Assembly (NCBI RefSeq): GCF_000143415.4
Contig: NW_003314276.1
Location: 707,630 to 771,629 of the forward strand
Direction: 5' to 3'
Source: Selaginella moellendorffii
Taxonomy: Eukaryota > Plantae > Lycopodiophyta
Length of the DNA: 64,000 nucleotides
Shown: positions 1 through 64,000 of the stretch, one piece after another
How positions within the stretch are numbered: the stretch's first letter is position 1
How the letters are laid out: the number at the start of each line of letters is the position of its first letter
Program-made: the position numbers and the translations under genes
Notes under the pieces: generated by a model
What the model saw: only the letters and a program-made list of their open reading frames with translations
Told to the model about the DNA's origin: nothing
Databases searched by the model: none

Positions 1-2946
1 GTAAAGGTCTCACTTGGTCCTTGTGAAGCGGATCTTCAAAGTACGGCTTGAGTAGGTTCACATGGAACACCTCTCTCGAGGAAGTCGGAGGTGGTAAGCC
101 ACTTTACCGATTGGTGCCTTAATCTCGTAAGACCCTGCGAACTTGCTTAAGGAACTCAAGATCAGTTCATTTCTGGGAATACATAACTTCCGGCTGATCC
201 CACTTGGTAGCCTTAGATTTTTGGTGTTCAGCCACACCTTCTCCCTAGGTTGGAACTCTATGTCCCGGCGCTTCTAGTTGGCATACTTAATTTGCCTTTG
301 TTGAGCCCGTTCCAAGGGATCCCTCACTAAATTCCAAATGTTGAGCCTTTTCACCATGAATACCTCCACTACGGGTAACTCTCCATGATACTCGGCTACG
401 CTGAGTTCCACAGGACCTTTAATAGCTCACCCATTGATGATTTCCCATGGACTCACCTCGATACTCGAGTGTGGTGAATTGTTATACCACATTTCCACAA
501 GTCCCAAATGACTTACCCAATCGGTCTGGTCTCCTAAGACATAGCATTGCAAATAATCCTCCAGCTGCCTATTCACCCTTTCCGTTTGTCCATTTGTTAA
601 GAAGTGTTAATGCCATCAAACTTGACTTAATACCCAATACCTATTTGTGGGTGATAGGTTGTGCTTAATTTCAACTTGGTGCGATATTGTTCCAAGAGAG
701 TTCTCCAGAACTTACTGGTGAAGATCTTATCTCGATCTAAGATGATCTCTTTTGGCCTTTTCCGCACTCGAACCACCTATTCAAAGAACAGCTTTGCCAC
801 ACCTTCTGCATCCACATCCGTTGTGGTGGGTATGAAATGTGCCATCTTCGAAAATCGGTCTACCACCACGAATATCGCATCGAACCCCTCACTTGGGGGG
901 AGTCCCGTGATGAAGTCCATAGTAAGACATTTCCACGGGTGATTTGGATTTGGGATGCTTTGTAACAAGCCCCCACTAGCCTTAGTCACGGCTTTAACCT
1001 ACTGACATGTTGGACATGTCTTTACATAGTCTTGGATGTCCTTAGCCATATTTGGCTAGTGATATTTCCTCTTGAGTAAGCCCATCGTATTGGGCACTCC
1101 ACCATGCCCCGCAAGAGGTCCGTCATGACACTCTTCTAAGGCTACCTTCTTTAGTTCCCCTTCTGGAATATACATCCTTGTCTATTTATAATAGATGAGT
1201 CCATTGTGTTCCGTATAGCTTGTTTTCTCTTCCGTTGGCAGCTCACCTCTTTGGTGAGCTTCCCGTGCCTCTCGGTTCCTTAGCAACACTTCTTGTGCTA
1301 GACTATCATTCTCATATACTGTCCGCACATCATCCCAAAAGGTTGCTGTCGTGCTGGATATTGCCAACTTTAAGTTTGCTTTTCGACTTAGAGCATCTGC
1401 CATGATATTGCTCTTCCCAGGCTTGTATAGAATCTCGCAATCAAACTCGGCCAAAGCATTGGCCCACCGACCTTGTTTCCCTCTTAGGTCGGGCTGTGAT
1501 AAGAAGGGTTTTATTGCCACATTGTCTGTGTAAACTTTGAAGTGCCTCCCAAGGTAGTGTCACCACTCCTTGAGTGCCTTGACCACCGCAAATAATTCCT
1601 TCCCATGGGTAGGCCACTTTCGCTGAGCCTTGTCCAACTTCTTCAAGAAGAATTTCACTGGGTGGTTGTTTTGTTTCAAAACTGCGCCCAATGCAAAGTC
1701 TGAAGCATTCGTTTCTACCTCAAAGGCTTTACCAAAGTTGGGTAACACTAACATGGGGGTCTTCCTCAACTTCCATTTTAGATGGACAAATGCACCTCAC
1801 ATTTTGCTATTCATACCATCTTCCCCTTACTCGTTTGGTTTGTTAAGGGTAGGGCTACTTTCAAATAGTGTTTGATAAACTTTTGATAGTAGTTGCATAG
1901 CCCCAAGAATGCCCTCAACTTATGTACATTTGATGGTCGCTCCCATTTTCTAGATCGCTTGGACCTTCTCAGGGTCCACTTTGAGCCCATCCTTGCCCAC
2001 CACATGCCCAAGAAACTTTACCTCATGTTGAGCAAAGTCACATTTGCTCTCTTTATTATACAACTTGTGTTCCCTTAGTTTCTCAAACACCTTCGTCAAG
2101 TGTTTGGCATGCTCCTCTAGCGTCTCACTATAGATTAGGATGTTGTCAATATAAACGACCACAAAGTGATCTAGATAGGGTACAAAAATGTGGTTCATTA
2201 GTGCCGAAAATGCTACCAGTGCATTGCACAGCCCAAAGGGCATCACCAGAAACTCGAAGCTTCCATACCTTGTTTGACAGGTTGTCTTCTCGACATCTTC
2301 CTTTGCTACCCTGATCTAGTAGTATCCTGACCTTAGGTCAATCCTCGAGAAGTATTTTGCATTTCCCAACCTATCAAACAGGTCCTCAATCTTTGGTAAA
2401 GGGTACTTATGTTTCTTTGTATACTTGTTGAGCAACCGGTAGTCTATGCATATGCGTATACATCTATTTTTCTTTTTCACAATAACACCGGTGCCCCATA
2501 CGGCAACTTACTCAACCTAACATACCCTTTATCCACCAACTCTTTTAGTTGGCACTTGAGCTCCTTGAGTTCCTTTTCGTTCAAACGATAGGGGGGATGA
2601 ACCACCACCTTAGCACCCTCGACTAGTTCAATCTTGTGTTCTATCGGTCATGCAGGGGGCAACCCTGCTGGTATCTCCTCTGGCATGGTATCCTGGAATT
2701 GGTCCAACACCTGCTAGATCACTAAAGGTACTTTTTTCGTTCCCTTCTTTTTGTCATTCTTCCCCAAGAGTAAGCAAAAAAATGCTGCCTTGGTTCCTTT
2801 AGTGAGTTGTCCTCTCGTGGACACCAAGTTTAAGCAGAAGTCTTTGGCTTTACATTGCCCTACCTTTAGATTTTGGGCCTCCACCCTAGATCGTTCTCCC
2901 CGGGCATTCACCAATACCACAAGGTTCTTCCCTTGTCCATGCAAGG

Positions 2947-3624
2947 TGTAAGCAACCAAAGAGAACGACTTGAGAGACGATCCATTGGGTTCAAATATAG
3001 AGGGAAAGGGCCCATGAACAAGAGTGCACCCCCTTTTCCAATCGGTTAAGGGTCTTGGGATATTTGGGGTTAAGCGTCCTTGGGTTTGAATAGTACTGGG
3101 CTGGGTGACCTCCCGAGAAGTCCAAACTCAGGAGCTTACATTTGGTATCAGAGCCGTCTCGGGTCTGACTCTGTTGGTTGGCTAAGGGAATCACACCACA
3201 TGTTGATTGACATCTGGCTGGTCCAATTTGCTCCTGCTAGGCTCGACCCGAGGGGTAGGGTGTCAAGAGAGCGGGGCTCTCAGGAGAGCTGCGGCTCTCA
3301 GCTTCCGTTCACGAGGGCGTGAACTTGCAGGGAAGCGTGGTAGATTGTAAGCAACCAAAGGCTCTCAGGAGAGCTGCGGCTCTCAGCTTCCGTTCACGAG
3401 GGCGTGAACTTGCAGGGAAGCGTGGTAGATTGTAAGCAACCAAAGGGAACGACTTGAGAGACGATCCATTGGGTTCAAATATAGAGGGAAAGGGCCCATG
3501 AACAAGAATGCACCCCCTTTTCCAATCGGTTAAGGGTCTTGGGATATTTGGGGTTAAGCGTCCTTGGGTTTGAATAGTACTGGGCTGGGAGACCTCCCGA
3601 GAAGTCCAAACTCAGGAGCTTACA
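2947..3624 (+). mobile_element. Cassandra-like TRIM inserted in the protease region of gypsy copy A
   Basis: 194-bp LTRs 2947-3140 and 3431-3624 (TGTAAG...CTTACA), PBS TTTGGTATCAGAGC at 3141, short non-coding interior, 5-bp TSD CAAGG (2942-2946/3625-3629), 5S rRNA-like segment in each LTR. Confidence 0.9.
3068..3123 (+). promoter_or_regulatory. 5S rRNA-derived Pol III internal control region (A-box/IE/C-box) in the TRIM 5' LTR; second copy ~3552-3607
   Basis: GGTTAAGCGTCCTTGGGTTTGAATAGTACTGGGCTGGGTGACCTCCCGAGAAGTCC resembles plant 5S GTTAAGCGTGCTTGGGCGAGAGTAGTACTAGGATGGGTGACCTCCTGGGAAGTCC. Confidence 0.8.
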
Positions 3625-5235
3625 CAAGGTTACTACGAATCAATTGAACCAGTTCATCCCAAAGATTACGTCAAATCCCGCCATATCCAACACAGTGAAA
3701 TCCATATCTACTTTCCATGTCCCTACTTCGACTCTCGCTTGTCGAAGTATCTCATCGATGCTTTGGCTACCTTGAACAAACTCTATCGTCCTTGGTTCAC
3801 TCAGCTGCTGCACTATTAGTCTGGCTTGTTATACTATGTCTGCAGCCACAAAATTATCCGAAGCACCCGTGTCAATAAGGATCTCAACAAAGCGACATTC
3901 GAGCTTCCCTCGGAGGGCTAGTAGATATCACGAACGACTCTTTACCAAAGTTACTCGTGTAATGAGTAACTTTGAGCTAGGGACTAGGTCACATACCTCA
4001 GTTTAGATTTCACCCGATTTAATGGCTATATTAGCTCTAGCCTTCTTCGGGTAAGGACATTCCCTCGAAAAGTGTCCCGCTTCACTGCAATTGTAACATA
4101 TATTATTTCCCACACTGCTAACTGACTTAACCTTTTTATCCGTGGGTTTGTCTCTTTTTGCTTGACGCCCCCACATACTTGCTTGCTAACCACTAGATTT
4201 GCCTTTCCGGAACCCCGAGGACTCATTCTTAGAGAAATTCTTCTTGAATTTCCTTTTGCTATATGTTCCCCTTCGTTTGGCCCCTTTGCTAAATGTGGAC
4301 CCCAACCCCGTCATGTTCCCCTTTCACAGGTTATCGTTGAAATGCACTTTGATGGCCACATCCAACGCTTCCTTGTAGTTGGTCGGGTTCCAACGCATCA
4401 CCTCATCGCGAGCCCAGGTTTTCAAGCCTGATATGAAGGCATGGAACACATCCATATCCCCCATGTTCGTGACAAGTATCCTCTTTGCCATAAACCCATT
4501 CACATACTCTTGAATGGTTCCAATTTGCTTCAACCTACTCGTCTCTTAGATGTAAAGTAGCATTTGGAAGAACGTAAGTCACACGGATCCTTGCCTTCAT
4601 CATTTCCCAAGTGGCCACCAGTCCTTCGTTAGCCTCTGTCATTCTCCACAAAGATTTGGCATTATCTGCCAAATATGGTTTTGCACATGGGACCTTCTCC
4701 GAGCTCGGTAACTGCAACGCTCAAAAGTAGTCCTCCATATCGTAAAATCAATCCTCCACCACCTTATAGTCATTCACTCCCTTAAAGACCGGTGGGGGCT
4801 TTGGTTTGTACTTGGGAATTGCCTGAGGGATTGATTCCACTTCAGTCTGTTCGACCTTGTTTGGTTTTGCCTCAGTCCCTTTCGAAGGGTTCGCACCTTC
4901 TACGCTACCAGCATCCATAGTCTTTTGCCTTTTCTTCTGCTTCTTGTTATGCTTTAGCTTGAGTATGAGAGTCTCTAGCAGGGCATTGGTCTGTGCCAAT
5001 TGTCCTTCTAGAACGTCCAATCAAGCCTTGGACGACCGAACCTCACCACCGGACTTTTGTTTGGAAGTTTCCTCACTAAAGTGCTCTTCATGCAAGGATT
5101 CCTCATCCATAGCCTCTTGTTCGACCGGAGGCTCCAGCTCTGGAGGAGGTTCTGTCTTTGCCTTGGTTTGTTTCCCCCCTGCCTTTGCCATCTCCCATCA
5201 ATCCGTTTCTATCCTTCACTAGAACTGAGAAAAAT

Positions 5236-5250
5236 GCTCTGATACCAAAT
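5236..5250 (-). other. Primer-binding site (tRNA-iMet type) of gypsy copy A
   Basis: Reverse complement reads ATTTGGTATCAGAGC, immediately inside the LTR end. Confidence 0.85.
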
Positions 5251-5645
5251 TGTAAACCACAAATTTTTCCTTTTCAATTTGCCAACTTACCTCATCTATC
5301 TGACTAACACTGCCTTGGCATTTGTTAAGTTCCCTCGCCCAGGTTCCCGCCTATTGTACTGACTCCTACTTGGTCCTACTTGGTTTCAGCTATTCACTAT
5401 ACGAGCAACAGAGCGTTAGCCATCTATCCACGGATTCCCAAATCTCTCCCAATGCCCCTCCTCGGGTTAGACTCGACTTAAGGTTCAGTTACACTCCCTG
5501 TAGGCACAAGCAACCAAGCACACCAAGCCTCCAGGTTCTTAACATCCTTTGGTACAACAAGACTTGATCATGGGACCCTCTAAATCCCAAGCCTTGGGGG
5601 TGTAACACTTGCTTTGGGAGACTGGGGTGAAACATCGTGGCACAG
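5251..5645 (-). repeat. Truncated 5' LTR of gypsy copy A
   Basis: Reverse complement of the last ~400 bp of LTR 14067-15212. Confidence 0.85.
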
Positions 5646-6011
5646 CGGCAATGTCAAGGGCCAATGCCTTATACAGATGTCATTGAAGGCCGATCAAAGG
5701 AGAATCCACAAAGATTGGTGGATCCAAAACTCCCAAAAGATGGAAATGTGATCAATCTCAGCAAGTGATTAAGGAAAATTCAAAATGTAAGTTAATCTTT
5801 ACTTAAATTTCTTATAATAAAATGTAAAGCCTAGCAAACATATCTCTGAGATGGATGCTGCTATATAGAAAGAGATTAAGCTCAAAAGGAAAGTTTTAGA
5901 ACTCTAAGTCAAAAGGTTTGTTAAAGTTTTAGATTTGTTCTTATTATTGTTCTTCTAAAAAAAAGAATAGAAGCTATGGAGAATAGTGAACTTTAGGTGC
6001 AAAAGCTACAC

Positions 6012-9000
6012 TGTAAGCCACAAGATTTTCCTTTCCAATTTGTCAACTTACCTCATTTATCCGACCAACCCTGCTTTGGCTTTAGTTTAGTTCCCTTGCC
6101 AAGGTTCCTACCATTATACCAGCTCTTACTTGGTCCTACTTGGTTTCATCTATTCACTGCACAAGCAATAGAGCGTTAGCCATCCATCCACAGATTCCCC
6201 AAATCTCTCCCAATCCCCACTCCTTGGGTTAGATAGGACTTAAAGTTTGGCTACACTCCTAGCAAGCATAAGCAGCCAAGCACACCAAGCTTTTAGGTTT
6301 CTAACATCCCTTGGTACAATAAGACTTGATTATGGGACTCTCTAAATCCGAAGCCTTGGGTGCAACACTTACTTCTGGACACCGGGGGGAAACACTGTGG
6401 CCTAACAGCCCGATATGGGTACCTCTACTCCCCCACCTCCATCCCAAAGGAAGGCCCAAGCCCCTTGGAAGGGGCAAGGACCAATGAGCCGCAAGGTATT
6501 CAAGTGGGGCACCACTTTGTGAGACACAAAATCCCTAAGCCTCAAAGTGGAGCCGGAAAGGCACCATGTGGTAATGGCCAAAGCGAAAGCCAAACGAGTG
6601 TAACACGTTTGGACTAAAAGCTCCAACTTAAAAGGTCAAGAGCAGGAGTGGAACTCCCAACAAAGTGCTCGAGGAACAAGCACGAAGCGAGCAATAAGCG
6701 AGGCTCCAAAAAGGGACCCAAAAAGACCAACACATGATATGTGGAAGTGTCTGACATGGAGTCCAAGATGGACCCGAGATGGAATCTGAGATGGAATCCG
6801 AGATGGAGTCCGAGATGGACTTGAGATGGAGTCCGAGAAGGACCCGAGATGGAGTCCGAGATGGACCGAGACGGAGTCTGAGATGGAGTCTGAGATGGAC
6901 CCGAGATGGAGTCTGAGATGGACCCGAGATGGAGTCCGAGGTCGAGACCGAGACCGGGACCGAGACTGGGACCGAGACCGGGACCGGGACCGAGATTGGG
7001 ACCGAGACCGGGACCGGGACCAAGACTGGGACCGAGACCGAGATCGAGATCGGGACCGAGACCGAGACCGAGGCCGAGTCCGAGTCTGAGTTCGAGTCCG
7101 AGTCTGAGTCCGAGTTTGATTCTGAGAGGGTGAAAGCCCGAAGTGTTCGTCTCCCAGACCCTGGGGGGTTTGGTGAGCTCCAAAAGTATAGTAAGGGGGA
7201 GGACTGCAGTGGAGTCCTCCCGTGGGGCCAATGGTGTGGAGACACCAAATGTGCCAAAGTGTGATACCTTGAGGTTATGTTAGTGGGTTCATAACAACCC
7301 CTTGCCAAAGGGAATCTCAACGGAAATGGGAATGGCATAACCTAAGCTGAAAGGCATGTGGTATAGTGTGGTGACCAAAACAATGATGGAGGTGTGGAAG
7401 CACCAGAAATGAGTTATAGGACTTGACAATTATGAGGCAACTAAGCAAAAGGTGCAAGATAATCTGTTAAACTGGTAGAAGGTAACTACCCAAGACTTCT
7501 TAATGGCATAAGGAAGTTAGATATACCTTTATAGGGAATAAATTGTTTATGTTGTGATATAGTAAGTCAATGTTGAAAAGGGGAATACTCATTGTCAAAG
7601 AGGCCATCATTGGGACACCCAAACACTCTAGAACACCCGGAGGTGGTGTTTGATGTCGCGAGGGCAATAGATAAGTCCCAAGGGACTAAGTCCCTAGCGA
7701 ATGATGGATAGAAGGTGCTATTCAAATGTCCAAGGTTGCAAAGACGGAAGAAGTCCGTCTATTCGAATCGGATAAAGCCAAAAATGGAATTTTGGCAAGG
7801 CTAGTGATAGGCATATAAAGGCCCATATGTAGCAATGTTAATCCTGGTGTGTAGGATTATAAGGTGAGCATACCGAGATTGAGGAACCACTCTCTAAGCT
7901 GTCGGGTAGGTTCATCCCTAAGAATACTTGCTAAGGCATGGTAGAAGGTGCAAAGCTATCCTCCTAGTTTGGAGACGAATAACCGAAGGAAATGTGTGAG
8001 GCCAAAAACAAGTAGTAAGGGGATAGAACCAAACCATAGGAATCAAAGAGCATAACCAAGGGTGGTTATGTCAGTTGGGAGTGGAGAATCAAGTGGGCAC
8101 TCGAGTATATTGTTATTAGCAACCGTGATGTTATGAAGAGTCTAAAGCATGGAATTGTCCATGCTAGATCATATAGCAATTGGAAAGCTTGCGAAAGGAG
8201 AGGCCTTAACAAGCTAAAGGACAAAGTTCCTTCAAGTTCCCAAAGACGATTCTAGGTAGTTTAGTACCTAGAAAGGCCAAGTGTAAATGGTTCCTAGAGC
8301 GTGCAAAATCGAAGTGGTGCAACAGAAGCGTGGTCTTGAAGCTAGCCATGAGGCAAAGCTATCAAGGCTGGGGAAGTAGTTCCCAAGTGTTCAAAGAGAG
8401 GGCTTTGAACAAAAGTCGATGGTTAAGAACTTTCACGCTTATGCATGACGGATGAATTGCTAAATAAGATTGGCAAGTCAGGGGGACAAATCCCCTAGTT
8501 GAAGGTGCTAACTTCAAAAAGGGTGGCCCATGGGGCCGAGCATGGAGGAGTCCATGCATGATCATAGACTTGTCAAGTGAGAGGACTTGGTAGTGCGGGG
8601 GAACTAGGTTCCTAAGCTGTGATTTATAGCGCGCTTTAAGTACATGTTAGTGCACCGGCGTGGGGAGTCACGCCAAGCATCCGGTGTGATGCCATCTGAA
8701 GATGCATATACGGAGGTTGGGTTTGAGTCCCGACCCTCTAGTGCTTGGGTTCGAGTCTCAAATCACTAGGGCGTGGTGATGGTTTGGAATATGAGGACAC
8801 TCATATTTCGGTGGTCATGGACTCTCAATGAGGAGATTGGCTTGGGCACACCGCTAAACGGGGGATTCCTCGGAGTCGTGATACACTATTAGATTGCTTA
8901 GTGTGAAAGCTCGGCATATTTAACTTGAACACTTTGGTGCAAAAGGCACCAAGGACGTGGTGAATGAGATAGGGACACCCAGCCTCAGTTGCTATGGACC

Positions 9001-12000
9001 CTTGGCCGGATGGGCTGGCTTGGGTGCACCGCCAAGTGTGGGGGATGCCCCCAGGGTCATGGTGAACAACTTAAAGGTCTAGAAGACTTAGTACTTATTG
9101 GCAAACCTATTAAGGTGCCAAGGTTAGATCACTAGGTGATCTTATAGCCAAAACAAGGACAAGGTCCTTGTGAGGGTAATGGATAAAGTTCCAAATTCAA
9201 AATGTTGATTGGAACTATTGATGATGGTGTGGCTTGGTCAAGGTGACTAAGTGGGAAGGACACCTAAGGGAAATGAGATATGTCAATGCGATGGCATAGT
9301 GAGTCTGAGGAAAGTAGTCTCTATAAAAGACCCATGGGAGGGTCACAAAGTTGGGCCGTGGATAGAGCCCATAGCAGAAGATGCTAAAGAGACATACACC
9401 CTCCGGACTTGGCAAAGGAGAGTCTTTGCTATGGAACTAAAAGGATACCTCGAAAATGGAGATAGCGATCCTATGTTGCTGAGCGCAACAATCAAGGATA
9501 GGAGCAAAAGACTAATGGCTAAGTAAAGAGCCATGGGAATCCCGGGAAAGAATTCAAATGGCAAAGTTAGGCCAAGAACAAAAAGGTGTTGGGGGCTAAT
9601 GGATTGTGGGAAAAGCAATGTGTTTCCAAGGATGGATTCCTAATTGCTCCAATTTGGCGAAAGTGGAAGCTCCAAGGGTGGGAGCGATAAGGTAGCTTAA
9701 TGATAGGGCTGTGGACAGCCCTAGCACAAAATATGATAACTAGAACTTAGTGCCAAAGGCCGCACAAAATGGGAAAGAGGATGATGGTGCCCTCAAATAG
9801 AGAACTTCCAAAGATGGGAAGTGGGGTTGTGCAATATGTGCAATGCAAGGTGTCGGAGACACTTAGGAAATTGACTCTGACAAGTCAAATTTAAAAGTTC
9901 CAGAGTGCAAGTGTATATCAATGGGAACTGAGGCTACTCAGGAGTGAGTAGTGGGATTGAGATAGAGGAAGTGCTTCTAACGGGTTTAACAAGAACTAAA
10001 CCAATGAAAGGGAAAGAACCACCATAGGTGATTGATCGAGTCTCTATGTCAGAGAGGTTATGCACCTTAGAGGATGGAGAAGGCATGGTGAGCCTTCAGT
10101 GTCATACCATTGACAAATATTGGCTAGGTGCTAAAGATGGAAAGGGTAATACATGTTGATGTTACTTTATATAAATGGTTTACCATTCAATGAGGACATC
10201 GAACTTCGTCTATGGGTGGTGGAGTTGTGAGACACAAAATCCCTAAGCCCCAAAGTGGAGCCAGAAGGGCGCCACGTGGTAGTGGCCGAAGCAAAAGCCA
10301 AACGAGCATAACACGTTTGGACTAAAAGCTCCAACTTGAAAGGTCGAGAGTGGGAGTGGAACTCCCAACAAAGTGCTCGAGGAACAAGTATGAAGCGAGC
10401 AATAAGCGAGGCTCCAAAAAGGGACCCAAAAGGATCAACACATGACACGTGGAAGTGTCCAAGATGGAGTCCAAGATGGAATCCGAGATGGACCCGAGAT
10501 GGAATCCGAGATGGAGTCCGAGAAGGACCCGAGATGGAGTCCGAGATGGACCGAGACGGAGTCTGAGATGGAGTCTGAGATGGACCCGAGATGGAGTCCG
10601 AGATGGACCCGAGATGGAGTCTGAGGTTGAGACCGAGACCGGGACCAAGACTGGGACCGAGATTGGGACCGGGACCAAGACCGGGACCGAGACCGAGATC
10701 GAGACCGAGACCGAGGCCGAGTCCGAGTCTGAGTCCGAGTCCGAGTCCGAGTCCGAGTTCAATTCTGAGAGGGTGAAAGCCCGAAGTGTTCATCTCCCAG
10801 ACCCTAGGGGGTTTGGTGAGCTCCAAAAGTATAGTAAGGGGGAGGACTGCAGTGGAGCCAATTTAACCAAGAAAGGCTAGTTTGGCCCAGGAAGGCTGTA
10901 CCTAGTATTGGGTGATGAGATGCCCACTGGGAAGTCCAAGACTAGAGTGAACACGGACCGACAAGCGGGGTAGCTTGGTGAAGTGTTCAAGAGCCGGCTC
11001 TAGTTCCCCCAAGAGATCATCTGGCCGATGCTCCCAATCCAAGTGTGGGTGGCACTACCTACTTGGATACCAGGCGTGGCTCAACGAAACCTCGCTGTAA
11101 GCCCATAGCTAGAGCACCTAAAGATGGAAAGCGGAAAGAGTACCCACGAGGCTCACGTAAGGCCATGGTGTTCCGAAATGTTGTCTCAAAGGCCCAGATT
11201 GTGGAAAGGAAGAGGAGTAGTCCTTTGGTGTAGTGACCAAGGATACAGTTGGGTGTTGAGGTAGTCCCAGAGGACCGTGGGACTTGGTGGTCAAGCCTGT
11301 GGGCCTCGACCTAGTGGTAGTAATGGTGAACACGGCCATGAGCAGAAAGGGACTTGGTGGGGACTGGAAAAGGGATATTGGGGAAAGCTATTCCCCATGT
11401 CTGTGGGCATCTTAAGGATGCTAAGGAGTGGATTTGGGATGATCACTCATGAACGGATGGCCCAGTCTTTGAGAGATGGGACTATGATGGAGGTGGTGTC
11501 AGACCACTGGTGTGACCAAGGTGAATGGGCATGGCCTTAGCGTAATGGGCTGATATGTTAGTGGTACCTTGTGGTGTCAGTCATGGGATCAGACACATGG
11601 AGCACTTGGACCAAGTGCAAAGGTTGAGTGGTGGGGATGCCATTCTCGGGGCTAGTAAGCCCAAGTCTGAAATAGGACTTATGGAGGTTGTGAGTGAGAC
11701 TCCTCCAAGTGGTCGGAGGTGTGGTTAAGTGACTAGAGTAGAATGGAAAAATTAGTCGCTTACACACTCCACATGAGTCGAGAGCACCGAAGTCAGTTTC
11801 CCTTTCGGGAGTGGGAGCTGCTCTTGAGCACTTCCTTGGGTGGCTCCTCCGGCACCACCCCGAGTCCATGCTCACTCCCACCCAAGGCCCCTTGTCCCAG
11901 TCCCAACCTCAAGTCAGTTTGGAAGCACCACTGGAGAGTTCCTTCAAGACTAGTTACTAGACCTCACTATCCCTACTATACTTTTGGAACCCCCTGTAGC

Positions 12001-12394
12001 CCCCCTGGGAGACGCACACTTTGGGCTTTCACCCCTTGACCTATATTAGTACTCGAACTCGGTCTCGGACTCGATCTCGGACTTGATCTCGGACCCGACC
12101 TTAGACTCGGTCTCGGACTCAACCTCGGACCTGATCTTGGACTCAACCTCGGACTTGGTCTCGGATCCGTTCTTGGATCTCAGACTCGGTCTTGAACTCG
12201 GTTATGAACTCGGTCTTGAACTCAGTCTCGAAGTCGGCCTCGGACTCGATCTCGGACTCTGTCTCGAACTCGGTCTCAAAGTCGATCTTGGACTCGATCT
12301 CGAACTCAGTCCCATCCGATGAACTCTTTATCATTTTAGTTGTGCTTTCGAGGATCCTTTAGCCTACGACACCTCAAGGAGTTGGTTCCTTACA
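6012..12394 (-). repeat. Gypsy-family LTR (minus strand), split by LARD insertion 6458-11764
   Basis: 6012-6457 and 11770-12394 join into the reverse complement of the 14067-15212 LTR type. Confidence 0.85.
6458..11764 (+). mobile_element. Non-autonomous LARD-like LTR element, copy 1 (internally deleted)
   Basis: Partial 5' LTR 6458-~7214, non-coding interior homologous to 43725-46742, PPT GGGTGGTGGAGT, 3' LTR 10226-11764, TSD CACTT/CACTC. Confidence 0.85.
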
Positions 12395-14066
12395 CCCCTA
12401 TCGTTTGAATGAAAAGGAATTCGTGGAGCTCAAGTGCCAATTAGAATTGTTGGTGGACAAAGGGTATGTTAGGTTAAGTAGGTCGCTGTATAGGGCACCG
12501 GTGTTATTTATGAAAAAAAAAGATGGATCTATGTGCATGTGCATAGACTACCGGTTGCTCAACAAGTATACAAAGAAGAACAAGTACCCTTTACTAAGGA
12601 TTGAGGACATATTCGATAGGTTGGGAAAGGTAAAATACTTCTTGAGGATTGACCTAAGGTTAGGATACTACCAGATCAGGGTAGCAGAGGAAGATGTCAA
12701 GAAGACAACCTATCGAACAAGGTATAGAAGCTTTGCGTTTCCAGTGATGCCCTTTGGGCGTGTAATGCACCAGCAACATTTTCAACCACATCTTTGTACC
12801 CTATCTGGATCACTTTGTGGTCGTCTATATTGACAACATCCTGATCTATAGCAAGACGCTAGAAGAGCATGCCGAACACTTGATGAAGGTTTTTGAGAAA
12901 CTAAGGGAACACAAACTATATGATAAAGAGAGCAAATATGACTTTGCTCAATATGAGGTAAAGCTTCTCGGGCATGTGGTGGCCAAGGACAGGCTTAAGG
13001 TGGACCCTAAGAAGGTTCAAGCGATCCAGGAATGGGAGTGACCATTGAATATACATGAGTTGAAGGCGTTCTTGGGGCTATCCAACTACTATCGAAAGTT
13101 TATCAAACATTATTCGAGAGTATTGCTACCCTTAACAGATCAAAGAGAAGATGGTATGGACAGTGGAATGCGAGGTGGCATTTGTCCACCTTAAGGGGAA
13201 GTTGAGGAAGGCTCCCGTGTTGGCATTACCAGACTTTGGTAAAGACTTTGAGGTGGCAACGAATGCTTTAAACTTTGCGTTAGGTGCAGTTTTGAAGCAA
13301 AACAACCACCTAATGGCGTTCTTCTCGAAGAAGCTTGACAAAGCTCAACGAAAGTGGCCTACCCATGAGAAGGAATTATTTGCGGTGGTTAAGGCACTTA
13401 AGGAGTGGTGACACTACCTTAGGAGGCACTTCAAAGTTTACACGAACAATGTGGCAACAAAACCCTTTTTATCACAGCCCGACCTAAGAGGGAAACAAGG
13501 TCGGTGTGCCAATGCTTTGGCCGAGTTTAATTGCAAAATTCTATATAAACTTGGGAAGAGCAACATCGTGGCGGATGCTCTAAGTCGAAAGGCAAGTTTG
13601 AAGTTGGCGATATCTAGCGCGACAACAACTTTTTGGGATGATATGCAGACAGTATATGAGAATAATGGTCTAGCATAAGAAGTGTTGCTAAGGAATCAAG
13701 AGGTGTGGGATGCTCACCAGAGAGGTGAGATACCAATGGAAAAAAAGAGAGGTTATGCAGAACGCAATGGACTCATCTATTATAAGTAGACAAGGGTGTA
13801 TATTCCAGAAGGGGAACTAAGGAAGGTAGCCTTAAAAGAGTGTCATGATAGACGTTTTGCAAAACACGGCAGAGTGCCCAAGACAATAGATTTACTCAAG
13901 AGGAAATATCACTAGCTAGACATGGCTAAGGATGTCAAAGACTATGTAAAGACATATCCAACATATCAACAGGTCAAAGCCATGACTAAGGCTAGTGGAG
14001 GTTTGTTACAAAGCATCCCAATTCCAGGTTGACTGTGCAAATGTCTTACAATGGACTTCATCACGG
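12395..14066 (+). pseudogene. Degenerate gypsy pol (copy C, left part: RT, RNase H, integrase N-terminus)
   Basis: Fragmented RT and RNase H ORFs 12405-13678; continues at 33907 after the copy B insertion. Confidence 0.92.
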
Positions 14067-15212
14067 TGTAAGGAACCGACTCCCCAAGATGTCGTAGGCT
14101 AAAGGATCCCCAAAAGCTTGACCGAAATGACAAAGAGTTCATCGGATGGGACCAAGTCAAGGATCGAGTCCAAGACCGACTCTAGGACCGAGTTCGAGAT
14201 AGGGTCCGGAATCGAGTCCAAGACCGACTCGGGGACCGAGTTCGAGTCCGAGTTCGAGACGGAGTCCGAGATCCGAAATCGGGTCCGAGACCGAGTCCGA
14301 GGTCGAGTCCGAGGTCGGATCCGAGATCGGGTCCGAGATCGAGTCCGAGATCGAGTCCGAAACCAAATCCGAAGTCAGATCCGAAATCGGGTCCGAGATC
14401 GAGCCAGAGACTAAGTCCAAATACTAATACGGGTCAAGGGGTGAAAGCCCAAAGCGTGCGTCTCCCAGGGGGGGGGGGCTGCAGGGGGTTCCAAAAGTAT
14501 AGTAGGGATAGTGAGGTCCAGGAACCAGTTTTGAGGGGACTCTCCAGTTGGGCTTCCAAACCGACTCGAGGTTGGGACTGGGACCGAGGGGCCTTGGGTG
14601 GGAGTGAGCATGGACTTGGCTGGTGCCGGAGGGGCCATCCAAGGAAGTGCTCAAGAGCAGCTCCCACTCCCGAAAGGGAAACCGACTGCGGTGCTCCCGG
14701 CTCAGGTGGAGTGGTGCCCCACTTGAGTACCTTGTGGCTCATTGGTCCTCGCCCTTCCGGGGGCTTGGGCCTTCCCTTCGGGATGGAAGAGGGGGGGTAG
14801 AGGCACCCATATCGGGCCGTTAGGCCACGGTGTTTCGCCCCGACGTCCCGAAGCAAGTGCTGCACCCAAGACTTGGGATTTAGAGGGTCCCATGATCAAG
14901 TCTTGTGGTACCAAGGGGTGTTAGGAATCTGGAGGCTTGGTGTGCTTGGCTGCTTGTGCCTGCGGGGAGTGTAGCCGAACCTTAAGTCCAGTCTAACCCG
15001 GGGAGGGGGATTGGGAGAGATTTGGGAATCCGTAGATGGATGGCTAACACTCCGTTGCTCGTGCAGTGAGTAGCTGAAACCAAGTAGGACCAAGTAGGAG
15101 CTGGTACCATAGGCGAGAACCTTGGCGAGGGAACTTAGCATAAGCCAAGGCAGAGTTGGTTGGATAGACGAGGTAAGCTAGCAAATTGGAAAGGAAAAAT
15201 TTGTGGCTTACA
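14067..15212 (+). repeat. 5' LTR of gypsy copy B
   Basis: TGTAAGG...GCTTACA termini; GAGTCC/GAGATC hexamer array ~14160-14415. Confidence 0.95.
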
Positions 15213-15271
15213 ATTTGGTATCGGAGCCTCTTTCTCAGTTCTAGCGAAGGATAGAGGCGGATTGCTGGGAG

Positions 15272-16507
15272 ATGGCAAGGGCAGGACGTAAGCGAACCCA
15301 GGCAGAGACGGAACCTCCTCCAGAGCTGGAGCCTCCGGTCGAACAGGAGGCGATGGATGAGGAATCCTTGCATGAGGAGGACTCCAGTGAGGCAACTTCC
15401 AAACAGGAGTCTGGTGGTGAGGTTCGGTCGTCCAAGGCTCGATTGGATGTTCTAGAAGGACAATTGGCACAGACCAATGCCCTGCTAGAGACTCTCATAC
15501 GCAAGCTAAAGCGTGACGAGAAGCGAAAGACTACGGATGCTGGCAGCGTAGAAGGTGCGGACCCTTCGGCAGGGACTGAGGCAAAACGAGACAAGGTCGA
15601 ACATCAGGCAGTTCCCAAGTACAAACCAAAGCCCCCACCGGTCTTCAAGGGAGTGAACGACTATAAGGTGGTGGAGGATTGGTTTTACGATATGGAGGAC
15701 TACTTCCGAGCGTTGCGATTACCAAGCTCGGAGAAGGTCCCATGTGCAAAACCATACTTGGCAGATAATGCCAAGTCTTGGTGGAGAACGACAGAGGCCA
15801 ACGAAGGACCGGTGGCCACTTGGGAAATGATGAAGGCGAGGATCCGCGCAACTTACGTTCCTCCGAATGCTACTCTACATCTAAGGGACGAGCTGAGTAG
15901 GCTGAAGCAGACCGGAACCATTCAGGAGTATGTGAATGGGTTTATGGCAAAGAGGATACTTGTCACGGACATGGGGGATATGGATGCGTTCCATGCCTTC
16001 ATATCAGGTTTGCAAACCTGGGCTCGCGGCGAAGTAATGCGGTGGAACCCGACCAACTACAAAGAAGCGTTGGATGCAGCCATCAAGGTGCATTTCAACG
16101 ATAACCTGCTAAAGGGGAACACGACGGGGTCGGGATCCACGTTTAGCAAAGGGGCCAAACCAAGGGGAACGTTTAGCAGAGGGAAATTCAAGAAGAGTTT
16201 CTCTAAGAATGAGTCCTCGGGGTTCCGGAAAGGCAGATCCGGTGGCCAGCGAGCGAGTACGTGGGGGAGTCAGGCGAAAAGAGATAAACCCACGGATAAG
16301 AAGGTCAAGTCATATAGCAGCTTGGGAAACAACGTATGCTACAACTGCGGTGAAGCGGGACACTTCTCGAGGGAATGTCCCTACCCGAAGAAGGCCAGAG
16401 CCAATATGGCCATCAAGTCGGGCGAAGTCCAAAATGAGGTATGTGATCCAGTCCCTAACTCAAAGTTACTCATTACACGAGCAACTTTGGTAGAGAGTCG
16501 TTCGTGA
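15272..16507 (+). CDS. Gag with CCHC zinc knuckle
   Basis: 411-aa ORF with CYNCGEAGHFSREC and a retrotransposon-gag-like core (LKQTGTIQEY). Confidence 0.93.
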   Translation: MARAGRKRTQAETEPPPELEPPVEQEAMDEESLHEEDSSEATSKQESGGEVRSSKARLDVLEGQLAQTNALLETLIRKLKRDEKRKTTDAGSVEGADPSAGTEAKRDKVEHQAVPKYKPKPPPVFKGVNDYKVVEDWFYDMEDYFRALRLPSSEKVPCAKPYLADNAKSWWRTTEANEGPVATWEMMKARIRATYVPPNATLHLRDELSRLKQTGTIQEYVNGFMAKRILVTDMGDMDAFHAFISGLQTWARGEVMRWNPTNYKEALDAAIKVHFNDNLLKGNTTGSGSTFSKGAKPRGTFSRGKFKKSFSKNESSGFRKGRSGGQRASTWGSQAKRDKPTDKKVKSYSSLGNNVCYNCGEAGHFSRECPYPKKARANMAIKSGEVQNEVCDPVPNSKLLITRATLVESRS

Positions 16508-19247
16508 CATCTACTAGCCCTCCGAGGGAAGTTCGAAGGTAGCTTTGTTAAGATCCTTATTGACACGGGTGCTTCGGATAATTTTGTGGCTGCAGACATA
16601 GTCCGGCAAGCCGGACTAATGGTGCAGCGGCTAGGCGAACCAAGGACTATAGAGTTTGTTCAAGGTAGCCAAAGCACCGATGAGGTACTTCGACAAGCGA
16701 GAGTCGAAGTGGGGACTTGGAAGGTGGACATGGATTTCACCGTGTTGGACATGGCGGGATTTGACGTGATCTTCGGAATGGACTGGTTCAATCGATTCGT
16801 GGTAGCCCTGCATGGACAAGGTAGAAACCTTGTGGTACTGGCGAATGCCCAAGGAAGAAGATCTAGGGTGGAGGCCCAAGATCTAAAGGTAGGGCAAAGC
16901 AAGGCCAAAGATTCCTGCTTAAACCTGGTGTCCACGAGAGGACAACTCACTAAAGGAACTAAGGTGGCCTTTTTGTGCTTACTCTCGGTGAAGAGTGACA
17001 AAAAGACAGGAATGGAAGAAGTACCTTTAGTGATCCAGCGGGTGTTGGACCAATTCCAGGATACCATGCCGGAGGAGCTACTGGCGGGGCTACCCCCAGC
17101 ATGACCGATAGAACATAAGATTGAGCTAGTCGAGGGTGCTGAGGCAGTGGTTCGTCCCCCTTATCGTTTGAACGAAAAAGAACTCAAGGAGCTCAAGTGC
17201 CAACTAGAGGAGTTGGTGGACAAAGGGTATGTTAGGTTGAGCAAGTCGCCGTATGGGGCGCCGGTGTTATTTGTGAAAAAGAAAGATGGATCTATGCGCA
17301 TGTGCATAGACTACCGGTTGCTCAACAAGTATACAAAGAAGAACAAGTACCCTTTGCCAAGGATTGAGGACCTGTTCGATAGGTTGGGAAAGGCAAAATA
17401 CTTCTCGAGGATTGACCTAAGGTCAGGATACTACCAGATCAGGGTAGCCGAGGAAGATGTCGAGAAGACAACCTGTCGAACGAGGTATGGAAGCTTTGAG
17501 TTTCTGGTGATGCCCTTTGGGCTGTGCAATGCGCCGGCAACGTTTTCGGCGTTGATGAACCATATCTTTGTACCCTATCTGGATCACTTCGTGGTCGTCT
17601 ATATCGACGACATCCTGATCTATAGCGAGACGCTAGAGGAGCATGCCGAACACTTGGTGAAGGTGTTTGAGAAACTAAGGGAACACAAGCTGTATGCTAA
17701 AGAGAGCAAATGTGACTTTTCTCAACAAGAGGTAAAGTTTCTCGGGCATGTGGTGGGCCAGGACGGGCTCAAGGTGGACCCGGAGAAGGTCCAAGCGATC
17801 CAGGAATGGGAGCGACCAGCCAATGTACATGAGTTGAGGGCATTCCTGGGGCTATGCAACTACTATCGAAAGTTTATCAGACACTATTCGAGAGTAGCCC
17901 TGCCCTTAACGGACCAAACAGGAAAAGGGAAGATGGTGTGGACAGCGGAATGCGAGGCGGCATTCGTCCACCTCAAAGGGAAGTTGAGGAAGGCTCCCGT
18001 ATTGGCATTACCAGACTTTGGTAAGGACTTTGAGGTAGAAACGGATGCTTCGGACTTTGCGTTGGGCACAGTTTTGAAGCAAGACAACCATCCGGTAGCG
18101 TTCTTCTCGAAGAAGCTGGACAAGGCTCAACGGAAGTGGCCTGCCCACGAGAAGGAATTGTTTGCGGTGGTCAAGGCGCTCAAGGAGTGGCGACACTACC
18201 TTGGGAGACACTTCAAGGTTTACACGGACAATGTGGCAACGAAACACTTCTTGTCACAGCCCGACCTAAGAGGGAAACAAGGTCGGTGGGCCAATGCCTT
18301 GGCCGAGTTTGATTGCGAAATTCTGTACAAGCCTGGGAAGAGCAACATCGTGGCGGATGCGCTAAGTCGAAAAGCGAGCTTGAGGTTGGCAATATCCAGC
18401 GCAACAGCAACCTTCTGGGACGATGTATGGACAGCATATGAGAACGATGGTCTAGCACAAGAAGTGTTGCTGAGGAATCTAGAGGCGCGGGAAGCTCACC
18501 AGAGAGGTGAGCTGCCAACGGAAGAGAAAACGGGCTATGCAGAACGCAACGGACTCATTTATTACAAGCAAACGAGGGTGTATGTTCCAGAAGGGGAACT
18601 AAGGAAGGTGGCCTTAGAAGAGTGTCATGACGGACCTCTTGCGGGACACGGTGGAGTGCCCAAGACGATGGGCTTACTCAAAAGGAAGTACCATTGGCCA
18701 GATATGGCTAAGGACGTCCAAGACTATGTAAAGACATGTCCAACATGTCAGCAGGTAAAAGCCGTGACTAAGGCTAGTGGGGGCTTGTTGCAAAGCATCC
18801 CAATTCCAGATTGCCCGTGGAAATGTCTTACGATGGACTTCATCACGGGACTCCCTCCAAGCGAGGGGTTTGATGCGATATTCGTGGTGGTGGACCGATT
18901 TTCGAAAATGGCACACTTCATACCCACCACAACGGAGGTGGATGCGGAAGGTGTGGCAAAGCTGTTCTTTGAACAAGTGGTTCGAGTGCGGGGAAGACCG
19001 GAAGAGATCATCTCCGATCGAGATAAGATCTTCACCAGTAGGTTCTGGAGGACTCTCCTGGAACAGTATCGCACCAAGTTGAAATTCAGCACAGCCTATC
19101 ACCCATAGACAGGTATGGGGTATTGAGTCAAGTTGTGGGAACTAACACTTCTTGATAGACGGACAAACGGAAAGGGTGAATAGGCAGCTGGAGGATTATT
19201 TGCGATGCTATGTCTCGGGAGACCAGACCGATTGGGTAAGTCATTTG
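16508..19247 (+). pseudogene. Pol: aspartic protease, RT, RNase H, integrase (N-terminal part)
   Basis: [31 protein letters not shown] zinc finger, SDRD. In-frame stops at 17102-17104 and 19106-19108. Putative intron 19113-19158. Cut by the DNA transposon. Confidence 0.95.
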
Positions 19248-19689
19248 AAGCTCTATTTCGTTAAAGTGGGAATTGTCATTATCCTACTTGTAAAATAAGG
19301 TTTCCAAACCTTTATATAGTATATAAATATAACAAAATTCAACTGCATTGAGGCACATGCCATTTTATTTTAAACAAGGAAATGTCTACTCAATCACTTC
19401 TCCTCCCCCTGCCACTGCTTCACCTCTCTCTTCTCCTTATCATCGTCGTCCAATTTCTTTCCATCCTTTTAATATTGGCTCAGTTGCTCCGAGTTTAGGT
19501 GGAGCCCAAGTCCCCATTCAATCTTTACTTTCCCATTATTAATAAAACAACTTCGTAGACTTCCAATAACATGCTGTAACACTTCTAGTATAATGCAAAT
19601 CCTCTCAAAGAATTGTCTTTTAATATTAATACAATGGCATGGAACCCCATGCCATAATAAGTTACATTTTTAAATAAATATATGCCATC

Positions 19690-22600
19690 TCAGACTGTTA
19701 TTTTTTGCCTCCAACGCCTATACAATAATCTTGGAATTTCATCACTCTCCACACTATCAGGATTTAAACCCAATAGTAATGCCATCTCTTCTCTAATACG
19801 TCCACGCTCATGTTCAGTGGTCGAAGAACCCATCCGGTTGAGTAGATTATGGAGATGCGGATAGTGCTTGGCTAGACAATATACATGCCATAAATGATGA
19901 CTGGTGTCTGTCCGATCAAATGGCTTCTGATATACCGTTCCATCTGCCATTTGGTTGATTTCTGCAGCCACCTCCTGGACTGGCCGGTTCTCTATCACCA
20001 TCGCTCCAAGCCGTTTTGCAAGGTCCCCCAGAACATACAGTTTCTTCTCCCTAGTTTCCATACTGCAAGAGATGGGGTGCACTGCATATGTGTGCGTGTT
20101 CGCTGCAGTTTTAATCGGCGAGTCATCGATGATGAGGATTTCACTTGAGCTAGCAGTCCGGTTCATCACTACAGCCTCTGGCTTGACGAAGATGGGCTTG
20201 CTACCCCTCACATGGACCATAGTCAAGCAATCCTCCTGCGTTAGGAGAAAGTCAAATGGTAATATTACTCGCGTCTGATCGTGCATCATCTGTAGCAACG
20301 TTAATGCATTGTGGCGCATCATGGATGTCCAAACTCCCAATTGCAAATTGAACCCGGCCCTCTATTTTAAGTGTCGCATGGTCATTATTAGATCCCGCAG
20401 TTTCTCCCGTGTGATTAATGTGAATCTGTCTCTTTTGACCAACTTGCGACCGCAGGCTTTGGAGGGTGCAATGACATTCGAGGACGAGCCACGCTCATGG
20501 GAGAAAAGGACACCGTTCAGATCAAAAACGATACAGTACCTTCGCTGTGACTCTGAAATGAAATGCGTCAGCATAAAAAATGGTACAAGTCAATTTTACC
20601 ATCTACAATATTAGCGAATGTTGCTCCCGATGGTCGTTGAGAGGGTTTTGGTCAAGGAAACGTGAAGGGCGGAAATACTCTCCTCTGCAATGTGGGGTCA
20701 ATCGCATCCGATGGCATGTGGGCACATGCCATTTCAGCTGTAGACTCTGGTACAACTGGCTCAACAGTGGCATGGGGTGGCTCCGATGGCGTGTGATCAC
20801 ACGCCATTTCAGCTGGTGCCTCCGTTGGCAAAGTGGACATGACCGAACAGGCAGCAGGGGCGGTGTAGGGAGGTTCCAACGGCGCGTAGTCAGACGATTG
20901 GGCACACGTTGAGTTCGTTGGAAATGAGGATACGACCGGCTCGGCGGCTGGGGCGGCCTCATGTGGGTCCAATGGCGCCTGGTCACCGTCAGTTGGATAC
21001 GTGGACAAGATTGACTCAGTGGTATGGGCAGCATCAAGTGGAGCGTGGTCAGCTTGCTTGGCGTTGATATGGATAGTAGCCTCCACCAGCTCTGATGACT
21101 CTTGCAGCCAAGTAGAGTCCACTGGCGGATCCATATGCATGTCCAAATATCTCCCTTCGATTGAGATGGTATCCTCTCGTGCTACTAAAAACAAACTCAT
21201 TAGCACATTGAATCGACTATACTGTATTTACCATCAACTGCTATTGAGGAACTAGGACCGATATCACTTGGGCACACTGCTGATTCTGAAGGATTGGACA
21301 TACGTTTCGACCCTTGCTTGGCACTATCCTTCCTCGACACTAAAGGCTAGAGTTTGTAAATTCAACTGAATAATCTCTACTTACCATTTGCTCTGCGACC
21401 TACATGGACAATGTTAGAAATGGTAAAAGGTTAGGAATGGATGTACTATTATTTACCTGATGGTTTGTCTTGTATGACCTTCCTTCGCTGCTCTTTGGCC
21501 ACCTCAGGCTGGCCATCGTCGTCATCATCGTCGTCGTCGTTATTGTGATCGTCACCATTGTGAGGACCATCCAAGTCCTCTTCGTCCTCCTCTTCTTCGT
21601 CCTCCTCTTCTTTGTCCTCCTCTTCGTCCTTCTGCTCTTCCTGCTCATTATCTTTCTCTGGCTCCTCATCCCCCTCCTGCATTTCTTCCATAGGCTGCTC
21701 AGGCTGGATGGCTTGTTCTTCCAGGACCATCTTGGGAAAATCATCTGGCCGAGTCTCCATCTCAAAATACAAGACATCCATAGCCTGTTTTAGTGCGTGA
21801 CCTAGGACCGTATCCTCACCCGACTGTCTTAACATGGTTTCTGCACGTTCTTGCACCCTTCGAAGACGACAAGATGAGAAAAACGTGGCCCTGACTTGAA
21901 AAGCTTCCCTCATCCATTGTACCTCTCCATTGAGATTGGGGAAGGGGAGTCCGCCATAGGAATCTGAGTCATGAGGTGGTGACTGCCTGCTTTCACTCAG
22001 CCCTTGATCTGCAATGAATGGCATGAGCACACACGCCATAACCGCGAGGCATTACCTATCATCTTTTCGTTGCCCTTCTTCCTTTTCGAATCAAACGCCT
22101 CTGATCTCGATGACTGTCCAACGTGCTTTCACTTTTTATGACCACTGTCAGTTTGAGCTTGGCTGGTGCTTGCCTGTTTTGCCTTTGAAGAAGTTTCTCC
22201 TGCAAGGAATGGCATGAGACCACACGCCATTGCAAATATAATTTGTACCTCCTTTTTTCCTATTGCTTGTCTGTTTGTCCTTCTTCGATGCGCCACCAGT
22301 GCGCTTTTCAGTCCTCGTGTCTGAATATTCACAACGATCTATAATCAAAATGGCGTGAGGCCTCACGTGACCTTACCTTGTGCAGGTTGTGAGCTCGGCC
22401 CAACATGGGTATCTTCAACAGTAGCTGTTAACGCCGTTTCAGCATCTGGGGGTGGCCATGCTCCTGCATACAGAGCTTGTGAGATAACATTTAAACTTAA
22501 AGTGTGTACTCACCAGGTTCGCAGAGAAGATACTGTTTTTCTTTGGCAACTGTAATTATATGCTCCATTGAAGTCACCTCTTCAATGGAGTTTGTCACCG

Positions 22601-25309
22601 CAACACACGGGACACCCTTGAGTAGTGCGGCTCGAAAGAATAGTCCGCCGCAGTTGTACTCGACAACGCATTTGCCCTTGGAGTCGGAAGCAGGTGACCC
22701 ACCCGCTATTGCGTTGAAGACCCAGCTGAGCATTTCCCATGCTGCACCTAAAGCTTTCTTTGGATTCGAAAGCTCCATAGCCGTCTTCAGTTCCTCAGGC
22801 ACGGGTAAATTGACCTCCCTCAGATCAATTCGATTGGCCTTGTCGAACGAAGCTGGGAAGTCACTCTAGTCCCACTCTGCTGTAAGACCAATAACAAGGG
22901 CGAGTGTGAAGATGCGGACATTCGTCGGTATCTTCTTCTTAGCCATTATCCCATGGATCTCCCGCATCTCCTTGCCTTTCAACCGAGCCTTCACCTCGTT
23001 CAAGGCCTTCCAGAACTTGTGATAGGATTCGGAGTCGTAGATCATATAGTGGACTGAAGATTCCACCTCCGCAAGTCCCACCATTAAGTCAATGATGGAG
23101 CTGACTTCGTCTGCATGAGTGATCTCCTTGTTTGTGAAGTCCATCACACAAAAGATGTTCTTGACTTGCTCATCTCCGCGGGAAACGATGCTCCTCCACC
23201 TTTGATCCTCATCCGAATTCAAGTATACCCGGTAAGGTTCTCGATAGGCCTCTGCTGCGTGGTCGAGCTGTTTCTGAAGCCGACGGTCGACATCAATCTT
23301 AATGAAATTTGGATACTGATCCAACTTCTCAGCTTTACTTTTCGTGGCATCCCGCAGCAGATCGATGAACTTGGGGGCCCCCTTCACGTACTCGTCGATG
23401 TCTTCATTTGACAACTCCAGCGCTTCCATCATCTCTTGCGTGGTGTCGATGCTCACCCTCTCCACGGCCACTTGCTCGAAGATCCAATCCTTCAATAGCG
23501 CACGAGCTCTCAGAGTCGTGCACAAGTCCTCGTATGTCACAATATGGCCGGGAGTCATTTTGGTCTTGTTGAAGACTACCTCACCACGTAGAAGAGCATT
23601 AGCCACTGTCAGAAGGTCGTCGTCGTCTAGAGACCGCGAGAAACGCAAGGCGTTGAACTTCAAATCATTGGGCTTCCGGCCGTCCTCCACACCCATTGAG
23701 TTTGGCAACTCCCCGTCATGGTACCTCCTCAGCACATCTACCCATTTGTCAAAAACAACTTTTGTCGCGAGTAGAATGTTATGGATGCTGAGTGTATCAT
23801 TGACCCCCAGTGTTTTCGAGAGAAGACTCGAGAATTCCTACAATGGAAATGGCGTGAGGCCACATGCTATGCCACATGCAACGAGGCTTACCTGCCAGGC
23901 GCTAGTTGCTAGTGCACGTCCTTGTCCTGGTTTTTGTGGCTTCTTCAGTTGAACCCAGAGCTTCCGTGTTCGTGCCAATGTCTCGTGCAGACCCGATTTG
24001 TAGCACGTTTCTTGCTTGACATTCTGCGCGTGGGAGATGTATATGATAGATCGGAGGGGCGAGTTGCCTTTTATCAGGCAGACAACTCTTGTCTTGAAGA
24101 CTTTCTTCACCTCCTCGCCCACCATAATATCCACAACTATCTCTTGCATCGCCAAGCTAGAATGCTGCCCGGAGACGGCATAGAACCGGATGTTCTGATC
24201 GTCCAACACCTTCCTATTGATCAAGTCTGGAAACCTCGTCTCGCCCTTCATTGTTCGGTAGTAGGGGATCACGTCTGCGATGTCGGGTGTTACTGGACTT
24301 GCCAGCATCTTCTGCTTCAGTTTCTCCACCCACTCATTAGATACTAGCCTGTGGTTGTATTTGCTTTGGATGTCGATACGGCTCACGTCGATTGTATATA
24401 CTTTGTTGGAATAGTAACAAGTACTATTATCTGCGACGATTTTTGCTGCCTCTTCTTGCTCTTTCTGCTCTTTGCGGCTCTTCTTTTTGGTGGGTGTAGT
24501 GTTCGAACCCGAGGCAATGGCATCACCGAGTAGCTTCTTCTTTGGAGCAGGAGATTCGGACGTCGGCTTGAGCTTGACCACCCTTTTCTGCTTCGGGGTA
24601 GTTTCCAGATCGACCCCCTTCCCCTTCGCTTCGCGAACTGGAGGCACTCTCAATGGCTCAATGTTGGAATATAGTTTTTGAACATCGCCGTAGGTGAGGT
24701 CCGTGGATTCCATGTGATCTTCATAGACCCGCAGCGTCTTTGAAATTGTGGGCCTCCTGGACAACCTCTCCCTAGCTCCCTCTAGGAATTCCTCATAGCC
24801 GCTACCCCCCTCCGGGAAGCCGCTAGGATGTGCAAGGTGGATCTTGAAGGCAGACGCTGTCTCTACCACAAGTGCCAGTCCATATTCTTGCATGGAACTG
24901 CATGGAGTATCTGTCACTTGGATGAGGATCCCCATGCATTCTTTTCTCCCACCATCTGTGTTGTACAGCCTCAGATCCTCGCCTTCCATCCCGAAAGTCC
25001 AACTGGTGAGCTCCTCCCCCTTCTCTACATCCACATTGACAGTGGCTGGAAGAAGAACGCAATTCCTCGCCTGTTCAGAAATGCACAACAATTAGAGCTG
25101 ACAGATGAAAAGCTAGTAGCTGGAAATAACGTGAGGCCACACGCCATTCACCACTGCATCAGATGTCTTGAGGCTGCATCCTAAGATGGCGTGAGGCTAC
25201 ACGCCATCTGTAACCGGACTGCACTCGAGAGCCCAATCGGTGCATGCCAATGTTGCTACTGAATGGCATGTGGCCTCATGCCATTTTCTACTTGGCCTAA
25301 AAGACTTAC
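19690..25309 (-). pseudogene. Multi-exon transposon cargo gene: ParB-like + degenerate N6/N4-MTase-like + acidic linker + FCP1/HAD phosphatase-like
   Basis: ORFs 23838-25091, 22866-23735, 22497-22802, 21449-22039, 20652-21206, 20362-20574 and 19690-20346 join in frame through short GT-AG introns and a few single-codon stops. Motifs YAVSGQHSSLA, VVEYNCGGLFFRAALLKG, FDLNGVL...VWTS...LIIDDSPIK. 5' end uncertain. Confidence 0.7.
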
Positions 25310-26528
25310 CATTTGAAGCCGAATGGAGGCGTGACAACCGGACTCGCTAGCGAATGTGCACTGTGTGTGCAGCGGATCGTAGCAGCAAGGCTACTCTGCC
25401 ACTTACAGTTGGAGAGTGGCGCTGAAATCTCCCGGGACGCCAAGTGGGCTGCATGTGGGTGGCGGAGTGGGCGGCGGAGTTGGCGGCGAAGTTACAAACT
25501 GGGTGTGTCTTGAAGTGGACGCCGATGCACATGAGCGTGATGCGAGCGCGAGTGTGATGCAAGCGCGAGTGGACGCCGATGCACACGAGAAACCTGTAGA
25601 GAAGTGGGAGCGCGATGCGAGCGCGAGTACGAAGCAAAATGCAAAACCTAACCTCACACGCGCGAAATGTCACGACGGTTGGTAATCCCGCCACGTCATC
25701 ATTTCTCAGACTTGGGCGCCACCATTAATTTCTGGATCGGCGCGCGCATGTGTGAAATCCAAAAGAAATCCGCAACGTCATCATTCCTCGGACTGCATGC
25801 ACGCGAAATCCAAAAGAAAGATCATGATTGGGATATCATTTAATACCCTCGCTATATTTATACCATGCATGATTGGATATTCCAAAGCATCTTGTATTTC
25901 CAAAAATGCTAGATGTTCAGCTAAATAAATTGTTAGAGGATTTGATGTGACGTTCAAGCATGTGGGCTCATGCAATTTTGATCCCAAAAAATGCACCAAA
26001 AAATGCTCGGCGTCATCTGGCGTTATCTCTTGAATGGCGTGGGGCCGCATGCCATTTTCAGGAGCACATAGGAGTATATTCCTAGAATATTCTGACACGC
26101 GCGAGATTGTTTTGAGTTTCCTGGAGATCCAACCGTTAGATCGCAACTAGATTTTACAGAATGGTATACAATGTCCTTCTTGATGACCCTGAAAAGAAGC
26201 ATCTCGATCGGACACCACATGAGTCCACACGAGCCTTACAATGTTTCAGGGGCATTTGCCATAGATCCGACCGTTATTTTGCTCCAAGATTCTACAGTTT
26301 GGTGTGCATTGACCTTTCCATCGACACTGCAAAGGGACATCACAATCAGATGCGGGATCACAAGAAACCAACTTCACTAACTCTGGTTTCACCAAGATCT
26401 ACGTAAGGAGTTATGAAATGAAAGGACCCTCTCTATTGAAATGTGTTTATGGTCCTAGGGGCATTATGACATATCAAAGGATTTTGCATCAAGTTCTGTA
26501 TTTGCATGTTTATCAAGCTACTGAATTG

Positions 26529-26560
26529 CTAAACCCTAAACCCTAAACCCTAACCCTAAA
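26529..26560 (+). repeat. Short interstitial plant telomere-type repeat (CCCTAAA)n / telo-box cluster
   Basis: CTAAACCCTAAACCCTAAACCCTAACCCTAAA. Confidence 0.8.
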
Positions 26561-27669
26561 CATGTGGCAAATGCTGCATGAAGAAAGATGCCCTTTCTGG
26601 GCAAATGCTGTAAGAGGCAGATTCTGAGCAGATGTATCTCAGGCCAGCGAAGGGGACAAACGAAAGCTAGCTATAAACATGACGGGATGCAAATAGATTA
26701 CTAGGCTGGTCCTGCGAAAATCAAAAACCATAATTGAAAACATTGAAAATGCAAAAAGAAAGGTTTATAATATTTTTGAATTTTAAGCAACTAAATGAAT
26801 GTAAGTAGGGCACATGTTTGTAAGTTTAAAAATGCCTCAACCACTTAAATTCCCAAGTAAATAAAGCTGTTTCTATTTTTGGTACAGGTAAACTTTATAG
26901 CGTGTGGGCTCATGCAATTTTGAACCCAAAAATGCACCAAAAAATGCTCGACTAGCATTATTCTTTGAATGGCGTGTGGCCTTATATTGCCATAAATGGA
27001 CGTACACACACAGTATAATTATTCCTTTACACGGCGAATAATCTTGGCGCGGATCGCTGACATGGCATGGCAAAGTTCGAATCACTGACATGGCACAGCT
27101 GGATCGAGGCAAGGACATGATGTGACAAAGTTCAACCTCCGACAGCAAAGTCTAGAAGCTACTCAGTTTGAAATTTGTCAGAGGAATCATAAGATCTGGT
27201 TTGTCAGAGGATTTGATGTGACGTTCAAGCGTGTGTTATTTTTGAATTCTCGAACTCATTCCTAGGTCTATCATTTTTGTGCGCCGTGTTCTTGGTTCCG
27301 CTGAGCGCAGTGAGCGCTGCTTGTGTAAGCGGCATTGTGAGCTGTGGTTTATGCGTCTACAAGCGGTTGCGGCATTGCGATCGCCAGTTTATGCGAGTGG
27401 CAGTTTGTGCGAGCGGCGCTACGAGCAGTTGCGGTGTTGCGAGCGGCGCTACGAGTAGTTGCGGTGTTGCGAGCGGCACTGTCTTTGGTGTGACTACCGC
27501 TTCCTCTTGATATTCGGCACTTGTGCTTCCTGGTATGTTCACCATGGAATGGTTTAGGACCACATTTAGAAATGGCATGAGGCCACATGCCATCTTAGGC
27601 CCTTGCAATTTCATGGCTAACGTATTGTCATGTATGTTTTTACTTGCCTGCAGCTGTGTGTATATCAAG

Positions 27670-27861
27670 ATGGCATGAGGCCTCATGCCATCTTTGGCCC
27701 CTACTAGCCTATTGCCATATTCCTTTTGCCTTGCTGCAACTGTATATATTTTTGTATGGGTGACTAGTCACGCACACAAAAATATATACAGTTGCAACAA
27801 GGCAAAAGGAATATAGCAACAGGCTAGCAAGGGCCAAAGATAGCGTGAGGCCTCATGCCAT
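27670..27861. repeat. 192-bp imperfect inverted repeat bounded by two palindrome units
   Basis: Arms pair around the centre GTGACTAGTCAC (27760-27771). Confidence 0.9.
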
Positions 27862-27952
27862 TAGTGGTACCACTAATGGCATGAGGGCTCATGCCAATTT
27901 TGTGAATGCGAAATTTCACGTGGGTGTCAATAGCATGTTTGAATAATGGCAT

Positions 27953-30885
27953 GTGGCCTCATGCTATTTGGTATGTTATGATTTAGGCGAACGAGGAGAG
28001 ATGGTCGTCGGGGTAAATGTTGTTGTTGCCTTGAAAAATCTACAGAAGAAAGCAGATGTTGGGGACAGCGCAAGTGCGACGCATGTTCCCTCCGTGGATC
28101 TTAAGAACCGTGCTACATGGATTCAGGCAAAGGTGTTTCTAAACAACCCCGAGGGGGAGGTGGTAGTTGAGGGCTTAGCCACAGTTGTCGATCCAAGAGA
28201 TGCGGTTGCTAATCAAGAATTGGGCTGGGATGATATTGGAGTTGCGATTTTAGAGGTTGTTGACATAGAAGAAAACAGTCTGACTATTGGAAGCATTGTG
28301 CGGTGGAAATTGAGGCATTTAGTGTTTGAGAATGTGAAGGATTCACAATCAAACACCACTACAACTGATGACAGAACATCTCTTCATGGGAAAAGAAAGT
28401 ACACCTTCCTACAGTGCAGCCAAAGGGATCTGAGCAACGAACCGAAAAGGCAGAAAATGGCGATGGAGGTTCGAATGGTCTCGATAGTTGCTTGTTGCAA
28501 GAGGAGGTGCTGTCAACATGCTGATTGGGATGCTATTGAAGAGGAGAGAGCAAGATACAAGACATTGTCCTGGAAGGCAGCTTGCAATTTTGTGTATGAG
28601 GCATTACGGTCATCTGTTGATGCTTCAGAACATTAGGTGGGGGGCATGGTCTTCCAGAGGGGTTTGGTCTGCATGAAGGCATGGAGAATCATTTATGGAG
28701 TCCCTCAAAGCACATTCTACAGAATCAAAACTGAGTTCGAGGAACAAAGGGTTCAACAGGCAGTCCATGGGAACGACGGTACGCACAAAACCAGGGGTCA
28801 TGTTGTATATGGAGAGGCAATCTTCAAGAGGTTTGTCGAGACATGTAGCAAGCAGCAACCACATAAAACCTGCCTCTTGGAAGATGGAACACGAGACACC
28901 CAACGAGTTCTCCCTTCCATGTATACCAAGGGGCCATATTGGAAGATGTGAATCGGGAACTCCAGAGTAATGGCTACAGGAAGCTGAGCCAATCTAGATT
29001 TAGTAGATTGTGGAGCAACAGGTTCAGGGATGTGAGTATAGGAAAGTACTCCAGCTTTTCAAAGTGTGACGAGTGCACTGCTATCAAAATGGCTTTGTCG
29101 AAGAATTCTTGCAGCGCTCAAGAGCGAGAGACATTGGTTAGAAGGCGGCTCGACCACAACATCGAGCAGAGAAGCTGCAGGACTGCATATTATCATAACA
29201 GGATTCTCTCCATGGAGAGACCTGACTCTTACCTCTGCATCATCCACGACAAAATGGACCAGAAAAAGACGTGCTTACCTCGACTCAATCCTGCCCCCAA
29301 GGCAATCTCTTCATCCATGCAGCTGCCTGTGTCTCTGTTTGGCATAATTGCTCATGGGCATGGTGCCCAGAACTATGGGTACTTCTTTGTACCTCTATGG
29401 GGTGGCGGGGGTGCAAACATGATGATTGCGTCCCTAGCAAAACATTTAAGGTCTCTACAAAGTGCGCAGACTGAGCTGAACGGCCAACCCTTGCATAAGG
29501 CCCTTGTCAATTGAACCCCATACAGGGTTCAGCTGGAGGAGGAGCAAAGGCTTGCAATATCGCGTGGGGCCCCATGCCATCCCAGTGAATATGTTGGCCG
29601 TCAGATTGTAGGGTTATCACGTGAGGCCTCATGCCATTCCGACGAGGCTGGTCGCCCAGTGAATGCACAGCCTCATCCAAACGAAGCAGAATCTCAAGGA
29701 AGTTCTTGCGGCCGATGTGGCCTTCCACCCCATCTTCTGCTCCAAACAGACAATGCTGGCAGTGAGAACAAAAACATGTACGTCTTCGCGTACTTGGCGA
29801 TGCTTGTTGCCAAAGGCATATTTGAAACGGTTACACTTGGCTTTCTCATGGTTAGGCACACTCATGAAGACGTCGATGCCATGTTCAGTCACCTGGCAGA
29901 GTCCCTCCGGCGATCCAATGTCCTCACCCTCCCACAACTCTACGATGAATTCCAAAATTGCATCAAAGGCACTGTTGAAGCTGCACTTGTGACAGAGGTT
30001 CCAGACTTTAAGGGGTTTGTAAAAGGCTACATTAGGGATGGATCCGAAATGCTGATTGGCCACTCCAAGCCTCTTCAGTTTCATTTCAGCATGCGTGACG
30101 GTGCTCCAGTGATGAGGTACAAGATGAGAGAATGGGACACAGTGTGGCTGCCAGTGGATGGCATTGAACTCTTCAAGAGAGATCCCATAACTGGGGAACC
30201 TATGATTCCTCAGGGTTCCCCACGGCCGATGCACCCGGATGGACTCAAAGACCAGGAAAGTATAGTGGCCGGGATTAGACAGCATATTGCCTTCTGGAAG
30301 AGGGGGTTGGTGTTTGGTGGAGAATCCTATTTTAAGAGGTGCAAGCCTTTGCTCGAATACTGGGAGAAGATTATATCTGCTATCCAAAATGGGCCGGTTG
30401 TATATGAAGAATTGGAAGAGTCCTTTTGGCCAGAACCCAGAGCACTAGATAGTAGCGGAACAATGTCCTCTGGAAATGCAGTGACAGATAACGATGTTGA
30501 GGATCACTATTGTGGGCCGAGGAACAAGAAGCCGGATTCAGCATTCAATCCAGTACAGGTCTGCAAAGGAATGGTCGTGCTTGTCAGACCCAGTAATAAA
30601 AAACAAATGATATGGGTGGGGCGCTGCATCACTGATGCAGAGGAGGACGTGGAAACTAACTCCTTCAATGTAACTGTGGAGTGGTTCAAGCCAAGTTCCG
30701 GATATACGAAGGATTGCCTAGAAAAGAGATGGGTGCTGAATCCAAGGGATCCCAGCATGAGCATATCGGTGGATAATGTTGTGCATGGTTGGATGCAGAA
30801 GCAGAGTGCCACCATCACCTTGCCAGACCATGCAAGAGATGCAGCAAGAGCATTCATAACCCGGGTTCAAGGTGAGATTCATTAA
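27953..30885 (+). pseudogene. Sola-like DDD transposase, disrupted
   Basis: FSKCDEC, IIHDKMDQKKT, LQTDNAGSENKN...FLMVRHTHEDVDAMFS. Stops at 28634 and 29512 and a frameshift near 28940. Start uncertain (ATG ~28001). Confidence 0.8.
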
Positions 30886-31574
30886 TATTCCTTTACTAAG
30901 TTTCTAATGTATTTTATTTCAAGGTGAACAATCCGAATCTAAATCAGAGGAGGCGTGATGGCATGTGGCCCTTTGCACTAGTATATCTTAATACCGGTCT
31001 GAGAAATAGAATGGCATGTGCTCTCAGGCCTTTTACTAAATCACCTTTGAAAGAAATGCAAGCCTCTATGTCGTAAAAAAAAGGTACTAGAGAAATTCCT
31101 TAATAATATGAATGTTATTTAGTTTCATGAAAATACACTAAGGGTCAAATGAGTTAAATGACTTCTCCAGACTAGCAATGCCTCTTGCTACACCTTCACA
31201 ATTAGATTCGTTAGAAAAAGATAACATTGAATAATATCTAAATGTTCTCACCATTAAGTTATATGTCTGGCTAATAGGAATAACGTTCATCTTGGAAAGC
31301 TCACCACACGCTCAATGAACAAACAAATAGTGTGTGCGCGCATGCCATCGCTCTTCTTTAGCTTCAGATTCGGCTTGTTCACCTTGACAATGAGATTTAT
31401 TATACAACCAGATGGACTCAGTCTGGACACAAAGTCACCGCGCTAGTCACCATGCCCCAGATATGTCTAGCCCCTGGACAAAAAACATATAATTTCACGT
31501 CATTTTCAAATACTTGAAAATTTGTACCTAGTCCCATTTTACTGAATAAATCCCACTTTAACGAAATAGAGCTT

Positions 31575-32305
31575 TTTGGGACTTGCGGAGATGTGTTATA
31601 ACAACTCACCACATTCGAGTATCGGGGTGAGTCCATGGGAAGTCATCAATGGGCGAGCTATTGAAGGTCCTGTGGAACTCGGCGTGGCCGAGTATCATGG
31701 AGAGTTGCCTGCAGTGGAGGCATTCACGGCGGAAAGACTCAGCATTTGGAACCTAGTGAGGGATTCCTTGGAACGGGCTCAACAAAGGCAAACCAAATAC
31801 GCGAACCAGAAGCGTCGGGATGTAGAGTTCCAAGCTGGGGAGAAGGTGTGGCTGAACACCAAGAACCTCAGACTACCAAGTGGGATCAGCCGAAAGTTGA
31901 CCCAAAGGTAAAGATGCATGTATTCCTGTAAATGAATTGATCTTGAGTTCCTTAAGCAGGTTCGCGGGGCCTTACGAGATTGAGGCACGAATCGGTAAAG
32001 TGGCTTACCGACTCCGACTTCCTCGAGAGATGGGGAAGATGCACCCAGTGTTCCACGTGAACTTACTCAAGCCGTACTTTGAGGATCCGCTTCGCAAGGA
32101 CCAAGTGAGACCTTTACCTGAGGTTATCCAAGGGGAAGAGGAATACGAAGTCGAGGCCATCCTCAATGCGCGCAAGAGCAAGCAACAAAGACGCGAGGTG
32201 AGAGAGTTCCATGTGAAGTGGAGAGGATTTCCACACTGCGAAGCAACATGGGAACCGGAGGAGAACCTAGCGAACGCTCGAGATCTAATGGAGGAATTTC
32301 TGTAA
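31575..32305 (+). pseudogene. Integrase C-terminus (GPY/F motif) and chromodomain of gypsy copy B
   Basis: KLTQR|FAGPYEI across intron 31908-31959; EEEYEVEAIL...VKWRGFPHCEATWEPEENL. Confidence 0.92.
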
Positions 32306-32744
32306 GGCAGAACTCTATGTACTTATGCAAAATTCAATTAAAAATATCAATTTGCAAAGTTGAGCAAGTGGCATATGTTGGGACCCGAAGGCGCGCCAAA
32401 GGTAAGCTAATTAGCATGGGTTGGATAGGTCGACCAGGCGTAGGGCACTACGCCCGACTCCCCGCGGGGATGTCGAATCCGTAGACGTATTCTACGGAGG
32501 TTGGGTTCGAGTCCCAACCCCCTAGTAAAGCAAGGCTGGGTTCAAGTCCCGACCCCATACTAGGGCGTGGTGAGGTGAGGAGTATAGGGACACCTATATT
32601 CCGTTGTCATGGGCTCTTGCCTGGGGAGGCTAACTTAGGCACACCGCTAAGTGGGGGGATGCCCCCGGAGACATGGTCAACAAGTCGTAGGATAAAACGA
32701 GACGTTCGATGTGGGCATCGAACTTCTTCTATGGGTGGTGGAGT

Positions 32745-33901
32745 TGTAAGGAACCGACTCCCCGAGATGTCGTAGGCTAAAGGATCCCCAAAAGCTTGAC
32801 CGAAATGACAAAGAGTTCATCGGATGGGACCAAGTCAAGGATCGAGTCCAAGACCGACTCTAGGACCGAGTTCGAGATAGGGTCCGGAATCGAGTCCAAG
32901 ACCGACTCGGGGACCGAGTTCGAGTCCGAGTTCGAGACTGAGTTCGAGACGAAGTCCGAGATCCGAAATCGGGTCCGAGACCGAGTCCAAGGTCGAGTCC
33001 GAGGTCGGATCCGAGATCGGGTCCGAGATCGAGTCCGAGATCGAGTCCGAAACCAAATCCGAAGTCGGATCCAAAATCGGGTCCGAGATCGAGCCAGAGA
33101 CTAAGTCCAAATACTAATACGGGTCAAGGGGTGAAAGCCCAAAGCGTGCGTCTCCCAGGGGGGGGGGCTGCAGGGGGTTCCAAAAGTATAGTAGGGATAG
33201 TGAGGTCCAGGAACCAGTTTTGAGGGGACTCTCCAGTTGGGCTTCCAAACCGACTCGAGGTTGGGACTGGGACCGAGGGGCCTTGGGTGGGAGTGAGCAT
33301 GGACTTGGCTGGTGCCGGAGGGGCCATCCAAGGAAGTGCTCAAGAGCAGCTCCCACTCCCGAAAGGGAAACCGACTGCGGTGCTCTCGGCTCAGGTGGAG
33401 TGGTGCCCCACTTGAGTACCTTGTGGCTCATTGGTCCTCGCCCTTCCGGGGGCTTGGGCCTTCCCTTCGGGATGGAAGAGGGGGGGTAGAGGTACCCATA
33501 CCGGGCCGTTAGGCCACGGTGTTTCGCCCCGACGTCCCGAAGCAAGTGCTGCACCCAAGACTTGGGATTTAGAGGGTCCCATGATCAAGTCTTGTGTTAC
33601 CAAGGGGTGTTAGGAATCTGGAGGCTTGGTGTGCTTGGCTGCTTGTGCCTGCGGGGAGTGTAGCCGAACCTTAAGTCCAGTCTAACCCGGGGAGGGGGAT
33701 TGGGAGAGATTTGGGAATCCGTAGATGGATGGCTAACACTCCGTTGCTCGTGCAGTGAGTAGCTGAAACCAAGTAGGACCAAGTAGGAGCTGGTACCATA
33801 GGCGAGAACCTTGGCGAGGGAACTTAGCACAAGCCAAGGCAGAGTTGGTCGGATAGACGAGGTAAGCTGGCAAATTGGAAAGGAAAAATTTGTGGCTTAC
33901 A
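32745..33901 (+). repeat. 3' LTR of gypsy copy B
   Basis: Near-identical to 14067-15212 (one 12-bp indel and roughly a dozen substitutions by eye). Confidence 0.95.
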
Positions 33902-33906
33902 CACGG

Positions 33907-36900
33907 GACTCCCCCCAAGTGAGGGGTTCGATGCGATATTCGTGGTGGTGGACCGTTTTTCGAAGATGGCACATTTCATACCCACCACAATGGAAGTGGA
34001 TGCGAAAGGTGTGGCGAAGGTGTTCTTTGAACAAGTGGTTAGAGGTGGGGAAGGCCATAAGAGATCATCTTAGATCGAGATAAGATCTACACCAGTAGGT
34101 TTTGGAGAATTCTCTTGGAACAATATCACACTAAGTTGAAATTCAGCACAGCCTATCACCCACAGATAGGTATTGGGTATTAAGTCAAGTTTGATAGCAA
34201 TAACACTTCTTGAGAGATGGACAAACGGAAAGGGTGAATAGGCAGCTGGAGGATTATCTGCGATGCTATGTCTCTGGAGACCAAACCGATTGGGTAAGTC
34301 ATATGGGACTTGTGGAAATGTGTTATAACAACTCACTACATTCGAATATCGGGGTGAGTCCATGGGAAGTTATCAATGGGCGAGCTATTGAAGGTCTTGT
34401 GGAACTTAGTGTGGCCGAGTATCATGAAGAGTTACCCGCGGTGGAGGCATTCACGATAGAAAGGCTCAACATTTGGAATCTAGTAAGGGATTCCTTGGAA
34501 TAGGCTCAACAAAGGCAAACCAAGTACACAAATCAGAAGTGCTAGGATGTAGAGTTCCAACTTGGGGAGAAGGTGTAGCTGAACACCAAGAACCTAAGGC
34601 TACTAATTGGGATCAGTCGGAAGTTGACCCAAAGGTAAAATGCATGTATTCCTGGAAATGAACTAATCTTGAGTTCCTTAAGCAAGCTCATGGAACCTTT
34701 ACCTGAGGTTATCCAAGGGGAAGAGGAATATGAAGTGAAGGCCATCCTCAATGCACGCAAGAGCAAGTGACAAGGATGCGAAGTGAGAGAGTTCTATATG
34801 AATGGAAAGGATTTCCATACTGCGAGGCAACATGGGAACCGGAGGAGAACCTAGCAAACACACGAGATCTAGTGGAGGAATTTTTGCAAGGTAGAACACT
34901 ATGTACTTATGCAAAGTTCAAATAAAAGTATCTATTGTCAAGTTGAGCAGTGGCATGTGTTGGGACCCGGAGGCATACCAAAGGTAAGCTAATTAGCATG
35001 GGTTAGCTAGGTCGACCAAGTGTAGGGAACTACGCCCAACTCCCCATGGGGATGTCAAATCTGTAAACATATTCTACGGAGGTTGGGCTTGAGTCCCAAC
35101 CACCTAGTAAAGCAAAGCTGGGTTCAAGTCCTAACCCCATACTAGGGCGTGGTGAGGTGAGGGGTAAAGGGACACCTATATTTCGTTGTCATGGGAGGCT
35201 AACTAGGCATACCGCTAAGTGGGGGGATGCGCCCAGAGACATGGTCAACAAGTTATAGGATTAAAAAAGAGATATTTAATGTGGGCATCGAACTTCTTCT
35301 ATAAGTGGTAGAGTTATAAAGAATCAACTCCCTGAGGTGTCAAAGGCTAAAGGATCCCCAAAAGCATGACCAAAATGATAAAGACTTCATTAAATAGGAT
35401 CGAGTCTGAGATTAAGTCCAAAACCGACTCTGAGACCGAGTTCGAGACAAAGTCCAAAATTAAGTCCGAGGCCAACTTCGAGAACGAGATCAAGACCAAG
35501 TTCGAAACTGAGTTTGAGACAGAGTCCGAGATCTAAGATCGGGTCATAGACCAAGTCTGAGGTCGAGTCTGAGGTCAAGTCTGAGATCGGGTCTGAAGTT
35601 GAGTCTGAGATCGAGTCCGAGGTTGAGTCCGAGATCGAGTTTGAGACCGAGTCCAAGGTCGGATGTCGCGAATGTGACTTCAGGTATCGAAAGTTACCTG
35701 TCGACCAGTCCTTACTGACACTCTTGCCTTACTGCCACGATGGCAGAAGGTTAGTATTGCTAGACCCGTTATCAGTTCCCACTTGAGCTAGTTGAGAAAC
35801 TGGTCAATGACCATGCACTTAGATTGGATAAATATAAGGTAGGAACCCTATGTGTTTCTTGCTAAGCATACTCGGCTTGGTTTGAGAAACTTGAGTCATT
35901 GGCCTGCACTTGCTAGTATCAAGAACCCCTGCGATATTGAGATTGATCCCTTAACATTGCTAGATGATAGCTTATTGTGTCTGCCAAACACCCTTGCTAT
36001 CATGCCCTTTGTGTTAGACTCATTTCGGTCCCAAATGCTATTTATGGAAAGTGTCCAGATTTGCTCATTTGGCATATCTACGGAATGTAGAGATTGTTTT
36101 GAACATAATAGTGTTCATCCCGTGCATCCCGTGTCCAAATTCGCAATCTAAGAACATTCCATATTTAGTAAATTTCAAGCTTGTCCCAAAGACTAACTCC
36201 TGATACTAAAGGAGGCTTGGGGTGAAAGCCAAAAGCATGTGTTCCTCAAGAGGGGGGGGGGGGGGGGCTATGGGGGGTTCCAAATGTATAGTAGGGATAA
36301 TGGGTAGGTCGAGCATGGCCAACCAACTTGAGGCATAGTCTAGCTCCCGCTTGCGTGCTTGTCCTTGTTCTGCGTCTGGCTTGGGTCTAAGCCCAAGTTC
36401 TATTCCATGCTAGCTGATGGAGTACCCAGGTCCTCACATTAGACCACCGGTATGCCGAAATAGCACCAGACTCCGTTTAGCTCCGTTTTGCGTGTTGGTC
36501 CTAGCATTAGGATGCTAGTTGCTCCAAGACTGTTCCAAGTCGCTCCAAGCTTCTGTCCCTTCGCTCCTTGAGCTATATGCTCAAGAGTTGCTCCGTGGTT
36601 CGGTTCCGTCACTCCTTGGCTCCATGCTTGGGAGTTTGGCACCGTTCCTTCATTCAGTGGTCCAAGGTCTAAAAACTCAGGTTCCATGCCACTGTCCTTT
36701 GGATACGTGGCATGTGACACGTGTCATCTGTCACATGGCACATGAAGGGTTTAGGTTGTGCTTCATTGGTAAATCACCATAGGATAAAGGGTAAAAAGCA
36801 CGTGCGCTACATCGGGTCCAAGATCAAGTCCGAGATCGAGTCCGAGACTGAGTCCAAGTATTAATAAGGGTCGAGGGGTGAAAGCCCAAAGTGTGTATCT

Positions 36901-37650
36901 CCCGGGGGGGTGGGGTGCAAGGGGTTCCAAAAGTATCGTAAGGATAGTGAGGTCCAGGAACCAGTTTTGAAAGAACTCTCTAGTGGTGCTTCCAAATTAA
37001 CTTGAGGTTGGGACTGGGATAAAAGGCCTTGGGTGGGAGTGAGCATGGACTCGGGTGGTGCCGGAGGGGCCACCCAAGGAAGTGCTCAAGAGCAACTCCC
37101 ACTCCCAAAAGGGAAACCAACTTCGGTGCTCCCGGCTCATGTGGAGTAGCGCCCCACTTGAGTATTTTGTGGTTCATTGGTCCTCACCCTTCTTAGGGGC
37201 TTGGGCCTTCCCTTCGGGATGGAAGTGGGGGGGTAGAGGTATCTATACCATGCTATTAGGCCACAGTGTTTCCCCCCGGTGTCCCAAAGCAAGTGTTGCA
37301 TCCAAGGTTTGGGATTTAGAAGGTCCCGTGATCAAGTCTTATTGTACCAAGGGATGTTAGGAACATGGAGGCTTGGTGTGCTTGGCTACTTATGCATGCA
37401 GGGAGTTTAGCCAAACCTTAAATCTAATCTAACCTGGGGAGTAGGGATTGGGAGAGATTTGGGGAATCCATGGATGGATGGATAACGCTCCATTGCTTAT
37501 GCAGTGAATATATGAAACCAAGTAAGACCAAGTAAGAGCTGGTACAATAAGTGGGAACTTTGGCAAGGGAACTAAACTAAGGCCAAGGCAGGGTTGGTTG
37601 GATAGACGAGGTAAGCTGGCAAATTGGAAAGGAAAAACTTATGGCTTACA
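33907..37650 (+). mobile_element. Right part of degenerate gypsy copy C (integrase/chromodomain remnant, 3' UTR, 3' LTR 35315-37650)
   Basis: Continues the TMDFITG|LPPSEGF junction from 14066; LTR split by a solo LTR at 35664-36811. Confidence 0.9.
35664..36811. mobile_element. Solo LTR of a third family
   Basis: TG...CA termini; TSD TCGGA/TCGGG; shares the GGTGAAAGCC...TATAGTAGGG block with the other LTRs. Confidence 0.7.
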
Positions 37651-38199
37651 GTGTAACTTTTGCACCTAAAGTTCACTATAGCTTTTATTCTTTTTTTTTT
37701 TGAGAAGAACAATAATAAGAACAAATCTAAAACTTTAACAAACCTTTTGACTTAGAGTTCTAAAACTGTCCTTTTGTGCTTAATCTCTTTCTATATAGCA
37801 ACATCCATCTTAGAGATGTGTTTACTAGGCTTTACATTTTGTTATAAAAATAAACTTTGAGTAGACATAGAAATTTAAGTAAATATTAACTTACATTTTG
37901 AATTTTTCTTAATCACTTGCTGAGATTAATTGCATTGCTGTCTTTTGGGAGTTTTTGATCCACCAATCTTTGTGGATTCTCCTTTGATCAGCCTTCAATG
38001 ATATCTATATAAGGCATTGGCCCTTGACATTGCCACTGTGCAGTCGCAAGCTCCAAAAAGGTTTATGCATTTCAATGAAGCAATTCTTGTTCCTCATATC
38101 AGCAAAGTAAAAAAATTTGAGAAAATTGCTGAAAATAAACCTCCAGACCAATTCCAAACAAACTCTCTGACGGAGTGGCAGCTCCTATTTTTGAATTAA

Positions 38200-38510
38200 A
38201 CACTGATGAACTTGATTGAGAAGAATTCTTTCGCTTATACCTCTCCGTCCAATAACTTGTCCAAAACATTGAAGTTAACTCGTGATCCTTAATGTACATA
38301 AATAAGTGAAACGTTTCTTACTAGCTAGTTGAAATATAGGTGGATTGGACTCTCCTTCCAAATCACCGGATCCTTTCATATGCCAAATCTTACATGGTGA
38401 AGACCCAAGTTATAAGAAAGAAAAAATAATTCATTAAAGTAGCTTTTGCACAGATTGGATTTGCATTTAATATGCTTTGAAATTCACAGGTTCTTGAAGT
38501 TCCGATAGTC
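38200..38510 (-). pseudogene. Degenerate BRF1 gene fragment
   Basis: Matches 52505-52590 (GAAGTTAACTCGTGATCC) and 53420-53640 (GGTGGATTGGACTCTCCTTCCAAA) of the intact BRF1 gene. Confidence 0.8.
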
Positions 38511-39349
38511 AAACTAAAGTTTTTGTTTAGAAGAATAAACTTTATGATCCTCTTTTGAGTTAATTAGATTTTAGTTTAAGATAAATTTTGCTTAAGTTTT
38601 GAATTTAGTTAGTTTATGTTTATTTTGTTTAGGTTTTGAATCCACTTTATATCATATTTTCTTATCAAATTTTAAAAATATGGCAGGAAGAAAAGTGAGT
38701 TCTCTTTTAAAATTTTTTGTATTGTTAATATTTTATTTGAAATGCTTTTTCTTTTCACCCTCATTAAGGATTGGACAAGGCATATATAGGAGTAGTGGTG
38801 TATAGCTTAAGTGATTTAAGTTATGTTTTTAAGCAATTCTTTAGGATTTAAAACTTTACTTTTCTAAATAGCATAAATTAGTAACTTAAAAATTGAGATA
38901 ATGAAAATTATGAAATTGAGTTGAAATAAAAGTGCCTTTATTTAAATTAAAATTTATTTTTGTGTCTTTCATAAATAATTAATACTTGGCAATTGTCAAT
39001 CCAGCTAACTACTAGTGCCTTTATAACTTCACTCTAGCAATATAAAAGTTTTTACCTAAATTAACTTTAAATTTTTATATAATATTTTAATGCCTGTAGT
39101 AAATTCCAAAACTAAAAATTATTGATTCTTTATAATAGCCTTGTAATTTTGGTGTGGTTGTAGGTATTAAATTATGTGACTGTAGTAATAAATGATTGTG
39201 TTTTATAGTATAAGTAATAAAAGTTATAGAGATAAAAGAATTTAAAAATTTATGAATGCTTTCTATGATAATTACACAGTTAAGAAAATAAATTAAATAA
39301 ATAATTATAAAACTAGTTGGAACTTTGTGCATTAGCATGCTTTACCCTA

Positions 39350-39584
39350 CTCTATTTCTCTTCCTTTAATCTAACTAGAAAAGGGGTAATTGCTTGATAA
39401 AAGAGCCTTTAATGGCTATTTTATCCCCATTTATTCCTCAAGTTTTCAAGGATATATGGTGATAGTATATCTAAATCTTATCCCATGATTACATGCACTA
39501 TAGAAATAAAAATAAAATATATAAACTTATATAAATTGTGGCAATTACCCCTTTTCCAATCAGCTTAAGGGGAGAGAGATATGG
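39350..39584. mobile_element. Possible old MITE
   Basis: ~44-bp imperfect inverted ends (core GAAAAGGGGTAATTGC / GCAATTACCCCTTTTC), AT-rich interior, flanked by TA. Confidence 0.45.
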
Positions 39585-41024
39585 TATGTTACAATTCTAA
39601 AATTTCTAACTTATTTTCTTAAGTGTTTTTTTGGTTATAAGAAGAAAAAAATATTTTTGAATCTTATCTATAACACTTTGAGAGAATTCAATGACTTCTC
39701 TATTTTCTTTTTAAAAAATCTTAAACATCTTTGGCCAAGTATTGATTTATGAATTTAAGGGCTACAATCATTTATGATTTATTTGAAATAATTACTTTTT
39801 TAGACATAGGTGAAAAATATGAAATAAATACCCACTTTTTTTTTGCTGATATGCATGGTTCATAGACAAGGCAATTTGAATAGAGTTCGTTTGACTTGTG
39901 TGGCAGCTGTAGGGCAAGCCTCCCTCCCCCTTCTATGCCCTCCAATGTGAGACACAAATCTCTAAACCCCAAAGTGGAGCCGAAACGGTGCCATATGGTA
40001 GTGGCTGAAACAAATGGCCAAATGAGCATAACACATTTGGACTAAAAGTTTTGATTTGAAAGGTCAAGAGTGGGAGTGGAACTCCAAATGAAGTGCTCGA
40101 GGAATAAGCACGAAGCGAGAAATAAATAAGTCTCTAGAAAAGGGACACAAGAGGACCAACACATGACACATAGAAGAGTATAAGATAGAGTTCAAGATAG
40201 ACCCAAGATGGAGTCCAAGATAGACCCGAGATGGACCTGAGATGGAGTTCAAGATGGAGTTCGAGATGGACCCAAGATGGAGTCTGAGATGAACCCGAGA
40301 TGGAGTCCGAGGTGGACCCGAGATGGAGATTGAAATGGAGTCCGAGATGGAACCGAGATCGAGACCAAGACCAAGTCTGAGTCCAAGTCCGAGTCCGAGT
40401 TCGAATACTAATACAGGCTGTTGGGTGAAAGCCTAAAGCAATCGATCCCCAGAGGGGGTAGGGGCTGCGGGGGGTTCCAAAAGTATAGTAGGGAGAGTGT
40501 GGACCCCAGTGGAGCTAGTTTGTCTAGATAAGGCCAGTTTGGCCCAGGAAGGCCATACCTAGTTACTGGGTGATGAGATAATCACTGGAAAGTCCAAGGC
40601 TAGAATGAATACGAACTGACAAGCGGGGTAACTTGGTAAAGTGTTTAAGAGCTAGCTCTAGTTCCCTTAGGAGATCAAATGGTCGATGCTCCCAATCTAA
40701 ACATGGTTAGCACTACCTATTTGAATACCTAGCATGGCTCAATGGAACCTCGCTCTAAGCCCATGGCTAGAGGAAGGTGGGGAGAGTACCTACGTGTGAG
40801 ACACAAAATCCCTAGGCCCCAAAGTGGAGCCGGAAAGGGTGCCACGTGGTAGTGGCTGAAGCGAGAGCCAAACGAGCGTAACACGTTTGGACCAAAAGCT
40901 CCGACTTGAAAAGTCAAGAGCGGGAGTGGAACTCCCAAAGAAGGGCTCGAGGAACGAGCACGAAGCGAGCAAAAAGCGAGGCTCCAAAAAGGGACCCAAA
41001 AGGACCAACACATGACACGTGGGA

Positions 41025-41550
41025 GTGTCCGAGATGGACTCGAGTTGGAGTCTGAAGTGGAGTCCGAGATGGACCCGAGTTGGAGTCCGAAGTGGAGTCC
41101 GAGATGGACTCGAGTTGGAGTCCGAAGTGGAGTCCGAGATGGACCCGAGTTGGAGTCCGAAGTGGAGTCCGAGATGGACCCGAGTTGAAGTCCGAAGTGG
41201 AGTCCGAGATGGACCCGAGATGGAGTCCGAGATGGAGTCCGAAGTGGAGTCCGAGGTGGACCCGAGATGGACCCGAGATGGAGTCCGAAGTGGAGTCCGA
41301 GGTGGACCCGAGATGGACCCGAGTTGGAGTCCGAGGTGGAGTCCGAGATGGACCCGAGATGGAGTCCGAGATGGAGTCCGAGGTGGACCCGAGATGGACC
41401 CGAAATGGAGTCCGAGATGGAGTCCGAGATGGACCCGAGATGGAGTCTGAGATGGAGTCCGAGATGGACCCGAGATGGACCCGAGATGGAGTCCGAGATG
41501 GAGTCCGAGATGGAGTCCGAGATGGAGTCCGAAGTCGAGACCGAGACCGG

Positions 41551-41582
<32 letters not shown>

Positions 41583-41690
41583 TCAGGACCGAGACCGAGA
41601 CCGAGGCCGAGGCCAAGACCGAGCCCGAGCCCGAGTCCGAGTCCGAATCCGAGTCCGAGTCCGAGTCCGAGTCCGAGTCCGAGTCTGGAG
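41025..41690 (+). repeat. GAGATG/GAGTCC/GACCC hexamer-based tandem array in LARD LTR (also ~6755-7120, 10460-10760, 40190-40400, 46970-47580)
   Basis: Visible tandem units; source of the low-complexity ORFs in all frames. Confidence 0.95.
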
Positions 41691-44600
41691 CCTGAGAGGG
41701 TGAAAGCCCAAAGCGTTCGTCTCCCAGACCCTGGGGGGTTTGGTGAGCTCCAAAAGTATAGTAAGGGGGAGGACTGCAGTGGAGCCAGTTTGGCCAGGAA
41801 AGGCCAGTTTGGCCCAGGAAGGCCAGACCCAGTGTTGGGTGATGAACTGACCACTGGGAAGTCCAAGACTAGAGTGAATACGGATCGACAAGCGGGGTAG
41901 CTTGGTGAAGTGTTCAAGAGCCGGCTCTAGTTCCCCCGGGAGATCGACTGGCCGATGCTCCCAGTCCAAGTGTGGGTGGCACTACATACTTGGATACCAG
42001 GCGTGGCTCAACGGAACCTCGCTCTAAGCCCATGACTAGAGCACCTAAAGGCGAAAGGCGGGGAGAGTACCCAGGTGGCTCGCGTAAGGCCACGGTGTTC
42101 CGAAATGTTGTCCCAAAAGCCTAGACTGTGGAAAGGAAGAGGAGCAGTCCTCTGGGGTAGTGACCAAGGACACAGTCGTGTGGTGAGGAAGTCCCAGAGG
42201 ACCATGGGACTTAGTGGTCGGGCCTGTGGGCCTCGATCCAGTGGCAGTGTTGGTAAACACGGCCAGGGGCAGAAAGGGACTTGGTAGGAACTGACAAAGG
42301 GACTTTAGGGAAGGCGATTCCCCAGGTCTGTGGGCATCCTAAGGATGCTAAGGAGCGGATCTAGGATGACCACTCGTGAACAGATGGCCCAATCTTGGAG
42401 AGACGGGATGGTGATGCAAGTGGTATTGGACCACTAGTGCAGCAAAGGTGAATGGGCATGGCCTTAGCGTAACGGGACAAGATGTCAGTGGTACCTTCGG
42501 GTGTCGGTCTTTGGACCGGACACGTGGAGCACTTGGACCAGGTGCAAGTGTTGAGTGGCATGGATGCCATTCTTGGGGCTAGCAAGTCCCAAGTCCTGAA
42601 TTGGACTAATGGAGGTTGTGAATGAGACTCCTCCAAATGGTCGGAGGTGTGGTTAAGTGACTAAAGTAGAATGGAAAATTTAGTCACTTACAATTTGGTA
42701 TCGGAGCTGTTCCTTAGTCCGACTTTTATTGGTGCTCAAGTGTATCACCACTACTGTTGGCATCGGAAGGTCCGAGGAGTGGGCCTATCCTTGAGGAGTA
42801 GCAAGTCGGGAAGACATGGCTCTCCATTACAGTTCATGTGTGAATTTGTAGACGAGGTGGTGGATAGAAAAGGGCCAATAATGGAACGACTTTGGGATCT
42901 TGGGAACAGTGCAAGGTTTTCCTCACTGAGTTAAGGATGTGATTCGGATGAGCATTTGTCTCAGCAAATTGGCTAAGGTTGTTGTGGTAAACAACTAAAG
43001 TTGGGATCACGGGAAAGATAGAGACTTCAAAACAATAAAGGAGTCACAAGATTATCCTCATATACTTGAGGTTGGTGCTCATGAATGTGAGACCAAAGGT
43101 AATGACCGTGGAAGGTCAAATACGGAAGAGGACTCAAGTCCTTAAAATGGTAGCCGGGGCTACCTTTAATAAATGCTGGAACAACCCAAGGAGTTGGGGG
43201 GTGTACTTAGAGATGAGTGGTATTCTCATCGCATGGACAAGTAGTGCTAAGGGGCAAAAGTTGCCCCCAGAGAACAAAATCAAGTGTCGAAGTAACACTT
43301 GGGAAAATAGTCCTTTTGAGTAGGACAGGAATGCAAGAAGTGTATTCCAGTGAGCTAGTGCCTCACAAGTAGGACCTTACGGGTCTGTGGATTAACCAAG
43401 TCCAAAACTGCTGGATGACTCAAGTAGAGTCAAGGGATGGTCCTAGAAGGACTGATGGAAGCATTTGGACTGAGGTGTGTTGTACCCCACCAAGGATAGG
43501 GGGGGATCATAGGATCCAAGGATGAGAACAGAGGGTATCTCATCGATGGCAAAATGTGCCATGCTAAAGTTATAGGAAAGGTGTTCCCAGAAGAAAACAA
43601 CTTTGACATAAAGTTGTGTGTGACCTCTATGGGGCAGTGCTAACGGATGGTTGGCATGAGAAAGAGCAGTGTTGGTCTTGGCAAAGACTTAGACACGAAA
43701 GGGAAATGTCATAGAGGTAGGCTCGTGGAGCCGATGGTGTGGAGACATCAAATGTGCCAAGGTGTGATACCTTGAGGCTATGTTGGTGGGTTCATGAGAA
43801 CCCCTTGCCAAAGGAATCCCAATGGAAATGGGAATGGCATAGCCTAAGCTGCAGAGCATGCAGTTGGAGTGTGGTGACCCAGATAATGATGGAGGTGTGA
43901 AAGCACCAAGCAATGAGTTGTAGGACTTGACAACTATGAGGCAACTAAGCAAGAGGTGCAAAATAACTGGTTAAACGGGTAGAAGGTAGCTACCCAAGAC
44001 TTCTTAATAGCATAAGGAAGTTGGATATACCCTTACGGGGGATAAGTTGCTTGTGTTGTGATATAGTAAGTCAATGTCATAAAAGGAAATATTCATTGTC
44101 AAGAAAGCCATCATTGGGACACCCGGACACTCTAGAACACCAGAAGGTGGTGTTTGATGTCGCGAGGGCAAGGGATAAAGCCCAAGGGACTAAGTCCCTA
44201 GCGAATGATGGATAGAAGGTGCTATCCAAATGTCCAAGGTTGCGGAGACAGGAGAGGACTGTCTACCCGAGTTGGACAAAGCCAAAAATGGAATTTTGGC
44301 AAGGCTAGTGATGGGCATGTAAAGGCCCATAAGCAACAATGTAATCCCAGTGTGTGGGATTATAAGGTGAGCATACCCAGATTGAGGAACCACTCCCTAG
44401 GTTATGGGGTAGGTTCATCCCTAAGAATACTTGCTAAAGCGTGATAGAAAGTGCAAAGCTATCCTCCTGGTCTGGAGGAGAATGACCAAAGGAAAGGTGT
44501 GAAGCCAAAAAGCAAGAAGTAAGGGGATAGAACCGTACCATAGGAATCAAAGGGCATAACTAAGGTTGGTTATGCCAGCTGGGAGTGGAGAATCAAATGG

Positions 44601-47600
44601 GGGCTCGAGGGTGTTGCCGCTAGCAACCGTGATGCTATGGAGAGTCTAAAATATGGAATTATCCATGTTAGACTATGTGGCATTTTGAAGGCTTGCAAAA
44701 AGGGAGGCCTTAGCAAGCTGAGGGACAGAGTTCCTTCAAGGTTCCCAAAGACGATTCTAGGTAGCTTAGTACCTAGAAAGGCCAAGTGTAAATGGTTCAT
44801 GGAACGCGCGAAATCAGAGTGGCGCAGCTGAAGCGTGGTCTTGAAGCTTGCCATGAGGCAAGGCTATCAAGGTTAGGGAAGTAGTTCCCGAGTGTTCAAA
44901 GAGAGGGCTTTGAACGAAAGTCGATGGTCAAGGACTTTCACGCTTATGCAGGAACCATGTTACAGTGGTCGGAGGACTTGCCAAATGAGATTGGCACGTC
45001 GGGGGAACAAATACCCTAGTTGAAGGTGATAACTTCAAAAAGGGTGGGCCATGGGGCCGATCATGGAGGAGTCCATGCATGATCACAAACATGTCAAGTG
45101 AGAGGACTTGGCAGTGTGGAGGAACTAGGTTCCTAAGCTGTGATCTATAGCGCGCTTTAAAAATAAGTTGGTGCACCAGCGTGGGGAGTCACACCATGCA
45201 TCTTGTGTGATGCTGTCTGTAGATGCATATACGGAGGTTGGGTTCGAGTTCCGACCCTCTAGTGCTTGGGTTCGAGTCCCAAATCACTAGGGCGTGGTGA
45301 TGGTTTGGAATATGAGGACACTCATATTTCGGTGGTCATGGACTCTCAGTGGGGAGACTGGTTTGGGCACACTGCCAAGCGAGGGATGCCTCGGAGTCGT
45401 GATGCACGGTTAGATTGCTTAGTGTGAAAGCTCGGCATATCTAACTTGAACGCTTTGGTGCAAGTGGCACCAAGGACGTGGTGAGTGAGATGGGGACACC
45501 TAATCTCAGTTGCTATGGACCCTTGGCCGGAAGGGCTGGCTTGGGCGCACCGCCAAGTGTGGGGGATGCCCCCGGGGTCGTAGTTAACAAGTTAAAGGTC
45601 TGGAAGACCTAGTACCTATTGGCAAACCTGTTAAGGTGCCGAGGTGAGATCACTAGGTGATCTTGTGGCTAAATAAGGACAAGGTCCTTGTTTGGGTTAA
45701 GGAATAAGGTTCCTAGTTCAAAGTGTTGATTTGAACTATTGATGATGGTGTGGCTTGGTCAAGGTGACCAAGTGGGAAAAGCACCTTAGGGAAATGAGCT
45801 ATGTCATCGCGATGGCATAGTGTGTCCAAGGAAAGTAGTCTCTAAAGAGACCCATGAGAGGGTCACAAAGTTGGGCCGAGGATAGAGCCCACAGCAGAAG
45901 ATGCTAAAAGAGACTTACTAGGGGTGAACACCCTAGTCTTGGCAAAGCAGAGCCTTTGCTATGGAATCAAAAGAATACCTCAAGGAGGGAGGTAGAGATT
46001 CGATGTTGCTCGGTGCAACAATCAACAGATAGGAGCAAAAGATGAGTGGCCAAGATAGGGCCGTGGAATCCCTGGGAAGGAATCCAAGTGACAAAGTTAG
46101 GCGAGGAACACTAATGTGTTGGACGCTAACAAATTGCGGGAAAGGAAGTGTGTTTCCAAGGATGGATTCCGAATTGCTCCGATTTGGCGAAAGTGGAAGC
46201 TCCAAGGGAGGGAGCGGTAATGTAGCCAAATGATAGGGCCATGAATAGCCCTAGCACAAAGTATGATAACTGGAACTTTGGCACGAAATAGAAGAGAGGA
46301 TGATGGTGCCCTCGAGTAGAGAACTTCCTAGGATGGGAAGTGGAGTTGCACAAAAGGTGCAAGGCAAGGTGTCGGAGACACCTAGGAAATTGACTCCAAG
46401 GAGTCAAAATTCAAAGTTTCAAAGTGCAGAGGTTATATCGATGGAAATTGAGACTACTCGAGAAGGAGTAGTGGGATTGACTTAGAGAAGGGTCTCTAAG
46501 AGGTTTAGCGAGAACTAAACCAATAAAAGGAGAGAACCATTACATGTGGTCCAATCAGTCTCTAAGTTGGAGAGACTACGCTCCTTAAAGGATGGACAAG
46601 GCATGGTGAGCCTTTGGTGTCAAACCATAGACAAAGATTGGCTAGGTGCCAAGGATGGAAATGGTAACACGTGTGGGTGTTACTTTATGAAAGGGTTTAC
46701 CGTTTGATGAGGACATCGAACTTCGTCTATGGGTGGTGGAGTTGTGAGACACAAAATCCCTAGGCCCCAAAGTGGAGCCGGAAAGGGTGCCACGTGGTAG
46801 TGGCTGAAGCGAGAGCCAAACGAGCGTAACACGTTTGGACCAAAAGCTCCGACTTGAAAAGTCAAGAGCGGGAGTGGAACTCCCAAAGAAGGGCTCGAGG
46901 AACGAGCACGAAGCGAGCAAAAAGCGAGGCTCCAAAAAGGGACCCAAAAGGACCAACACATGACACGTGGGAGTGTCCGAGATGGACTCGAGTTGGAGTC
47001 CGAAGTGGAGTCCGAGATGGACCCGAGTTGGAGTCCGAAGTGGAGTTCGAGATGGACCCGAGTTGAAGTCCGAAGTGGAGTCCGAGATGGACCCGAGATG
47101 GAGTCCGAGATGGAGTCTGAAGTGCAGTCCGAGGTGGACCCGAGATGGACCCGAGATGGAGTCCGAAGTGGAGTCCGAGGTGGACCCGAGATGGACCCGA
47201 GTTGGAGTCCGAGGTGGAGTCCGAGATGGACCCGAGATGGAGTCCGAGATGGAGTCCGAGATGGAGTCCGAGGTGGACCTGAGATGGACCCGAAATGGAG
47301 TCCGAGATGGAGTCCGAGATGGACCCGAGATGGAGTCCGAGATGGAGTCCGAGATGGACCCGAGATGGACCCGAGATGGAGTCCGAGATGGAGTCCGAGA
47401 TGGAGTCCGAGATGGAGTCCGAGATGGAGTCCGAAGTCGAGACCGAGACCGGGACCGAGACCGAGACCGGGACCGAGACCGAGACCGAGACCGAGATCGG
47501 GACCGAGACCGAGACCGAGGCCGAGTCCGAGTCCGAATCCGAGTCCGAGTCCGAGTCCGAGTCCGAGTCCGAGTCTGGAGCCTGAGAGGGTTTGGTGAGC

Positions 47601-47640
47601 TCCAAAAGTATAGTAAGGGGGAGGACTGCAGTGGAGGGAG

Positions 47641-48039
47641 ATGGATTTTGTTGGAACCCCCGGCTTCATGGCTCCCGAGGTTATGTTTGATGGGATCTAC
47701 ACGCCGGCGGCGGATGTCTGGAGCTTGGGCATGACGCTGCGGTACGCCTTGCTCGGGAAGCTGCGCCATTTGAGCAAGGATGCCGATGCGACGCCGTTTG
47801 TGGACGTGATGAGAGAGATGGTGGAGAAAAGGGAGACGTATTTCCTGGACTGCGATGAGATTGAGCTCGCGAATTTGTCCATCGAAGTGATTGATCTTCT
47901 GCACAGGATGTTAGCGTTTGATCCGGAAGAGCGCATCACTATGGATGAGGTTGTTTGCCATCCTTGGTTTCATATCCATGAGGAATGGTGTGATCTGGAT
48001 CTGCACAAAACTCTATTGTATCAACAATCGAAAAAATGA
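47641..48039 (+). pseudogene. Protein kinase C-terminal fragment (subdomains VIII-XI) inserted in the LARD 3' LTR
   Basis: FVGTPGFMAPEV, ADVWSLG, DLLHRMLAFDPEERIT...HPWF. N-lobe absent. Confidence 0.85.
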
Positions 48040-50353
48040 GTGATGTTCTTTTACTATTTGAAATATAGTTTCTTATGGCAATATTAAGCAAAATGAGTTA
48101 AATGGTTAACAAAAGTTTGGTAGCTAGATCTTCCAACGCCAACTTGGAGTGTCTCTTGAAGCATCGAAACATCATATATATCTCTCGGATCGATCAGTAT
48201 CGAAACCCCACTCCCCCCAAAAAAAAATCTCGCTCCAATTTTCTTCTCGAGCAAACCAATCAAGAACACACGACACGAAACACACTGGATCTTTTACATT
48301 GTCTCGTTGCACGCGTGTTGACAAGGGAAGTTCCAGGACAAAAATTTTGTCCTTGTTAATATCGTGTGGACTGGGCGCCCCCCTTTGTTTTTTTAGGGTT
48401 CTTGGGTCCTTCCGTTGAGCAGCTGCGCGGGCGCTGTGCAATGCTGACGCCGATCTGATGGTCCCGCCCCGGAATCTCACGCCTCTGAGCTGCCGGTAGT
48501 GAGATTCTTGCCGCTTCACGTTTTCCACGCCTTGGCGGTCTATGGGATCCGGAGCTAGGTTTCGATAGAATGCAAGAGGGGAAGAAGATCGGCGGTGGGA
48601 GCGGCGAGACGATGGAGGCGGATTCAGCAGCGATCGACATCCCTTTCTTGGTCAGCGGCAGGCCAGTTTGGCCAGGAAAGGCCAGTTTGGCCCAGGAAGG
48701 CCAGACTCAGTGTTGGGTGATGAACTGACCACTGGGAAGTCCAAGACTAGAGTGAATACGGACCGACAAGCGGGGTAGCTTGGTGAAGTGTTCAAGAGCC
48801 GGCTCTAGTTCCCCCGGGAGATCGACTGGCCGATGCTCCCAGTCCAAGTGTGGGTGGCACTACCTACTTGGATACCAGGCGTGGCTCAACGGAACCTCGC
48901 TCTAAGCCCATGACTAGAGCACCTAAAGGCGAAAGGCGGGGAGAGTACCCAGGTGGCTCGCGTAAGGCCACGGTGTTCCGAAATGTTGTCCCAAAAGCCT
49001 AGACTGTGGAAAGGAAGAGGAGCAGTCCTCTGGGGTAGTGACCAAGGACACAGTCGTGTGGTGAGGAAGTCCCAGAGGACCATGGGACTTAGTGGTCGGG
49101 CCTGTGGGCCTCGATCCAGTGGCAGTGTTGGTAAACACGGCCAGGGGCAGAAAGGGACTTGGTAGGAACTGACAAAGGGACTTTGGGGAAGGCGATTCCC
49201 CAGGTCTGTGGGCATCCTAAGGATGCTAAGGAGCGGATCTAGGATGACCACTCGTGAACAGATGGCCCAGTCTTGGAGAGACGGGATGGTGATGCAAGTG
49301 GTATTGGACCACTAGTGCAGCAAAGGTGAATAGGCATGGCCTTAGCGTAACGGGACAAGATGTCAGTGGTAACTTCAGGTGTCGGTCTTCGGACCGGACA
49401 CGTGGAGCACTTGGACCAGGTGCAAGTGTTGAGTGGCATGGATGCCATTCTTGGGGCTAGCAAGTCCCAAGTCCTGAATTGGACTAATGGAGGTTGTGAA
49501 TGAGACTCCTCCAAATGGTCGGAGGTGTGGTTAAGTGACTAAAGTAGAATGGAAAATTTAGTCGCTTACACTACAGGGCTTGTGTAAGGCTACGGTGTTC
49601 TGAAATGTTGTTCAAAAGTCCCAAACTATGGAAAGAAGAAGGAGCAGTCCTTTAGTCTAGTGACTAAGGATATGGTCATATGGTGAGGAAGTTCTAGAGG
49701 ATAGTGGGACTTAGTGGTCAGACTTGTGGACCTTGATCTGTTGGCAAATACAGCCATGGACAGAAAAGGATTTAGTAGCGACTGAAAAAGGGATATTGGG
49801 GAAGGTTGTTCCTCATGTCTGTGGGTATCCTAAGGGTGCTAAAGAGTGGATCTGGGATGACAACTCGTGGACAGATGGCTTAGTCTTGGAGAGACGGGAC
49901 TGTGATGCAAGTGGTATTGAACCATTAGTGCGGCAAAGATGAATGGGTATGGTCTTAGTGTAACGAGCTAATATGCCAATGGTGTCGGTCATGGGACCGG
50001 ACACATGGAGCACTTGGACCAAATGCAAAGGTTGAGTGGCATGCATGCCATTCTCAGGGCTAGCAAGCCCCAAGTCCTGAATTGGACTTATGGAGTTGTG
50101 AATGAGATTCCTCCAAGTGGTCAAAGGTGTAATTAAATGACTAAAGTAAAATGGAAAAATTAGTTGCTTACATCTAGATATAGCTTGAAGCAAGCAACGA
50201 TTTGGGCATGCTTGGCAACCCAGGGTCAATAGTATAGTATATGACACCAATGGATTTTGAGCTAGGGAGATATGGCTATTATATGGCAAGGATGTCTAGA
50301 TTGGGGTGGGGCTTCGTACTCAAGTGTGGGATGTTACCAAAATAGGTTGTAAC

Positions 50354-50547
50354 TATAATCTCCTGAGTTTGGATTTCTTGAGAAGTCACACAACCCAGTA
50401 CTATTCAAACTTAAGGATGTTTTACCCCAAATATTCCAAGACCCTTAATCGATTGGAAAAATGAGTGCATTATTATTTATGGGCTTTTTCCCTTTATATT
50501 TAAATTTCATGGATTGTCTTTAAAGTTGTTCTCTTTGGTTACTTACA
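50354..50547 (-). mobile_element. Degenerate Cassandra-like LTR
   Basis: 194-bp reverse-complement homolog of 2947-3140 with many transitions. Confidence 0.8.
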
Positions 50548-51889
50548 ATAGCAAGCCCATTAATAATGATGAGTTCAAGGCCCTCTTCTTCAAGCACAAT
50601 AAGATGATAGAAACATCTTCCATGGCTAAGCTCCTAATTCACCATGTATATGAAACTAGTGTCTAGCAAGCAATGTAGTGTTGTTTCTACTTGTGTGTAG
50701 TTTTGGTATCAAAAGAATCAAAACAATATCCATGAAATCCCAGATCCATTTTAAAATTAAATAGTCACTAGTTTCTAGCAACCTTCATGCACCATTTGAC
50801 ATGACTTGTCGAGTTCATAATCCACTTATTCCAACCATAGATGCTCAATTATAAGTCCCATTAAGCATCACTGAAAAACATTCCTATAGTGATAGTGAGG
50901 AGCTTACTACTTCAGTGCAAGAGAACACTTGATCAAGTAAGTTTCTCATGTCTATGGTCATCCTTCTGCTTTAGACTTTACCATAACTGGTCAAAGAAAA
51001 CATGCATGAAACATAAGATTGTTGGTGCTGTGGCAAATGGGCTCACACAAAGGTGTGAAAGAGAAACACTGTTGGGATTTTGTAAGAAAACACAACTTAG
51101 ATTGGAATTTACAACAGTACAAAAGTCCATTAGAGGTATTTTTATTTTTTGGATTACAATGTATTAGGCAAGGTATTGTATGAGCTGCTAGCTGCTAGGA
51201 AGCATCTAAGTTCTTCCCAAAGCATTGAAGAGAAATGTTTAATCAAAATGCATATGTTAAACTTAAATATAAACACTTTTATAAACAGAAAGAAAAACAT
51301 TCACCTAAAAATAAGGAGTTAGGAAATCACTAGTCTTACTAAAACTGTAATACATTTGTTTCAAGTTTCTTGTCTTTTTCAATGATCTCCATCTTGCTCC
51401 ATTTTAGAATGAGGTAGAGGGCTATCTCTCTTTCTTTTACTTTGAAGCTAAGGGTGAATAGCTTTCTTCTCTATAGCTAGAAAAGGTAATGAAGATCAAG
51501 CTCATCAGTGTCTAAAGCCCAGACACTGTTATTAGTGTTTGTAAGTCTTCATTCAAAAGTGGGATTAGGATTGTGACTATGACTTTTATCATCATGGTCC
51601 TAAAGCTCATTCTGTGTGGGAGTGGACACAAAATGTCATGGAAACAATACAGAATTTAGACAGTATTAAATGTCCAATCTTTTGAAGGCTTTCCCTCCGG
51701 CTTGGGATGTGAAGGTGGTTATGGTATATATGGACTCCTTAGCACTATTTGTAGGCTGATGTTGAGAAATACGTTTCAAGACTAACACACATTTCGTGTT
51801 AATCTTGAACCATCAACCTTTGGCTCACCTGGAGAAAGATATAGAGATGTGTTACTTACTGGGAAAGAACAAACAATGACGGAGATCAC

Positions 51890-52200
51890 TGACGTCTGGA
51901 GATTCCCGCGATGGGAGAACGCCGCCAGGATGGAGTTCCAGGCGACGATGTCCCTCTCGGGCATGAGAGCGAGGATCTCCCAGATGCCCTTGTTGGGCAT
52001 TCCCGCAAGGAACGAGTTCAGCTCCATAGCTCGCACTCGGGCTCTTGACGCCCGTGTTCCAGGTCACAAAGCTGGCGCGCGACAACGAGGCCCAAGATGC
52101 TGCCAAGAGCCCGAGGTCTCCTCCAAAAGCTGCTCCTTAGCACTACATGCCCGTATAACACGAGGTGGCGGCTCGATCAACGGTAGCCATTCTCTCGTGC
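51890..52200 (-). pseudogene. PPR repeat fragment
   Basis: MPERDIVAWNSILAAFSHRG and FVTWNTG PPR-like motifs in shifting frames. Confidence 0.55.
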
Positions 52201-52245
52201 ATCAAATTTTGGTGATCGATCCATAAAATTAACTTTATAATCGTT

Positions 52246-55059
52246 TTAATACTCTTCATAGAACTCTTCTTCTTGCGGCTGCGCATAGAGTCCTCCCTCG
52301 CAATCTTCTTCCAAATGCTCTTCCTCTTCCTCTTCTCCTTCTCCATTTTCTTGCCCATCTTCTTGTCCATCGCATTTATAATCCACTTCTTTCTTCTCGT
52401 CTATAACAGCGCTGCTGGGACTGATCGCATTTCCATCTTCTGGGAGTTTTGGAGATGATTTTACGTCCACCAATCCTTGCGGGTTCTCCTGTTCGGATCA
52501 AACATTGACGAACTTGATGGAGAAGAAAGCTTTCGCTCGTACCTCTCGGTCAAATAGCTTGTCCAGAACATCGAAGTTAACTCGTGATCCCAGCTTCTAC
52601 ACACACAAACAAGCAAACATAGCCTTAGCTGCGCTTACAGTGCTATCAATCGACATAGCTCACTCTCACCTTTGCTTCCAGCATCTGACGTGCTGCCTCT
52701 GCCGCGGACTCTGCCGGAGGTTTCTTTTCAGCAACTTTTCTCGATTTTCTTGCCTGAACACATCCACTGGCGTGAGAAACAAATAAGAGGTGCTTCGTGG
52801 AAGTGCACAAACCTTTTTGGAGCTCGCGACGGCAGCGGCAGCAGCAGCGGCAATGTCAGCGGCCGATCCAGTTCCAGAAGAAATCGCAGACAGGGCGGCA
52901 GATTGTGCAGCTTCGCTTGCAGCTATTGCTGCTTCCTTGGCTTCCAGTTCCTGTGGATTTTAAAATGTCTTGCCAGTTCGGGCAAGAAAAGCGTGAGCTG
53001 CCTACCTGAAGGTATTCTTTGTTCATTTCTGTCCAGATGACAGTTTTCAGTCGTACTTCCTCCTCGTTGTTTAAGTACGCATTCATCTGTAGGCAAATGA
53101 CATGAACCTGATCAACTATATTTATGATTGCTGAACGTTACTTACCTCCTCGTCGTCGAGATCCGACAAACCCTCTTCTGCGAGTAAGTTTCCCGTTTCC
53201 AGAATTGTGTTTTCTTGAAAATCCTCCGACATGGGCTGGTTTAACTCGATGTCTTCATCAAGCTACAGATCACATAGTTAAATATAAGCAAACAAGGGAT
53301 TCAATACCTTCAAAGCCTTTCCTTTACCACGCACAGGCGATTCTTCAGGGTCTTCTAAGAGAAACTCCTTCAGCTTTCTTTTCTCAGCATCAAAACGTTT
53401 CTTTTCGGCTCGTTGAAATGCAGGTGGATTGGACTCTCCTTCCAAACCACCAGATACTTTCATAAACTGAAAAGCCAGATGTTAAAATGGCGAAAACTCA
53501 AGTAGAAAAAAAAAGACCTCGTCAAAGCAGCTTCTGCACAGACCATGGGCATGATGTGACGCACCTAGTTCTTTATGTTCGCAAAGAATTTCGGTTAAAT
53601 GTCCTTTGAAATTCACATGAGGAACAGGCTCCTGAAGTTCCAACTCTTTTGCTTTAGCCTCGAACTCCTCGGGCTACAAGTTTTTACATAACGCGGCTAT
53701 AAAGTAGTAACAATCTTAAATACATACCGTCAAGCTTCCTGATTCTGTATTCCCAAACTCGACAAGTCTCTTTGTCAGAGTATCGCCACAAACATGGACA
53801 ACACTCACCTGCATGCAGACATATGCATCAAGCCACAGTACGAAAGGAAGTGCATTCTTACCACATCGCTCTTACTGCACTCAAAACCGTGAATTTGAGC
53901 CGAAACAAATAGTGCCGCACCACAAACTCCACTTGGTTTTCTGCCTGTCTGTAACAGAGGTTATAAATGAATTGAAAATGTAAACGAGCTGACCTGAATC
54001 CAATCCCGCTTCATACTGGCAACAATTCTTAATGCCGTATTCGCAATGGCATGATGTTTCCGTCCGAAGGAGCCATTGCTTAATCCCAACAGTCCTATGC
54101 AGAAAGAACTAAGTCAGTCACAAAACAATAGAATAGCTGAAAACTCATATACTATCTGTAAATCTGTGAATAAAGAGACTCGGATCGACAGGCTTTGCCA
54201 TTATCGGATGTTCTTCTAGCCTTAGCAACCTGCATAGTTGCATGAACACAGCTCCAAGCACGTATCTGTTCAAACTTTCAGATTCTTTTTTCAGAAATGA
54301 TTAGATTACAAACGTCCAAACTTACACATTCACTTGAAGCGAGTCTGAAAAATCGATAAGCAAATAAGGTTTATTTTCCTGCCTGAAAAATCAATGAAAA
54401 AAATAAATCCAGGGGACGAGAAACGTACCGGCACACTATGTATAAGCAAGCAGCTGCCACTTGTTGAGTACGTCTGCCTTTCGTGAAGCTCTTCTCCACC
54501 GCAAGCTGCAGAAAGAAAGACTTAAAAACCAGCTTTGGCAATAAGCATCGTACCACATACAGCCGGTGAGCAGCACCCACTGCATCATCTCTTCCACTGA
54601 TTGATAGACTGTCCGCAATATCTCCGATTTCATTCCTTCCTGACCAGACGAACCATCAAACAAAGAAGAGCAACACCTACATTACAATCACAAACCTCTC
54701 TCCAAAGTTTTCTCGTGCGAGGCAGATTGAAAGCCACTATAGCCCGGGTCGGATCCAATGCGTGAATATTGTCCAGATCGGATGATATTTCCCACCAGCT
54801 GACTCTACAAGTTCCACAAGAAAAAAGAATCAAGCACGCTACAACAAACCTTCCCAAACCTGTCCAGCGGATCCCTTGCAAAAAGTAGGCTCGGACGAGT
54901 ACACATTATCATCAAGAACGCGGCCGCAACCCGTGCAGCACCTGGATCGCCACGATCGCGATAGAAAGAAAGGGGGAAATCCATCAAAACTTACGTGAAT
55001 CCGTTGATGTCATCCCTGTCCGCGATCTGGTCCTTGGCGCAATAGCTGCACCACACCAT
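52246..55059 (-). CDS. BRF1: TFIIIB subunit BRF1 (multi-exon)
   Basis: MVWCSYC zinc-ribbon start; FTKGRRTQQVAAACLYIVCR cyclin fold; YLNNEEEVRLKTVIWTEMNKEYL Brf1 TBP-binding block; acidic tail. Confidence 0.9.
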
Positions 55060-55224
55060 GATCTAGCAGAAGGCCAAACGATCGATCGGCGCGTGAGATC
55101 GCCGCCAAGAACACCGCCTCCTCCCCCATCTAATGCCACTGACCTAAATATGCCACAGACGCTCTCAAAAAAAGAGAATAGCGTCCATGTCAAAGCACTG
55201 TGCGGCCTTTGCCCGCGCCTCTAT

Positions 55225-55297
55225 TACCGTCTGGGGGGATCGAACCCTCGACCGTGTGATTAAGAGTCACTTGCTCTGCCAACTGAGCTAAGACGGC
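55225..55297 (-). tRNA. tRNA-Lys(CTT)
   Basis: GCCGTCTTAGCTCAGTTGGCAGAGCAAGTGACT-CTT-AATCACACGGTCGAGGGTTCGATCCCCCCAGACGGTA; cloverleaf, A and B boxes, T-run ~50 nt downstream. Confidence 0.85.
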
Positions 55298-55407
55298 ACG
55301 TCGGCGAAGAAGAGCAGGAGATTCCCATCACCGTTAAAGAATATTCTCTCCCTTATATCGGGCGAGGATCGAACCCGCGACCTGGGTAGAGCTGTTTGGG
55401 AGCGAGC

Positions 55408-56635
55408 ATGACGAGGCGGAAGAGCGCCGATGGCGCGCCCGGCAAGGTAGGGTTCTTCCTTTCTCACAGGATTCTCGAGCTAGATTGACGAGCGTGCCCT
55501 GCTCCAGAATGCCGTGGATCCAATCCAGGTCTTCGCGGAGAGATTGAGGGATCACAAGAGCTTGGAGTCGCGATGGGCCGTGATGCAGGAGAATAGGGTG
55601 GAATATTTCCGGGGCAAGGATTTCGTGTCGATGCTCAAGGCCAATCCCGATCTCGTCAAGGATGGCCTCGGCAGCGACGAGGAGGAGGTCGCGAATCTCT
55701 TGCTGCGCACCAAGCTCATCTTGCGCTGCGAGCGAGTCGTGAAATCGCTACGGCCGGGCAAGAAGAAGCTCTCCAAGTGGCCGGCTCGTCTCCAACTGTG
55801 CCCGGTAAAAGAAACAAAAAAAACTTTTGCCATTCCTCAAATTTACGATTGATCGATCTTCTTCGCAGGACCAAAGTTTCTCACAAAACGATGCGTTTTA
55901 TGCATGGACTTTTGAGAGGAAGCGGCCGCTGTGGCAAACAGTGCTCTCGTTTTTACTGCCAGTTTTGACGCTGGCTTGCTGCTTGTTTCCACTCTTTCCT
56001 CACTGGTGCAAGCTCGTTGTCATGTACCTGTGCCTCACGCTTTTGGTTCTGATCTTCGGCATACTCATCAGTAAGTCTCTCGTAGAACTTTGTCTTCCAT
56101 CTCTCATGGCTCTTCGCATGGTATTTCCAGTCAGGTGGATGATCTTTGGTCTTTCGTATATCTTACTCGGGAAGAGAGTCTGGTTCTTCCCCAACATTCT
56201 CGCTGATGACGCCTCGTTCTCGGAGATCATCAAGTTCTGGCCCGAGCCGCCCAAGGAGGACGAGAAGCCACCCAAGTGGACCTCTCGCCTCGCCTTTACG
56301 TGCGTTACCATCGGCGTCGTGTGGTTTTGCGTCAGGCATTCTCCTGATGAGGCAGCGCGAGCCAGGTCCGAAAGTTCTTTGTGTTTGTCACCTTTTCTTG
56401 TGCTTGACATCGTTCTTGCAGGTACCAGAAGGGTGTTTCCAATATCATTGACGAAATTCTCGAGTGGTCGCCCAAGCTCGCGCTGTCCGGGAAAGTGGAA
56501 GAGGCTGCCCCCGCGAACATCACCGAGGCAACCGAGAGCACCCAGCCAGCGAATGAAAAACCGGATTTTTCGAACGCGACTGAAGGGCAAGACCACGAAC
56601 AGGAGCAACAGCAGAGATCAGAGCAGGAAATATAA
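55408..56635 (+). CDS. SEC62: Translocation protein SEC62 (multi-exon)
   Basis: RVEYFRGKDF, RPGKKKLSKWP, TLACCLFPLFP, WFFPNIL; two to three TM segments. Confidence 0.9.
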
Positions 56636-56707
56636 AGAATGTGAGTTCTTACAAATAATTTGGCGACTGGTTACTCGTTTTCAGACTCTTTCTCGCGGCT
56701 AAGGCTT

Positions 56708-58499
56708 TCATATGGCCATGTTTTCCTGTTCTTCCCTTTCTACGTCCGAGGCATCGTCTTCCAGGTGGGCCGCAAGTGTGCTCTTGTTATGAGCCATGAA
56801 CTTGCTAGCTCCGAAGCCCGGTTGCACGATTTTGGCAATCAGGAGACCGATGGTTATGGACAGAGCAACAACGAGCATGTCAAACACAAATGCCATGCCT
56901 GAAGCTACGTCCCTTCCAAACATGGCCGCAATGCCTTCCACTCCAAGGCCTCCAGGAACCAAGAGTAGAATACCGGACAGCACCAATGCGAGAGGCAATT
57001 CTCCCGTCAGGTGAGAGTACAAAGTTCCTGTGGAAAACGAGCTATCGTCTGGAACTTGAAACTTAAGACAAGAATTACCAGTGATCCCCACTGAGAACGC
57101 GGCGAGTACTGTCGATGCACTTGTTCCTAGCTTGTCTGTGGCATACGCAACGACATAGCCGACGGTCGCAGCTAGTCCCATCCCTGGCCATTGGCTCAAC
57201 CGAGCATTCAGCAGGATATTGGAAGCGACGATATATCCGACTAGCCTGCACGAGTGGAAGAAAAAAGCTCAAGCCTCTTAACGCTTTTAAGAAAAGTACC
57301 ATAACGTGTTCCACCACTTCGAGATTGATGGAGGAGTACAATGAGCCTTGTCGTGAGCCTTTGACCACCACAAGAAGCTGTCCCCGATTGCCAATCCAAA
57401 TCCAAGCTGCAAGGCCGAAAAGAGGCCATGAATTACGCGTGAGGTGCCGGTGACGTGAGACTTGGCAACCATCTCGCTCACACCAAGAGTGAGAGGCATT
57501 CCTGGAGAAGTAGAAGCCATTACGAGTCATTGTCACAAGCAAGTGTTTGATATACTTTACCTGGAAGCAATTCCACCAGAGCCGAGAGTGCCAGTGAAGA
57601 AACACATAGCTTCAGCTTCTTGAGGTAGATTGAAAATACTCTGGCCAGGAACGAAACCAGCACTGCCACAATGAATTCCATGACACTGGCGAAGAGTGGC
57701 CAGCGTGATGCAACAATGTCAAGCACGCCGACCAAGAGTCCGAGAACAAAGCTGAAGAGAGCGTCCCAGAGATTTCCTGCCATGCTTAGTGAGAGTCTCT
57801 GCGGGCTTACTTTAAGAAGTGCTTACCATTGAAGAAGAGAAGCGAAGCCATTGAAGCAGACAAAGCGTAACTAAAGAGCCGCCACCAAGTTCCAAATTCC
57901 TGGGGCGCGGTAGCGATTGCTTTTAGTCTCCAGTAGGACAGGACGAGTGGAGTATCTCGCTTTCCCACGCTAATGGCGAGCTCGTCAGCCCGAGCGAGCT
58001 TTCCAACATCGAGTTCACTCTCAACAGTTATGAGATGAATCTCAGACCTGGGAAAGAAGAACGAGCGTTGTCATGGATTTGTCAAGCTACTCAAGGAGAA
58101 ATTTACTTACGAGAGATCGTCGTCGATATCGTTGAAGGACAGAAGGATGAGCGTTGGAAACACAGCAATGTTGGTATCTACGTGAAGCCTCTCCGCCGCG
58201 CGCTCGATCAAATGCTCAGTCCTCGACGCCGAGCTGCCGTAAGTGTGGAGAGCTATGGCAAGGCGGAAGAGGAACCTCCGCCGCAGCTCATGGCTACCGT
58301 TCTTGGAAAAATCACGATTCTGCGAGGTATCCACAGGGACTCGGCGATTGAAATACCTAGGGGAAGCCACGAACGAGCCCTTCCTGCGGAAATTTGGAGA
58401 TGGCGCTCCTCTTCCTCCTTCCTCGGCCGATGTCGACGCAGCAGCGAATCCACTGGTGGCCTCGATGAGCTTCTCCCGGATCCCTGACAGCCCCAGCAT
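56708..58499 (-). CDS. ThrE / Prm10-like threonine-serine exporter family membrane protein (multi-exon)
   Basis: LAIALHTYGSSASRTE, ELLPG..LTLGVSE, LLLVPGGLG; multiple TM segments. Confidence 0.75.
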
Positions 58500-58900
58500 T
58501 GGATCGATCTTCGCATTTCCTGGAGATTAGGGCCCAGACGATCGAGCTCCCTGGGGGATCAATGCAATGCTCACTCTCATTCGCTCATCCTAGCCTAGAA
58601 TCGATCGCTTTCTCTTCTACTGCTCGAGAAAGAAAATATTTGCGCCGGGCGATCGACGAATCGCGCCATGGCAAACGCCACGCCACGTAAATAAGAAGAC
58701 AGAGGTTAGGGTTTTCGCGCCAGCACACTCTTTAAAAAAAAGTACATGGCCAGTGATGTGATTCGAACCGCGGTGGTGCGATGGAATCTCGATGGGTGGA
58801 GCATATCCATATTCTTTTGTCATATTCTCATGCCCGAAATATAAAGTCTGGGGTTCGATTCCCTTTACTGCCACCACCTCTATTTTTTTGGCCTTCCACA

Positions 58901-61113
58901 ATGGGCTCCATCGCTGGCGAGGAAGAGCGCCAAGGAGCTGGCGATTGCGGTGGATGCTGCGGCATTGGTAGGGTTTACGTCAAGGAGGATGATCCGTCCC
59001 AGCCGGCGCAATGGCGGGAATGTAGCCTGGGGTTTTCCGAGATTTGCAAGGCGGAGCTGGTGCCGGATGCTCTCTTCCAGGCCAAGATCGATGCCGACGG
59101 CGCTGGCGCCGCTGTGGATGATGCCAAATGCGCGTGGCTTCGATCGCAGCTCATTGGATCAGGCTACGAGCTCTCCACTCCGTTTGGCAAGCGGGATCTA
59201 TTCTACGCCGATTACACCGCCTCCGGCCGATGCTTGTTCCACATCGAAAGCTTCATCACGCAGAATATCATGCCTTTCTACGGTGAGTTCTTCCTTGCTC
59301 CTAGCAATTCCTTCGATCTGCTCGAAATATTTTGGTTCTGGTTCTTACTTTTATCTTTCGATTCCCAGGGAACACTCACGCCGAGGATAGCTTCGTGGGA
59401 GACACCACTTCCTTCCTGGTGAACGAATCCACTCGCTACCTCAAACATTCGCTTGGAGCTACCGCCGACGATGCGCTCCTCTTTTGTGGCTCCGGATGCA
59501 CTGCTGCTGTGAAGCGCCTCCAGGAGGTCATGGGCCTCGCAGTGCCTTCCATTCTCCGGGACCGAGTTGTCAAGACACTCAAGGACGAAGAGCGCTGGGT
59601 GGTGTTCATTGGCCCGTTTGAGCACCACTCTAATCTCTTGTCCTGGCGCCAGAGTCTTGCGGAGGTGAGTCAGATCAATCGATATCTTGTCTCATGAAGT
59701 TTCGGCTCTACTGTAGGTGGTGGAAGTTCCCACGAACAAGCAAGGACTACTCGACGTGGAGTTTCTCGAGAAGGCACTCGCGGATCCAAAGTTTGCCGGG
59801 CGTCCCAAGCTCGGCTCCTTCTCAGCATGTAGCAACGTTACTGGAATTCTCGCGGATACACGAGCAATCGCTAGGCAGCTCCACCGCCACGGTGCGCTTG
59901 CTTGCTTCGATTTCGCTAGCTGGTAAACATTTTCCCTTTTTTGTTCGTTTGGATAAGACCAAGCCCCTGGCATCGATTCTCACTCCCTCTTGCTCTTTCG
60001 ATCAGTGGTCCTTACGTCCGCATCGAAATGCGCGCTGGAGAGCTCGATGGCTACGACGCGATTGCTTTGAGCCCCCACAAGTTCGTTGGAGGACCTGGAA
60101 CACCTGGGCTGCTGCTGATCAACAAGAATCTCTACTTGCTGCGTGACAAAGCACCATCCACGCCTGGGGGTGGCGCAGTCGACTTCGTCAATGGCTACAC
60201 GGAAGAAGTGAGCTCAAATCTGTGGTCCATAGCTGAAACGAAGAAAACGTGACTGATACCATTTTGGCAGGATACTTTATACCTGAGGGACATTGAGGCA
60301 CGAGAGGACGCCGGAACGCCACCGATTCTCCAGAAGATCAAGGCTGCTTTAGCGTTTTGGATCAAAGAGGAGATGGGATACGAGCTCATCGAGTCCAGAG
60401 AGCAGTACTTCATCACCACCGCGCTGAAGCGACTGTCAGCCAACCCGAACGTGATGCTGCTGGGAAACACGGAGGCGAAGCGTGCTGCTATTCTCTCGTT
60501 TCTTGTCTACGCGACGGAACCGGGTGACCAAGTTTTGGAGAAACGAAAGATCCTGCAAGGCCGGTTCATTGTCAAACTCTTGGACGACTTGTTCGGCATC
60601 CAGTCGAGAGGTGGCTGTTCCTGTGCCGGGCCTTACGGCCATGCTCTTCTCAATGTCGACCACAACGTCTCCATAAAGCTCCGCGATGCAATCCAGAGAG
60701 TAAGTTTCCAATCCATCTAGACCATCTTCTAGCTCATTCTGTTGTTCCTTCGTGTCCAGGGATATGGTGGAGTTCGACTTGGATGGGCTCGCTTGAACTT
60801 TGCGTACTTCATGTCGATCGAAGAGTTCGAGTTCGTGCTGTCCGCTATCGAGTTTGTTGCCGAGTACGGCCAGCGTTTCATTCCGCTCTACGAGTTCAAC
60901 TGGAGATCCGGAGCCTGGACGTTCATGCCCGAGTTTAAATCCAAGTACGCGGCACTAGCCGAGGAGGAGAAGCTTGAGGACGAGTTGCCGGAAGTGAAGC
61001 ACAAGACGTATCTGGAAACGGCGATATCAATTGCGAAACTCCTGCCGGAACATCCTCAAGAGCGAGACGTCCCCAAATACATCGATCCAGTGCTAGTCGA
61101 TTTTAGAGTTTGA
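58901..61113 (+). CDS. PLP-dependent aminotransferase class V (cysteine desulfurase-like), multi-exon
   Basis: YADYTASGR, GNTH, EHHSN, SACSNVTG, SPHKFVGGPG, GIQSRGGCSCAGPYG. Confidence 0.9.
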
Positions 61114-61294
61114 TGAGAAGTAGCATTCGACAGTGGCTGGAAATGATACTGATAAAGCAAAAATAATAAACGTTTGTGTCAATGTCTTATTGACTATGCA
61201 ATGGACCTTGGAATCAATCTAATGGGAAACATCCGTACCTGAGAAGCAAAAAGATTCTTTCCGGAATTTACAATGGCCCGCCTCGTTGGTGCTC

Positions 61295-62255
61295 CTAAGC
61301 AGGAATGGCAGCGACATTTTCTGTGGATGCTGGTGCTTGTTCCACTTGCGTGTTATTAACATATTGATCGAGGCCATTGATACGGGTGATCCTTATCCGC
61401 GTGAGCATCTGGAACGCAGAATCACATAAAATCGTTAACATAGGACACGCCAAAGATCGCTAATAGTAAAACAAAGATTATACTTGGCGATGGCCCTTGG
61501 TCCTACGATAGTTCTTCCTTCGTTTCTTCTTGAACACGATGACTTTGGCATCTAGAGCCTGAGAAAAGTCACTAGTGAGCAAAAAATAGATTACTTTGAG
61601 GAGCAACTTACATGCTCCTCCACAATCGCAGAAATGGTAGCTTCAGGCACAAATGGCCTTCCAACAACAGTTTCTGTTTTCGTCCCCAGTAGCATCACCT
61701 TGTGGAGCGATAACTACCCAAGAACACGAAAAGAAATCAAAAGCTTCGTTAAAAAACAAAAAACTACCAAAGAAAAGTTTCACCTTGTCATTCACATTTG
61801 CGCATTTCAGCCTCTCGATGTAAAGAACGTCGCCTGGAGTCACTTTAAACTGCTTCGCTCCAATCTACGTAGACAGGAAAAAAAAACAAAAAGGCTTAAG
61901 ATTTTGCGTAGAACACATTGAGCAATCAAAGTACCTGGAAGACTGCAAATGCGTCCTGCCGTGGGATAGCCAGAGGCTTGTCCACTACCAGGCGTCCAAC
62001 GACGGTATAGCCCAAAGCCTTCATAATCTCATCGGAGTTCCTCTTTCGATCGACACCGCCAAAGGACATCACACGGACATCCCTCGGCTCCACCCCGGGC
62101 TTGAGATCCAGCTCCATTCCCAGGCTCTGGCTCTCGCGCCATAGAGAATGCAGCTTCCTCAGACCTAATCCAAACCTCTGCGGCGCCTCTGGACGATCGA
62201 ACAAGGCGCCAGAGGAGCGGATCATCGCGATCGAGAGCCGCCTCCATGTCCCCAT
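61295..62255 (-). CDS. RPL21: Organellar (probably mitochondrial) ribosomal protein bL21
   Basis: FAVFQ, QFKVTPGD, KVIVFKKKRRKNYRRTKGHRQ; N-terminal transit-like extension. Confidence 0.85.
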
Positions 62256-62423
62256 TCTGGCGCTTAAACCCTACTTCTCCAAGCAAATATTTGGCTACCC
62301 TAAAATTCCCCAAGAGCCCTAGAAAACGAGGGTGTGGTGATTTTGGTCTCTCTCGGCAAGAGATCGCGGCGGCGCCATCATGTAAGCCTCTCTCTCCCGG
62401 CTCACATTCCGTGTGATCTCGCC

Positions 62424-62777
62424 ATGGCTGCTAGGTCGGACGATGCGGAGGAGCTCCAGGATCCCAAGCTTGAACTGGAGGAGATGTGCCGGCCGCGATG
62501 CGTTAAGCAATTTCTTGCCTACCAGGTAGAGCCCAAGCTTCGATTTCTTGCTCTGGAAACGCTCGGCGATGGATGAAACAGGCGTGTTGCAAGCGAATCG
62601 AGGACGATGACACTGGATCGAAGCATTGCACGGGGCAGTACCTGGATTTCTGGAACTGCATCGACAAATGCGTGAGTTTTGCTCGATCAAGATCCCTTCT
62701 TTTCGCTGTTCTTGAGCTTCTTGCTTTTTGCCCTCTCTTGGCAGGTATCGAGGCGGCTTTTTGATCGATTAAAATGA
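62424..62777 (+). CDS. QCR6: Cytochrome b-c1 complex subunit 6 (hinge protein), 3 exons
   Basis: DPKLELEEMCRPRCVK...KHCTGQYLDFWNCIDKC. Confidence 0.92.
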
Positions 62778-63074
62778 GTAGACAGAAGAAGAAGAACAAG
62801 GTCGTGATCGTGTGCCATGCTCCCAGATTTATCGAATAAAAGGTCACGAATAAGCTACATTCTATACTTTTTTTTTCCTGTGCTATCTTTAATGAGGACG
62901 AAGAGTTCCGTTGCTAGCTTAGAGGGGAAAAAGTCTTCGCTTGCGCCAGGAGCTAGGGTTCTATAGGTTCTCGGTGGCTCGATCGATCGATCGGCCAGCG
63001 CATCGCGAAATTTCGCATCGCAATGCTAAATGCGAGCTCCAGGAGGCAGTGATTGGCAGTGGCGCCGAGAGATT

Positions 63075-64000
63075 ATGGGATGTTTGGCGGTGGCGTTCTT
63101 GTTGTGCTCGATCCTGGCGCTTGCGGCGGCGGATCCAGCTCCTGGCAGGAGGATTCACACGCTCTTCTCGGTGGAATGCAACAACTACTTCGATTGGCAG
63201 ACCGTCGGGCTCATGCACAGCTTCCGGATCAGCGGCCATGTCGGGCCGATCACGCGGCTTCTCAGCTGCACGGACGAGCAGCTCGGGAGCTATGGCGGCA
63301 TGGATTTGGCTCCTACGCACGTTGTTCCTTCGATGAGCAAGCATCCCGTCACTGGAGACTGGTAAGGAATTTCTCGTATCTATCTACATTTGTTCTAAGA
63401 TGTGTTCTTCGTTCCAGGTATCCTGCGATTAACAAGCCGGCTGGAGTTGTCCATTGGCTCAACCACAGTGAGGACGCCAAGAAAGTAGACTGGGTGGTGA
63501 TCTTGGACGCTGACATGATCATTAGAAAGCCTTTGCTTCCATGGGATCTAGGCGCAGAGAAAGGAAAGCCAGTCTCTGCGTCTTACGGGTAAGTTTTCAC
63601 GACGTTCTTCAATCCGAGACAAGAGAAGTTCTTGATATTTTGATGTTTGTTCGTAGATATCTCATTGGATGCGATAACATCCTTGCACAATTACACACCG
63701 CTCACCCAGAGTTTTGTGACAAGGTTGGTGGTTTGATAGCTATGCATATTGACGACCTTAGAGCTATGGCACCTCTCTGGCTTTCCAAAACGGAGGAGGT
63801 GAGACAAGATAAAGAACATTGGGCCACCAACATAACGGGGGACATTTACAGCTCGGGATGGATCAGTGAGATGTATGGTTACTCGTTTGGAGCTGCCGAG
63901 GTTTGTAATTAAGTTTCTGGGACAGACTTTACAATCTTTTCATTTTTGTCACACAGGTAGGATTGCGTCACAAGATTAACGATGATGTGATGCTGTATCC
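63075..64000 (+). CDS. SERGT1: Peptidyl serine alpha-galactosyltransferase (partial, runs off window)
   Basis: Signal peptide; IHTLFSVECNNYFDWQTVGL, YPAINKP, ILDAD, WISEMYGYSFGAAE. Confidence 0.88.

Follow-up and report, generated by a model that had tools for sequence, protein, structure and literature searches.

Palindromes of a Sola1-like transposon in Selaginella moellendorffii as candidate protein-docking sites that may overlap branch sites in tiny cargo-gene introns

Why should copies of one palindrome lie inside very short introns of a transposon's cargo gene, close to where those introns end? A preliminary description of a 64,000-nucleotide stretch of the Selaginella moellendorffii genome (the window, to which all coordinates refer) offered three answers: introns are neutral places to hold binding sites, a hairpin formed in the pre-mRNA gates splicing, or a palindrome-bearing unit created the introns. 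The first is the best supported of the three, although the introns are not purely neutral holders, as three sites overlap the only well-placed branch-like motif. We consider it fairly probable that the palindromes are double-stranded DNA docking sites for the element's own protein, most likely the ParB-fold cargo product, and that in three tiny predicted introns the CTCAY within the palindrome would double as the branch point.

The element and its head-to-head genes

A pair of terminal inverted repeats (TIRs) and the interrupted Gypsy sequence around them delimit a DNA transposon of 12,327 bp (approximately 12.3 kb) nested in a Gypsy LTR retrotransposon. The empty-site joint (19243 to 31575, with a 4-nt overlap) is present in run X3. 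The cargo gene and the transposase lie head to head on opposite strands of the same element.

19248..31574, no strand assigned: transposon (TIR pair, interrupted Gypsy sequence, empty-site joint)
19248..19274, plus strand: left TIR, 27 bp; target site duplication (TSD) TTTG at 19244-19247
31548..31574, minus strand: right TIR, 27 bp, 26/27 identical to the left; TSD TTTG at 31575-31578
27947..30885, plus strand: DUF7869 transposase, broken in this copy (PF25273, E 5.7e-39)
19690..25312, minus strand: cargo gene, predicted 11 exons and 10 introns, 1,650 codons (phase-consistent model)
23892..24470, minus strand: ParB/Srx-fold domain of the cargo protein (predicted model, pLDDT 76.7)
22514..23837, minus strand: helical region, then methyltransferase-like segment (likeness judged by eye)
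19690..20552, minus strand: last exon, with NIF/HAD phosphatase-like domain (PF03031, E 0.0014)

The 27-bp TIRs and 4-bp target duplication are as required of Sola1 DNA transposons, and the DUF7869 transposase, whose homologs are 38 to 43% identical, is presumably linked to Sola1 elements. Because DUF7869 is the only transposase mark shown and its link to Sola1 is our assumption, we file the element only as Sola1-like, short of Sola1 proper; DUF7869 was not mentioned in the literature searched. The AWWT target preference given for Sola1 in the available part of the source (PMC3845634) is not seen here, where the TSD is TTTG at one insertion and one more flank (run X3) ends in AAGA.

The predicted model gives the cargo protein a ParB/Srx fold. 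Foldseek ranks Noc, ParB, and sulfiredoxin as the top matches for this domain (best E 1.4e-4), and VIA-align superposes it on PadC with a Z of 9.7 and an rmsd of 2.8 (100 aligned). PDB sequence searches returned no ParB or methyltransferase match, word-index protein searches no full-length cargo homolog, and ParB-alignment locus searches nothing in metagenome or prokaryote collections. The segment at 22514..23837, which by eye we take to resemble a methyltransferase, has neither a Pfam match nor a PDB sequence match, and its single-sequence fold is uninformative (pLDDT 34). The PF03031 match in the last exon scores 18.8 bits, under the 21.8 cut-off.

Splicing of the five palindrome-bearing introns had been thought to keep the cargo frame open. 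Those five are insufficient: the frame also requires removal of the palindrome-free intron 22464-22513, absent from the preliminary description, and this copy has four in-frame stops (22868, 22131, 20654, and 20364). Family DNA contigs from run X4 have a sense codon at three of these positions (22131 not included), among the matches listed.

The palindrome, its placement, and related loci

The motif is a 22-bp palindrome, ATGGCRTG-N6-CAYGCCAT. At up to two mismatches there are 20 matches against 0.01 expected (0/100 shuffles), all 20 inside the element. Allowing up to three mismatches gives 23, of which 22 are inside the element, where 50 Markov samples average 0.84. Site statistics use a 24-site table, from which a 4-mismatch match at 27544 in the element was dropped because it is off consensus. 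A spacer of 6 gives 20 sites, and every other spacer from 0 to 12 gives 0 to 2 in the element. Spacer positions 10 and 13 are complementary in 21/24 sites, although their pairing would be impossible within an RNA loop of 6 nt. The variable R/Y pair shows no significant covariation (Fisher p 0.37); of the seven sites with a mixed R/Y pair, six would permit G-U pairing in the transcribed strand (p 0.06), a slight lean to RNA pairing.

Coding sequence makes up 64% of the element yet holds only 4/24 sites (p 3e-6), and density is 10.4/kb in introns versus 3.4/kb in other non-coding DNA (p 0.023). The early picture of palindromes in cargo introns captures five introns, but five more predicted introns lack them and 15 of the 22 element sites fall outside introns, 4 of those 15 in coding sequence. 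Sites found outside introns by the motif scan include the following.

20711..20807, no strand assigned: two palindromes in the part of the cargo gene that codes for a low-complexity linker
25955..27967, no strand assigned: eight palindromes between the head-to-head genes
29559 and 29616: two palindromes in a variable coding loop of the transposase

Rfam gave no match to the intronic palindromes. Its only matches were sub-threshold ones between miRNA precursors and a hairpin at 27566-27897. The palindrome-plus-acceptor pattern was absent from the viral contigs searched.

We propose that a dimer would bind the symmetric site, by analogy with ParB at parS, and that the bound protein may mark the element's own copies and act on their chromatin, as anti-silencing or self-regulation. 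Sites would arise or spread wherever sequence is unconstrained, old introns included.

The protein bound could instead be the transposase, with the sites acting as internal enhancer-like or transcription-regulating elements, which we consider unlikely. Eight sites are grouped upstream of the transposase, transposases can be sequence-specific regulators according to the available part of one source (10.64898/2026.08.24.746577), and family-specific palindromes flank transposases at loci where no ParB gene was detected. Eleven of 69 related transposase loci (approximately six families) carry at least three copies of their own palindrome, compared to 0/69 in each of two shuffles, under a relative-palindrome filter that was chosen after viewing earlier results and that removes the AT-rich cases L001, L013, L021, and L059. 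No ParB-like gene was detected in these 11, among contigs that mostly end 2 to 3 kb upstream of the transposase. However, the motif is unlike the TIR, ParB-fold proteins bind palindromes (10.1101/2025.02.11.637652, available part), and no recurrent palindrome was found in L023, L029, L031, L039, and L044, five relatives whose long head-to-head cargo ORFs are not ParB-like. One further relative, L064, has a head-to-head ParB-like ORF (E 1e-4); a recurrent long palindrome is absent there, and a pattern chosen post hoc finds just four CACGTG cores.

Cargo introns and predicted branch sites

Ten introns are predicted in the cargo gene, all on the minus strand, five with palindromes and five without; the boundaries of the palindrome-free introns were set by eye from frame continuity.

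25071..25309, minus strand: intron 1, phase 0, directly after ATG; palindromes 25126-25147, 25186-25207, and 25263-25284; its own CTAAT at -22
23838..23891, minus strand: intron 2, 54 nt, phase 0; palindrome 23849-23870; CTCAC, predicted branch A at -18
22464..22513, minus strand: intron 3, 50 nt, no palindrome; CTCAC at -17; needed for frame
22321..22376, minus strand: intron 4, 56 nt (22339 as alternative acceptor); palindrome 22350-22371, degenerate and abutting the donor
22200..22248, minus strand: intron 5, 49 nt; palindrome 22209-22230; CTCAT, predicted branch A at -16
22009..22055, minus strand: intron 6, 47 nt; palindrome 22018-22039; CTCAT, predicted branch A at -16
21400..21456, minus strand: intron 7, no palindrome; CTAAC at -15
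21340..21384, minus strand: intron 8, neither palindrome nor CTVAY; contains a 4-nt family indel and follows an uncertain exon of 15 nt
21185..21231, minus strand: intron 9, no palindrome; CTAAT at -16
20553..20599, minus strand: intron 10, no palindrome; CTGAC at -16

The five minus-strand GT-AG intervals first described exist, and the longest holds three palindromes. As first drawn, the four tiny introns contain one palindrome each, separated from the end of the intron by 9, 9, 11, and 11 nt, counting the AG. A place next to the 3' splice site is kept by three of the four. The exception is intron 4, whose palindrome is degenerate (three mismatches). In its 56-nt form, the branch A of TTGAT falls at intron position 32, resembling the seven other tiny introns tabulated (positions 32 to 43), whereas in the 38-nt form it falls at position 21; intron 4 therefore probably ends at 22321 rather than 22339, which puts the palindrome at the donor, not beside the 3' splice site.

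Four of the five palindrome-free introns have CTVAY at -15 to -17 (0/20,000 shuffles). Introns 2, 5, and 6 have no branch-like motif within usable distance other than the CTCAY of the palindrome, and an unguided alignment of eight introns places the palindrome's CT on the CT of the palindrome-free introns' motifs. Sense-strand CTCAY occurs in 3/3 of these introns versus 5/17 non-intron sites (p 0.05). Such branch placement would arise by chance with a probability of 0.007 in three introns, or 0.03 if introns 5 and 6 count once; the branch points are predicted, the independent introns number two to three, and intron 4 departs from the pattern. Overlap with the branch site would be the easiest way to fit 22 bp into a 47- to 54-nt intron, and it would fix the palindrome 9 to 11 nt from the intron's 3' end.

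The position near the 3' end could also reflect packing alone, a 22-bp site having few places in an intron of approximately 50 nt, with true branch points elsewhere or degenerate. The small number of independent cases, with introns 5 and 6 sharing their last 31 nt at 90% identity, is consistent with this, as are the palindromes near the donor in intron 4 and at the related locus L033, and the branch-like motifs of host introns, which by eye spread from -14 to -25 in 9/11. We nevertheless regard packing alone as very unlikely, given the low probability of this position under uniform placement (p 0.007 to 0.03) and the lack of any other usable branch-like motif in introns 2, 5, and 6. At L033 the family palindrome lies inside a transposase intron, near the donor and away from the branch site, and the same intron position occurs in other loci without a palindrome.

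Hairpins in the pre-mRNA would offer a different role, besides or instead of one in DNA, by hiding the branch A and gating cargo splicing (autoregulation or tissue-specific expression). Folding of introns 5 and 6 yields the hairpin as the lowest-energy structure (z -2.5 and -1.7), with a branch A that is predicted to be base-paired (P unpaired 0.00 to 0.01). The G-U compatibility of 6/7 mixed sites in sense points the same way, as does the fact that retention of any palindrome-bearing intron results in a stop. Intron 1 is both retained and spliced from a donor within a palindrome, but its retention is seen in a diverged chimeric copy, and the RNA status of those contigs is a guess. The hairpin forms in only two of the four tiny introns; in intron 2 the branch A is exposed (0.88 to 0.96 unpaired; z +0.5), and palindrome-free intron 3 is predicted to be equally paired. 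The invariant spacer length, the many sites outside introns, and a motif built like a double-stranded DNA site argue against gating as well. The suggestion thus survives in weak form, and we think it decidedly unlikely.

The proposed check against RNA junctions was partly informative. RNA support is limited to acceptor 25071, which one RNA-like contig (n = 1) uses with donor 25142, inside a palindrome; intron 2 is backed by homology, and the tiny introns are predicted. With approximately 12% of each examined, raw RNA runs X9 and X10 gave no match to the cargo exons or the tiny introns, and the tiny introns also lie outside what RNA-like contigs X2, X13, and X20 span; neither result is evidence for or against splicing.

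That the introns were created by insertion of a palindrome-carrying, introner-like mobile unit into the cargo gene is barely credible. The palindrome and a TTGCAG acceptor recur together in introns 5 and 6 and in an additional block present in other copies of the family. However, comparison with homologs of 24 to 28% identity shows the position of intron 2 to be common to them (homolog P0014 aligns across it with an 18-residue gap); on this alignment evidence intron 2 is ancient, and the palindromes therefore did not create it, which refutes the idea for this intron. Aligning the introns to each other, as had been suggested, recovers the 90% identity at the 3' ends of introns 5 and 6, but the 5' parts of the four introns resemble each other no better than shuffled sequences do (P 0.05 to 1.0). 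There are no terminal repeats, no duplications beyond AG/G, and no palindrome-bearing introns outside the element within the 64-kb window. Some linker introns probably gained their site by local duplication of a palindrome-plus-acceptor block, which is plausible for 22009-22055, 22200-22248, and the extra family block.

In a stronger form of the docking-site reading, a single 22-bp element would load the ParB-fold protein and also provide the branch point of introns in the gene that encodes it. Such a parS-like system would lock specificity to spliceability, and occupancy or hairpin formation would feed back on cargo splicing. We hold this form to be doubtful.

Comparison with known systems

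The sharing of sequence among several short introns recalls introners, but here it is limited to palindrome and acceptor, and neither recent gain at positions absent from homologs nor near-identical intron bodies were found. The modeled ParB/Srx fold beside fixed-geometry palindromes resembles bacterial ParB/parS and Noc/NBS; at 11 to 14% identity the likeness is of fold alone, and no ParA gene was seen in the element.

In Arabidopsis VANDAL elements, the accessory protein VANC binds family-specific non-coding motifs, own-gene introns included, according to the available parts of two sources (PMC5735166; PMC10398659). Enrichment of family-specific motifs in non-coding parts, including introns, is common to both systems. 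VANC motifs, by contrast, are 9-nt, non-palindromic, same-orientation tandem repeats, whereas the palindromes here are dispersed; no ParB fold is reported for VANC in these parts, and anti-silencing is shown for VANC but only proposed for the Selaginella element.

No transposon binding motif doubling as a branch site was found in the literature searched, which left subscription papers and both algal supplements outside. If the site is also a branch point, a DNA-binding code and a splicing signal would share bases in very small introns, giving a selfish element a way to tie recognition of itself to how its regulator is expressed.

ParB-carrying transposons with inverted repeats have already been described in algae (PMC12477816; 10.1101/2025.02.11.637652, both in their available parts), and the present element shows two traits of their accessory genes, a modeled ParB-like domain and element-specific inverted repeats nearby. 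Plavaka PAG3 of Bostrychia encodes a ParB-like protein with a 2OG oxygenase and adjoins inverted-repeat arrays proposed as binding sites (10.1101/2025.02.11.637652, available part). It likewise pairs a ParB-like accessory protein with the element's inverted repeats, but belongs to the Plavaka/EnSpm superfamily, has another effector domain, and has tandem arrays beside the gene, whereas the sites here are single and dispersed over introns, UTRs, and coding linkers. The other algal case is Sola1-1_Ec32 of Ectocarpus, a 21.5-kb Sola1 element with a ParB-like and N4C/N6A methyltransferase accessory gene, whose authors propose that ParB-like accessory proteins bind and modify their own element (PMC12477816, available part). 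This element and the present one are both giant DNA transposons with ParB-like cargo on the strand opposite the transposase. The present one differs in being from a land plant, in its cargo of approximately 1,650 codons with a NIF/HAD-like end and a methyltransferase-like segment by eye only, and in its dispersed 22-bp palindrome over predicted branch sites, which the available part of PMC12477816 does not mention for Sola1-1_Ec32. For the algal genes, the available parts of both sources propose own-element binding and report no tested site (PMC12477816; 10.1101/2025.02.11.637652). The Selaginella element supplies a sharply defined 22-bp candidate site, together with relatives that have differing family-specific palindromes, and specificity and co-evolution are therefore directly testable in a land plant.

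The element and its cargo gene

We conclude that the palindrome is a real feature, located within a DNA transposon.

19248-31574: DNA transposon, 12,327 bp; terminal inverted repeats of 27 bp, target duplication TTTG
Plus strand, head to head with the cargo gene: DUF7869 transposase (E 5.7e-39)
25312 (ATG) to 19690 (stop), minus strand: cargo gene model, ten introns, in phase, 1,650 codons
25071-25309, 23838-23891, 22321(or 22339)-22376, 22200-22248 and 22009-22055, minus strand: predicted cargo introns 1, 2, 4, 5 and 6, which hold palindromes

The element inserted into a Gypsy retrotransposon, and its empty site is present in one contig of sequencing run X3. The same run contains a near-complete element at 98-99% identity; most differences are A>G or T>C. 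The window copy thus appears to belong to a repeat family and to have decayed. Other family copies carry extra segments at 22158/22161 (at least 255 nt, seen in X3 and ending in another palindrome-plus-acceptor block) and at 27988-27989 (223 nt, in the 5' part of the transposase), so the deletions are on the side of the window copy or of a subfamily. Directly upstream of the transposase lies a near-perfect 190-bp hairpin (27668-27862, 91%) with one palindrome at either end; it is a possible small-RNA source, and against Rfam it gave miRNA-precursor matches below threshold only. A brief run of TTTAGGG-type telomere repeats (26532-26564) separates the two genes. Upstream of the cargo ATG, the 40-nt piece at 25370-25409 matches an RNA of very high abundance (X9 and X10 reads; X2 contig depth 1,052) whose flanks resemble large-subunit rRNA, an identity for which no Rfam match was listed.

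The preliminary description held that splicing the palindrome-bearing introns keeps the cargo frame open. Alone, this is insufficient: the model requires five further introns, none with a palindrome, and four in-frame stops (22868, 22131, 20654 and 20364) stay in the window copy. With all ten introns removed, the model does run in phase, and among the matches listed run X4 has sense codons at three of the four stop positions, 22131 excepted.

Runs X1 (DNA-like), X2, X9, X10, X13 and X20 were compared with the cargo gene, and direct RNA evidence for its model is sparse. The tiny introns were covered solely by one X1 contig, which extends 25 nt into 23838-23891, unspliced. One contig of X2, a run guessed to be RNA, skips 25071-25142; others retain that first intron. 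The proposed acceptor at 25071 is thus borne out, but the donor is at 25142, inside the third palindrome, rather than at 25309; these transcripts stem from a diverged copy that passes into foreign sequence at 25304. RNA-like contigs of two studies (X2 and X13) share that foreign sequence at the same joint, which marks a chimeric copy, apparently transcribed, at another place in the genome.

For intron 23838-23891 the support comes from homologs. The alignment of the cargo homolog P0014 has an exact 18-residue gap where it crosses the intron, and by eye 9 of 11 homologs have reading frames that stop 1 to about 30 residues past a valine that aligns here, which is what a phase-0 GT intron would give; one more ends before it. 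The liverwort Calypogeia fissa is the named source of one homolog. Residues 1-24 of P0014 resemble the histone H3 N-terminal tail (best E 0.033 against H3 peptides), a look-alike that would fit a chromatin-directed role of the cargo family.

The region 23892-24470 has a predicted fold (pLDDT 76.7) for which Foldseek ranks Noc, ParB and sulfiredoxin at the top (best E 1.4e-4). A second, independent structure search returned PadC (Z 9.7, rmsd 2.8, 100 aligned) and KorB (Z 8.9); in the ESM Atlas, a ParB_N cluster came no higher than rank 29 (score 0.88). The part that follows resembles, by eye, an HTH and a degenerate methyltransferase, both putative, and the last exon has a weak NIF match.

Palindromes and predicted branch sites

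With up to 2 mismatches allowed, ATGGCRTG-N6-CAYGCCAT occurs 20 times (0.01 expected), always within the element; with up to 3 it occurs 23 times, 22 of them within it. The spacer is exclusively 6 bp (20 sites, against 0-2 within the element for any other length from 0 to 12), and full sites account for 32 of 37 perfect half-sites. In 21 of 24 sites spacer positions 10/13 complement each other, a pairing that a 6-nt RNA loop could not use; covariation of the R/Y pair is not significant. We infer from this anatomy that a dimeric DNA-binding protein would recognize the site.

The 24 sites (25 element matches at <=4 mismatches, minus one) comprise 4 coding, 7 intronic and 13 in other noncoding DNA. 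Fewer sites than expected fall in coding sequence (p 3e-6), and density is higher in introns than in other noncoding DNA (10.4 versus 3.4 per kb, p 0.023). The idea that introns and other free sequence serve as holders of binding sites is supported, with the addition of a predicted overlap with branch sites.

Branch-like motifs were called by the general splicing branch consensus. Read in sense, the end of the spacer and the right palindrome arm form CTCAY, and its A falls at -18, -16 and -16 in predicted introns 2, 5 and 6, which offer no other branch-like motif within usable range. Among the palindrome-free introns, four of five carry CTVAY at -15 to -17 (0 of 20,000 shuffles), and an unguided intron alignment stacks the palindrome CTCAY onto it. 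The host, probably a land plant, has introns of 52-86 nt, and 9 of 11 of these show, by eye, a branch-like motif at -14 to -25. Under a uniform model the observed placement has p 0.007, or 0.03 with introns 5 and 6 counted once. The prediction is that in these three introns the palindrome overlaps the branch site; in each it also lies close to the 3' splice site, as first described. Intron 4 fits the pattern only in its 38-nt form, whose donor-to-branch distance of 21 departs from the 32-43 of the others; its 56-nt form (end 22321) has its own TTGAT and places the palindrome at the donor.

It is possible for introns 5 and 6 (z of -2.5 and -1.7, predicted branch A paired), but not for intron 2, that a pre-mRNA hairpin of the palindrome gates splicing. 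Of the mixed R/Y sites, 6 of 7 would allow G-U pairing in the sense RNA (p 0.06). Creation of the introns by a palindrome-bearing unit fails for intron 2, whose introner origin is ruled out by homologs that support the same intron position, and intron bodies are unrelated outside the palindrome. Introns 5 and 6 do have their last 31 nt in common; together with the extra X3 block at 22158/22161, this suggests local duplication of a palindrome-plus-acceptor block in the linker. It is unlikely, though conceivable, that one palindrome would act both as the loading site of a ParB-fold protein and as the branch point of its own gene's introns, with splicing feedback.

Palindromes in related transposons

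The 69 metagenome loci compared each encode a related transposase; 11 of them (about six families) have their own 22-bp palindrome in at least three copies, compared with 0 of 69 in each of two shuffles. Palindromes are thus a trait of the transposon group; co-occurrence of palindromes with ParB is shown for the window element only, and its motif is absent from all 11 palindrome-bearing relatives. In locus L033 the family palindrome lies within a transposase intron, near the donor, at an intron position common to other loci without the palindrome; judged from these sequences, it is a palindrome entering an old intron. Locus L064, from a distant, AT-rich host, has a ParB-like frame (E 1e-4) and an intron-rich DUF7869 transposase in head-to-head arrangement. 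It lacks a long recurrent palindrome and has just four CACGTG cores, a pattern picked post hoc.

L064 69-485, minus strand: ParB-like reading frame
L023 118-1596, L029 164-1684, L031 565-1950, L039 136-1545 and L044 564-2015, minus strand: long non-ParB head-to-head reading frames (460-510 aa) of DUF7869 elements
L047 3404-3668 and L048 3284-3575: 27-bp tandem array of the family palindrome, on the downstream side of the transposase

None of the five loci with long non-ParB frames has a recurrent palindrome, and the L023 and L031 frames gave coiled-coil-type matches only against curated Pfam.

Comparison with known systems

The element is Sola1-like, yet is not assigned to Sola1; its TTTG duplication departs from the AWWT target preference of that group (PMC3845634). 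In the portions of the published accounts covered here, which also include PMC5751038, PMC6839031 and, for ParB-HTH methylases, PMC4738411, three systems are alike. Ectocarpus Sola1-1_Ec32 has a ParB-plus-methyltransferase gene on the opposite strand (PMC12477816), and the window element likewise has an opposite-strand cargo gene with a ParB-like domain. Bostrychia Plavaka PAG3 combines a ParB-like domain with neighboring inverted-repeat arrays, its proposed binding sites (10.1101/2025.02.11.637652), as the window element combines such a domain with inverted repeats. VANC binds family-specific noncoding motifs, including those in introns of its own gene (PMC5735166; PMC10398659), and TnpA and transposases act similarly (10.64898/2026.08.24.746577); the window element shares family-specific motifs in noncoding DNA, introns included, with binding predicted. 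Based on these likenesses, the element would work in the manner of a known kind. Within the literature searched, no report turned up of a land-plant member with a defined palindrome dispersed through the element, or of such a palindrome overlapping predicted branch sites.
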